DNA of 64,000 bases from Dicyema japonicum (taxonomy: Eukaryota; Animalia; Dicyemida): the NCBI GenBank assembly GCA_011109175.1, contig RDEW01000015.1:1142868-1206867 (forward strand), written 5' to 3'. Position numbers and translations under genes: made by a program. Within the stretch, counting starts at the first letter, position 1. Every line of letters begins with the position of its first letter. The notes beneath the pieces were generated by a model that worked only from the letters and a program-made list of their open reading frames with translations, searched no databases and was not told where the DNA came from. Below are positions 1 through 64,000 of this stretch, piece after piece.

Positions 1-294
1 CCCATTTGTCTAAGAACATTATTCTCAAGTTTTAAATACAAAGATTATTTGGATAAAATACATAATATCCTCAAAATACCTAAAACCAAAGAAGATTTAA
101 TATCATCTCTTGCTTCTACATTAAAAAGTGTGCCAGGTTGTGAGCTTGTTGTGTTATCCTGCACTCACATTTTTCATGAAAATTGTATTAAAACTTATGA
201 AAATGTTGTACCCTATCCAAGAAGGAATATTTGTCCTGTTTGTAAGCAGAAGGACTTTGTTACAAGAAGGATCTCACATGAACTATTTATTTGA
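1..294 (+). CDS. C-terminal exon of a RING-H2 protein (RNF32-like second RING), 5' part outside window
   Basis: Frame 1 open from base 1: PIC-long loop-LSCTHIFHENC...CPVC then stop at 294; the long-loop RING-H2 with LSCxHxFH resembles RNF32. Confidence 0.6.
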   Translation, partial: PICLRTLFSSFKYKDYLDKIHNILKIPKTKEDLISSLASTLKSVPGCELVVLSCTHIFHENCIKTYENVVPYPRRNICPVCKQKDFVTRRISHELFI

Positions 295-489
295 ATTTAT
301 TCTAATATATATTTCTAGTGTCTTTTTTAAATCAATTTAATTTTTCATAATTTGTTCATTTACTCCCGGTCACCTCAAGTGGTGGCTAACAAAAACATGA
401 CTACCAATGACGGACATTTCTAGATATCCAAAAGGTTGATCCTGTGCGAGGAAGACACAGAATGCGTAGGAACGAAAAAGTGAATAGGC

Positions 490-1100
490 TTACCCGAATA
501 TCCCGGGTAAAACCAAACTAACTAATCCCGTGATCCTGACGCATTCCAATAGAAACCTCATCCAAGCACAGTGATCCAGAGGACATTGTCCGGGGAGCTG
601 AGGTCGATTCCAGAACTCGTCCCCAGGGAACGTAATTGTCTCCCGGTGAAAAAAAGATGGATCCTTTTGAATGCCGGCGTCTCCCGAGTAAGATGGATCC
701 GATGACACCAATGGAAGGAAAATAGAAAAATCTTTAATCAAGCATCCACACATGGCTTTTGATGTCAATCTTTTTAAGCCTTCCACAACTGTTAAGCAAA
801 TTCAGAGAGAATTCAACGCAAAGAACTCTCTGTGGTTTTCTTGTGATAATTCCGACCAAAGAGGTCTTCACATATCAACGGAATTCGAGAACCACGTGAT
901 CTTTAATATTACACATTCACACATAAGAACCGAATTCACTCTGGGGGCTCAAATACTTCCCCAGATCTCACCATATGTTCTACTGAGGTTTCATCTCTTA
1001 CTTTCTGGAACGTCATATATGATCTCCAATCAGATCGCAATCCCATCCTTTTGTTCATCAAAACTTTCCACTCGAGAAATACAACTGGAAGACCTTTATT
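490..1100 (-). mobile_element. Degenerate 3' portion of an Ingi/Vingi-like LINE
   Basis: KRLTSKAMCGCLIK resembles the post-RT (A)LRxITGC motif; ends in AGGATCACGGGATTAGTTAGTTT, a variant of the family 3' motif. Confidence 0.5.
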
Positions 1101-1109
1101 AATTAAAAA

Positions 1110-2930
1110 GAGGGAAATGGGTAGAAAATTTCAATTCGCTTGATTCTGCTGCAAAATGTTTCAATTATAATTTCTGCTGAAAATTCATTCCAAGGGGTGT
1201 ATTCCTGGGGCTAAGACGTTTATCATTAGAGAGGTCATATTCCTTATAAAGGAAAATGGGATTTGAAAAGAAGCAACGAGTATTAGAAGCATCTCTTTAA
1301 TAAACTTTCTACCATAAATATTAAAATTTCCGAACTGATTTTATTACAGAAAAAAGCTTGATGGAACAAATTTGTATCCAAACTAAATCACACAACAAAG
1401 ACCTCAGAATTATGAAATACTTTAAAATACACCTCAAATACGCAGACAAACAAACATAACTTCACACTCTTAACCCAAAGGGGCTAAGAGGCATCACGGA
1501 AATTTTCACTACTTCTTTAAACTCCTGATTTATCCTTCTCTTGTGGAAACAGTCAACAATCACCTCCTATTCTGAAACCAAACATGGATCTATGCTGTCC
1601 ATGATCTTTCCACCTCCTTTCTCTTTTTTGTGCCACCTCTAAAATTTCGGAAAGATTCTTACTTAACCGCATCTACCCATTTATCAACCTATCAAGATCA
1701 CAACATGGCTTCCACCCACTACCACCCACCTAACTAAACTGGCTGACCTTATCGCAGATGGAATCAATAACCATAAAATCACTTCTAACCGTTTTCGCCT
1801 CTATCGACATAAGTAAAGTTTTTTATATAATATCACGACACCTGTTTTCCAAAAAGATTATTTCATCGTAAATCCCACCAATTTTTAGAAGTGATTAACA
1901 TCTTATCTGCCTGATAAAATGGGTCAAACTCTTGTGGTGTCAAGGAAATCTCATACCAAATGGGGTTTCGCAAGGTTCTGCCCTCTCCCCCGCCATGTTT
2001 AACTTTCACTATAAACTAAATCACTCTTACGCAGATGTTTTAATAAGTGCTTCAAAAAATACATAACATTGATGCAGCCTCGACAAGGTTACAAGTACAT
2101 CTTGATATTCTAACAACAAGACTACTTGACAATCAACTTACTCCTTCTCCGTAGAAATTTATCATTACAGTTTTTACTTCCTATCGTCGACTGTTTAATG
2201 TTCAGCCTAAAATGAAGATATTTGGAAAAGTTCTCCATGTGACAAAAACTGAAAAATACTTGCGATCATTTATGACCAATTAATTTCTTTCTCGTCCCAC
2301 GTGAACCAGTGGCTCTAAACGCCAGACGAAAACTTAACGCCTTCCTTGCTGTTTCTGGTGTCAAATTTGGACACGAAAAACACCCTTAAACTTATATTTA
2401 AGCATTTCGTCAGAACTACTGTGAACTACGCTAGCTCTAGCTGGTTAGCTGTTTTTCCGACTCAAATCTTCAGAATCTTCAATAACTCAAAATGTGGGTT
2501 TTTATACCTATAGACCACCTACATTGAGAATCTTGTAATCTTCCAATCGACAAAGATCACCTGTGAACGCGAAACATATAATTCCTCAATGACTTAATAA
2601 ATCCTATGCATCTCTACAATGACCCAACCGAAACAAGAAATCTAAGACATATTGTTTCCACAGTCATAGACATCAGAAAAATACTTAAGAAGATTCCTCA
2701 CCATCTTAGAAGTCCACCATGACGAAGACGAGCCATGATTTTACATAAACTAGGGGCATTTGTTGCCAAACAATCTCCTTCCGATTCAGAAGCAACTCTC
2801 AATAGACATTCCAGAGAAATCCTATCGAAAATTCGCTCCGGGCATTTTTACCTTTGGGACGGATCAGAGTTTCGACTCCCCTCATCTAGCCAGCTTGGGG
2901 ACCTCTCTAGACTAGGACCATGAATGACAC
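1110..2930 (+). mobile_element. Decayed LINE reverse transcriptase relic
   Basis: Fragmentary RT motifs: NGVSQGSALSPAMFN (~1960-2005), YAD (~2028), HGF-like (~1705), LWD-like terminal motif (~2850); many stops and frameshifts. Confidence 0.6.
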
Positions 2931-3085
2931 TAATGGACTTGTGGGAGCGCCCAACACTATCAGCTGGAAGGTTGATGGCAGTCGGCCTTCCACATGTTAG
3001 TGAGGTTGGAGCAACTAATTAACTTGAACAATGAAATGAAACTATGGAGCTCATCACAAAAATCAAATGGATGCATGTGCTCTCG

Positions 3086-3374
3086 CCTTTTCACGAGAGC
3101 CATAACATTTATAGCTCCACATAGGCAGGACACACAAGAACATAAATTTTAACTAATCGTAGAACCAAGGAATGATCTTCAATTCCCTTTTTCTTGTGTG
3201 TGGGTCCTTTCTAGACAATCCAGTTCCGCAGTGAGTATCCACTGATGACGGCGTCACTCGTCAAGTCCTTTTAGGATCGTAGATGCGTGGAACCTTCCAC
3301 CAGGTGAACAGCAGCGAGAATCGAACCCGTAACCTAAGCCACTTTAGCCCGACACCTAGCCACTACGCCACCCG
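3086..3374 (-). mobile_element. tRNA-derived SINE, copy A
   Basis: Minus strand GGGTGGCGTAGTGG (A box) and GGGTTCGATTC (B box), conserved core TTGACGAGTGACGCCGTCATCAGTGG and RTE-type 3' end; closely matches the copies at 13152 and 44225. Confidence 0.85.
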
Positions 3375-3419
3375 TCTACTGCATTGACGAGGATATATAC
3401 TCAATCAATAAAAATTTTA

Positions 3420-4190
3420 CCACAGCCTCGTGGAAACTTAACAGTTCCGTCCAATTCTGAAACAAGGAAAAGCGAAGAAAGGTCCAACCTCATATAGGTC
3501 GGTCATGTCACTCTGTAAAATGTCGAAAATCCTGGAGAGATTGGTTCTCTCAAAAACCAGACTTTCTCCTGGACATGACGGTTCAACATGGATTCAAAGA
3601 GGTCTACTTCTACCCACATCGGTATTAACTAACATAATGGATTTTCACACAGGCTTTGACATCTAAAGACTCTATCTTGTTCCATTACATCCAAAGACTT
3701 TCAGCTCAATGTCGAGGGAGATTCTAATTTAGAAAATTTTTCAATTAAGAGTCTTTGAAAACCTCAAACTCTGGTTAGCTAACTTCCTTAGTGGTCGGAG
3801 GGCACAGTGTTTGCATCTAACAGTCAAAATCTATTTCCCGGCTTCTTAATAATGTTACTCAATGATCCTCTTCGTCTCCTTTGTTATCCCACCTATTCAT
3901 GGCTGATCTCCCTACTTCGGAAGCTGAAAAAAATGTGGTAACAAAATATGAAAGAAAAACTGAGATGTCCCTTGGGGTTATGGAAGATCGGAAATCAACC
4001 TATTTTGGAAAATATCTACAATATATTAAACCACGCATTTCTTATGCATGCGCCACATGGGGTCCATTTATTTCCTGGATATATTCTTTAAAGATCGAAA
4101 CTAGCAAAAAAAGGCTTTTACAGTTTCGGAGCAAGAAACGTCTTAAAAAAGTGTTCTCCAACGCCTCTGGAATTTCTAATCCATAATAAC
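3420..4190 (+). mobile_element. Decayed LINE RT and 3' relic
   Basis: LCKMSKILERLV, QHGFK, WLANFLSGR fragments and YIKPRISYACATWGPFISW, similar to the 43268 family. Confidence 0.6.
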
Positions 4191-5461
4191 CGAGGAGTGT
4201 GCATGTTCAACTACAAGCATCCAGTTATACGCCAGATAGTGCTTATATGGGCTTAAGGGAGGAGCACCTGGTCAACGCATCAAATAAAATGTAAAAATTG
4301 TAAATGAGTGGTAATATTTTGGTATATCGACAAGAAAAAAGATTTATTAAATGTTTTGTAATAAAATTAATGAGACTTTCGAATGATAGTACATATAAAT
4401 TAGTTGCAATCCAAAAGTAATTTTCACAGCACGAATCCAATTTCGACAATAATATTGAGTATCCTCAATTATAACAAGTTCACTTGACAACTATCAATTA
4501 TATTTTTGTACAATTTAAGATAAAATTAGTAATTATGTGGAGCAACATTCTTGACCTCCATTTCTTATAAAATATAATTGGGGAATTAAGATTTGATTTT
4601 GTGAGACGTTTTAATGAACAAATTCACAATGTGTTTAATGATTCATAAAATTATTATTGACAGGAGATGAGAATACAACAAAATATTATAGAGTTACCTT
4701 TATTAATAAATTCATGTTCATTCAAAACATAATTTTTTAATCAGGAAAACAATATCCGCTCATTCCTTTTTGTCCATTATTCCATTTCCTGTTTTACTAA
4801 TTGCCGTGAACGGATTCCTTTATAGTTGGTATTAATGTTGGATACATTACCAGTTCACTAACAGAGATTACAGGTCATTTAATAGAGACATATTTAATTT
4901 CCTGTTTAAACTCTTAAGATGAGTGATAAAATCATAATTTCAATCTAAACAATATGCAGATAATTCTCATTATTTCATTACAATATAGATTAAGGTTAGA
5001 TTTAGATTAACTTGGATTTTTAATTCCCACAAGGATTTTTAAATTTCATGGGAATTGTAAAAAATGCTGGTACATCAATATAAACTTTTTAAATACAAAT
5101 AATTTTTGTAGTACGCGAAATGCCGGTAGAAATAGAATATAAAATTCCTAACGTTAATCAGTTTTATTTCGTGATATAATCAACTGCACAGTAAGATTCA
5201 ATTGTTTTTTTATACCTTGCTGATTTTCCGGTTTGGCTGCTGCAAGCTGGGCCTATGTTATTGAGCAGCAGGAGTTTGCTTTAGTTGATTCGCTAATAAG
5301 GATTGATTTAGTTTAAAGTGAATATTAGGCAGAGTAGGTGCTCATAAAGTCATTTTGTTTGATGTAGAAATGGGCAATCATCTTGAGAGGTCCAAAGTTA
5401 ATAAAAGTTAGCCGATATAAGTGCTTCTGTTAATTATGAGTTATTTAAATTATCTTTTAGA

Positions 5462-6443
5462 ATGGGGATGAACCAACAAAACTCTAATTTTATGAACAAC
5501 GATATTGATAATTATTATCAGGTTTGTTATTTACTCATTTTTAGTCTTCAAATAGAAATTATAACGTTTCAAGAGAACATTATTATATTTATTCTCATTC
5601 CAAGGAAGACTACGGATATAATCATCAATTATTTATGAATTGTACACAACCTAATTTTTACTGTCTTTCTCAAGAACCATCATTCACTCAACATCCTTAT
5701 ATATACCCTGAACAGTTCCAATATTCGGATCACACCTCACAACCTTACAATCAAGTTCATTACAACCATTATACCAAACCAATTTACGACAACTCTTTTA
5801 TTCATTCTACAGAGTTTGTTTGTAAATGGAGACAGGACAATAAAGAATATTTAAATTCGGAAAATATTTGTGGAAAAATTTTCATTACTCTTGACGAATT
5901 TGTGCTCCATATTACCACAGAACACGTTGGTGGACCAGAAAAGACAGACCACAGATGTTTTTGGTTAGACTGCAGTCGGTTTTGTAAACCATTCAAAGCA
6001 AAATATAAACTTGTTAACCACATCAGAGTCCACACTGGTGAAAAACCCTTTCAATGCAATGTTTGCAATAAATTATTCGCAAGATCAGAAAATCTTAAAA
6101 TTCATCAAAGAACCCACACTGGTATTCTTATAAAATCACTATTTTAGGAGAGAAACCATTTCTATGCACATTTGAGGGGTGTGGAAGACGTTTTGCTAAC
6201 AGTTCTGACAGGAAAAAACACTCCCATGTGCATACAACTGACAGACCATATACCTGTACTTATGAAGGATGTATGAAAAGTTATACTCACCCCAGTTCCC
6301 TTAGGAAACATATTAGAATGCATGATGAAAACGAATCTTTTAATCCTCAGAATGGAGATAAAAATTACTACGACGGTCATTTAATTTCTGAAGAATCCAT
6401 TTTTAACTCAAAAAACCATCAAATTTATCCTACCGATTTGTAG
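5462..6443 (+). CDS. Zic: Zic family C2H2 zinc-finger transcription factor (3 exons)
   Basis: Five fingers: CKW...HITTEH, CFWLDC...[57 protein letters not shown]. Introns 5522-5544 (23 nt, phase 0) and 6122-6147 (26 nt, phase 1, in the HTG|EKPF linker). Start codon is the best guess. Confidence 0.95.
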
Positions 6444-6639
6444 ATTAGATATATTATTCTTTTGATTAATATAGTTTTTAAATTTCATTTTTTAATAAGA
6501 ATTTGTTATATGCACACAAAAATTCATTTTTGCGTATTTAAATTAGATTTGATAAGATATAGTTTAGTAATTTTAATAAAAATGGCCTCGGGTTATTTAC
6601 GTCTTAATGAACATGAAAAGATCAAAATTGTCACTAAAA

Positions 6640-7130
6640 ACTGCACTTTTACGCGGAGCCATATTACCTATAGCTCCGCTCAGGCAGGACATAAACATTA
6701 TTTAAGTAAAAAACAGTTATCATGACTAATCGTGGAACGAAGGAATTTATTATTATTATTATTAGCAATGTCCAAGGAATCAGAAAATTTAACTAATTTG
6801 AGATTCCACTTTTGCAATGCATCTCTGGATACGCGCTGTGAGTCGTTTCCATCCACTTCCTGTTTCTCGCATCCGCCCTCAGATCATCCAGATCCTCTCC
6901 TGTTTTCAGTTTTCTTCCTATGCAAGTGAGTTCTAAACGAAGGAATGCTCTTTACTTTTTTTCTTTTTGTTGCGTGTGAGTCCTTTATAGACGAAATTTT
7001 CAATTATGGTGGGGTCTCATGTCAAATTAAAGCATCATAGATGCGTGGAACCTTCAGTTTGAATGCACAGCAGCGAGATTCAAACCAGGGGCCATCGAGT
7101 CTTTTGTCCGACACTTGTTACACCTGGATT
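6640..7130 (-). mobile_element. Diverged SINE copy D, interrupted by an RTE 3' fragment
   Basis: 3' part at 6640-6746 (GCGGAGCTATAGGTAATATGGCTCCGCGT) and core/head at 6947-7130 (CTCGCTGCTGTG...GAAGGTTCCACGCATCTATGATGC). Confidence 0.65.
6747..6935 (-). mobile_element. 189-bp 5'-truncated RTE-type LINE insertion with 11-bp TSD
   Basis: AACGAAGGAAT at 6736-6746 and 6936-6946; encodes RTE-like C-terminus DLDDLRADARNRKW; (TAA)n tail. Confidence 0.8.
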
Positions 7131-7414
7131 TCCCTGTGATTTAGACAAAAAATTCGACATGTGTCAGTTAACTCTAATAATCTTAAGATTGAATGCAATT
7201 CATGTATTTTCATATATTTTCTCACCTATGTTAATGTTCAAAGAAAATACAGTTTATGTCCAATCTACAATTTGCATGTTATCTTTAACAAGTAAAGGAA
7301 TTGAATGTGACTACAAATATTTTCGTTTTTACCTTTTTTCTGTTAAGAATCTGAGATTGTTCAGAATTGGTCAATATATATTGAATTTAAATTAAACCAC
7401 CGTCATTACCGAAA

Positions 7415-8190
7415 CAAAAAATTCAGGTGATCCCGACCTCCCTCAACAGTCTTCGCATCGGAAGTGCCGTCCAAAGGGAATTCCTCTGGATGGCTGTTAA
7501 CCATGGTCCTTTCGGATATAATTTAGGATTGATAAATAACTGGACGCACGCTAATTAGATGTAGTGCACGACTTCCCCTACATTTGATAATAAATTTGTC
7601 TTTAACCATCTACTAAGGTGGTTGAACAGGTCTTGCGAATGTCCAAACGTATCATTCACCAGATTTGAGGATTATATCATTGGCTTATATTAGAATTCTG
7701 GTGTCGCAAATTTAAACCGACAAAAAATAGTTTAAAATAATAGGTGACCCATGTAGTATGTCGTTTGGTAGGAATTTTGAAATTGAATTACTAGTTTGTG
7801 ATAAGAAGTCCTCTGGGTCCATTGAAAAAGTTCTTTGATTTTGCTCTACAATTCTGAGTAAAAAACCTTTTTTAAATATCCTCCTTGGACCTGATTCAAA
7901 AGCCTTATGAATGTCAATCGATCACTTAAGGACTTTTGTGCATCGATTTACACTGTAGGCCCTCAGAAAAAAACTCATTAGGATAATAGAATTTTGTCAG
8001 GCGTCAATTGTTGTTGATAGAAGTCTTGATGAAATGAAACCACAGGAGAATGTACTTTTCTGAAATTTTTCCAGATGTAGATAGAATAGATATTATTTAG
8101 GATGGTTGCATATTGGAGGGTTTCCAGATGGTCTGGATTATGGTTTATTGATATAGACTCTTCTACATAAAAAAACATAAAAAAAACAAC
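7415..8190 (-). mobile_element. Decayed LINE RT and 3' end
   Basis: IDIHKAF and HG(S)P-like RT remnants; 3' motif GGGATCACCTGA at 7434-7423, nearly identical to the tail at 34430-34480. Confidence 0.55.
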
Positions 8191-8480
8191 TATCAATCAG
8201 CTACTGCTGTGCGGCATGGAATACTAACTTATCCTATACCAACCTAAAGAAAATAAACTCCTTCCAAGAATTAGTAACGATGGCCTTACAAAGGTTCTCT
8301 TCCTCGCCACTAAAGCCAACCCCGTTCGAGGAACTCGTGAGGAAAACGGGAGCCCTGTTGAAACCTTAAAATTTCCGAAGAGTGATTCATCCATACAGGA
8401 AGTGTGTCGGCTTTCGGGAGGAACACCGAGAAAGATGAAGCGGCTGCTTAAGGCGGCAGGGATCACCTGACGGCACCCAT
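8190..8480 (+). mobile_element. LINE 3' fragment
   Basis: ISYCCAAW...NLKKINSFQ nearly identical to 12500-12580; GGGATCACCTGA at 8459. Confidence 0.65.
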
Positions 8481-8579
8481 TCTTTTATTTGATTCGTGAT
8501 ATTGAAAAGTCTTAATTTCTGGGACTGTAGAAACTAAATACATTTAATTAGTTTTTAACTGTTAGCTTTTTTTAAAAAT

Positions 8580-9470
8580 ATGTAAAGACCACAACTATGC
8601 AATCCCGACACGTCGTGGCAGAGCACTCAGCTTGGCTCCTTCTTCGTGATGGACAGATAACTTCCCCGTCATGATGTAACAAACTTCCTGCGACATATAA
8701 CCAAATAAAGATTTCCATAGTGCTTAATCGTTTCTCCCCAATTATTTAATGTTCCGTCTTTAATGACCGACAAGACTCGTGCATAAGAAATGAATGGTTC
8801 GATATACTGCTTATACAACTATAAAATGGTTGCCGATCTTCCACTATCTGTGAGGGTCTTCATTAGATTAATCTCATATTTTGTCACCGAAAAGCACATT
8901 TGAATATCGATGGTTACCCCATGGATTTTTGGGATCTGTTAAAGATGAAGATGGACTACTCGCTTTCTGTTAAAAAATAAGTAATGGATTTGTTGGGATA
9001 ACAGATGAGTTTTATTGAAAAAGTGAAATAATAATAATAACACCAGAGACCACGGTTACAAAAATTAACTAATCACGTAATCCCAGCACGCTCTAGCAGG
9101 GACCTCATCTTGGCTCGATGCTCCTCCCTCGTCTCCACACAAACACGTATCGGTCGAGTGACTAAACCTTCGCAGTCACGACAGCGCGTTTCGTGGTTCA
9201 TTCTTATCAAAGCTTCAAGAGGCATTGGTGGCTGGAGTTATCCAGAGATCCAGCGTTCCGTGATTTTGGAGGCTCTTCTTCGGCTAGCCTCGATCTTCAA
9301 GACATTCGTCCAAGAGATGAGTGGACCCCATATACCACATGCATAAGAGATGCATGGCTCACTGAATTGTTTATATACCGTGCTCAAAACGGAATGCTTT
9401 CCGATCTTCCATAAGCCTGTGAGGCATTTCAGAACATTAGTTATCATTTCGCATTTCGTAATTACGCTTT
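8580..9470 (-). mobile_element. Two adjacent diverged LINE 3' fragments (43268 family)
   Basis: YKQYIEPFISYAR (~8815-8775) and VYKQFSEPCISYACGIWGPLISWTN (ORF 9238-9447); tail TAATTTTTGTAACCGTGGTCTCTGG...(TTA)n at ~9030-9075. Confidence 0.65.
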
Positions 9471-9984
9471 CAACATGGGAGAGAATGACATATGCATGTC
9501 AAAAGTCAAAAAAATAAAATTATATGAAAACAGACACAATAGATTTAGAAGGTCCCAGTCCTCACTGCGTGGCTATTCCCTTTGGATTGGGAGGAAAATT
9601 TGCTCGAATAGCCAACATTGCTCTTAAAAGTCCCTGAACGAGCTGAGATTAAGTTTTTGAGGACGTATTCCCGGCACTTCAGTGTCTCGACTTTCTAAGT
9701 GGCTGAACAAGCATTGACACCACTCTGCGTGAGGTTGTATGAAGCAAAAGTGTCTACAAATTTGAGTGTTTCCAATGGCAAAAAGAAAAATGGATGTTTT
9801 TTATTTCGTCTACACAACCTATCAGGGTCGAATATGTCGCGGCGAGGCTAAGTCGACACCGAGCTGAGGGCGATATTTTGACAGCTGTCATTCGAAGTCA
9901 TAACTGTCATTTTAACTAAAACTTAATCAATACTATAACTTTTTCCTATTTTTTATAGATACTTATTTTTACGTATATCAGCAT

Positions 9985-10665
9985 CCAAGTCTCAGTTCAC
10001 ATTATTCACTACGGACAGAAGGTTTAAAGGTGGGCTTGAGATATCCATCGGAAACATTCCCATCCCTTCTACGCGGACCCAGAAGATCCTTGGTGTAGTT
10101 TCGACTCTCTGTTGACGTTCTCGAGTCACGTGGAGGAGGTGCTTGTCAAGGGTCTTCGAAATGGTATTCTGAATGCAATGCTAAAGAATAGCCCTTCCCC
10201 CCCCCCCGGCTGCTTGCGTCAGCAAGGTCTATCAACAAGTCATTGTACCTACCATTGAATATGCCTGCTCCGCCTGGAGGTTAGCGATTCCCTCTTCGAG
10301 AGTGGACCGTTTGAACTTCCTTAGGCGGAGAATTATGCACCACACGGACATCTCCATTGGCGACCTCGTTTCTGATGAGGCAACGTTGAAAAATGGCCAA
10401 GGTTTCCTACGTTTCTGCAAGGAACTGGGAAACCCACTCAATTAAAAGCTGACCCATGCAGAGGAATTTCGGTCGGTAATAAAAAAAGTGCACGCCAATT
10501 GAATTCATTTGCAGAAGTAAGAGAAGACGTTTCCGGAGTGCGGTTGGATCATCAGAAGACCAAATGAAGAGAGTTCGGATGTTGTTGGAGGATGGGATCA
10601 CCTAATTAGTTAGTTTTGACCTATCTTTCCTGGTGGTCTTGGGGTTAAAAAAATAAATAAAATAA
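9985..10665 (+). mobile_element. 5'-truncated LINE 3' end
   Basis: LFTTDRR...TQKILGV post-RT motifs; GGGATCACCTAA at 10594; GGTCTTGGGGTTAAAAAAATAAATAA tail. Confidence 0.7.
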
Positions 10666-10959
10666 TAATCCACGCTAGAAAAATTTGTCACGTTGACCTA
10701 ATGGCCTATAGCAGGATTATTATCAAAGATAATGAAGAGTACCAACTTCTAAAATCAATCCTTGAAAATCATGACGTAAATATTTTGAAAGTTAAGAAGT
10801 ACCGCTAAAAAAGAAAGCTGAAAATTTTATTTGGTCATTTGGTTATCTTTGTAGATTTGAAAATCAAAATTATCATTTTTTATTGGTTGTTGTCAGTTAT
10901 AGACGTCTATTAAGTGGGTAAAAAAAGGTACATAGAGGTTTGGACCGGGAAGACTGTCT

Positions 10960-12610
10960 TCCTCCACTGCTTCCCCTATCTTCCTAGGCTACAACATTAT
11001 TCGACGTGACCGCCCCTCGGCCCGCGGAAGTGGAATTATCACACTTATCAAAAAGAAATCCCTTTCACGGAGAGAGCACACCTCTACTTCCCCCATTCCG
11101 TTGAATACATCATAATTTCAATTTCAACCAACATTGGATGCCTAACTGTATTGAACCTCTATGTACCTTCTCCCAGTTCGTCCCCCAAAGGATACAGCTT
11201 TTCACTGTCAGACATCGTCCAACCCAATAACCTATTATTATGTGAAGACCTGAACGCGAAACATCCGATGTGGTTCAAAGACCTAGAGAAAAGAACTTTT
11301 TAAACAAGATTATAAAATTTTACTCCTCCGTGAGCTTCATCCCACACCAGAAAATTGATGGTCTTCCACATCTTCAACAAAACGCGATGCGACCTCGAAC
11401 AGCCTTTCAATGGACGCCATGCGGAAAGTTATTCAAAACCAGAAATCGTCTTACACAAGTGGTCCAGATGGAATTCCCCCTATTGTACTTAATAAGATAG
11501 GAACCTACACACTCTTGGCCTTGACCAGAATTTACAACCTCTCCATCAGTAGAAACTCGAATCCTACTCAATGGAAATTATCCCATATTCAGCCCATCTT
11601 AAAACTTGGACAGACGAATGACTCGTCAGCTTCGTACAAACCAATATCCATTTTGTGTGCCACCTCCAAAATCCCGGAAAAACTCATTCTTGATCAGATT
11701 AAACCTTACCTCCCAGACGTATTCTTCCAACATGGATTTAAGAAGGCTCGCTCCACAACTACCCACCTCACTTGCTTGGCAAAATTCATCAAGGAAGGCC
11801 TTCAACGCAAACCTCGGCATCAAAAGACAATTATGTTTCCCATAGACATACAGAAGGCTTTTTACTCGATACCGAGGAAACTGCTCACTAGGACTGCTCA
11901 TGGCTCTAACATTCCGAACAACCTGAAAATTTAGATCGCTAACTTCTTCAACGGACAAAGAGGAAGAGTAATTTCCCATTCCACATCTTCAGTCACTAAA
12001 TTTCTACCGAACGGGGTCCCACAAGGATCCCACTCTCTCCCATTCTATTCAACCTATTCATGAGTTACATGCCTTCCTACAACTGCGACGATACCCTATT
12101 CCTTACTTACACCGACGACTTAATTCTGGGAACAATAGACCAATGCATCCACAAAGCGGGTACCCGCTTACAAGTTTCCCTGGGTAACCTGAACCGCTGG
12201 CTTACGAGGAACTAATTACACACAACTCCTGAAAGTCGTGCTCTATATCTTTACTTCCAATAGAAGATTGACTAACTCGGCGCCTTCATTGACCTTAAAT
12301 GAAATAACAATCCCCTCTACAAATTCAACCAAAATACTGGTGGTCACATATGACCCACTAATGACCTTCAGCAAATATGTGAGCAACATAATCTCCTCTT
12401 CCCAGCGAAAATTAAACTTTGTAAAAACGCTATTTGGATACTATAAGAGACGATTCCACCCAACAGTGGATCATCTCTACTACCAATATATACTTTCTTC
12501 AATCAGCTACTGCTGCGCGGCAGGGTTCTAACATATCCCCCATCAACCTAAAGAAAATAAACTCCTTCCAAGAGACAGTAACAAATACCCGAAACACTTA
12601 GTAAAAAGTC
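10960..12610 (+). mobile_element. Degenerate Ingi/Vingi-like LINE (APE and RT remnants)
   Basis: RRDRP..RGSGIITLIK, NLYVP, LCEDLNAKHPMW (APE); SGPDGIP, YKPISILCATSKIPEK, QHGFKKARST, DIQKAF, NGVPQGS, YTDD (RT). Confidence 0.8.
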
Positions 12611-13151
12611 TGACGTTTAACGAAGCCAGATGGGCAAGACAACCCCGAAAAATTTAGTAAAGGTTATTTGCCTTTGATTTTACAAAAGCTCAAATCGAGT
12701 CGTCATCAAGAAGTCTTAATACTTTGCTTAAAATGGTGTTGAGCCTAAGCCCAATTTTTGAAGAGACTCCGGACAGCAAGCAATCACGCTTAAAGGGGTA
12801 TAGAAAATTAAATGTGAATATAAATTCATAACATTTTTTAAAAAAATCATTATTTATTCTTTTTTGTGACTCAATTCTATGTAAAGTCAATAATATTTAA
12901 TTTACGATTGAATGTTAAGTGTTGTCTTAATTCAATTCGTTAATGATATTTTACTGAAGGAATCATCATTGGTGCAATCATGAATTGATTATCTGTTAAT
13001 CAGTTGACATATTTGTGGTCATCTCAATTTTGTCAATCTTATTTTTGAATAGATTGTGAGAAATTAATTTTTCAAATTAAAAAATGAAATACTCTCAGTT
13101 AACATAATCTACCATTTTCTTAAAGATTTAAGTTTATTTTGTAAAATAAAG

Positions 13152-13450
13152 GGTGGCATAGTGGTTAGGTGTCGAACTAAAATGACTTAGGTTAAGGGTT
13201 CGATTCTCGCTGCTGTTCACCTAATGGAAGGTTCCACGCATCTACGATGCTAAAAGGGTTTGACGAGTGACGCCTTCATCAGTGGATTGTCTAGAAAAAA
13301 ACCCACAAGAAAAAGAAAAAAAAGTGAAGATCATTCCTTGGTTCTACGATTTGTTAAAATTAACTGTTCTTTACTTAAATAAAGTGTGTGTCATTCTTAT
13401 GCGGAGCTATAAATATTATGGCTCTCGTGAAAAGGCTGTTATTATTATTA
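13152..13450 (+). mobile_element. tRNA-derived SINE, copy B, with 13-bp TSD
   Basis: A box GGTGGCATAGTGG, B box GGTTCGATTC, (ATT)n tail; TTGTAAAATAAAG at 13139-13151 and 13451-13463. Confidence 0.9.
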
Positions 13451-13481
13451 TTGTAAAATAAAGATGAGTTGGTTATTTTGA

Positions 13482-15385
13482 CTAAAAATCATGTATTAAT
13501 GTGTTCATTTCAGATTGTTCGAGAGTAAAACCTGATTTGAGAATATTAATAAACGTGACAACAAAATATCCAGCCAAATCTAAAATTATCAAAATATTAA
13601 CAAAAAAGTAATAGAATGATCAAAATAATCCAAGATTTATAATCAATGTGAACAAGAATTATAATAGTAAAGAGATTCATGATAAACGGAAGGAATGGAA
13701 CAAACGGCATCTAAAATAATTTATGATAAAACTAGAAAATATTCAGAATCTCTGTTTTGTGGTATTTTATAAATAAATATATTCAACATTAGACAAATAA
13801 GAAATAAAAATCCAACAACTCCATAATGTAGAAATGAGTTTACGATTTTCTGTCTAATCAAAATAGAAATGACAATCGAAAGAATAGCTTTAAGATAAAT
13901 ACAAAGTAAACTTAATATAGAAATTGAAATCCTAATTTGCTTTATTTTATAAAATTTTGAAGAATCCATATTATAGTATCTAAAAATATAAAAATAATAA
14001 AACCGAATATCAATAATCAATATGTTGAGAATAATAACCACTAACAAGCATGTCACAACAGATATATCTAATGCTATTGTGGGGGAAAGAAATGGTGAAA
14101 TCAAACTACATAATAAAATAAAATGTTAACCACTTAAAAAACAAATTAAAAAACTAAATCGACAAATCATTTTTATCTGTGTTTTTATTTTTCATAAATT
14201 TAGGTATAAAGTCATCCATTGCCATTGAGTAGAGTACCTGAGAACCAGCAAAAATATCTCCGTATAGACTTGAGGTCATTCCACAAATACAACCAACAGA
14301 TATTGTATAAAACAGTGGATAATTATGTTCTTTCAGAAATAATGAAGAAAAAGGAGCCTTAATATCAATAAGATAATAAGGAGCCATCAGTGAGACAACT
14401 ACAGTAACAACTGTATAAGCAATTGTAGCAATTAAAAGAGATAATATGGTGGAGATGGGAATTGTTCTTTTTGGATTCTTTACATGTCCAGCTAGTTTAT
14501 GATTATTATTAAAACCAATTGCTCCAATCACGTCAACTCCAGATAAAGAGAAAATCCACCTAAAGAGGCTGTAAAAATTCCATTAATTCCAAATGGAAGA
14601 AATCCTCCCTTTCCTATGTTTGTTACGTTAGACACGTTTTGCTAATATTTATGAATAAAAATACAATATTTATTGTCCAAAATTCAAAATGAGAGATCTT
14701 GGCCCCGTTTATAATAACCATAAATAAAACAATCATATTTGTTAAAACAAACATAATTGCTACTTTGGTTGAATTTTCATGTTTAAAGTAAAATAAAACT
14801 GAATATAATTAACAAAAACTTGATATTATAGAGATTATAAGACTGGAAGTTGGATTAAAGGTTTCCATAAGATAATCAGATTTTAATAATTTGATATGAC
14901 TAAAATATTTAGAGATTTGACCATTAGCGAGAGAGTCAATATAGAATGACCATGCTTGAGATATTACTACCGAACCTGAATATTAATATTAAGGATAACC
15001 AAACAAATATGAAATAAACATCAACGTTCCAATAATAAAGGCTAATAATTCTCCACACATAGCATAACCAAAAACATAGAATGATCCTGAAGAAGGATGA
15101 CGTGTTCCAATCTCAGCATATACGAGTCCTTAGCTTTAATACATTTAAGTCAACCAAAAAGATTGTTATAACTCCAGAAATTAATATTGACAAAAATGCT
15201 GAAGGTCCAGCTTGCTGTCTGATCATTACTCCTGAAGTGGCATAAATCCCTGATCCTACAATACAACCAATGCCTATTCAAGCAATAAAACAAGTTAAAC
15301 ATATGACTGTTGATTGAAATACTCCAATATATCTGTTCAGTTCTCTTCTTTGGGTTCTACCATCATGGTGTTTTCGTTTTGTCAT
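13482..15385 (-). CDS. Cationic amino acid transporter (SLC7/CAT family, APC superfamily), multi-exon
   Basis: Spliced by eye: MTKRKH...CIGCIVGSGIYATSG...QAGPSAF, YAEIGTRHPSSGSFYVFGY...GELLAFIIG, KNPKRTIPIS, MPFVPFLP; examples of 22- and 27-nt GT-AG introns; stop TAG at 13482. Confidence 0.85.
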
Positions 15386-16155
15386 ATTATAAATGAATTC
15401 GTTAATATATTTGGTTATATAGTTTATATTCATCACATATATTATTGATAACCAATCTTTTATAAGAAATCTGACCGAACTTTATAGATAACGATAATAT
15501 TTATTAGTCTTCTCATATCGATATTTGGAAGATTTGGGAAGATATTGTTTGCTTGAGAGTCTGACTGAAGGAACTGAGGAAAGAAAACTCGCCCAAGAAT
15601 GTCCAAACTAGTTATTATGAAGAACGTGAAATTGGGTGGGTCTACCTCAAAATGACCAATGATAAACTAATTCCGTAGTTGAATGGCTACTTGATTGAAT
15701 AATTCTCTTCCTTCTTTCCTTCTAGTGACGTCATCAGATCCACCTTATTCAGGAGACACCTAGTGACTGGCCAGCATTCAACAGGATCCATTTCTTCATC
15801 CCAGCGGAAAAAACGTAGTTGTTGATGTGCGTCAAAATTTTACCAAAAGGAAATGTTAGAAAATCAGTAACAACAATGAAAGAAAATCTTGAAAATACAG
15901 AAATACAAGCTTCAAAGAAATCAGAAGCAATCGTGCATCAAAAAAAGAAGACCCAACGCTAGTAGAAATGACAGAAAGAAATAAAAAGATCAGTTCTGGA
16001 GATGAAAAGAACCCGAATGTTTTAATTATTTAGCTTTCAGCCATCGACAAGATTAGGGGAAATATCAAGTTTGTAAATCTTATGTGGACTGAAATCTTGA
16101 TGGGAAAATGTTATTAAGTTTTAAGACTTGAATTTAAGAAAATAGACAGATAAAA

Positions 16156-19100
16156 TTAAATTAAATTATTAACCCCGGCTTCGCCAGCAAGTGGGAAGCC
16201 GGCGACCATCAGAGAGCGTGCAGTCCGGACAGGCCGCTCCCAGAGATCCTCGACTTTTGCATCCGGTGGTCCAGGGCAGGGAAAAAGGTCCGAACTACTC
16301 TGCCAGCCAGGAAAGGGTGGTGTCCACATCGTAGCCGAGCCAGTCCGATTCTGATCTTCCTCGGGAGCGATTGTTCCGTTGGACTGATATCAGGGGGGAA
16401 GCGCTCCAAGACTTTGTTATATTGAAGTGTCCTAATGGCCCGTGTTGAGATGAAATCATGGATTCGGCGGGTCCAAGTTGAGTCTTCTTGAGGGGGGTGA
16501 TCTTCGACAAGGCTCTTTGTAGGTCAAAGAGGGTCCTGCGTATGTATCTGCGGTTATTGTTACTTAGCAGAGCGTGAACTGGGTGATTCGGGTCGAACGA
16601 CTGCCGTAGGAATTGTAAATTACGCATTTCCAGGTGGTCATAGAGCGGGAGGATTTTCGACTCCCAATGTAAATGGTCGGTGGGGGTTGACTTTAAGCAG
16701 CCAGTTATTATTCTCAGCGCCGAGTTTTGCACTTTCTGCAGTTCTTGAGAAAGGGACAAGGAGATTGAGGGGGCCCAACTTGGTGAGGCGTAGTTGAGTG
16801 TAGTCCTGATGAACTGTTTGTAGAGAAGAGTTAAGTTTTCTTTTTGCTGACCGTTTGAGTGGCCAGCTACTGCCCGTAATATGTTAAGTTTCCGCTTGGC
16901 TTTTGTCATTACTTCCTCCACTTGTCTGTTGAAACAGAGTGAAGGATCGAAGACAACTCCAAGGATCTTCGGGTATTTATTTAAGGGGAGTGGTTCGTCT
17001 CCCAACGAGAGTGTGGGGTTTAGGTTGAATTGTCTTCGATCGGTTGTGAACAGGGTAGCTGATGACTTCGAGGTGGAAACACTCATCCAGTTTAAGTTCA
17101 TCCAGTCGGATAGCAAGTTCAGGTGGTACTGCACTTTTTCGGTGGCCAGTCGAACATCGCCACTCCTGGATGCGATTACTAGATCATCGGCATATGTCAA
17201 TAGTAACGTATTTTGGGTTGTTGGGATGTCTTTGACGTAAAGGTTGAAAAGTGAGGGTGAAAGGACTGATCCCTGGGGAACACCGTTTGGTAGGAGTCGA
17301 TATCTTGATAGATTTGAATATAGACACGTATGACCCAGTCTTCCCGAGAGGAAATTTGTGAGCCATGACTTCCATACAGAGGGAATATTTGAAGAATAGA
17401 TCTTGTTGCAGAGGACCACACGGGAGATTCTGTCGAAAGCTTTAGTTAGGTCAATAGAGGCCAAGACAGTTCGTTCCGGGGGTTTGCAGTTGTTGAAACC
17501 GTTGGAGATGTATTGGGTTAGTGTCAGTAAGTGCGTGGTGGTCGAGTGTAAAGGACGGAAACCATGTTGTGAGTCGGAGAGGTCGAGGTAGGGGGTGATT
17601 TCGTTAAGAATGATCCTTTCGAGGATTTTTGAGACAACAGATGTTAAGGAAATTGGCCTGAACGAAGAGGGCAAGGAGGAGGCTTTGTTGTTCTTGAGTA
17701 TTGGGATAATGTTCGACTTCTTCCATAACATCGGGATGAAACACCTGTTGATGGAGAATTCGTAGATATCTTTAAGTGCCAAGAGCCCGTTTGGACCGAG
17801 GTGCTTTAGGTGGAATATGCTGATCCGATCGGGTCCCGTGGCTGGTGAGTTTCTTGAGTTTGTAATGAGGTTTTGAACATGACTTATTGATACTTCGAAT
17901 CGTGCCTTTGTTACCCTTGGGGGTTTAGTAATATGAGGTCGATTTTCTTTATTCATTGGAATATGACTCATTTTGCAATAGTGAGTCATCAAGTCATTTG
18001 CCTGGCAGTGGAAATCTTTCGTTTGGTTGTCCTTTCCAAGTCTACCTCCATGGGTTGTGCTCGATTCGGTTTGATTTGATTGTATTTCTCTGATAAATCT
18101 CCAGAAACTTTGGGGTTTTGATTTTGGATTCAATCGAGAGACGAAAGTGGACCACTTCTCCTTTTTGAGCTCCGTAATGAGGTGGGTTATCTTCTTGTTT
18201 AGGGAAGAAATTTCATCTTGGAGTTGCTGGTTGGTTGTTCGGGAACGTTTTAGGTCTTCTCTCACAGATGAGATCCAATATTTCTTTGTTGAAAAATAGT
18301 TTGTAATCATGGATGAATCCTTTAGGGACGTGCTTTCTATCCGCCGAAAGGATGGCTGAGTTGAAATGTGCAATGGCTTTGTCTGGAGAGGTAAAATTTT
18401 CACAGAGAAGTTTTCCAGCGACGTTTCGACGTCAACCGTGAAGTCGATCCATCTCGCCCTTTTGTAGTTCACATAGGTTCGCCTCGACATAGTTCGTCCG
18501 AAATGCAAGAAGATGTCGATCAGAATAGGGTTATGATCTGAGGGTAAGTCATATCTGACATCCCAGTAGATCGATTTTGCAAGGGGAGCTGAGCATATGG
18601 AGAGGTCGGGAGACGTGTTAGGATCCCCAGGGCGTGTTCCACATCTCGTGTGTTGGCGGGGGTTATTAATATCACTAGGTGTTCCAGTTCAGAGATCACT
18701 TGTTTCCCTCTGTGGTCCGAATTCTGGTTTCGGAACCATAGTGGATCTTTAGCGTTTAGATCGCCGCAAATAACTATGTTTTCGTATAGTTGAAGGAATT
18801 CTAGGTTTGGTCGGTAACTCTTCTGGCAGCAAGACGAAGGGGGAATGTAGATATTCAGAATTGTGTAAGGAGTTGACATAATATTGATGGTGATGGATAG
18901 CAATTCCATATGTTTATCAGAAGCCGCTGTCAATGTGTGGTCAGTGGTATCCGTGAATGGGATGGAGTTGTGAATGAGGGTGACCAGGCCACCACCGTGA
19001 GATCCATTTGATCGCTCAGAACGGAGCAAAGAGTAGTTTTTGAATTTTGGTGTTTGGGAGAAGGCAGACAAACGTGACTCCTGTAGAAGGGCAATGTCAA

Positions 19101-19389
19101 TACGGTGTTTAACCAAGTACTCAGCCAATTCGGTATGTTTCGAGGTGATTCCATTGATGTTAAGTTGTAAGATTCTGATGGGTCTATTCTGCGGCCCTGG
19201 GTTTAGTTCAATGTCACCGGATGTCAGGAGGGATTCTTGGGAGCGAAAGCTTCGTGCCCGCTCAATGGTCGCCATCGAGATCTCCTTGAAGAGAGACGAT
19301 AGGGAAATGGTGTGGTTCTTTTTCATGTGTGCTGTGTAGGGCACAGGCACAACCAAATGACACCTCTTGGTGAGCCACAACGTCATTTT
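16156..19389 (-). mobile_element. Apparently full-length (3234 bp) single-ORF Ingi/Vingi-like non-LTR retrotransposon: 2A-APE-RT, no RNase H
   Basis: TSD CAGATAAAA at 16147-16155 and 19390-19398. APE motifs LQLNING, LLQESR, NIYIPP, GDLNAK, SDHNPI; RT motifs FRPISLTS, QHGFR, DLTKAFD, GVPQGSVLSP, YADD; C-terminal LPR..RIGLARLRCGH and DLWERP. A few 1-nt indels (~18665, ~18390, ~18255, ~16480). Confidence 0.9.
19192..19260 (-). other. 2A-like ribosomal-skipping peptide (…ESLLTSGDIELNPG|P)
   Basis: Exact D(V/I)ExNPGP consensus at 19215-19192, in frame and five residues upstream of the first APE strand (IRILQLN). Confidence 0.85.
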
Positions 19390-20949
19390 CAGATAAAACC
19401 TCCTCTATTAAAGAACTTCAACTGTCTCCTCCTTTCGGAGAGAAAACCAAGCGAGGTGCTTGTAGATGTACGAACTTATGGCTTATGTGAAAGAACTTTC
19501 CTCCACCATTGAGTCACTAAAACGTTTTGCATTGGATGGAAAAAGACTCCGTATTTTAAAGATGAGATTAAAGTCGAGGGCAGAAGTTGCTTCTTTGATA
19601 CTTCTGGGTGTTATTATTGGAGAGATGGAAATAAGTTCTGAATGGGCCAGATGGTCGCCACCAAGATTCTACAACTGTCATCATTTCGGACACATCGCTA
19701 CTCATTGAAATGAGGCAAGATGTTTTTCCTATGGAGAACCGCTTGGTTCTCTGGAGTCCCCGGAACTGACCAGCGGAAGATCTTGTGGCGGCTGTTCAAT
19801 GGCAATTAATAAATAAAGTAAATAAATAAAATAGAAACTGTGATTTCTATGAGAAGAGGAGATAACTATCGTGTGTTAATAACATGGCAGAGAGGTAAGA
19901 ATCCTCCTTCCTCACAGAACCTAGATATGAAGCCAACTGAACAAGTATGACATCATGATAAAGGTCAGTCATCTAATCCGATATTGTGAAATTAGCATGG
20001 AAGGAGTCAATTGTAGATTATGAAAATCTAAAAAGCTCTTGCTAGAGGCGTATCCAGAGAGTCTCTGAAAAAAACAAAGTTAACATCTGATTAACCGCGG
20101 TAATGTGAATTTGGACTTATTAAAAAGATCAAGCCGCCAAGACTTGAAATCGAAAGCATAAAATGGCCGATCAATCATGAGGAAAAACGAAGTTAGCAAA
20201 GGCAACGAAACGAAGATGAAGACATATGAGATTTCTGTACTGCATGAGTTTTATTATGTATCTCTACTTTGGAATGAAGCAGTAATACCAGGGACCAAGA
20301 CATCGATTTGTATTGGTACCACTTGAAGATAAGAAATCCGAAAATTATTTGACGGTTGGGTCGCTATTAGCTGTCTGTATTCAGAATTTCTGAGAAAATG
20401 AGAGATCTCAGTTCTTTGAAAACCCGATTCAAGAACACTTCCGTCAGTTGTAAGACAACAGTAATGACAAGCTCCTGAAAAAAACTATATGAAGGATTTG
20501 TATGTGGAATCCTTGAAGTATTTCGGAACCACTCAGAAGATCCCTCTTTGATTTTCCTGGCTTAAGGACCATCCTCACTATAGACCTTTTTCATGGGTGT
20601 AGAATAAAGAGAGAATATCTCCTTTGCCGATCAAATATATCCTCAAAATAGTTCCTTTACAGGCTTCCGCTTCAAAAGAAAGGTGGAGATGTATGTCCGC
20701 CCTTTATCAATTTTATCACACGTCCTACCGTCTTGGGACTGCACTTCATTCTTCGGCGTAAGAATTTCATAATAGTAATCTTCCACGATGGATTTGGGCA
20801 GGGCAAGTTCCCTTTCAACAACTGTGTCCTGCCCGAAGGACTCGTCGCCTCACTGTTAGGATTTGTTTGACGAGAATTGACCTACGATGATAAGTCCATT
20901 TTAATAATCAAACCCACGACATCAGAAGTTACGTTCAGCCTCCGGCCTT

Positions 20950-23947
20950 ATTTATTATTATTTAAGCACTTCACGAGAGCCATACTAATTATAGCCCCGC
21001 ATGTGCAGCAAAAAAACAAGGTTGGATGTCATCCTTTTTCATGCTCCCCTGTTCCTAGCCAAGGCTCTCATGTTGTCTAGGTCGTCGGCATTTATTAGAT
21101 ATTTTTGATATTGACCAGGTCTTTTTGTAAGACTATTGGCAGTGTTGTTCTTGGTCTTCCACGATAGCGGCCTTCTTGACTAACATAGTATGTTTCCATA
21201 GATATGTTAGGTGGGGATGTTAATTCCATCCTCAGCACGTGTCCGAAGAGCTTCCATCGGGATTCCAGTACTTCTAAGCTGATAGGTCTAGTGCTGCATC
21301 TCTTATATAAAGCATTCCTCGATATTCTCGTAGGCCAAGTAGTTCCTGTTATTTTTCTCAGCTGACCTCTGTGGAACGAGTCTAGTTTTTCCATATCCGC
21401 TGATGAGGTCGCCCAAGTTCCAGCGTTATATAAAAGTACGGGTTTTATGAATGAGTCGTATATAAGATTCTCATTTTCGTGTCGATGCCTTTTTGATTGA
21501 GCCATAGATTCTTCAGTTTATATAACGCAGCATTGGCTAGAGTTTTTTTACGTAAAATATCTTCGCTATCTCCCAAAAGTGAACCGAGTTTCTTTACTTG
21601 TTGCCACTTCTCACCTAGGACGTTACTCATCCTTCTTATCTCTGTGAGTTCTGTTTTCTCTCTGTTCACAGTAAGAACCATTTCCCTAGTACAATCTGGT
21701 GCTTTTTCTAATAGGTTTTCTAGGACCTCTTTGTCTTCAGAAATTAGGTCTACATCGTCCGCCGTAGATTACTTCTTCCGTCTTTCCTTGGTATAACGGT
21801 CTGAGTTCCCTCATAGCGGCTTCTAAATAAATTGTGAATAGTAGGGAGAAAGAGAGTCTCCTTGTGGAGTGCCCGTGTTTGTTTCAAATTTTCTTGAATA
21901 GGTCTTTCCGACTCTCACAAGGAGCTGAGTGTTAGAAAGTAGAATTCGGGTCATCCTTAGACTCGATTCATCAAGAAATCCGCTCAGTACCCCATTAATT
22001 TGTTCCTGTTAACCGTATCAAAAGCTCTTGATAGGTCAATTCCCAGAATATTGGTGGCGTTACGGTATCTTTGATATGTTGCACACCTCCATCTGTGACT
22101 CCAGACCGCATCAGCTGTGGATCTTCCTTCTCGAAAACCACTTTGACTATCTGGTAGGTATTTGTAAGCAGATCCTTTATTCGTTCAAGCACAATGTTTC
22201 AAGACTTTGCGAATGAATTTAGTAGTATGATGGGTCGCAAATTTTCGAGCGGTCCTCTGTTTTTTGTATGGGGATAGTAGTCCCGTACCCAGAGGTAGAG
22301 TTGAGTTAGTTGAAACATTTCATTTATTAGTGTAGCGATTTTTTCAAAAAGGAGCGTCAGGGCCGTATTTCAGTAATTCTGGCGTTTATCGCATCTGGTC
22401 CGGGGCTTCTGTTATATTTTAGTTTTCGGCAGGCCATTTTGATTTCCTCGGCCGTGATTGGTATCTCCAGGGGTTTTGGCCTTCCATCAAATGGGTGGAT
22501 TTCTATGGTTTTGATGTTGAAAAGCTTCTCAAATGAGCCGCGATGGCTTCAGTTTGTTCTTTGGTGTTCAGTATCAGCTTACCGTTTTCTTCTATGGTTA
22601 GTCGACTTGGGTTCGTTCGCCGCAGCAAACGGGCAGCGACGTACACCTGTGCGTTGTCCTTCACTTTGTTTACTTCTATACAGGAAGCTATTTCTTCTAT
22701 GAAAAGATTCTTGTTCAGACCCTTTATTTTTCTTCTGACACGTTGCTTTCGCCTTGAAAGGCTTTTATCGTATTAGTGTCAGTGGCATTTGATTTTCTCA
22801 TATTTATTTTTTTAGACTTTTCGCAAGCTCAGGAACATCTGGATGAATAGCCTTCAGGTGCATTTTACTATTCTCCCTTTTGCCAAGACATGCTTCAGCA
22901 GCTTCGTTGATGGTGTCCTTTGTGCGTTTCCAGGCGTCTTCTAACGAGGTATCCACCAATACGTCCTGCATATGAGTCTGAATGTATTGTTGATATCTCT
23001 CAGTAGTCTCCGGTTGGAAATAAGCCTTTCAGTCGCCTCTGATTTTCTCAAATTCGTGATTTTTGCATTCTTGTATTTGATGGCATGTTTTTTCAGGGTG
23101 AAGGTCGCGATAACCATATTGTGGTCGCTGACAGTCGTCGAGCCTTCACATGAACGTGCGTTTACTAGAAGGTGTTTGTCTTTAGCCCGGCATATGACAT
23201 AATCTATTTGGTTGTATAATGGGACCAGCTTTCCATCTGAGTTCCTTCGCTTCCCCATCCATTGTGGCAGGCAGGATGCGTAAATGCAGTATTGCATAGG
23301 AAATGGTTGTTTGCCATACAAAAGTGACCAAGTATTGTCTCGGGTAGGTTTCTTATTCCACGTCCATGTTTTCTCATGAAAACGTCATCCGGGTTATTCT
23401 TCAACCCGATTTTGCATTCAAATCCCAGCAATGAGTATTAGTGATGTCGACTCATATTCGTTGTACGTCCGTAACAGTGCTGAATAGAAGTCGTCTAGTT
23501 CTGTCGGATCTTTCGCTACTCTCCCGCAGTGTGGCGCATAAACATTTACAATTGTCAGAAAGCTCTTCGAATGGGGTAAGTCGTTTAGCCGGATTTGTAT
23601 AACATAGATCCTGTCATTCACACTCCATATACAATGGACTGCACTTGTCAACTTTGAGTGGATGGCAAATCCAAGTCCATAATGTTTTGAGTTCGGATGA
23701 CATATAATTCGATATTCGTCATAGTTCTCATCAAGGCTACAAGTACTTTCGTCTCTTGTAGGCACCCAATAGATACGTCGTATCTCTCCAGGTCGTCACA
23801 GAGAATCTTCTTCGACCAGGTCGTAGATAAGCCTCTAGCATTGAACGTAAGGACCTTTAGACGAGATGTATCCCTTTGTATCCATTGCCTTTTAGACATT
23901 TTTCTCAATTGGATCCAATCAAGAAACGAGGCACGTCACCACCTCAT
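20950..23947 (-). mobile_element. RTE-clade LINE, 2998 bp, with 10-bp TSD; ORF fragmented
   Basis: CTCCGGCCTT at 20940-20949 and 23948-23957. APE LTFNARGL, CLQETK, VNVYAPH, NQIDYV, SDHNMV; RT ILGIDLSRAFDTV, GTPQGDSLSPLLF, ADDVDL; RTE C-terminus RWKLFGHVLRM...RGRPRTT; (TAA)-type tail. Confidence 0.9.
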
Positions 23948-24034
23948 CTCCGGCCTTGTAGCCAATAAATGTAAAATTAATAAAATATTTTATGGAAAAT
24001 TAATAAAATATTAGTATCCATTGGAGATAAAAAA

Positions 24035-26988
24035 ATGTTAAATGTTGAAGATGTTGAAAAACAAATATATATAAATTCTGAAGTTAATGGAATTAGAATT
24101 TCTGACAGATTTAACGATTTCGACAGACTTAGGTCAGGATTTGTTACTGGTTAGTAAACTCATTAGTATGTCCGATAGCCAGTCAGTTTTCTCGAATACT
24201 GAACGGACTGTTAAACATAAAACTAACAAACGAAGAAATCAACTTAGTAATAGAGAAATACTGCGACGAAACACATAATCTAATAAACTACACTAAATTC
24301 TGTCAAAACATCAAAAATACAATTTTGAATAATAAATAGTATTTTGTAATTAAATAAAAATAGTTTTGCAAGCAGTCGAACAGAGAATCAGTTAAATTTA
24401 AATTCAGAAAAAGCTTTAAATGAAATAATTTTTAAACTTTCAATTTTTTATGAAAAAAATGGATTCAATGTGTATCAATTATTTAAAAATTTTGATATAC
24501 ATAATATTGGGAGAATAACTGAGAGTCAGGTTTATATTTATAAACATTAAATAGTTTTATCGAGCATTTCAAAGGCCTGAAGGATTCAAAGACGACGAAT
24601 TAGCACTCTTGGTTTCAAAATATAGAAACCAAACTGATAACAATCTTGTAAACTATATGAATTTTTGTCATGACGTGGCGACCATTACAGGAAAAATTTA
24701 TTACCGAGATAATAAAATCACTGAGAAAATAGATCCCAAACAAGTAAATTAATGTGAAAACACATCCAAGGTGAATGATGAGTCTCCTTCAATGCATTCA
24801 ATTGTTGATAAAATAAAATTAAAGATTTTTACAAATAGAATAAGATCTAAGGAATTCTTTGAGGACTATGACAAACTCCGCAGTGGATTCATAACTAAAG
24901 ATCAGTTCAAAAGTGCCCTTTACAGAATTTGCGGGAAAGAATTGGGATTAACACAGGACCAACTTGAAAGTGTGGCATTTCTGTATAAAACATCACAAAA
25001 TAATAAAGTGAATTATGTCGAGTTTTGTAAGGTTATGGAGAATGGTATATAATGTAAAATATTAGTGTTTATTAACCCTGATTTGGAGACAAATCCAACA
25101 TCTCATGTGTACAGACCGATACCTTCTCAGCTTGCATGGGTTTTAGTAATAAATAATAAAAGAAACCTCAAAAATTAACAAACGACGAAGAAATAATAAT
25201 GAAACAAGTTCTCGATCGAATAACTATGCTTATCATTAAAAGAAGACTTCCATTGAACATTTACTTTAGGGATTTTGATATGGTTAGCATGTGGAAACTG
25301 TTAAATTAGGGAATGCAACAATCTTGTTTGATGACACTGTCTAGATTTGAGAGAAGTCTTAATAACTTTGGAATTGTCCTTGATACCGAGGAAATGAAAC
25401 TTGTTAACAAAAAATACAAAGATCAAGTGAGTGGATGGATTCACTACAGGAATTTTCTAATTGATGTGGACAGATGTTTATTTTTAATTATATTGTCAGC
25501 TTATAATCAACTCCAAGAAGAGGTACAACAGACAGAAAAAATAGAAAAGCAGACAAAAAAAGAGACAAGTAACACGGAATCTCTTTTAGAGAGAATTAAA
25601 AAAGTCATTCATAACAGACAAATCAGAGTTTTAAATAATTTAATAAATTAGATTAAAGAATTCTTTCAAGAGTTTGATGAACTTAGACATGGAATTGTAA
25701 CAAACGATCAATTTAGAAGACTTCTTTCACAACTTGGGTTTAGTAAACTTGGAATTATGGATATTACAAATGAGGAATTTGAGTATTTATGCTGTCTTTA
25801 CCAACACACTGACAATCGCTTTGTTTGCTGGACAAAATTTGCGGAAGATGTAAATAAAGTTTTTGAGAGAACATTGAAAGTAAAGCGACACATCCCTACA
25901 CTATCCTTCCTTCATTTACAAACATGAACAGCTACCAGCAACAACTCGTAACTAAAGCTTTCAAAAATGTCAATAAGAAAGCCCAAAGAAGAGGACTCAA
26001 TATTAGGCCAACATTCAGAGATTTTGACAAGTTTACTGAATTATAAAATTTAGATTAAACAGTGGTTACATTACGAGGAATCAATTCGGTCAGTGTCTTT
26101 CATTGTTGGAAATTGATCTCCCAAGATGTGAACAAGAATCTCTAGAAATTATGTTTTGTGACGAACGTGGATTTAATTACGAATCATTTTTGGATGAAAT
26201 CGACCCAATAATACATCCTGATTATATGTACCCTGAATTGATAAAGGCAACCGAAGCAGCTAATGCAAATAAAGGCAGAGACAAGGGGACTGCTACGAAT
26301 TTGAAAGACACGACTGATTATATACGAGAATTGGTAAATCTATCATTTTAATAAAGATTAAAAATAGAGACTTTCGTTTAATCGAATTTATGGAAAAATT
26401 TGATAGACACAACCACGGATTAATCACAAATTCAGAATTTCAGCGAGCGTTGGATTCGTTGGGTGTTAGAATTAATGATAATCAGATGGCTACTATTTTG
26501 AAACAGTAATATTTATATTCTCCATTAAAGCTATCAAAATACTACTTTTACTGATAAGGTTAACTACAGAGAGTTTTGTCAAGACACTGAATATGGTCTC
26601 CCCAATGACTTGTTAGAAAAGTGTCCCTTAGCTACTCTATTCGATACATCTCAACCTAACCTTGAATTTTCTCTAACGGAAGATCAGAAAACTGCTGAAT
26701 TTTTATCAAAAATAGCCAAATGGGTAGCCTTTAAAAATAATAAACGTTAAGGTAAGACAACGAAGATTGGAGATATTTCCGTTATTTAAAGACTTTGATG
26801 TGAATAATATAGGGGCAATCACAAAATCTCAGTTTTTACGTTGTTGGAGAGGATTGGACTTTATCAATCTCATTGACTCTAATAGTGAGGACTACGTTTG
26901 TCAAATGTTTGCTAAAAAAGTTGGTGGGAGAAATGATATTGATTATGTCAAATTCTGCCAACAAATTAATTCATTGGCAGGATTTTAA
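24035..26988 (+). CDS. Large multi-exon protein built of repeated EF-hand pairs (FxxFDxxxxGxITxxQF modules)
   Basis: Repeats such as RISDRFNDFDRLRSGFVT, RSKEFFEDYDKLRSGFITKDQF, FFQEFDELRHGIVT, FKDFDVNNIGAITKSQF, each followed by an NYxxFC-type second hand; many 22-29 nt introns. Start is uncertain (possible acceptor at 24014). Confidence 0.8.
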
Positions 26989-27319
26989 CCTTAATACTCT
27001 AACAAAATAACTCATTTACTTATTAATAATTATTATTCCAAATTTGTTTTAGTTTGGTTTATCCTGGTAGCCTCATGAGACATCAAATAACCTCAATGAA
27101 ATACAAAAAGAGGAACGGAGCAAAGCACGAAAAGCCTATGACCAAATGTCTGCTTAGAATGACTTTTATACATTATTTACCCCTAATCTCTTCAAGTGAA
27201 AAAAACCGATGCCCAACAGTAAGTAACAACAAAAGATCAGTCAGATGTATCGGGTGTAGATCAGAAATATAAGGTGGACCATGACAAGTCAAGATGGGAA
27301 TAAACCAATTTTGTTAATA

Positions 27320-27420
27320 AAATCTTTTTTTTACCCCAAGATTAGAAAAAATTAACTACTAACTAAGTGATCCCGGTTTTCCAGGTTCTGGCTCTCGTTC
27401 GGGGTCGTCGAAAATCCAAC
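27320..27420 (-). mobile_element. Short LINE 3' tail between two convergent genes
   Basis: GGGATCACTTAG at 27374-27363 followed by TCTTGGGGTAAAAAAA. Confidence 0.55.
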
Positions 27421-27547
27421 AGAATTGGTTAATATATTCTTGTAAAAACATCAAAGTAGTATTCCAAAATTTGTATGAGATTTTATAGTCAATAAAGAAA
27501 ATAACAAATATAAACACCAAAATATTATATGTTAACAAAAGTAAAGC

Positions 27548-29536
27548 CTAACAGTTCCAATATGTTCTTTTTGAGTGAGCCATCAAAGAATCAACAACAC
27601 ACGCATCCATTATATCTTCAGTAAGGACCCCACTAGCTGAAGCATATGCTGATGACTAAAAGTGGAAAAAAATAACATTACCTGCCAACTAATAACCAAC
27701 TTTGATATTTCCCTTCCAGAAAACCCTTCCAGTTGTTCGGCAACCTTCAAACATTTACTTCCATAGTCAAACGAATCCACCTTAAGTCGACTGTGAGTAA
27801 ATAATAATATAACCTCGATTTTAGACTTGCCGGAGTCAAAATGAATTGATCAAAATACATTCTCACCATTCTATCTCTTTCCTCCAATGTTGGAATACCA
27901 AACTCAATGATTTCATCCACTCTGTCATTGATTGCCCAGTCTAACTGTTCAGGTTGATTACTGGCTAATATAATCATAAACCTTAAATCACAATGAGTAA
28001 TACTTGTATGATTGCTGTCCAGAACGATAAAGGAAGGCGTTGAGGGATGATCTCATATCCTCACTAATAGATTGTGTTGACCTCTTTCTTAAGAATGCAT
28101 CAGCTTCATCAATAAAGAGAACAAGTCTTAATTAATTCAAATAAAAACCCCTTTCTAGTCTTTTCTGACCAATCGAACATTTTATGAATAGCAGAGACTC
28201 CATCCTTACCCATAGGAGCAACATCTCCACCAGTCATAACTGCATAGTGCATACCAGAATGTAAGGCCAGACTCTAAATTCATTATAGCCCAACAACCTT
28301 AGCAAACATTGTCTTTCCAGTTCCAGGAGGTCCATAAAATAGAATATTACGATATAATCCTTTATTCTTTTTGGTATGCCTAGTTGCTATGGTAATATCT
28401 CTCAGACGGGCCTCCATTGCTGACTAGTATAATCACCAAAATATTACATTAAAAATAATCCCTTTGAGTGAATCTTGTGGAGTTTTTATTATATTTTTAA
28501 AAGTCTAATAATTAACAAAAATTACAGTGATTGGGTGAGTAATACTATCAATAAGGGATAATTTTGAAGTCTCCCTAACAAGTGATGGTTTAGAAAATCG
28601 TGATTCCAGCTGCCTCATGAGAACTCCCATTCCATACTTTGATGCATAAATACCCACCGCCATCATTGTTACCCCTGATGCCTAATTAGTTAGGTTAATT
28701 AATAAACAAGAGCAGTTAATTTATCCCAATCCCTCACAAGTGATCCAATTCCACCTCCGATAACATCACCAACAGTTCTAAAACTCAGCAAATCGACTAC
28801 TTAATAGATTCCAACACAGTGGTTCTGTTTTCACTTGCCTTAGCCTTTAGTTGCTCCATTCTAATGTCACGATTTGTTCTTTCAGCGTTTGCCTGAGCTT
28901 CTATCTCAGCCTGGACTCGTTTTAGTTCACCTTCCAATCTCAATTTAGCCTCATATTCGGCAGTTTCTATCATAATCACGTGATTATTACTTTTTCGCAT
29001 TTCTTCTTGCTTTTTTACGGATTCTTCTTGCTTCTCAAGGTTTCTTCTTGCATTTTCGCCTTTAATCAAATCATCACATCAAACATGCTGAGCCAGTTGG
29101 TCCTCATCCCTTTTCCGTGCCAACTGATCCTGATACTGAGCACGTGATTTGTGTTGTTTAGTCTCTTCTTGCAGTGTTTTTCGACGTTCTTCCTGTTGTA
29201 CTTTGGTCTGTTCTAGTTTTACTTGTTCCAAGTTTAATTCGTATTCCTAAAATAATTATAATAAAACTTTAATTTTCTTTTGATATTCAAGCTGTGCTGT
29301 TGTCTCACTCATTTTTGATAAGTCAAAGGCCTCCCTTGCGTGTTCTAGTAAAAAAACATATTACTTGACTGCTCTAATCTTTTTGCTGCCTCAGCTGCTC
29401 TTTCCAAGGACTCTGAGCTGAATCCATATCCGATCTTATCCTTTCCTTTGTTACTGTCGGAAGGAGGAGGCGGGGGAAGATTCACATTGTCAGAACCGGG
29501 AACTTGAGGTTTCTTTATTCCGAATAGCCATGACAT
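27548..29536 (-). CDS. ATAD3: ATPase family AAA domain-containing protein 3 (mitochondrial)
   Basis: MSWLFG start, [16 protein letters not shown] coiled coil, Walker A GPPGTGKT, Walker [29 protein letters not shown]; introns e.g. 29345-29364 (20 nt) and 29247-29267 (21 nt); stop at 27548. Confidence 0.95.
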
Positions 29537-29719
29537 TTAAATACGACAAACTAAAAATTTAAAGCACGTTGGCTTTTTAAGTTCAATTTTTACTGCTTTT
29601 AATTATTTTATATTTATTTAAATTATATCGATCTATATTTTCAAAATAAAAGTTTTTTAAATTGCAATATTAGTTTCGTCTTATTTTCGGTTGATCATTC
29701 TTACCTTGTCGAATGCCTA

Positions 29720-32190
29720 CACAGTTTTTGTATGCCTGTGTGGTTCATCAGCTTTTTAGTAGCTGTGATGAATAGGTGGAGTATTCATCTCAAATATAAT
29801 AGGCACCGAATTGCGGGGTTAACTTAAGATGGGGATCCTCAAGGCGATAGCATCCTTTTTGTTCTCTGTTTGGAGCCATTGAGCTGCCGCCTCAATAAAC
29901 GATGTGAGCAAATACCTGTTCATTGTGAGGGTGTTTGTTTCAGAATAAATCACCTTCTTTTTATTGATTACATGAAGATGTATGCTCTAACGAGCTCTAC
30001 TCCATGGGGGTCTGTTCCAGGAAGTTCTTTGAGAATATAGGACTAGATTTGAATTATTCAAAGTCTGCGATTAACATGCAAGTATGTAGCGAGTTAAGTC
30101 CTAGAGGAAGAAGGATATAAGTATCTGGGTGTCATCAAAACTCTAATTTCTTTATCATGCCTGAGACAAAGCGACAAACAGACATTCGTAGTATGTAGGC
30201 TCTAAATGCCAAGAATTTGTTCCTGGAATTAAATTAGTATGCTATCTACTACTAAAGTACTACATAGATGTTGTGGAGTTTAAACCCAAAGAGTATGATG
30301 ACATTGATGTCTCCAATAAGGAGAGACTATATTTACCTAGTCAGCACTTCGGTTTTTACCTGTGTGGAGTATTACAACTAAGTGAGCGTATCCTTATGCG
30401 AATGCACGACAGTCTGATAGTCGAGTCAAGTGTGTCTGCTAGAAAGCACGTCATAATAAAGACAGAGAAAAACACGTGCAACTCACCTATGTACTATCAG
30501 ATTTTTTTGTTTGCTAAGTATAGTGTTGATGATTGTGGGCTAGTATATTTGAAGGGGTGATCAAATTACAAAAAAGAGATCTTTACAGGTCCATATGTGA
30601 AGATAAATATGAGCGGCTTCTGAATTTATTAAACCAACACCTGGAAGATGTGGGGATGGATCGCTTGGAATCAATGTTCTCCCGATCGGAAGCTTCGGAA
30701 ACCACTTTGAAGACGCTACTGTCCGTATCGGAATCTCTATCAGGTTTTGACTCATTATTTGAGAGACTCAGAAGTTTTGGTGAGGTGGTACTATTGACTG
30801 TTATGGACATCATTCCCTTCTTACCGAAGAAGCACAGGACGACTCAAAAGACATAAGACGATTAAAGGAATTGTGAAGCAAGCCCTCTGGAGTCTATCGG
30901 ACACCATTCTATACTGGAATCTACTGACCTTGACAAAGAAGATGGAAAGTAAAGTAACAATCTTTCCGTCCGAAGAGGGGAAATCGTTAGTTTGAAGAGG
31001 GGAAATCATTGCAACATGTGTCGACTCTCTCTCCTCTACCAACATCATCGCGAGTGCGGTAAAGGCACTTTCCACCACAGAGGAAGTAGAGAGCTAAAGA
31101 AAATAAGTACAGAAGACTCATCGACCGATATACCTTCTACGTGATTGCTGTCAAGACAACCAGAGCAATAAGCAGCAGGTTTCGGGTTTTCCTCAAGAAA
31201 CTCGGATGTATGGCCTCGCTCAGAAGCCACGATGACTGTGAAATGCAATGGCTCGTCAGTTTGTATCCATAGCGGTCCAGAAAGAAACGTCGAATCAATA
31301 AAGTGGGCAAAGATAAAAAATTACTTTACCAATTATTTTAATTACAAAATAATAATTTAATTGAAAGGATCAATTTAAAAAGCCTTAATAAAGTCCCCTT
31401 CGAGCATTGAACAACCCACACGTCGACCTTAAATCGTCAGCAAACATGGCTAAAATATGGTGACAACTCACCTCGATCGGAGACGTTGTACATGTATATG
31501 CAAGACCGCAATACTTTTTTGTGGTCATTCAACAAATACATGTCCCCATTGTAAGGAGCATGTCTGTTAATCATTGAGCCACTTGGCGCGGATCCATGAA
31601 TGGAGTCATAACAAGGTAGTGAGGAATCTTCATTTTCTACTATAGAATAAGTATGGTATTCGCTACAACAGAAAGTTGCGGACTCATAAGGTACAATATG
31701 TACTAGAGAACACCAGGGTCTAAATCAAGGTAGGCAGTGTTGTCCGAACCTCGGTGTTAGTCAAGTACAATAAACCGGACATTGTGGTACACGATAAGGA
31801 GTCTGGGCAAATCCTCATTATAGAAGTTGGTATTACGTTTCAAGACCTTGCAGATTGTGGAGGTAGAAAAAGGAAGTATGACTTCCTTGCAGATGTATGC
31901 TTTCAATATCATCGTTATTCCAATAGTAATGACGTGGGAAGGAATTGAACAAAGTACCTCAAGGGTTATCTAAGAGAGCTCGGAGTTGATATGAAGCTTC
32001 AGGCCTACCTACAGTTCACTGCTTCAAAGCAAATCCTATAAAGCCTGATACTGGAATATAGGAAGTAGAGCCCGGAGATGTCATATGGACAGGAAGCTTA
32101 ATTGAACAACGTACTCTCGGAGCTGTTTAAGGCACCAGAATTGAATCTTCCTGAGGAGCCTTTCGAACATGCAGGCGAGGAAGGCTAATT
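29720..32190 (+). mobile_element. Decayed REL-endonuclease non-LTR element (R4/NeSL-like)
   Basis: GIL-QGDS, NHLLF-D.MKMYA, YKYLGV, ERLYLP, WLKYGDNSPRSE.LY.YMQDRN, CPHC, KPDIVVHDK...IIEVGIT (PD-D/ExK) remnants. Confidence 0.75.
30560..31330 (+). mobile_element. CRE-like REL element 3' fragment nested in the R4/NeSL-like relic
   Basis: VTIFPSEEGKSLV..ATCVDSL motif; GGAAGTAGAGAGCTAAAGAAAATAAGTACAGA shared with the 40290-41300 copy. Confidence 0.6.
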
Positions 32191-32263
32191 GTTAAAATAT
32201 TTATTTCTTTGGTTGGTTAAAATAAAAGTTCTAATTTAAATATTTTTAAAATAAATAATAAAA

Positions 32264-33379
32264 ATGTGTGATTGTTGTGATGGAATTTTTAAAGTAAGTA
32301 ATTGTCGCGGTAAAATCCTAAACAAACAAACAACTCCCTTACTTGCAGATGATTTGGAATCATTAATGACTATGAAACTGAGTGGAATATCACATGATAC
32401 ATCATTACTAACAAAGACTATTAATACTATTGTGAAAAGTAATGTTTGCGAATGTAATTACGTAATTTGTCTATATTTGTGCAGACTAGTGAATTATAAT
32501 GATACCTACCAACTAGAACATAAATTTGGTGAATTTGATAATCTTAATATTATTACTAGTAAATACTTGTATGATTCTATGACGGTATTTTCTAAATTTA
32601 TAACAAAAAGTGAATGGAAGAATAACATGGTTATCATGGAGTGTTTATTAATGATGATTAAGGATAGTAATATCTATGTACTACATAACAACATTCAACA
32701 AATCATTGTTTATATTCTATTACTCCTTGATGATTGGGAGGATCGCTACAGGATAAAGGGACTTGACTTATTGCTCCACATTCTTAATAACACTACTCCT
32801 CGGTTTATGGAGGTTAACAACATGCACTTGGTTATATTTGATACTCTTAGGAATATACTACCTATTACTGATTCTGAGACTATGCTTGATTTATATTTTG
32901 AGACTATTTGTGTATTTCAGGAGAAAATAGAACCACCAACTACAAATATACCAATATCACGAGTTATACATGAGGGATTCTTTGATATTATTTTATCAAC
33001 AATTGAAATGAGAATTAAAATTATTAAATATTTGCCGCGTTTTGTTGAATTGATGGGATTTCATGTGGCAAAGTTTAGTCAATATTTATTATCAGTCCTT
33101 CGATTAAAGTCATGTACATTTGTTGGCATAATCCCTAATGATAGTGACTTGAAAATAATGGAATTAATATTAATGAGTGTTGTATCGTTTATGCGTACTC
33201 TTAGTTGCCGAATAGAAGCTAATATTGAGGGAATATTATCAGTAATTGGTCCAATTGCCTTAAACTATTCTCATTATGAAAATATAAATAATGAATATAA
33301 TATTTGTTTGGAATTATTAATGAAGAGTGTACCTGATATTACTAGTAAATTTATTAATATTATTAATAAAAATGATTAA
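32264..33379 (+). CDS. TTI2: TTI2-like (TELO2-interacting, HEAT/ARM-like) protein, 371 aa, uninterrupted ORF
   Basis: Long ORF with LLLLDDWEDRYRIKGLDLLLHILNN...HLVIFDTL, which resembles the Tti2 core; otherwise very divergent. Confidence 0.55.
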   Translation: MCDCCDGIFKVSNCRGKILNKQTTPLLADDLESLMTMKLSGISHDTSLLTKTINTIVKSNVCECNYVICLYLCRLVNYNDTYQLEHKFGEFDNLNIITSKYLYDSMTVFSKFITKSEWKNNMVIMECLLMMIKDSNIYVLHNNIQQIIVYILLLLDDWEDRYRIKGLDLLLHILNNTTPRFMEVNNMHLVIFDTLRNILPITDSETMLDLYFETICVFQEKIEPPTTNIPISRVIHEGFFDIILSTIEMRIKIIKYLPRFVELMGFHVAKFSQYLLSVLRLKSCTFVGIIPNDSDLKIMELILMSVVSFMRTLSCRIEANIEGILSVIGPIALNYSHYENINNEYNICLELLMKSVPDITSKFINIINKND

Positions 33380-33399
33380 ATATTGTTACTTTAGTATAT

Positions 33400-33930
33400 T
33401 TGAATTTTATTGACTCCGGAATCACGAGAAAGAGGACAAGAGTTATTGTCTAATAAGTGATGAAGCTGTCAAAGTCCTTTCCTGCGGTTAGTTTTGGAGT
33501 CCTGGATTAATCTCAACAACGGGGACTTTCTTCTCGTATCTCGGGTTTGCGTTCAGATATATTTGATGTCCGGCCCGAGGGGAGGTCAGAAGATTTTGCC
33601 ATTTTGAGGAATTCTCGGTGGCGTTTCGTAAGGTATTCCATGATTGGGAAACGTTTAGTTTTCTCCAAGGTGACGATGTGGGCGTCTTTTTTTGACAATC
33701 TCAATAATATTCTGAGATATCGGTTTTGTAACACTTTCAGCTTGCTCTGTGCCGATAACGATAGCGGGGCAATTCATGCAGCACAGACGTACGAGATACT
33801 CGGTAGAACAAATTGTTTGTATAGAAGCTCCAACGATGGTCGGGAAGATACTGGAGAGTGCGTAAAAACCTTGAAAATTCAAATTTCTTTTGGATCCTCG
33901 CGGTTACCAGTTCCATTTGATAAGTGAATG
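33400..33930 (-). mobile_element. LINE 3' fragment
   Basis: YKQFVLPSISY.CAA...KVLQNRYLRI across a frameshift; the tail CAGGACTCC(A/T)AAACTAACCGCAGGA is shared with 55020-55045. Confidence 0.6.
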
Positions 33931-33949
33931 AAAGGAGAGGATTTAGGAT

Positions 33950-34420
33950 GACTCCAAGGATTGAAAAGGTCTTCTTAATGGGGATCGTGGAATGATATAA
34001 TTTTAATTCTGGCTTTGCCCTTATTTTTTTCGTGATAGATAAACGTCGTTATATTTGACTTTAATGGTGATACATTCAGACGAATTCTTCGCGTTTAGGT
34101 CACAATTAGTGTATTTTCCAAAAGGTGAAAATAATTCCTGTGGTCTTTACGTGGGATGGGATTTTCAGAAGATTCTTCAAGGGCTACTTGGCTACCCTCA
34201 AGGTAGAGGAAACGGTGAAAGAATATATGCAAATGTTAGTACTGCGGAAGACTCTTGAGAGAATACATACTGAAGAGAGGCATAGAGTATCGATGTCTAA
34301 TGAGAAGAAAGATTGTTTTGAATGTCAACCCAGGGTAGTCTCTGAATGTGAGGTGTGCGTCGACGTGAACACACCTATACAGACAATAGAGGTTAAATTT
34401 AAGTTAACCAGAAAAATATC
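33950..34420 (+). mobile_element. REL-type LINE 3' fragment related to 29720-32190
   Basis: IIPVVFTWDGIFRRFFKGYL parallels IIPIVMTWEGI..KYLKGYL at ~31910-31975. Confidence 0.55.
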
Positions 34421-34567
34421 ATAGCTAGAATGAAAAAATTCAGGTGATCCCGCCCTCTCTCAACAGTCTTCGCATGCTCGTACAGGGGCTAGACGGGTGT
34501 TATAAATTAATTAATTTTATTTGTGACTAATTTTTCGTATATTTATTTATTTTTTGTTACTATAGTA

Positions 34568-34927
34568 ATGGTTGGTATTGGTCTACAGATTTTGATTTCA
34601 ATTTGGTTATTAACTTTCATAATATCAATTTTGGGAGCTCATTTTAATCACAAAAAATTAAGGTTTTATTAAATTAACAATTCAGAAATTTATCATTTCT
34701 TTTATTAGCAATATCCTTAATAATAACTATTATTCTTGTCTTCACTAAGTGTGAGTCATCCACTACTATTGATTATGTATCATAATATTAATTTTTAGAC
34801 ATATAACACATTCTTGCCATACAAAATATCAACTGTTGTCCTTCTTTCTCTTTTTTTGATTGTAATCATTTGCCTGACATTTGTTTACGACATTTCTGTC
34901 AGTCTTCATCCACAATATATTCGTTAA
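34568..34927 (+). CDS. TMEM218: TMEM218-like small 3-TM ciliary transition-zone protein (3 exons; not in the ORF track)
   Basis: Introns 34663-34685 (23 nt) and 34777-34798 (22 nt) give MVGIGLQILISIWLL...LAISLIITIILVF...LHPQYIR*, matching the TMEM218 layout (GVGxG...W start, PxY end). Confidence 0.65.
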
Positions 34928-35539
34928 TGAGTTTATTCTGTACATTATATTATTAATAAATATTCAATTTTAACAAAGCAGAAAGAGAGAATCAATTTAT
35001 TATTTTCAACCATAAGAATATGAGTAATTAAGTTCTCGTTCGATAATCATTGAGATGATTCGTCGGCGTTGACGGTGATATCACTCAAACAGTCGAAAAA
35101 GTTCCATGAAATTGTTTCTCCTGTATTTATTCAATGCATAACAAATTCTTTATACCTTCAATTGAAGAATTCTACGTTTGTGGTCATTTGTTTTTTTGAT
35201 TTTATGACACGTAGAATCCCCGCTTTCCTCATAAAATACTTCGACTTCTTCTGCAAGTCTCCGAAGAGTTGTAAAAGCATCCGCTCACTTTTATGGGTAA
35301 CGGATACCAGGCTTGTTTTTTGACAGATAGTCTTTCATTGTTTCCAGGTTTCAATGAATCCGATTCTGTACAAGTATTTTCCCTATGTTTTAGTCAATTA
35401 GCTCAAATTAAGTAGATTCTATATCTATGAGACCAATGTAGTAATTATATAAGGATAGAGCATGTTCATTTATAAGGTTGAAGATTATTCCTCTAGTATA
35501 TCAAATACACTTTATCTGAGTTAGTGGCTTTATGGAAAT

Positions 35540-36125
35540 CAATTCAGAGCAAGTACGAATAAGTCAGTTTTGACCCTTTTCATGTCAAACAGGAGACTGA
35601 ATAAACTATTAATTAACGTCAAGTTAGACGGGAAAACTATCCCAAAAAACCCAGAAGATCCTCGTAGTTACCTTCGACTCTTCTTAAACTTTTCAATTTA
35701 TTTTGATAAGGTAGTAACGCTTTGTACGAGAAAGATTAACTTCAAGAAGGCTTTTCTGGGAATTCTAAAAAACTCTAAAGGCCTAAATGGATTGGATACA
35801 CTCTACAAGTATTGAACCTAAATTTGTTATGTATGTGCTACTCAGGGACAAACCTTGCCACGACGATCTGACCAAGATCCATAACATTTAGTCAAAGGCG
35901 GCGAAAGTACTGAAGAAGTCATCTTGTAAGGAAATCCTGCCCAGAAGCTTTGAGAATATGGTCAATGCAACTGGGGAAATTTTTTTGGAGGAAGATTCGT
36001 CCTTGTCGCAAATGTACCGGACACAGTTTAAACATCAGGAAAAGATATGAAGACAGCTGAAGGAGACCGGGATCACCCGAATTTTCTCATTCTGGTTATG
36101 ACAGTGGTTTTTGATTAATAAATTT
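35540..36125 (+). mobile_element. LINE 3' fragment
   Basis: TLFMSNRR...LDGKTIP post-RT motif; GGGATCACCCGA at 36069; AT-rich tail. Confidence 0.55.
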
Positions 36126-36964
36126 AATTTACGGTTTGAACATGTTACCCGAGTTCAATCTTAAATTTTCCAGATTTTCTATTTAACCCCATCAAATATT
36201 AACTTGCAGCACTTCTGGCTCTACTTTTCCATAATGCGCTTAGAATATTGCATTGCGCGCCGAAATGATGCTCAACATTGTTTCAGTGAACGTCAGGTCC
36301 TTCCAGAGGAAAAGGAAGGCTGTTGAAGATCTTGATACCCTGGACTGTTTTTCAGGGCGTTGCTTTTTTATCTTCTAACACACCAAGGCATCTATATTTA
36401 TCCTGTACATAATATTAATGAACCACATATAGAGTTTATTAGTTACAATAAAGTGTCAATAATGACTGGCCTTCTATGCGACTTTCTAGGGGTTTTGGAA
36501 TTCATTGATCCTCAATAACGATATCATGACAGAGGTAAGGATTGAAGATTATTCCTCTGGTATATCAAATACACTTTAACTTTTTGTTGCATCTCTACGA
36601 CCTAGTAAAAATCAATGGAGTTGTTTCAAAATGCTTAAAAAATTACATGGATAGGCTATTGAAGAGGCAATTTACATTTGATCAGCCATGCTGAAGAGAA
36701 CTCTTGAAAGTATGACGGTTCAACAAAACCAATGTCTCCAATGAAGATTTCATCTTTGTTTCAAGCCAACTAGTTAAACAGGAAAGTGTTAATCATGAAG
36801 ATATCCATTGATGCTGGAAAAGGAATGAGAGAGGAGACAAGGTTGAGTCTGTGTTAAATTTCTTCAAAAGGAATAGAGGGATTCCCAGCGATTTGGATAG
36901 CTAAAATAGCATTAATGAAATGTTAATAAAGGATAATAATTGGTATACGTTCCGAAAAATAAGA

Positions 36965-38296
36965 TTAAATCATCATTCCAGGAAAGAAGACCTGACCACC
37001 ATGAACAAAGTCGGTCAAATAGAAAGCAACCCCAGCCATTCCTAGTATAGAATAACATTAAAACCTTCAAAGAGTGAATATTCCCTATCAGCAGAAGGGA
37101 AGTGTTCAATTGGTGTGTTAATAACATATTCAGTAAACTTATAATAATATAAAGACAAACCTTCCAAGCTCTATGTAGGAAGAGAGGATTATCAGTAATA
37201 TAGTACAAATGAATAAATGAATATGCATTACCACATATTCCATGACACAAACCAGGTCCTTTTGTAAGTAATCCTCTTTTCCAGACAACATCACTGTATT
37301 CAATAGCTGATTGTAAATATTTATTATTATTGGTCATCTTATAAGCAGCCAAACACATGTATATACTACCAGCAGCTCCATGACACCATTGAACTAATCG
37401 ATCACTATTTGAGTCAATCGAAGAAGGACTATTCCACTAATAAAGTTTAAAGAAATTAATTGATCAACTGATGACATTACAAAGTCATGACTCTGTGATA
37501 TTAGTCCACTCTATGATTATATAATATATTTACCATTATTGAGTGAATAATAATAGTTAGTATACCTGACACTCCATGTGCAGCTCCCAAATATTCTTTA
37601 TGCCATGAATACATCAAATCCACTGGACTTTTTACTAATAGTGAGTAATCCCTTCCAGATTGAATAATAATGTGACAACCAATATAATTAAATTATTATA
37701 CTTTATTCAATACACTAATAATATTAATATTTGGAATATGTTTATTTACAAATAACAATGAGAATACGAACCCACTCCATCCATAAAGTAACTCATTCTC
37801 ATCAGGTCTGTTCTGTCTTATAGATTTGGCAATATTAACAAGTCTTAAAATAAGTAAATATCAAAACTCTGATATACAATTGTTTGAACCATCAAAATTC
37901 CCAAGGTGATGTAAGATCACAGCCTTTATAGCTAAATTTCCAGAATTACCGAGCAAAAATGATGTGTCATGCCTATTTGGTTTACAATTAGATATTTCCG
38001 ATAATGCCATATTAATGTAATGATTACTTCCAGTTTTAAACCACAAATGCAAATAAAGATAAGCAATCCCTACAATCTAATAACAATAAACCTGCAGTAC
38101 CAGTATAAACAGACCCATCTTCTCTATCTCTTTTACGGTTTTTAATTATATTAATAATTCTGTTAATATAATTATTTATTTTGGATGATATTTCATCTGA
38201 CTTAAAATTAAATTTAAAAATAACAAGTTTACGACCTATTCCATCTTCTAACACACCATTGAAATCATCAAAAGTATTCTCCACATATCTTGCCAT
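36965..38296 (-). CDS. LANCL: LanC-like protein (LANCL1/2 family), multi-exon
   Basis: DGSVYTGTAG, SFLLGNSG, ELLYGWSG, YLGAAHGVSG, LVQWCHGAAG, KGPGLCHGICGNAY, YSLFEG|MAG (23-nt intron); stop at 36965. Confidence 0.92.
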
Positions 38297-38369
38297 AATA
38301 AATATATTAAAATTTAAATTAATTTAATTATTTATAGCGATTTAAAGATGTATTGATATAACGGCAGTC

Positions 38370-38520
38370 TTAAGTACTGGAAAAATATGGATAATTACGG
38401 ATTCGAATCTCGCTGCTCAGCTGAAGGTTCACTCATCTTGGATTGACGAGTGACAACATCATCCTCACTTTGTAGTCAGACTCTCTACTAAAGACACACG
38501 CAACAAAAGAGAATTGGTAA
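38370..38520 (+). mobile_element. Old diverged SINE copy G
   Basis: CGGATTCGAATCTCGCTGCTCAGCTGAAGGTTCA...TTGACGAGTGAC matches the SINE B box and core. Confidence 0.55.
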
Positions 38521-39902
38521 AGGTGACGACTCGCTTTTATTGTCCAATGGCGAATCAGTATTCAAAAAATATGACGGATCGGTATGCTGCTTGTAGGAAA
38601 CAAAGATTGCAGAAAGATGTGACGTGAAAATGGAAATTATTTGTTATAGTCAAAGCTTTTCTATGCATAAGGAAATGTCCCGCGTTTTTAGAGATACTGA
38701 AAAGTTAATAAAAAGATCTTCCTAATATAATTACCTCAGCAAGATAAAATATTTATGCGTATCTACCATCTCCATAAGGCGTGAATGTCGCAGTTGCTTT
38801 TTTTTTGAGAGTGTCATTAATTCCTCTCTATGTAAGGGGTCTAAGTACCTCTAATTTATTTGATTGGGTATATGTGACCTTCGGAATGATATCCTGAACG
38901 CGAAAAAGATTTTTATTCAGAACTAGTGACATAACTACGTCTACTCCAAAACCGAACAGAGCTGAACATAATGGATCCCTTAGATGAACTCCTGAGGGCG
39001 AGGAAATAGAGTAAGATTTGAAGATAGTTGTATACCGAGGGACAGAATGCGAAGCAATCCTTAAGAATAGCATCATCTGTGTATATCAGCAAAAATCCTC
39101 ATGGCAGCGAGGATTCCGCCTTCAGACAGTTTACGGTGTATCGCTCTTCTCAATCGTTGTCGAGACAGTCGATTTACATGTACTGTTTATGGATCTGTAA
39201 ATGTGTTTCTTGGAGTCACCAATAAGTTCCTAGAAGCAATGGATTAAGTGATTTCTCCTCTTTCCCTCTTTCATGTGGTATACGAGCGTGCATGGGAAAT
39301 GCAAAAATATCGTACCTAACCTTCAGAGTCACCTGAACGGACTGCTCTTCAATACACTGGACTGCATTGAGAACCAAATCAGGAGTCTTTGCATGGATGA
39401 CAAGTTTGAAATCAATTTTAGTACTTTGGTACAGGACCACTTGTTCAGAAGATCGGGTGGAGGTGATGATGTCGTATTTCCTGGTAGGAGGCATGAGTGA
39501 CAGTGCCAACTGGTATTGACGTCGAGGGCTCTATTAGTCATTCCAACACACCAGTGGATTAGGCTTTTTCTTTTGTTCATTTTTTGCAGGTTGAACACCA
39601 CAGACGGCAGGTCGTTTAATTTTCTCAGGAAACTGTGACGTCTGGCTACACTCGTCAATTATTCTATCATGAGAAAGATCAATTTCTAGTAAATTGAAAA
39701 AAATTTTGTACTTATGGGAGACAAGGGAATGTTATCGACATGTTATCGAATGTTAATTCGTCAGAAAATGGAGAGCGCACTCTTATCGCAGTAAATGTCA
39801 TCGATAAATAAAAGCCATATAATAAATTTAACGACAAACTCAAATCCAATGAATAATTTTAATAAGGTTTGAAAAATAGTAATATTGGTGTTTAAATAAA
39901 AA

Positions 39903-40238
39903 ATGAAATCAATTAATAACCTTATCGACAGTTACCATGGTAATTACATAAAAGAGCCATTTCCGTATAGTTTAATGAGAAAGATATCGAATAATGATAA
40001 AGTCACTGAGCATAAAAGTAAACTTGGAAAAAAGTCATTCCCTATTAAATACGAGGACATTTTTGTTGAACACAGCATGTATCAGGACAGAAAAAATAGT
40101 ATTGTGGAAAATAGAATCAAAAATGATGTTATGCTAATTGAAAAAGTACGTTTGTTATATTATTTTTAGCAAAAAAATATTGTCAGAAAACAATATGACC
40201 ATGAAATTAAAATGATTAAAAACTACAAAATTAAATAA
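39903..40238 (+). CDS. Hypothetical 103-aa Lys/Ile/Asn-rich protein (2 exons)
   Basis: ATG at 39903; phase-0 24-nt intron 40146-40169 (GTACG...TTTTTAG) restores the frame to TAA at 40238; no recognised domain. Confidence 0.55.
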
Positions 40239-40289
40239 TATTAATTTAATTTAAATATAATATACTTTAAAATATTTAAAAAAATATAA

Positions 40290-41300
40290 CTTTGAAAATA
40301 ATTATTTTATTCTCACTGACTTTATTGATGCGGCTTTTCCTCTCTAGACATCTATGGAGACCCTGATCGAGGCAATACGTCCGAGTTTCTTGAGGAAGAC
40401 CAGGGACATACTGCTCATCGCCTCAGTTGTCTCAACATCAGTCGCGCGGAAGGTATATCGGTCGATGAGTCCTCTGTACTTATTTTCTTTAGCTCTCTAC
40501 TTCCTCTCTGGTGAAAAGTGCCTTTACGGCGCGATGATGTATGTGGTAGACAGAAAGTCGACACATGTTGCATCCCGAACTAACGGTTTTCCCTGCTCGG
40601 ACGGAAAGACTGTTACTTCGTCCGATCGCTTTTCATCTTCCCTGTCCAGGTCAGCAGATTCCAGTATGGAGGGGTGTCCTGCAGACTTTAGTGCGTGTTT
40701 CGCAACATCGTTCAAGTTAGTATGCAGCAGGAATCTCATTACAATTCTTATGCATGAAGGACCTTATGTCCATAAGTGTCGACAATTCCAGTCCATCGAC
40801 AACGAGGAGCCTGGTATATTTTCAACCCCAGACGGATTGGGATCCCGATACGGACCGTCTCATCATCCAGATGCGTGCCAATGATCCCAACTGGGAAGGC
40901 TTATGCTCCGCTTCCTTCAGAACTCCTCGCGATCAGACAGGTGCGTCGGTGTTTATTCATATTTTTAAGTCGCCTCTCAAATTTATTTTCACATTATTTT
41001 ACAGTAGAAAACGAAGACGATTTGCAACATTATCAAATAACGCACTGCACGAAATCAAGAAAACCTAGTTTGCCCGAAAAGGGCTCGATGTGGATACAAG
41101 AGTCTGCATTTACAACACTTTTGTTAAATCAATACTCTTGTAAAACCCGAGTACTTGGGCCTGCACAAGACATGAGCTTGACTCCTCTCACAGATATCAA
41201 TTTCCGCATATCCTATCCTGGAACCACTTCAAACTGCCGTCCGACATTCTTTACGAGAGAACGAAGTGCATAGCACTTTCGTACAAGATCATGGAAATAA
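40290..41300 (-). mobile_element. CRE-like REL non-LTR element 3' relic
   Basis: EKRSDEVTVFPSEQGKPLVRDATCVDFL (RPDG...PW..G..LVWDATC type), KYRGL...VET, RGKAASI; A-rich tail at ~40290. Confidence 0.65.
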
Positions 41301-41783
41301 GATGAAGGCTGTTTTGACATATATTTCGTCTGGACCTGGGGACCTCTGCGAACGTGTCCACGGAGGACTACTTTGTTCTAGGCACAAACACTTTTCTCGG
41401 TTTTATTGAAAAAGTTAAACTTCTATCGTTTATAACATGAGATTTTCTAAAAAGGCGGAATCTTCAGAGAATCCCAAGGGCTATAAGTAAGATCATGGAC
41501 ATAATCCCCACTAGGAACTTTTTGTAAAAAGTAATCCATGACAAATCATAGGATGAACCGCGTCATTGGCATCGGGATCGCTTAAATATTTGATCATCCA
41601 TATGCGTGTGGTTCCTGTGATTGAGAAATAAGTTAGCTTAATCAAGCTTTCACCTCAAAAATTCTGTTTAATGATGATCACTCGAAAAACTATTCATGAG
41701 AAACTACGTTCATAAAGTGTACATTTTTATGCATATTTCTCATGTTAAATAATATTTTCCCGGTGAAAGTACAACAAAAATTA

Positions 41784-42781
41784 CTAAGTCAAATCAATAG
41801 TAAAAGAACATTCTCTAACAGGAAGACGATAACTCTTAACCAACCTACAATGCCTCTCATTCTCTGAGTATTTATGCATGATAATTCTGTGATGAGGAAC
41901 ATGTAACCACTTTTTCCCCAAACCAGGCCATTCCAATCCGTTGTAACTAATCAGACCATTCGTGCACTAAAATTAATATTATTAATACTATTCCTATACT
42001 CCCTGTCAGGGATAATATGCATTTTAAAATATCTCCCAAAACCACCATTTTGGTCATATTTATGAAAAATGGAGCAACAGTGTCCACCACAATCATGCAG
42101 TACCGTTTATAGTCCATATTTGACTGAAAATAATTAAATCATAACTTTAACGCAACTTAAAATCCGTTGGAAGTACAAAAGGAGATCTTCTGATGACCTA
42201 ACACGAAACACGTCGACCCTTCTCAGAATCCTTTACGATCCTGCTCATATTAAAAAAATACAGAAATTTCCAAATTCCTGGACATTTTGGTGAGTAGTCT
42301 CAACAACGTGAGAGGACTAAAATTGCAGCGATTGTCAACGTAGAGAACTGTAGAATTCTCAGTAGAAAGCAGAAGACTGGCCACGGCACTGTGACAAAAC
42401 TTTGATATTATTATGGGAATACTAAGGACTTTCCAGAAAGACTAGATCCACATATCTCCATCAACTCTCCCGTGTAGAATCCCCCATCGATTATTTCATC
42501 AACCCTTCAAAGTTGGGGGTAAATTACAACTTCCAAATTCCAGAAGAAATAAAGGTCTTATTGTCACGTTCCCAGTTTGTCAAATCGTTTAAAATTATTG
42601 AGGAATACTTAGAGAAGGCATAATGACTGTACCAAAGGACATCTCTAAAGGGAATGCTACATATTTGGCTTATTTTTTCAACATCCTGTGATATAAATCG
42701 AATCACATTCCCATAACCATGCTTTACTAATTGGAATAAAATTCTTCTAAACCGGACATCATTATCTTCACATAAACTCAT
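41784..42781 (-). CDS. RAD51D: RAD51 paralog, most like RAD51D, multi-exon
   Basis: DEIIDGGFYTGELMEICGSSLSGKS (Walker A), VLYVDNRCNFSPLTLLRLL, MIVVDTV (Walker B), PGLGKKWLHVPHHRI; one probable 1-nt indel near 42230. Confidence 0.75.
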
Positions 42782-42874
42782 TAATTTAAATACATTTTAT
42801 TAAATATTAATTAAATATATTTGTTAATTGGTTTAATTATATTTTTTATTATTTTTTTTATTAACAAAAATTTT

Positions 42875-43170
42875 TTTTTACAATTAAACAAATGTCAGTT
42901 GAGGAAGCCTGCTGCGTAAATTGCGAACGAGTTCCCTCGGAGTATGGCTATTCCGATCTTTTGTCTTAGCCATAACCCTTCTCGTTGATCCCTTTTCTCT
43001 GGCAAGCAATCCTCCGAGTTCTCGCAAGAACTCAGCCGTCATTGGACCAACGGCTCCCGATGATTCGTCGCAACAGGAGTAAATCGGTAGCGATCCCCGA
43101 GGTAAGAATATTTCTTGATTTTTAGGTTTTCCGCGGTCGAAGCAATAATTATATTGAAATGAGTGCAATA
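42875..43170 (-). mobile_element. CRE-like 3' fragment
   Basis: GAVGPMTAEFLRELGGLLA...KDRNSHTPRELVRNL (shifted RIAIAILRGNS) typical of the REL C-terminus. Confidence 0.55.
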
Positions 43171-43267
43171 AAGTTAATTGAACCAGAACACAATATCCAA
43201 CCCATTGAAAACTTTTTAATCGAACTACAACGGAAACTATTAAAGGAGGCTATTCTACCGAGCTGCC

Positions 43268-43855
43268 ACTATTTACCTCGGACAAAAAATTGGGAAGGAA
43301 GACATTCACCTTGAAGTTAAACAAGGTCGGCATCCCTTTCCACAGATGTCAAAGGATCTTGGGTGTGACAATTGATATGCATCTCTGTTTAACACCTCAC
43401 GTAGAAAACATTCTATTGAAATGCGAGAAGAAACTGAACGTATTGAAAAGTTTATCGGGAATATGGAAGAGTGGTACTCACCCAGTCTTGATGAACGTAT
43501 ACAAACAATACATCGAGCCATGTTTCTCATATGCATGCGCCTCGTGGGGTCCGTCCATATCTTGGACAAATATGAGGAAAATTGAGGAAATGCAAAAGAG
43601 GGCTTACAGAGTAACGGAACGTTGGATTGGTGAAGATCATCGACCCGGACCTACGCCTCTGGAGGCCCTTATGAGACTTGACTCCAGATCACGGGAAATT
43701 GGCCCTGAAAATTCAGGCAGCCGTCCTGTACGTTCATGCGCGGGCACGAAGGAAGAACGACGGGCAAAGATGAGGTCTTTGTTAAAATGCATCGGGATCA
43801 CGTGATAATTAGTTTTGTTTTACCGTGGTCTTGGGTTAAATAAATAAATAAATAA
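43268..43855 (+). mobile_element. Young 5'-truncated LINE with 29-bp TSD
   Basis: ATTAAAGGAGGCTATTCTACCGAGCTGCC at 43239-43267 and 43856-43884; ORF ends ...KCIGIT*; (TAAA)n tail. Confidence 0.9.
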
Positions 43856-44089
43856 ATTAAAGGAGGCTATTCTACCGAGCTGCCCTCTATTCCAAATACC
43901 ATCGAATTATCTACAATCATACAGAAATTTTGAGCCGATGCCATGTCCAATGAGAAGAGCTGTTCAGGATTCTCGACCCCGCTGGACTCGTCCTCACCTT
44001 TGTCGGTCTGGGATCACTTAGTTAGATGAGAACTTTTATTTCTTTCTCTTTGACCCAGTGATCCTGGAAGTAATAATATAATAATAATA

Positions 44090-44945
44090 TTGAAATGAGA
44101 GAAAAAACTGAACGTATTGAAAAGTTTATCGGGAATATGAAGAGTGGTCATGGTTCTCCCGCTGTTTACCTGTGCTTAAGTGAATCTCTTCACACTGACA
44201 TTCAGGGCACTGGGCAGAGAAGCCGGGTGGTATAGTGGTTAGGCGTCGGGCTAAAGTGACTTAGGTTACTGGTTCGATTCTCGCTGCTGTTCACCTGGTG
44301 GAAGGTTCTAGGCATCTACGATGCTAAAAGGGTTTGACGAGTGACGCCGTCATCAGTGGATACTCACTGCGGAACTGGATTGTCTAGAAAGGACCCATAC
44401 ACAAGAAAAAGAAAAAAGAAGTGAAGTTAATTCCTTGGTTCAACGATTAGTTAAAATTAACTGTTCTTTACTTAAATAAAGTGTGTGTCCTGCTTATGCG
44501 GAGCTATAAATATTATGGCTCTCGTGAAAAGGCTATTATTATTATTATTATTATTATGGAAGAGTAGTACTCACCCAGTCTTGATGAACGTGCACAAACA
44601 GTACATCGAGCCATGTTTCTCATATGCATGTGCCTCATGGGGACTGTCCATATCTTGGACTAATATGAAGAAAATTGAGGAAATGCAAAAGACGGCTTAC
44701 AGAGTAACGGAGCGTTGGATTCGTGAAAATCACCGAGCCGGACCTATGCCTCTGGAGGCCCTTATGAGACTTAACTCTAGATCACGGGAAATTGGCCCTG
44801 AAAATTCAGGCAGCCGTCTGTACGTTCATGCTCGGGCACAAAGAAAGAACACCGGGCAAAATGAGGTCTGTTTTGTTAATGCATCGGGATCACGTGATAA
44901 TTAGTTTGGTTTTACCGTGGTCTTGTGTTAAATAAATAAAAAAAT
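44090..44945 (+). mobile_element. Second copy of the same LINE 3' end, interrupted by SINE copy C
   Basis: 44090-44148 and 44555-44945 align nearly base for base with 43420-43855. Confidence 0.85.
44225..44554 (+). mobile_element. tRNA-derived SINE, copy C (longest, best preserved)
   Basis: A box GGTGGTATAGTGG, B box GGTTCGATTC, core, RTE-type hairpin, (ATT)n tail; imperfect TSD TATG(G)AAGAGT(G/A)GT at 44136-44148 and 44555-44568. Confidence 0.9.
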
Positions 44946-45602
44946 AAAAATAATGTTTGACTTTATCACATATTCATGCGTTTGACTATGCATGGGAGGG
45001 CATCTGAACGACCGCGTGGCGCCATGTGGTGCTGCATGGTTGATTGGTTGAAATTTTCTGTTTTTTTTCTCTGTTCCTTCTTTCTCTTCCTATTAGAGTG
45101 GCTTCATGTGATCCATCTGACTAGGTGACGCCCAGTGCCTTGCTGGCAAGAAAAAAGATCATGGAGGGGTTTCCACGACTGCAAGTATAGACGTCTTTTA
45201 CCCTTTATGTTGATTCCGGATGAACTCTATATCTGTAGAAGTGGAAACTAAATACACTAAATTAGTTATTTACTTTAACTTCTTTTTCGGTGTGTCCGGG
45301 GTTAATAAAATAAATAAATAAAATAACGTCTGATGACATCGGATCTGTCAGTCGTGGGTTCGAATCCGAAAGATGTACTTTTCAATCAAGTTCAATTCTC
45401 GTCATATAGATTTCACCCGTGAAGATGTTTTTCTGGAAATATTTGTCGTTTTTTAGTTTCTTAATATTATTAAAAAACTAATATGTAAGGATATTTCACT
45501 ATAAAAAATTGGATTATTTTACAAAATTTCAATTTTTTGATGGTTAACAATTTAAGAATAAAATTTAGGCGCCAAATTTTAATAATTTCACAGTGTTTAC
45601 TG

Positions 45603-48600
45603 ATGGAACAACTATGTAATATATAACTTCTAATATGTAGTAATAAAGTACCCAGAAATCTTTCCATACAATGATTTCAACTATATTCAAAAAGAATCTT
45701 ACAAAGAAATGTTTCACAACGATTCTTCATTTATCCTTCGAGCGCCCACTGGCTCAGGAAAGACTGTAATTTTTGAACTGTCAATTTTAAAACTCTATGA
45801 AAGCTTATCAAATGTGAGTGAGATTAAAGTCTTGTACAGTGAGCCATAATATAACCATGAAAGTTGCTCCCTTGAAAAGTTTATGCAATGAAAGGACATT
45901 GGACTGGCAAAAAAAGTTCAAAAATCTAAACTGTGTCGAAATAACTGGGGATTCCACTGATGCTGTGGATCTCGACAAAACTCAGATAGTCATAACAACT
46001 CCTGTAAGTTTCATAATATATAAATAGGAGAAATTAGAGTTTATAATGAAAAAGAATTTTTCTTTAGAGAGTTAAATCTCATTTTAATAGACGAAGTAAC
46101 TTTGTCATAATCCATAGATTCATACAATTAGTTCTGAAAATCGAGGATCTGTAGTGGAAATTGTGGTAACCAGACTAAAAATGAATAACAAACACGCCCG
46201 TTTTATCGCCGTGTCTGCCACAATAGCAAACGTTGACGATGTATATTTGATAATTAGTTATAGATATCCCTCTGGCTTACTAATAGTGATGACAGACCTG
46301 CAAAATTCTATAGGTGAATGGTTGATCAAATGTTTAGATTTGACGAAAGCAAACGAACGATTCCTTTGAAAAAGGTTGTTCTCGGATATCCCGGATATGG
46401 TCCTGAGTTTAAATTTGATATTTCATTAAACTATAAACTTGGTAATATTATTAAGAAGTATTCAGACTCCAAACAAACCTTAATAGTACTTATAAATGTA
46501 ATAAATAGTTTTGTTCTACCAGAAAGAGCACAATAATGGCCGCCAATGTGCTATTAACTGAGACTTTTGTCACAAATTATGATAAATTGAACGAACTAAA
46601 TTCATTTTCTAATAAAATTAAGGACAAATCCCTCAAAAGTTATAATTTCTATTACAATAGGTTGTATACAAAGGGGAATTGGCTTTCACCATGCAGGACT
46701 CGACTATGAAGACCGTCACTTAGTGGAAGAATTGTTTAAAAGCAGACTATTAGTGATCCTTCGTATTCTCCACTGTAATATATAGTCTGCACGTCAACTC
46801 TTGCTCAGGGAATAAACTTGCCAGCTCATTTAGTTATAATCAAATCAACATTCCATTACAATAATGGCCAAATAAAACCATACGATGACTGGCAGATAAT
46901 GGCAAATGATGGGACGTGCTGGTTCGTCCCCCAATATGATGATAGTGCATGTGCCGTCATTATTACTAGAGATGATCTTGTAATGCAGTACCAACAGTTG
47001 GCCGATGAGGCTCAATCTTTAGAAAGCAGGTTATATACTCAATTATGTTAGACTAATGGACTATTTGGCAGAATATATTAATATGGAGGTCACCATTGAC
47101 ACAATAAGAAATACTAATGAACTTCACGAATGGTTAAAGTCTACATTTCTTTATGTGCGTTGTGTTAAAAATCCCAAATTCTACGGTAAATTAATTTAAG
47201 AATTAAAGGACTTGGATCTTCTACCAGTTCTGTTGGTGAAACTAGGACAGAATTGATAAAAAGATGCGACAATATTATCAAGGAAATGACTAAAGAGAAA
47301 ATAATGGAAATAAATAATGATAAAATTAACAAAACAAGTTTATAAATAATTAAATCAAAAGATCTGGGGATTCTGATGGCTCGATACAATATAAGCTTCG
47401 CAACAATGAAAAAACTCAAGATTATACAAGTGAATAACGGAATAGAAGGATTGGTATATTGCATATTTTATTAAAGATTAAGGTTTTAGTGGAAGTAGTT
47501 GAGTTTGCTGACTATCCACTAAGGCGGAGTGAGAAAAAGATCCTCAATGAGCTGAACAAGTCTAAAAAGAAAGCTTCTATTCGTTTCCCAATCAAGGGAG
47601 GCATCAAGACAACAGGCGATAAAATAAATTGGTTCCACAAACTAATCATTTTTAGCATAATTCAAGCTACCCTTGGATGCATTAAAATAGACGACTTTGG
47701 ACTGTCAAAAGACTCATTTAATATAATCAGGATAGGAAGCAGACTAAGCAGATGTTTGAGTTATATCTCAACCAAGGCTTATTCGAATTACTCTTTGAAA
47801 TTAATAGTGACTACGAGACTGTCAGGTATGCATCAATCCTAGCAAAATGCCTGCAGACGCAACTATGGGAAAATTCTATATATTTAGGCAAGCAATTACA
47901 AGGAATCGGTAAGAATAAGGATAAATAAAATTAGGTCATATATTGTCTATAACCCTGGCCAATTGTGGCCTCACTGATTTCACTAAACTATCAAATTCAT
48001 CATCTGAACATCTTGAAGCTGTTTTATTATTATATGTAGTGGTTAGGCTTTGCATCGAAATCCCCCATTTGGTAAGTCGCTGTTAAAAAAGATCGGTACT
48101 GTTCCTAGGCTGCAGTTAACTCTTCTTCAGATGGTTGAAGTGATAATAATAAATAGCCGCAAAATATAAATTCAATCCAAATTATAATCAAATGTCTAAA
48201 CTATGCAAATTTAAAAACTCGTGAGGGATTTATATATGTATTACTGGTTGGATCACAAAACAACCGATTATTATTACGTCGTAAAATCCAGTAATAAATC
48301 TTAAGATTATTTAAGTGGGAAAGTAATGCATAATGAAGGTGATTGGAGTACTACATTAACCGTACTTGACTCAAATGACTATCCGATTGAGATTAGTCTT
48401 ATTTGTCTACATATGAGTAATCAAAATTTACTATCTTAGGTGGAATCGATATTTTAGTTTCTTATTCTTCCCCTACAGGAGATACGAGTGAAATCAGCCA
48501 TAAGAAAATTAAAAATAGATTAACTATTCCAATGTCCTTAGCTACTCACACAACTGAGGATAACTTTGATATGGATTCTAACGAAACTGTGGCTGACGAA

Positions 48601-49684
48601 ATTAATTTTAACTTAAATTATGATATTTCGTTAGGAGAGATGGATGACAAAAATGTGAACATTTCAGAAAATTACAATACAAACACAAACAAAGAAATAA
48701 ATCAGACTTTCCAAAAAAACTTATTAATTACAGATTACTTTTCTTCAAATAACCAATCTAAAAAGTCTGCAGCCGATTTAAACCCTAAAATTTCCCCCAA
48801 TAATAGAAACCCGCCAAAAACGATGATAAATCAATGTCTTTGGAAATCATTAATCAAACAACTCTCAATCAACAATTAGAGAAAACGGTCAATATAATAA
48901 ATGACAAGCCTGATTCAATAATAGTTGGTAAAGAAACTAATTCACGAAACCAAATTCTCGACAAAGATTATTTGCAAAATGAAAGCTCAATAAATAAAAA
49001 AATCGATAGAATAAAAAAATCAAAAAATAATTCATTACCCCAATGTACAAAAATTGCTTATCAATACAAACAGCCAAACAAATGTTATCAGAAAATACAA
49101 AGAACATAACACAAATTGAAGAAACGCCAATGCAGCAGACAAATAAAAAAGTCTGTAAAACCCTTTCAGATTTGAGAGACCCAACATTTGTCTATCAAAA
49201 TGTTAAAAACGTTAACTCCACCATTCATAGCAAAACAACTGAAAATTCCTCACAAATACCAACTAAAGCAGCAAGCATAGGATATAACATGGGCACAATC
49301 AATAGAGAAGTCATTAATGGAAAATGTGTAAACTCTATGTTGAACACGAATTCAGTAAAAAAGACGAATGATGTCAAAATAGAGCTGATCGACAGTTCAA
49401 ATATTAATGATGTTATTAATGATGAGAAAATTAAGGATAAGATTGCTATAGAGAATATACTAAAGAAATACAAGAATGTTAAAACTAATAATAATTGGAG
49501 AAATGTTTATAGTCAAACAGAGTGTAATGAAGTTCAACAAAATCAAGGATCAATGTCAATCCTTAGAAACGTGGATGCGTTTATTATGAGTAGAAAAGGA
49601 ATTAATGCCAGTATTATGAGTCAAAAACGTAAAAATCAGGAAATGACTACTCCAAGAAAAAAGTTGATGTCATTTAGAAATTAA
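45603..49684 (+). CDS. HFM1: Meiotic Ski2-like DExH helicase HFM1/MER3 with Sec63 domain and low-complexity tail
   Basis: APTGSGKT, APLKSLCNER, IDE|IH (22-nt intron 46096-46117), AVSAT, KVVLGYP...FKFDISLNYKL, IGFHHAGL, STLAQGINLPA, disrupted QMMGRAGRPQYD, Sec63-like IRFPIKG..KT; several indels in the tail. Confidence 0.9.
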
Positions 49685-50256
49685 CTTGTTACAGTTTTGT
49701 TTAGTTTTTTACCAAAATTAATCTTTTGTTTGAGTAATATTGAATTTACTTAATTATCCTAACGATCCATGTAAATATTTGGTAGGGTATGTAAGGTCAA
49801 ATGGATTTTTCTGGGTATACAGTGCATGGAACTTAACCATATTGTTTTACAGGCTAGCTTAATATTGTCAGTTTTTAAAACAAATGAGTTCACCCTTATG
49901 CAAACAATCAATTTACTTAACTTTTATATGACATATGTCCCATATATTTGCATCTGATGATTTCTCCTGATAAAAATCTATTCCAGTGTGTTTATTCTAG
50001 TAAGTTGGAGAGTAAATTTGTCGGGCAATAAGTTACATTTCGGAAGTATTCGTCAGGGAATAACGAATCTGTCGTTCTCAGATACTCTTTTCATACAAAA
50101 AATTCAAATTACGTTTCAGGTGAATTTTTTGTGGATTAACATTCAATTATTAATTCTGACATTTTTGATGCCGCTATGAAAATTTACCGAAACATGAATA
50201 TTTGAGTGTTCCATTAATAATTTAAGATAAGAACGTTACTATTTTCTCAAAGATCA

Positions 50257-50608
50257 ATTATTATTTTCATTTTCACGAAAGACATAAAATTTATAACCCC
50301 ACATGTGCAACAAAAGAAACAATTTTGTCACTCTCTTCTATACACCTCAATTAGCTAGGGTTCTTGATTTCAGGCCGTCAGCGGATTTCAATTCTTGTTT
50401 TACGTTTTTCAAGTTCTTTTGTAGGCCGACTGGCCAAGTTATCATTGGCCTTTCACGACAAACAAAGTAGTCTTGACGCAGTGAAGCATTTACTGATGAC
50501 GGCGTCACTTGTCATGCCAATGCGTGAAACCTTCAGCCAGAATATACATAGGCGAGATTAAAATCCGAAGCAATCAGGACTTTGTCCTGCACTTATGACA
50601 CTGCCATC
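50257..50608 (-). mobile_element. SINE copy E: SINE head and core joined to ~200 nt of RTE 3' end
   Basis: Core TGACAAGTGACGCCGTCATCAGT, then R.RP..TWP..LQK.L (RTE C-terminus), then TTGCACATGTGGGGTTATAA...TTTCGTGAA and AATAATAAT. Confidence 0.7.
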
Positions 50609-51399
50609 CCGGCCAGAACTTTACGTAATGAATTTAGTAGTATAAGGGTCGTAAGTATCAAGGAACAACGGGACGTGTTAAATAATTAAAAATAATTAAT
50701 AAAACAACAAAAATAATTTTATTTTAATTATTAATATTACATTCAAAAATCTAAAAAGGAGGGAATCTTAGTAGTAAGGGCGCATTTCAAAGCTTTTATT
50801 ATAATAAATTGTAGAATAAACCAACATTCAAGGTAAAAAAATAAACATGAATAAAAATAATTATTATAATGATTAAAATTTCCCTCAATGCTTTCATTCC
50901 AGTAAATTTCAATACTCAATACAAATTATTTTTTGAAGTACTAAATCTCTTACTCTTAGACCGCCTATGGGCTCATTGTAGAATTCGAGTCAAATCTCCT
51001 TCTAATAACAGAAGTAATCAACAATTCCCTGTCATTTGAGAGCGGAGTTAGGCCGGGCGCCCACGTTGAAAGCATAAACAACATAAAAATCTACAGACAT
51101 AACATCGATAAGACCATCTTCAGTCTATCCCTTCCATCAGTGGTTTGTCCTCATCTTATTTGAGGTCACATTGATTTTAATAAACAACTCATCCCCTCAT
51201 TACACTCAACATTTTAAATCTGGACTGTCTGTCAATCAGACATTCTTCCTTTTTATTTCCCCAAATTCAGAAGTATTATTTTATTTCTAACAGTAAGAAG
51301 GAGCCTGTTTGCTTTTGTCGAGGAATCCAGTCTTCATATTGGTTCAGAATAGTACTTCAGTCCATGAGTGACCTCACTGTGGATTTTGGTGGTAAAAAT

Positions 51400-52700
51400 T
51401 CATCACAGTTTATTATATAATGAAAATCAGCTCATATCTAATTGAAAACGGTAAAGAAGTGCTCGCTTCCTTTCTGACGGTAAAGGATCAGGCTCAAAAT
51501 CAGTATATCTGCGTTTTCGGAGTATCAGTCGAACTGTTTCTGTTATCCTCATTAATAGTCTCTCTGACTTTTCTCAGTTACGGATTCTCCATGGATTATT
51601 GGTTGAATTGATTAAACTAATCTGTGACGACTGGACACGGTTTACGATTGTTATGACCTCCAGCCTCTTCAAGGCCAATTCGACAGTGGTCAGACTGCTG
51701 GACTCTTTCTTGCTCTCAATTATTGGCTTCTGTGAGAACAACTTTGATTTGCTCCTGTTTTTTCTAAATTTCGGTTATTCTGGCCTCCCCCAAAACTCCC
51801 TCTCCTTAGAAAATCTATCCACCAATTTAAGCATCTATTTGACTGAACGTCAGGTGGATCTTTTGGCTAATTTTAAGTCAAAATCTACGACGGAGGAGTT
51901 ATCTCACCAAATTAGGGGATTAGCTGTTCTGTACAAGGTTTTTGGTTTATTTTGAGAAAAGGGGTACTTGGTGTATAACCAACTGGAGAACAGTGTCGCC
52001 AGAACATTGATTTTTGTGGCCATATTTGTGTTACCCTGTTACAAGTTTGATATTCCTTTCCGATTGACGATTTCCACTTATGAACAGTCACATGTGTTGT
52101 ACTATGTGAAGGGATTAGTTTATTGGTTTATTGGTAGGGGGATTTCATATTTATTACTTTATACACGGCCAAGTCTGATGCAACCGGGGATGACGTCTTC
52201 TTTGGTTGTTTGAATGAGGGGCTGACTGAGTTTTTGGAAGGGGAGAGTCGGAGACTGTTGAATGACGAGTTGGAGACATTAATGACTTTAGATTAAAAGT
52301 CCTCACGTTCGATCGTCGTGATTTGATCAGTCCTGTATTTCAAAATAAAGGTTAATGTCTGATTATAATGGTAGAGAAAGAAGGACTCCCCCTGTTTGTG
52401 ATATTCTACAATAAATTAAGACACAACAGTGTGTTATATGTTAATAATGAAATCGAAAACTTTAATATTTGGCACTGTTTTGTGCATCAGGGAATACATT
52501 TGATTAATGCGGAGAAAAGCTACGAGTCGTGTTCGGAAATGAGTATAAGGGAGAGTAATTGGTCCACTGTTCTGTAAGGATTGGTCTTTCATTAGATATT
52601 CACGGGAAAACGCTAGGCTGTTCATTTTCCGCGACGAAAATTCAACTGGGTTTTACCATTTGGACGTGGAGAGACTATTTAATAGACATTCTTTTTGATT
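51400..52700 (-). mobile_element. Possible highly decayed LTR-retrotransposon integrase-like relic
   Basis: Higher GC than genes; EIVNR...W...GYTP fragments loosely resemble an integrase core. Weak. Confidence 0.25.
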
Positions 52701-52761
52701 TATTTGTTATTTTGATTACTAGTCTAATTACAACTACCAATCTGAAAGGATCCCCCTAGGA

Positions 52762-54149
52762 CAGGGGTGGCCAACCTTTTTCGCTCGCGAGCTACTTTTT
52801 ACATAGCAATTTTCTGGCGATCGACGTATACATTTTTTTGTATTTTAATAACATTTTTTTAATATTAGACTTTATTTAACAAAACAGGAGAACAAGAAGC
52901 AAACGCGTCAAAAAGGGGAGAATTTTTATTTTATAATAAAAAATTAAATGCGATTTTAGGCATTGTAGTTATCCTGCAATTATTTCGAATTTTGGAACAT
53001 ATAAGCTTATTGCTATTCTCATGCAATACTTAAGGTGGTCATCTGCTAAATGGGTCCTGTATTGAGATTTTATCATTTTCATGCTCGAAAATGATGTCTC
53101 GGATAATTACGTGCTTCCGAAGCACGAAAGAATTCGTTGATATGCATCAAATAAATTGGGATATTTTTCTGGAGAAATAAATTTCCACGTGTTGACATTT
53201 GAATTTACTTTAAAATGATGTCATTTTTTAGATTTATAATTTCTATTTGAACGTCAAAAATCTTTCTAAATTTTTTATAAACATTTTCGATGTGAGTCTT
53301 CATGAACGGAGAAGGAAAGAAAGTGCATAAAAGAGTAATTTTCTTGAAATCGCCAAATCTGTGATTAAACTCGTTCATTATATTTTTCTAGTACCATAAC
53401 GAATTCTTTTACAAAGATTTTTAACAAGTTGTTTTGTGAATTCTTCTCTTCAATATTAGGAAAATTGATAAAATTTTCTTTATTTTTCAAATCATCGAAT
53501 CAGCAGCTTCCAAAATATGAATTTTAAAATATTTATTTTATTATTTATTTAATAACCCCGAAAGGGAACACCAAGAAAGAAGGAGTAATCCAACTAATTA
53601 AGTGATCCCGGTATGCCTCAACAGGATCGAGAGGTTTTTCCTGTGTTCCTCCAGAGTACCACGGCTTTCCTGAATAATGATTTAAAATATAAACATCAGT
53701 GAAAGGTTTTTTGTGCTTTGTGATAAGGCGAGTCACACGTAATGATGCAATTGTTACATATTTGGACGAATTAATAATTTTTTTCAAACTATATGTTGAG
53801 AAAAAAGATTTTTTAATTGTTCGACTTTCCCTATCGTAAAATAGAATTTAAAGGAAAATCATTATTGAAATCGGGATGTAGTGAATTAAAATGCCTACAA
53901 AGATTTTCTCTTTTAGGTAATGAAATAATTTATTGTATAACATGCATTTTTCCACGTGCATCGTAAAATATAGTCTTTTTCCTTTTGGCATTAAATTTAT
54001 ATAATTCACACTTTTTGCTACATTTCATAACATCGGCGTAAAAAATACTAACTTTAACATTGATAAATATTTTTTATTATAATTTAAGTACAAAAAAATA
54101 ATTTCCAATTTGTATATCAAACGTTAAAAATCAATCGATTGCACCCCTG
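52762..54149 (-). mobile_element. Internally deleted hAT (Buster/Charlie, SPIN/GTF2IRD2-like) DNA transposon
   Basis: TIR CAGGGGTG at both ends; 8-bp TSD CCCTAGGA/TCCTAGGA with central TA; transposase remnants ASLRVTRLITKHKKPFTD and FGST*LSETSFSSMKMIKSQYRTHL.DDHL. Confidence 0.85.
53533..53680 (-). mobile_element. ~140-bp LINE-tail element inserted in the hAT
   Basis: GGGATCACTTAA motif, GGGGTTATTAAATAAAT tail, TSD-like TTTAAAATAT at 53523 and 53681; near-identical to 62510-62645. Confidence 0.75.
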
Positions 54150-54339
54150 TCCTAGGACGACACTCTTGTTGGCCTAACCAACCCAATTTGGTTAAAACTC
54201 TGTTGACCGGCTTCGGAGACGTTGTCGAAACCATTTGTCAATCATACGGGATTTTCTTCGATGTTCGACTTGGAAAGAAACTCTTAACCATGTAAGAGCG
54301 TGCAACCGAACAGTAATGTTAATCCATGACATTGAAAGG

Positions 54340-54515
54340 GTTCTTGACTTCTCGTTTTTTTCTTAATGTTTGTGTGAGAGTTCCAGAAGAACACTGATGA
54401 CGGCGTCACTCGTCAACCCAAAGCATCATAGATGCGTGGAACCTTCAGCCAAATGGACAGCAGCAAGATTCAAACCAGAAACCTCATGATTTTGGTCTGG
54501 CGTAGCTTCTATCAG
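54340..54515 (-). mobile_element. Diverged SINE copy F
   Basis: Core GAAGGTTCCACGCATCTATGATGC...TTGACGAGTGACGCCGTCATCAGTG; degenerate B box GGTTTGAATC. Confidence 0.7.
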
Positions 54516-54949
54516 AATTTTAATTACAATCGCCAGTCTCTCCGATGATTGTCAGAAAATAATTTCCCATCTTAGAGATAAATAGACAATCTGTCTTTGA
54601 CCCGTATTGGACCTTGGTTTTTCATTCTTCGGGTTCATATGTTCTCGCTGTTCTCGTAGTGTATCCAGTTTTTTTTCTAGTTGGATCCGAATACCTTCTT
54701 GGGATTTATCTGTTCATCTTTTTCCCAAACAAGTTACCAAAAATTCTGATTATTTCGATAAACTTTAGTGCATTGATTTCCAGCTATTTTTCCATATTTT
54801 AGATACCTCCATCAAAAATTCAAAAATTTCTTAACGGATTTTATGTCCCTACATCGTCTCAACTTGCATTTAGTTTCAATTTTTTAGTTTTGTATTCATT
54901 TTTTCAAAATAGAACTTTTTGCATAATTCTCCAAGTAGTTAATTTTAAT

Positions 54950-55790
54950 TTCATTAACCCAGGAATCACAAAAGTTATAGTCTAAGATAAGTGACCCCGG
55001 TGTCCGTAACAGGCTTTCTCCTGCGGTTAGTTTAGGAGTCCTGTATTATTATGATTATTATTATTAAAAAGCACTCCCGAGAAAACATAAAATTAGTTAA
55101 GTTTTCCTTGTTGCCGTATTCCGAATTATCCTCCCAGTCAGCTCCGACAATGATCTTCCGTTGCGCGCTAGTTCTCTAGGTAGTCCAGGTGTCCGCCATT
55201 TCCATTATAATGTCAGATGCTGCTCACACTATTGTAACACAGCGAATCAGATCTGATGGACTGAAAATCCGAAACCATAATGTCGGCAGACCAGTGGGAG
55301 GGTAAAAAGGTGGAATCTGCCAAACACTTCTGTTCATTGTACGGTCCTTTTTGTCTGTTGTAGACAGCAGACAGAGATGTCATATTTTGTTAGATCGCAT
55401 CCTAGTTGGTGTATCTTTTAAGGTTGTTTAAGTTTTCTGCAATTAAAAGATCCGGAGTGAACGGAGAAGTCGGTAAGGAATAAGAATAAGACATAGTGCA
55501 ATAGAGGCGTCGTCACCACCTCAACCGAAAATCCTGGATTACTTTTCACAAAAGGGAAGGTTTCTTTTCGTATTTCGGTTGGCGTCCAGATATAGATTTA
55601 TGTCTGGCCAGAGGGGATGGTCAATTAAAATATTCCTAATGGTTTTATCCATGTCAGGCATTAGGAGTCTCCTTAGTAAGGTGAATCCAATGACGCCATC
55701 AGAGGGGAAGAAGAGTATATTTAAACCAATTAACCACATTGCACCACATGGCGCACGCGGCTTGCCGGTTGAGATAATCAACACAGAGCT
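54950..55790 (-). mobile_element. Internally deleted LINE-like relic with shared 5' head and LINE-type tail
   Basis: 5' hairpin head (55760-55720), APE-like remnants (FYPP, IIVGAD), 3' GGGGTCACTTA and CCTGGGTTAAT. Confidence 0.45.
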
Positions 55791-56999
55791 TGTAGTTTTC
55801 ATCTTTTGAACATTAAACAAGTTTTCCGAGATATATTTCCAGTTTATATTATTCACATTGTAGTCAATAAATACTAAGCGGTTAAAGACGGATCCCGCAC
55901 ACAACTCAATATTTTGATGGAGATGACTACAACCACACAGGCTAAGTCACATAATCAATATGCGTAGTGAATAATCCAAACCCCGGTATCTCATTGAAAA
56001 ATGACTTATTATAAATTTCAAATTTTTGATTAACAATATTCAATGGTCATTTCACATCTTGACTTAATGCAGCCATAGTATGCCTTATAATTAGAATTGG
56101 ATTAACATTATTCGTATTGAAGTCGTTGATAATCAATGGATAATGTCTTTTAAGTAGATTCTTTCGACCGTTATCCAGCCAATTGTTATTTCATCTGAAC
56201 TTTACTACCAAAAAGTGTAAAGAGGGAAAGTTTGTTGGGCTTTTTGCAACAAGTCCTATCGTACCTTGGACTCTCTTCCGTTTTACTCAGCATATTTAAA
56301 AACCTCTAGAAAACAATTATTTTGAAGTAGAGCTAATTAGGTCGATTGGACGGTAGCATCCGTACAATAGTTTTTTCACTTCATGTATTTCTTGACCCCG
56401 GGTGACGAGAGAAAAAAAACATGTCCAATTTTTAGACTTGCGTTGAACATGTTCCTGAGTACTTTTGGTAGTACTTCTGGGCTTTTTTGAACACCTTGAT
56501 TTTGATATAATCATAGGATCTATCAGGTCTCTTAAGCACAATCTTGTTTGCGATTAACTCCGCATTCTTCACTCACAAGATATATTTCCTAGAATGAAGA
56601 TTGCGTTTATTTTGTATTCGCAGTCAAGAACTCAACTTGCTCTCATTCCAATCTTTATTGCGCTCCAGCAATTGCTTTGCAGATCACTTATTGTGTATGC
56701 GCAGGGATCCTGTAGATCTATGTATTCTCTTAGTTTAGTCTTTAGATTATTTCTTTTCATCACAATCTTCTTGAGGTGCCATGAAATTGAGACAACATCA
56801 TCGTTATTGAGTATATTTTTTCTGTCGAAGCTTTCCAGGTAAGTTGGGTTAGTAAGCTGCTTTTGAGTCTCAGAATAAAAATGTTGAAGTTTAATGGCAG
56901 AATGAATGACACTTCACCTAAATGACACAAGAGACCATACTTCCCGTACGTCTCTTCCCACTAATCTGTGAGAAAGCAAATAAGAGGAAATTGTGTATT

Positions 57000-59400
57000 C
57001 AATGTTCCCGTTGCCCTAATTTCACACTTCGGAATAAAAGCTAACAAGAAGGACTGCACAGTCTCTGCCAAATTGGTCATGTTCTTCATTCCTTGGGAAT
57101 TACAGTCAGCAGAGAGAGTCATCTTCTGGATCTATCCTTGACTCTATCTAACCCAAGTGAATGTCTACGCCGCTTGTAATCAACTCGTGTCGGAGAGGGT
57201 CAGCCATCTTAAGATCGCAAGATCGACGCGTCTAACAGCTAACTCCTGTCTTTCAAAGCTAATCGAAAACAATACTCAAGATGCCTGGATCTGCCTTCGC
57301 TGCTTTGAACCTCCTCTCCTCAGTTCATATCAAACATAACTGAAGGAAAGGAACCACAAATCAATCATCAAGAGAAATGCCTTTAAAAATGATACTGTTA
57401 ACTTGGCGACTGCATTTGGAAATCTTTCGATCGCTGATTAATCGCTCTCGTCATCCGGGTAAGGAAAGACAAGACGATCATGGTCGGAGACATTCGGGAA
57501 ACGTTGCGTACAATTTCCAGCGACGGTAAGGTTCTTTGTTAACAAAAGAAACCCTCAAACAGATCTTCCAAAAACACCCACACGCCCCAGTAGATCTGGG
57601 TGAGACTAAAATTGGGATGGACATTCCACATTTGAAAATCACCACAGGTGATATACGATCTGCTATTTAATCATTCTCAGGAAGCAGTAGTGCTGGCTTG
57701 AACGGCCTACGTACGAACTATATTAAGGACCTTTATTACGTCTAGTGATATGAAGAACACCCAAATAAATTTAACCACAATTTTTACTGACCACATTCTT
57801 CGTGCACAGATTTTCTATTATGTCGCGAACTCCTTTTTGCATCAAAATTAATTGTCTTAAAAAATCTTGTAATGTGTTAAGATACATCGCTATAGCCAAT
57901 GTACTTAAACTCCTGATATCGAAGATTACTGCCAGGGCAGTCTGTACAATTTTAAGTCCCAAACTGAGTTGAATTGGGATTCCTTATGGATGTGAAGCGG
58001 TAATTCATTCAATCTGAAATTTCATTTAGAGACTGGGGGACATTCAGAATTCAACAATAGTTAAACTCAATGCTTTCAATAGCATTTGCAGAGATGGAAT
58101 CATAGTGACGAGTGTTTTCAGGATCCGGAAATCAGCAGGATTGTAATCTCCTCATATAGTTCTCCACGCACGCTGATATTTTATCAACAAACCCTTGGAT
58201 CCAAAACTGGAGTCCAACATGGCGATCCCCTTGACCCATACTCATCGTCTTTATTATCGATTTTACTGTTTTACCGATCAGAGCTCAAATTAATTTATTG
58301 CATCTGGATGATGCGACTATTGGAGGGAACTAAGAAATTGTGGTGGCAGAGGTTAAGTCCGCCATTTCTGCTCTCGCAGAACTTGGACTGGAACCGAATC
58401 CGTCCAAATGTGAAGCCTTTAACATTGCTTGCACATATGATGACTTTAGCCAAGCGCTGGCTATGATTTCGACTTACCTCCAAAATTTATAAGTCACCGA
58501 AATCGAAAACGCAATTTTCCTCGACTTTCTTCTATATGACAAGAAAATGTCAACTCAGTTACAAGGGAAATATGCGTCTTTCCAGCTATTCTCGTCTGAC
58601 CTAACAACTCTTTATTATCACAGGTGCTATTTTTCCTCATAAATTTCCATCTCACGTCTCGTCTCCTTTTTTACGGGAAGCCCACTGTTTCACGGATATG
58701 AGTCTCCTAAAAATCGAGAAACTAATGACTGCCGTAAAAGAAACACTTCAAATTTATTTGATATAACTGCCTAGATACAGTGTAAATTACCCCTTCGCTG
58801 TTGAGGAATTGGGATCGCTCAACAATTGAACTTGTCATCCAGATTTTCTTATCTTCGATCAACGCAAGTCCCATGCGTCAGATCCTACTCCACATAAACG
58901 GATCGCAAGCTGAACAGAACGCTCATAAACAATGAGACTGGGATAAAATATTATGCTCCAAAACTATTGGCTGAATGAAACTGGAATTTGACCAGCATCT
59001 TCTGGCATGCCTAGCTTCTACATCGACGAACAAAAGTGGTAATGTCTCAGAGCCTTCCCATGCACCTCCCTTCGGACATTATTGGATGACGACGCCACGA
59101 GAATGTGGATTTGCGTCCGCCTCGGAGTGGATATTTACTTTATTCATTGCTTTAGATATGGAAGGATAGTTTTTGCTAAGTTCTTCACGCTCTTTCCTGC
59201 CAGAGGAGTGCTGGAAGGACTCCAAGGCACGGAGGCATCAACGGAGTTATTACTTGAGTCTCCAGCATCTGCCATCAAGAAGACATCCACGATCACGTCG
59301 CCAATGATTCCGAAATCAAACGCATTACTTGAGGGTTTTACTGCGAATGGCTATCTGAAGAGTGCTGTTTTTATTTACCTAACTTTTTTCAAGTGAAACC
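57000..59400 (+). mobile_element. Decayed CRE-like non-LTR element (RT region)
   Basis: GLRPIR, GIPYGCEAVIH, GVQHGDPL, YLDDAT-like, DDDATRMWICVRLG and C.K..RR.HQ remnants across frames. Confidence 0.65.
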
Positions 59401-59754
59401 GGTGGCTAACAGGAAAGTAACTAGAAAAATCGGAGACTTCCAAACTTATTTATTTAGAATTGACAAGAAAGACAAAAATCAGAGAGAGAAAAACAGAAAA
59501 AAACGGAATCACTGAGAAAGACAAAAAAAACGTCAGAAAATCAGGTAATCCCAGTCAAACGAGCCATCAAACGTATTTATTCTCCCATTTTTCCCACTAA
59601 CGTGCGAAAGAGCCTTCTTTCATCCCTGCAGAGAAATCCGATTAGGAGGGGAACTTTCTAACCAATCGACTTCCAAATTGATTACGATTATCTGAAAATA
59701 ATCAGAAATATAATCAAAAATAACGTTTTTTATATGATTAAAATAATTGATTGC

Positions 59755-60527
59755 ATGGATTATTCTAATTTAAACGGAGATGGAGTAATCAAAGAGCTAT
59801 TCAAGTCATTTGTCCGATTATTGATTATTGTGTTAGTAATTATGACATTACCAATCTCTCTATTTTTTATCATTTATGTAAGTTATGGTAAATTACTTAG
59901 AATGTGATGGAATACGAGTCAGCAGTCAAGTTTACCTTTGGAAGAGTAAATACCAAGTTTTGTGAATCAGGTTTGTAATTTTTGAGATATTAAGGGATGC
60001 ACATAGTTCTTCCTTTTATTGAAACAATTAAAATCTTCAGTCTGAGAACTAAAGATGATATTTACAGATTTAAAGGAGTTTTGTTTGTATTGATTAAGAT
60101 TATGACCAAAGACGTGGTTTTAATTGACGTTGAAATACTTATTTTATATTGCATACAAAATCCTCAAAATTTAATCCTTAAAATTGATGACATTAACAAG
60201 ACGAGACATAATGTTATGGAATCCTCCGTTAAAGAGGTTATGGGACATTACAAGATTTCACAGATTTTATATTGCAGAGAATTAATAAATAACCAAATTT
60301 TAGTAAATAAATAACTGATTTAAGGAACAATTCAATAATATCGTAAAACAATGGGGGTTGTACTTGGATATTGTAATAATGTTGATTTTTTATATCCTAC
60401 ATTTTAGAAAGATGTCAAATTCTCTAACGAAATCAGAGAAATTATTTTAAAAGAGAATAAATTTTACAGCATGGAAGAAGTAAGTTTATTTTGACTTTAG
60501 GAATCGACTATAACGGAAGTCGAATAA
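59755..60527 (+). CDS. Divergent stomatin/SPFH (band 7) family protein, about 7 exons
   Basis: TLPISLFFIIY|NVMEYESAVKFTFGRV...G|MHIVLPFIETI..SLRT...|IMTKD.V.IDV...CIQNP...SQIL.CRE.I...QWG...|KDVK follows the stomatin order; introns of 21-27 nt; the last exons need +1 nt near 60445. Confidence 0.8.
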
Positions 60528-61015
60528 TAATTATGTTTGGTTATTCTGTTTTGAAAAATGTATTTTTTTCTTTGAGTACAGGGGTTTAATCTAAAGTTAA
60601 GATAGTTCAATGAGCCACGTCGACAAGTCACAGATTATCCGATTATCTTTTATTATTTATTATCCCTAGGCTTACAATCTTTGGTAAACCCAGGACAATG
60701 TCATTACTAATTGATTAAGGAAAGAAGCCAAGGAAGATCATCTGCTTGTGCTGACCAAATCTATTCTCCAATAGTACATTACATGCTTCCGCTTCAGAGG
60801 AGAAATGGAGAAGTAGTCTTCCATTTTCATCACACGTCCTACCGTAGCGGACATCACTTCATTATTCAGAGGAAGAGTTTTCATAATGTAACGTTCAAAA
60901 GAGGATTTAGTCAGGTTGAAGATTGTCTTTTATTACTTAATTTTTATAATATAAGGTTAAACGATTGTTATTTGATTAAATTATTATTGACCCTTTGAGC
61001 AAGTTAATATTACTA

Positions 61016-61150
61016 CAGTAGGACCCCGCCCAATAGAAAAGTGCCCCAAATATAGAGGGTGCCCCAAATATAGAGAGTATACTAAATTATTACATTTTTA
61101 ACCTCTCTATTCGTATTTTTAAACACATTTTTAACCTCTCTATTCGTATT
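61016..61150 (+). repeat. Possible pogo/Tc1-mariner left end with subterminal direct repeats
   Basis: TA|CAGTAGGACCCCG start; GTGCCCCAAATATAGAG x2 and ACATTTTTAACCTCTCTATTCGTATTT x2; no matching right end found. Confidence 0.4.
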
Positions 61151-61169
61151 TGTACCATCAAACTGCCAT

Positions 61170-61800
61170 CACTATGAAATGAGTTTTGCAGTACATCTAT
61201 CAATTAGGGATTGGTTATTCAAAGTATGGAGAGTTAATTACCGAATCGCTGTTGCATATGAGAAATCGATTATGTCAATCATTAATGTGTATCTTTCCAC
61301 ATAGGAAGATTAATCACTCCAATAGATGAGCTTGATGATTTTTATTAGAGTCTATCTGAAATATAATCTCAACTCTGAAGACTAATTTTTGTTTGAGGAG
61401 AATGGAATTCCAAAGCAGTAATTAAACATTAATGAGAACTGTATTGGAAACTATAGAAGGAATTATCCCAACTCATCTGGAAACTGTCCGGTGACTTCTG
61501 TATTGTCTACGATTTGCTTATATGCAGCACAACCTGTCAGCATGCTGACAGACGCAAGACCACACGGATTGGTTTGCAGAAAAATATAAAAAAATAAGAG
61601 AAAACAAATATTTTTTAACGAAATCGACAATATTCAAACAGATGTTCAAATGGCTACTAATGGACTCCCGTTCATATGGAAGAACATTGATGAATAGTGA
61701 TCATAAGATCGTAGTTAGTAGGTTAAGACTCCGAAGGCTTATGTATATCCTATACGAACCGTGCTAAATTATAAAGGACACAGAAAATTTCTGCTGAAGA
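61170..61800 (+). mobile_element. RTE-type AP endonuclease relic
   Basis: SIINVYL.T...DELDDFY..L and G..NSK remnants paralleling the 23400-23560 RTE APE. Confidence 0.55.
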
Positions 61801-62019
61801 ACTGGAAAATAATGCTATATTATTATTGATTATCCTGATTCTCAACTTTGTTCTCAACTCAAAGAGAATCAGGGATTCTCAACTTTGTTCTCAGAGCAGA
61901 GAGATGGGAGAATATTATGTGGATCATCACTCGACATTAAAGGATGGAGCGATTATTTATATTATATTTTTTATTAAAATTTACATTTTTTTATATATTT
62001 TTAGGCCATTAATATAGAT

Positions 62020-62280
62020 TTATTATCACATACCAGACATTCGTCAATCTGCAAGGAAAAACAGTTTTTTAAGTATATTTTTTAAGGAATCTTCAACGCT
62101 TTCAGCCATTTCGTCAGATCGGCGACGAATCGTATCATTACTTAAAGGTAAATTCTAGGAACATCAAAATAAAAAATATTTAAACAATAATACCATGTAC
62201 CAATTTTTTTTCCATGCCACCATTCGAGTATTTTTCATGTACCAAAAATGGTGCACATGCACCACGGTTGAGAATCACAG
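62020..62280 (-). mobile_element. Buster-type hAT left end with transposase remnant
   Basis: Terminus CTGTGATTCTCAACCGTGGTGCATGTGCACC; LSNDTIRRRSDEMAESVED and FSLQIDE motifs of Buster/ZBED5-type transposases. Confidence 0.7.
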
Positions 62281-62509
62281 ATATACAATACACTTATAGT
62301 TACAATTTTAGCATATAATGCCATTAACTGAGGGATATCCAGAATTGAACTGTCAAAATGTGCACGTACCATCAATGGTAAAAGATATCTGTTATTGGGG
62401 ATCAATGAGCTCAAGGAAATAATTATATTTTTTTTGGGTCAAAAAATTATGAGATTTTGAAATTGATTTTTAATGAAACTTTTATTCAAAAAATAATTAA
62501 GTTTTCTAT

Positions 62510-62645
62510 AATTAATTATTTATTTAATAACCTCGAAAAGGGAACACCAAGAAAGAAAGAGTAACCAACTAATTAAGTGATCCCGGTACACCTCAAAAGG
62601 ATCGAGAGGTTTTTTGTGTTCTTCCAGAGTACCCACGGCTTTCCT
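62510..62645 (-). mobile_element. ~135-bp LINE-tail element, twin of 53533-53680
   Basis: Same 5' start AGGAAAGCCGTGG, same GGGATCACTTAATTAGTTGG motif and tail. Confidence 0.75.
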
Positions 62646-62649
62646 ATAT

Positions 62650-64000
62650 CGACGACGATCACCTTCATTAAAATTTGAAGAAAGGTGGGTTTTTTCCCCA
62701 ATTTACGTGTATTTGAGGCTTCTAGTTTTGAATGGAAGAAACAACTTGTTCGTGACCATTACAGACCGATAAAACCGGAACTGTTGTTTTTGATTGAAAC
62801 ATGGTCAAGCATTGGGGGAAAGATCGGGAGGTAGATTCGTTTGACGTACCAATTTGGCCTGTTAGGGAATTGATCTTTACAAATTTGATATTGAAACTCC
62901 ACAAGCTTATGAGGCACAAGCATACTCAACCGTCGGTTTTAGAAGTTGATTATACAAGACGACAGCGCACTCCCGTGACGCCTGGACATTAAGAACGATT
63001 TTATTATATTTAGTTTCCTGAGACCCTTTGTCATGACGTTCTTCACATGTTGAGAAAATATCATCAATGTCGGAAAGTCACTCCCAGAATAGTTGGATGA
63101 ATCTGTAAAGGTAGAGAATAGTTGGATGAATTTTCCAAATCAGATGAAATTTGTTGATGATTCATCTTCAGTGAGTTTCTTTGCTTAATGAGAAGACGAG
63201 GTTCCGAGTCCAGAGTAGTCATGTAAGATTTGTAAACTGCACGTGGGACAAACAACTTTTCAGCTCGAAAGATTACATAGTTTAGATGGTCCACTGCTTT
63301 GTCGATGGAGCAAAATGAGCTGGGATCAAAATGTAATAGGTTATGGTTAATGAAAAGCTTGAATTGAAATTTCTTTTAGATCTTGAAGGTTGCTTTAATT
63401 CTACATGAGTTATTGAATCGGATCAGTTTTAATATAATCGGATTATGATAACTATGAAAATCGTAGAAGACGTTCCATGAAATCATCGGGTAATCCTAGA
63501 GGAAGCAAAAGATATGTCGGGGAGGTTGGGTTGTCATTTCTTCGTACTGGTGTCCTTATGAGGATGTTCGAGTAATTAAGAATCACCATTTTTTCGAAAG
63601 AGTCGATAATTAGACTCCCCCTCTTGTCTGCCGACTAAGTACTGAACCATTGGGAATGTTTGGCATTGAAATCTCCACATAGAAACACATTTCGAATTTT
63701 TTGTAGTTTGTCGAGCTTTGGAACATATTTTATTACAACAGGATCCCGGCGGCGGAATGTAAATGTTGAATAGAATAAGATGTTCTGACCCATTAATAAG
63801 ATCAATAAAAATTTGTTCTGCGGTCCTGTCGTGTAGAATTAAATCATCCACATGCGAGCTCACATCGTGGAGGATAAACCGTTTTTAATAATGGTAAGTA
63901 AGCCGTCACCACGTCCAATACGGTCTTTTCTGATAAAGATGTATCCAGGAAAAAGGGGTTGTACTTTGTAGAAAGTTTTGACTCCTGGATAAGGCAAATG
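62650..64000 (-). mobile_element. Ingi/Vingi-like LINE APE region, decayed, 5' end outside window
   Basis: ICLIQESKL...IRKDRIGRGDGLLTII, EQIFI...NIYIPPPGSCC, GDFNAKH-like, similar to the 16156-19389 APE. Confidence 0.7.

Follow-up and report, generated by a model that had tools for sequence, protein, structure and literature searches.

A candidate HDV-like ribozyme at the 5' end of a 2A-LINE, compared with a group of similar folds in related animal elements

The R2, R4, RTE and L1Tc elements are known to carry an HDV-like ribozyme at their 5' ends, and the canonical arrangement of the HDV ribozyme includes a loop L3 with a U as first and a G as sixth nucleotide, together with a helix P1.1 formed on L3 positions 2-3. 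To our knowledge, a 5' ribozyme and a 2A peptide have so far been linked in trypanosomes only. The HDV descriptor and the claim of a role in translation initiation are both reportedly due to Webb et al. 2009 and Ruminski et al. 2011.

Among the described systems, L1Tc from Trypanosoma cruzi, a member of the ingi clade, begins with the ribozyme L1TcRz, also designated Pr77, followed by an N-terminal 2A, and Pr77 serves in this element as promoter as well as ribozyme (PMC3185411, PMC3383444, PMC4035085). The combination of a ribozyme and a 2A is accordingly described for L1Tc (PMC3185411, PMC3383444). According to a study of R2 (PMC3774820), R2, R4 and Dong carry 5' HDV-like ribozymes, and rigid conservation in the R2 ribozymes applies to the catalytic C and to four further positions. 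With respect to animals, 2A-like sequences were reported by Odon et al. 2013 at the N-terminus of metazoan non-LTR retrotransposons, the distance to the start of the ORF being 40-80 aa in molluscan, echinoderm, cnidarian and chordate LINEs of the single-ORF APE type (PMC3708506). The 2A of animal LINEs is thus already described (PMC3708506, PMC3894237), and ribozymes are mentioned in neither of these two papers.

The present analysis deals with the first nucleotides of a 2A-LINE located in a stretch of DNA of 64,000 nucleotides, hereafter the window, for which an earlier note, made from the sequence, had proposed a self-cleaving ribozyme of the HDV type. Four direct observations form its basis, namely the potential of this segment to fold in the HDV manner, the exact terminal position of the fold, its statistical rarity and the finding that related elements carry a covarying ribozyme at this very position.

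The element and its boundaries

The coordinates of all features are collected in Table 1. The element is read on the minus strand, and its numbering follows this strand, nt n corresponding to position 19390 - n and nt 1-79 to positions 19389-19311. Both ends of the LINE are set by a target-site duplication, to which a step in sequence depth is added on the 5' side. When public contigs were compared with positions 18990-19589, the summed word depth amounted to ~44,000-180,000 up to 19389 and to 440 from 19390, the step falling precisely at 19389/19390. In the same comparison, some two thirds of the pieces were at least 99% identical, and a single common variant, G>A at 19309, was found. Owing to this depth, this identity and this single common variant, the LINE family has to be considered as very young, with several hundred copies and with the boundary already recognized in the earlier note. 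Among these several hundred copies, the segment 19311-19389 displays zero variants and, consequently, no covariation within the family of the window. The 5' junctions of two other copies are located at nt 3 and nt 4, that of the window copy at nt 1.

The ORF open from 19386 contains the 2A motif SGDIELNPGP followed by an AP endonuclease, and the reverse-transcriptase ORF occurs downstream. In the window copy, the APE ORF (end 18520) and the RT ORF (from 18508) belong to different frames, so that this copy either requires a frameshift or is broken at 18508-18522; unlike these split frames, one continuous ORF is observed in the relatives. Exo_endo_phos and RVT_1 were the only domains detected by Pfam in the element, where no RNase H was found; RNase H is present in lower-ranked relatives of the reverse transcriptase, and Vingi elements are devoid of it. 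An internally deleted derivative of the element retains the 5' 313 nt (to 19077), joined on the minus strand to the last ~50 nt (~16190); in contigs of the public run X6, this derivative appears as a short, abundant and non-autonomous element with 27 nt missing at 19143. Neither the exact-protein look-up nor the metagenome scan returned anything for the 288-aa ORF of the window, and a word-based protein search with the N-terminal ORF gave a single distant match. No RNA runs holding the element were identified, all public runs that contain the sequence having the appearance of DNA.

Other repeats occur in the leader and elsewhere in the window. A 40-nt stretch of the leader (19237-19276, minus strand), around ATGGCGACC...CGCTCC, is common to other repeat families; it contains a GAGCG/CGCUC hairpin, and 6-10 contigs match that stretch alone, with differing sequence on both sides. 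A tRNA-derived SINE is present in three copies (3085-3380, 13151-13452 and 44218-44549), and the sequence CACACAAGAAAAAGAA contained in its body resembles nt 59-74 of the LINE, CACACAUGAAAAAGAA, possibly by coincidence. The 3' end of another LINE is found in two copies (43462-43856 and 44555-44948), 88-96% alike and provided with an (AAATA)n tail, with one of these SINE copies between them. The 12-mer GCGGGCACGAAG, common to the leader of the 2A-LINE and to positions 43740-43751 in the 3' region of this other LINE, looks coincidental and was discarded.

Table 1. Features of the 2A-LINE of the window, of its candidate 5' fold and of the related elements (window positions unless a locus is named).
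Feature	Position	Strand	Details
LINE, single-ORF type, AP endonuclease and reverse transcriptase, N-terminal 2A	16156..19389	-	3,234 nt; ORFs and Pfam
Target-site duplication, 5' copy, TTTTATCTG (minus-strand reading)	19390..19398	.	9 bp; read directly
Target-site duplication, 3' copy, TTTTATCTG	16147-16155		read directly
Ribosome-skipping 2A motif (SGDIELNPGP), NPGP codons	19192..19203	-	185 nt downstream of the P1 start
In-frame AUG, nt 64-66 (M21), within CACAUG	19324..19326	-	position matches the CAAAUG start codon of relatives
Candidate HDV-like nested double-pseudoknot fold, register A (nt 2-79)	19311..19388	-	descriptor matches, helix check, energies
P1 5' strand, AAAUGAC, nt 2-8	19382..19388	-	7 Watson-Crick pairs with 19355-19361
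P1 3' strand, GUCAUUU, nt 29-35	19355..19361	-	descriptor and helix check
P1.1, G36 and G37 with C21 and C20	19354-19353 with 19369-19370	-	descriptor and helix check
P3/L3 core, register A	19362..19375	-	CUC (19374-19372)/GAG (19366-19364), L3 ACCAA
P3/L3 core, register C	19362..19375	-	GCU (19375-19373)/GGU (19364-19362), L3 CACCAAGA
P4 hairpin, nt 39-62	19328..19351	-	9 bp, one bulge; -10.1 kcal/mol alone; pair probabilities 0.5-0.99
C63, candidate catalytic base in register A	19327	-	directly after P4
P2 3' strand, register A, CCACA (nt 75-79)	19311..19315	-	pairs with UGUGG 19379-19375 (nt 11-15)
Folds of the related elements, first six	L002:138-216, L006:351-416, L007:1449-1508, L008:88-150, L011:95-171, L014:3-100		L008 with L009 counted as one element
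Folds of the related elements, other five	L022:1438-1500, L028:80-152, L032:49-117, L040:1309-1363, L053:213-283
Octopus sinensis copies (GCA_006345805.1)	L001:1486, L051, L052

The fold of the terminal segment and the role of chance

A script check of nt 1-79 recovered all of the helices listed in the earlier note, P1, P2, P3, the pairing of L3 in P1.1 and P4, as well as C63, and both the descriptor and the helix check retrieved them in the HDV order P1-P2-P3-L3-P3'-P1'-P1.1-P4-J4/2-P2'. The fold starts among the first bases of the element, P1 beginning with nt 2 at the boundary given by the TTTTATCTG duplication and the depth step, and the ORF is open through it from the AUG at nt 4-6, so that the description given in the note holds in these respects also. 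Cleavage is predicted to occur 5' of nt 2.

Several registers are nevertheless available for P2, P3 and J4/2 among the descriptor solutions, owing to the GU/CA-rich UGUG/CACA repeats. In register A, P3 is made of nt 16-18/24-26, L3 has 5 nt, and an A-rich J4/2 of 12 nt precedes the 3' strand of P2. Register C, in which P1 AAAUGAC is followed by a single g, P2 UUGUG, P3 GCU, L3 CACCAAGA, GGU, P1', gg, P4, CACA and P2' CAUGA, extends over 66 nt, the length found in the related element L006, and ends at 19323 (nt 67), with the AUG at nt 64-66 inside P2'. Depending on the register, L3 consists of 5 nt (register A) or of 8 nt with G24 and devoid of a 5' U (register C), the CC/GG P1.1 being present, and the candidate catalytic C of J4/2 is either C63, with a J4/2 of 12 nt, or, in the alternative registers, belongs to CACA (C59 or C61) or to CCUA. 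The energies calculated for register A are -15.8 and -15.7 kcal/mol, vs -20.1 kcal/mol for the nested MFE, and those of register C are weak (-8.8 and -3.4 kcal/mol). Two true members of the group described below gave -15.8, -15.4 and -23.3 kcal/mol (L006) and -14.9, -12.8 and -20.2 kcal/mol (L053). By these calculations, the energy of register A equals that of true members and register C is more family-like but weak, and the register is ambiguous.

The frequency of such folds was estimated with an HDV descriptor that comprises a P1 of 7 bp, J1/2 of 0-5, P2 of at least 5 bp, P3 of 3 bp, L3 of 5-9, J3/1 of 0-2, a two-pair P1.1, P4 of at least 3 bp and a J4/2 of 3-12 nt starting with C. In its permissive form it matches 47 of 128,000 window positions, and 3 window positions when a G-C P1.1 is required, which corresponds to the level of block-shuffled windows without any enrichment. 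As the matches over the whole window are at chance level, the significance of the fold rests on its location. In this respect, dinucleotide shuffles of nt 1-90 match the descriptor with a start in nt 1-4 in 4 cases out of 100,000 with a G-C P1.1 required, and in 2 out of 20,000 with any Watson-Crick P1.1. Other HDV-like solutions were absent from nt 6-330 of the element, relaxed settings included. A half-descriptor restricted to P1 plus an RCY/RGY P3, and derived from the relatives only except that an L3 of 8 as well as 7 nt was allowed to fit the window, matches the 5' end in 248 of 100,000 shuffles.

These figures bear on one of the alternative explanations, a chance pairing within a GU/CA-rich coding leader whose 5' boundary would be a mere RNA start. 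The count of descriptor matches over the window, the many alternative registers offered by the UGUG/CACA repeats, the ordinary nested MFE (z = -0.7) and the fact that the fold was noticed post hoc within a very large scan would all agree with a chance pairing, but it leaves unexplained a location-specific probability of ~4e-5, a real ribozyme in the relatives at the same distance from the 2A, and the GCU..G.GGU and CC/GG elements common to the window and the core of the group. Moreover, canonical relatives are equally unremarkable in nested-only folding and show the same low probabilities for P1 or P2, so that the weak z-score and the pair probabilities are uninformative. Chance is accordingly regarded as very unlikely.

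A ribozyme group in related 2A-LINEs

Rfam gave no match in the window, either at the gathering threshold or at E <=10. Since, in addition, the LINE family is too young for covariation, related 2A-LINEs were fetched. A full-library protein search identified 3,715 relatives of the N-terminal ORF, and an N-terminal 2A occurs in 78 of 151 proteins (the best 150 of the 3,715 plus one earlier match). The corresponding DNA, from metagenomes and assemblies, was obtained by exact-protein look-ups and one metagenome scan. At least 11 independent elements share a conserved HDV-like fold, one of them being represented by the two loci L008 and L009.

In the 5' part of this fold, a P1 of 4-7 bp is followed by J1/2 NAA, a P2 of 6-9 bp and a P3 5' strand GCC or GCU. 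The middle part consists of an L3 of 7 nt (U-N-N-N-C/A-G-N), the P3 3' strand GGU, AGU or AGC, P1' and a two-base P1.1, and the 3' part of P4 (absent in L040), J4/2 CAAAU or CAAAG, and P2'. In a model-fitted alignment of nine members, 98.8% of the cells are paired and double-sided changes occur in all six P1 pairs; the covariation score of P1 in the nine members reaches 0.90, vs at most 0.18 with slid partners. The sequences of P2, P4 and P1.1 are wholly different from one member to another and their complementarity is kept. A member outside the training set, L053, was found by the covariance model at 20.7 bits. The loci L008 and L009 correspond to independent insertions of one family, whose sequences agree to 100% downstream and to 13% upstream, and their identity begins precisely at nt 1 of P1; in this relative, the 5' end of the element is indeed made up of the ribozyme. 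The distance from P1 to NPGP varies from 165 to 363 nt in the relatives, five of them being at 173-193 nt, vs 185 nt in the window. Three further loci gave little, two being 5'-truncated contigs (L003 and L004) and the third (L005) showing a degenerate core with one P1 mismatch.

These data point to a conserved and covarying HDV-like ribozyme group, previously undescribed, at the 5' ends of animal 2A-LINEs. A literature search yielded no description of HDV-like ribozymes from 2A-LINEs of animals. Early genome-wide screens (Webb et al. 2009) may have caught some members of the group.

The window resembles this group first by its position. Its fold lies at the 5' terminus of a single-ORF 2A-LINE, at a distance from NPGP within the range of the group and with the 2A frame open from nt 4; in both, the terminal fold is followed by a leader of ~40-120 codons, then by the 2A and by the APE-RT. 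Both also have in common P3 strands GCU/GGU, a two-pair P1.1, a C next after P4, and an AUG at the 3' margin of the fold. In register C, the core shares with the group the GCU...G.GGU pattern, the second-to-last G of L3 and the CC/GG P1.1. In contrast, the spacing between P1 and P3 is 6 nt in the window and 9-10 in the group, L3 has 5 or 8 nt without a 5' U instead of 7 nt (U-N4-G-N), J4/2 is devoid of the CAAAU that occurs as CAAAU/G in the group, and the J1/2 NAA of the group is not exactly present. The P1 of the window is A/U-rich, with A-U as first pair, and the 5-nt L3 and 12-nt J4/2 of register A were found in no relative examined.

The window scores below zero with the covariance model of the group. 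The model built from nine relatives, which spans the 5' half of the fold (P1, J1/2, P2, P3, L3 and P1'), gave no match to the candidate at E <=10 when the whole window was scanned, nor in a 121-nt region. The same model also misses a true member, L008. As for Rfam, no match was obtained on 16 related loci, every clearly folded relative included, and the null result of the window therefore carries little power.

Taking into account the terminal position, the low probability of chance and the covarying ribozyme at the same place in the relatives, the 5' end of the window element likely descends from an HDV-like ribozyme. That it still functions as such, as a working, diverged member of the ribozyme group of animal 2A-LINEs, is a reading to which we give an even chance on the comparisons made here. 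A rather unlikely alternative is that the segment descends from the ribozyme of the relatives and cuts no longer, or weakly, its 5' end being set by an internal promoter in the same segment and its helices serving RNA stability or translation. Such a loss of activity would account for the changes at the (nearly) invariant positions of the relatives (GCC, the 5' U of L3 and CAAAU) and for the failure of the relatives' model to match the candidate. Against it stand the persistence of the complete HDV topology, with a G-C P1.1 and a stable P4 and P2, which is very improbable by chance, an energy comparable to that of active-looking relatives, and the youth and great success of the family, which imply that the 5' module works as it is. 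The scattering of the 5' ends over nt 1-4 can be read in two ways: start-site heterogeneity at a promoter would produce it, but the variable junctions at nt 1, 3 and 4 also count in favour of a ribozyme, since R2 shows the same variation with cleavage at the 5' end of the element, as stated in PMC3774820.

In the APE tree, the window belongs to a star-like radiation of mostly ribozyme-bearing lineages and has L005 and L002 as its nearest neighbours by path length; as the tree is an unresolved star, it suggests the presence of a ribozyme in the ancestor, and not more. By its endonuclease, the closest relative is a family from Octopus sinensis, 46% identical to the window. Three copies of this family share one and the same sequence from TTTT(T)AGCGCGCGTCATGTGG on, their upstream parts being unrelated, and this defines a sharp 5' end located ~180 nt before NPGP. 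The proteins annotated as uncharacterized LOC115229065, LOC115231817 and LOC115229379 correspond to the N-terminal ORFs of this young family. The blocks UGUGGYUCACC and AAAAAGAACCA are common to the 5' ends of the octopus and window elements, with a similar spacing, and no complete HDV solution was found at or near the octopus 5' end. A covariation of P1 between octopus and window, noticed by eye, was withdrawn, the alignment being ambiguous and the full HDV solution being absent in octopus.

When the octopus and window sequences were submitted together to RNAalifold, a different common hairpin was obtained, in which GGYUCACC pairs with GGU.G.GCC (-6.4 and -6.6 kcal/mol). This hairpin, together with the two blocks conserved at similar spacing, agrees with a structured 5' element of another role, e.g., a protein-binding or translation-initiation hairpin, whose HDV-like topology would be incidental, and part of the conservation of the blocks may lie at the peptide level (W-L/F-T and K-K/R..T-I). 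However, the common hairpin is devoid of covariation, a single one-sided change being observed, and competes with the very stable P4, and another role leaves unexplained both the start at the terminal nucleotide and the ribozyme of the relatives, which makes this explanation unlikely. The octopus family also retains the sequence blocks without the full fold, its hairpin lying 10 nt from the end, an observation in favour of a 5' end that cuts no longer, or weakly, in the window element. On balance, the octopus comparison is neither for nor against a ribozyme, and the sub-lineage nearest to the window is, as judged from these sequences, one that drifted from the canonical core.

Translation, proposed mechanism and known systems

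Two AUG codons of the 2A frame come into question as start codons. The first one, at nt 4-6, would sit 2 nt from the uncapped end after cleavage, inside P1. The second one, at nt 64-66, would give a leader of 40 aa from M21 to NPGP, vs 44-47 aa in L006 and L007. In the relatives, an AUG within CAAAUG lies at the 3' margin of the fold in L006, L007, L028, L032 and L053, in the 2A frame in L006 and L007 only. From its position, the AUG at nt 64-66 appears as the likelier start, in which case the ribozyme would encode a small part of the leader. The earlier note had suggested a cassette in which the ribozyme defines the RNA end and the 2A discards a ribozyme-encoded leader. The latter part loses ground if translation starts at nt 64-66, but the succession of ribozyme, leader and 2A is kept alive as an idea by the relatives, since the 2A frame is stop-free from P1 to NPGP in nine out of 11 of them and since L014 and L022 have zero in-frame AUG between P1 and the 2A, with which a ribozyme-leader-2A cassette fits.

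If the 5' end of the window element is a working member of the group, the following course of events may be proposed. The element would be transcribed inside a longer host read-through transcript, in which the nested double pseudoknot would fold, with P1 (nt 2-8/29-35), the CC/GG P1.1, P3, P4 (nt 39-62) and P2, and would cut the RNA immediately 5' of P1. Because of the proposed position of this cut, the template for retrotransposition would start at the element's own first bases, with a compact fold at its uncapped 5' end. Translation would be initiated inside the fold or shortly behind it, the AUG at nt 64-66 being the most likely site, and the 2A peptide would then free a short leader from the endonuclease-reverse transcriptase. 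As a more general proposal, possible though doubtful at this stage, single-ORF LINEs of animals may share an old and widespread module in which an HDV-like ribozyme makes the 5' end, the fold, on an RNA without a cap, directs initiation to the cleavage site or its vicinity and the 2A discards an arbitrary leader, the family of the window representing an active structural variant of the HDV fold whose L3 is shortened and whose A-rich J4/2 is long.

What these results newly bring is a connection, in animal LINEs, of a 5' HDV-like ribozyme with a 2A. If true, it would explain how promoter-less single-ORF LINEs acquire a defined 5' end, and it would offer a natural set of sequences for the question of how much drift the HDV core tolerates without losing its ability to cut. 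It would also bear on the native 5' UTRs of Vingi-type elements used as tools for gene insertion; no ribozyme is mentioned in the 5' UTRs of the Vingi-type gene-insertion platforms of PMC13708176.

Compared with R2, as described in PMC3774820, the window element shares a ribozyme which frees the element RNA from a co-transcript, a role that is proposed here for the window. According to the same source, the R2 ribozymes have a P1 of 6-7 bp, a P3 of 3 bp, a variable P4 and a scarcely conserved primary sequence, their 5' junctions vary when cleavage coincides with the element end, and close to the fold the ORF is in many cases open and devoid of an AUG; the window element is alike in these respects. 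How far the window retains the positions given there as rigidly conserved in R2 depends on the register. R2 inserts site-specifically in rDNA by means of a restriction-like endonuclease, whereas the window element is dispersed, of the APE type and provided with a 2A.

L1Tc differs from the window element by its host, a kinetoplastid vs an animal-type genome, and by the single pair of P1.1 in L1TcRz, vs two G-C pairs in the window; cleavage, predicted for the window element, has been demonstrated for L1TcRz. The resemblances between both elements are the following. An HDV-like fold of ~77 nt occupies the first bases of a single-ORF LINE of the APE type, the first pair need not be a G-U (C1 in L1Tc, A2 in the window), and a 2A peptide occurs near the N-terminus of the ORF. 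Finally, deletion derivatives that keep the 5' module accompany both elements, NARTc/RIME in the case of L1Tc (PMC4035085) and the derivative with the 5' 313 nt in the family of the window.
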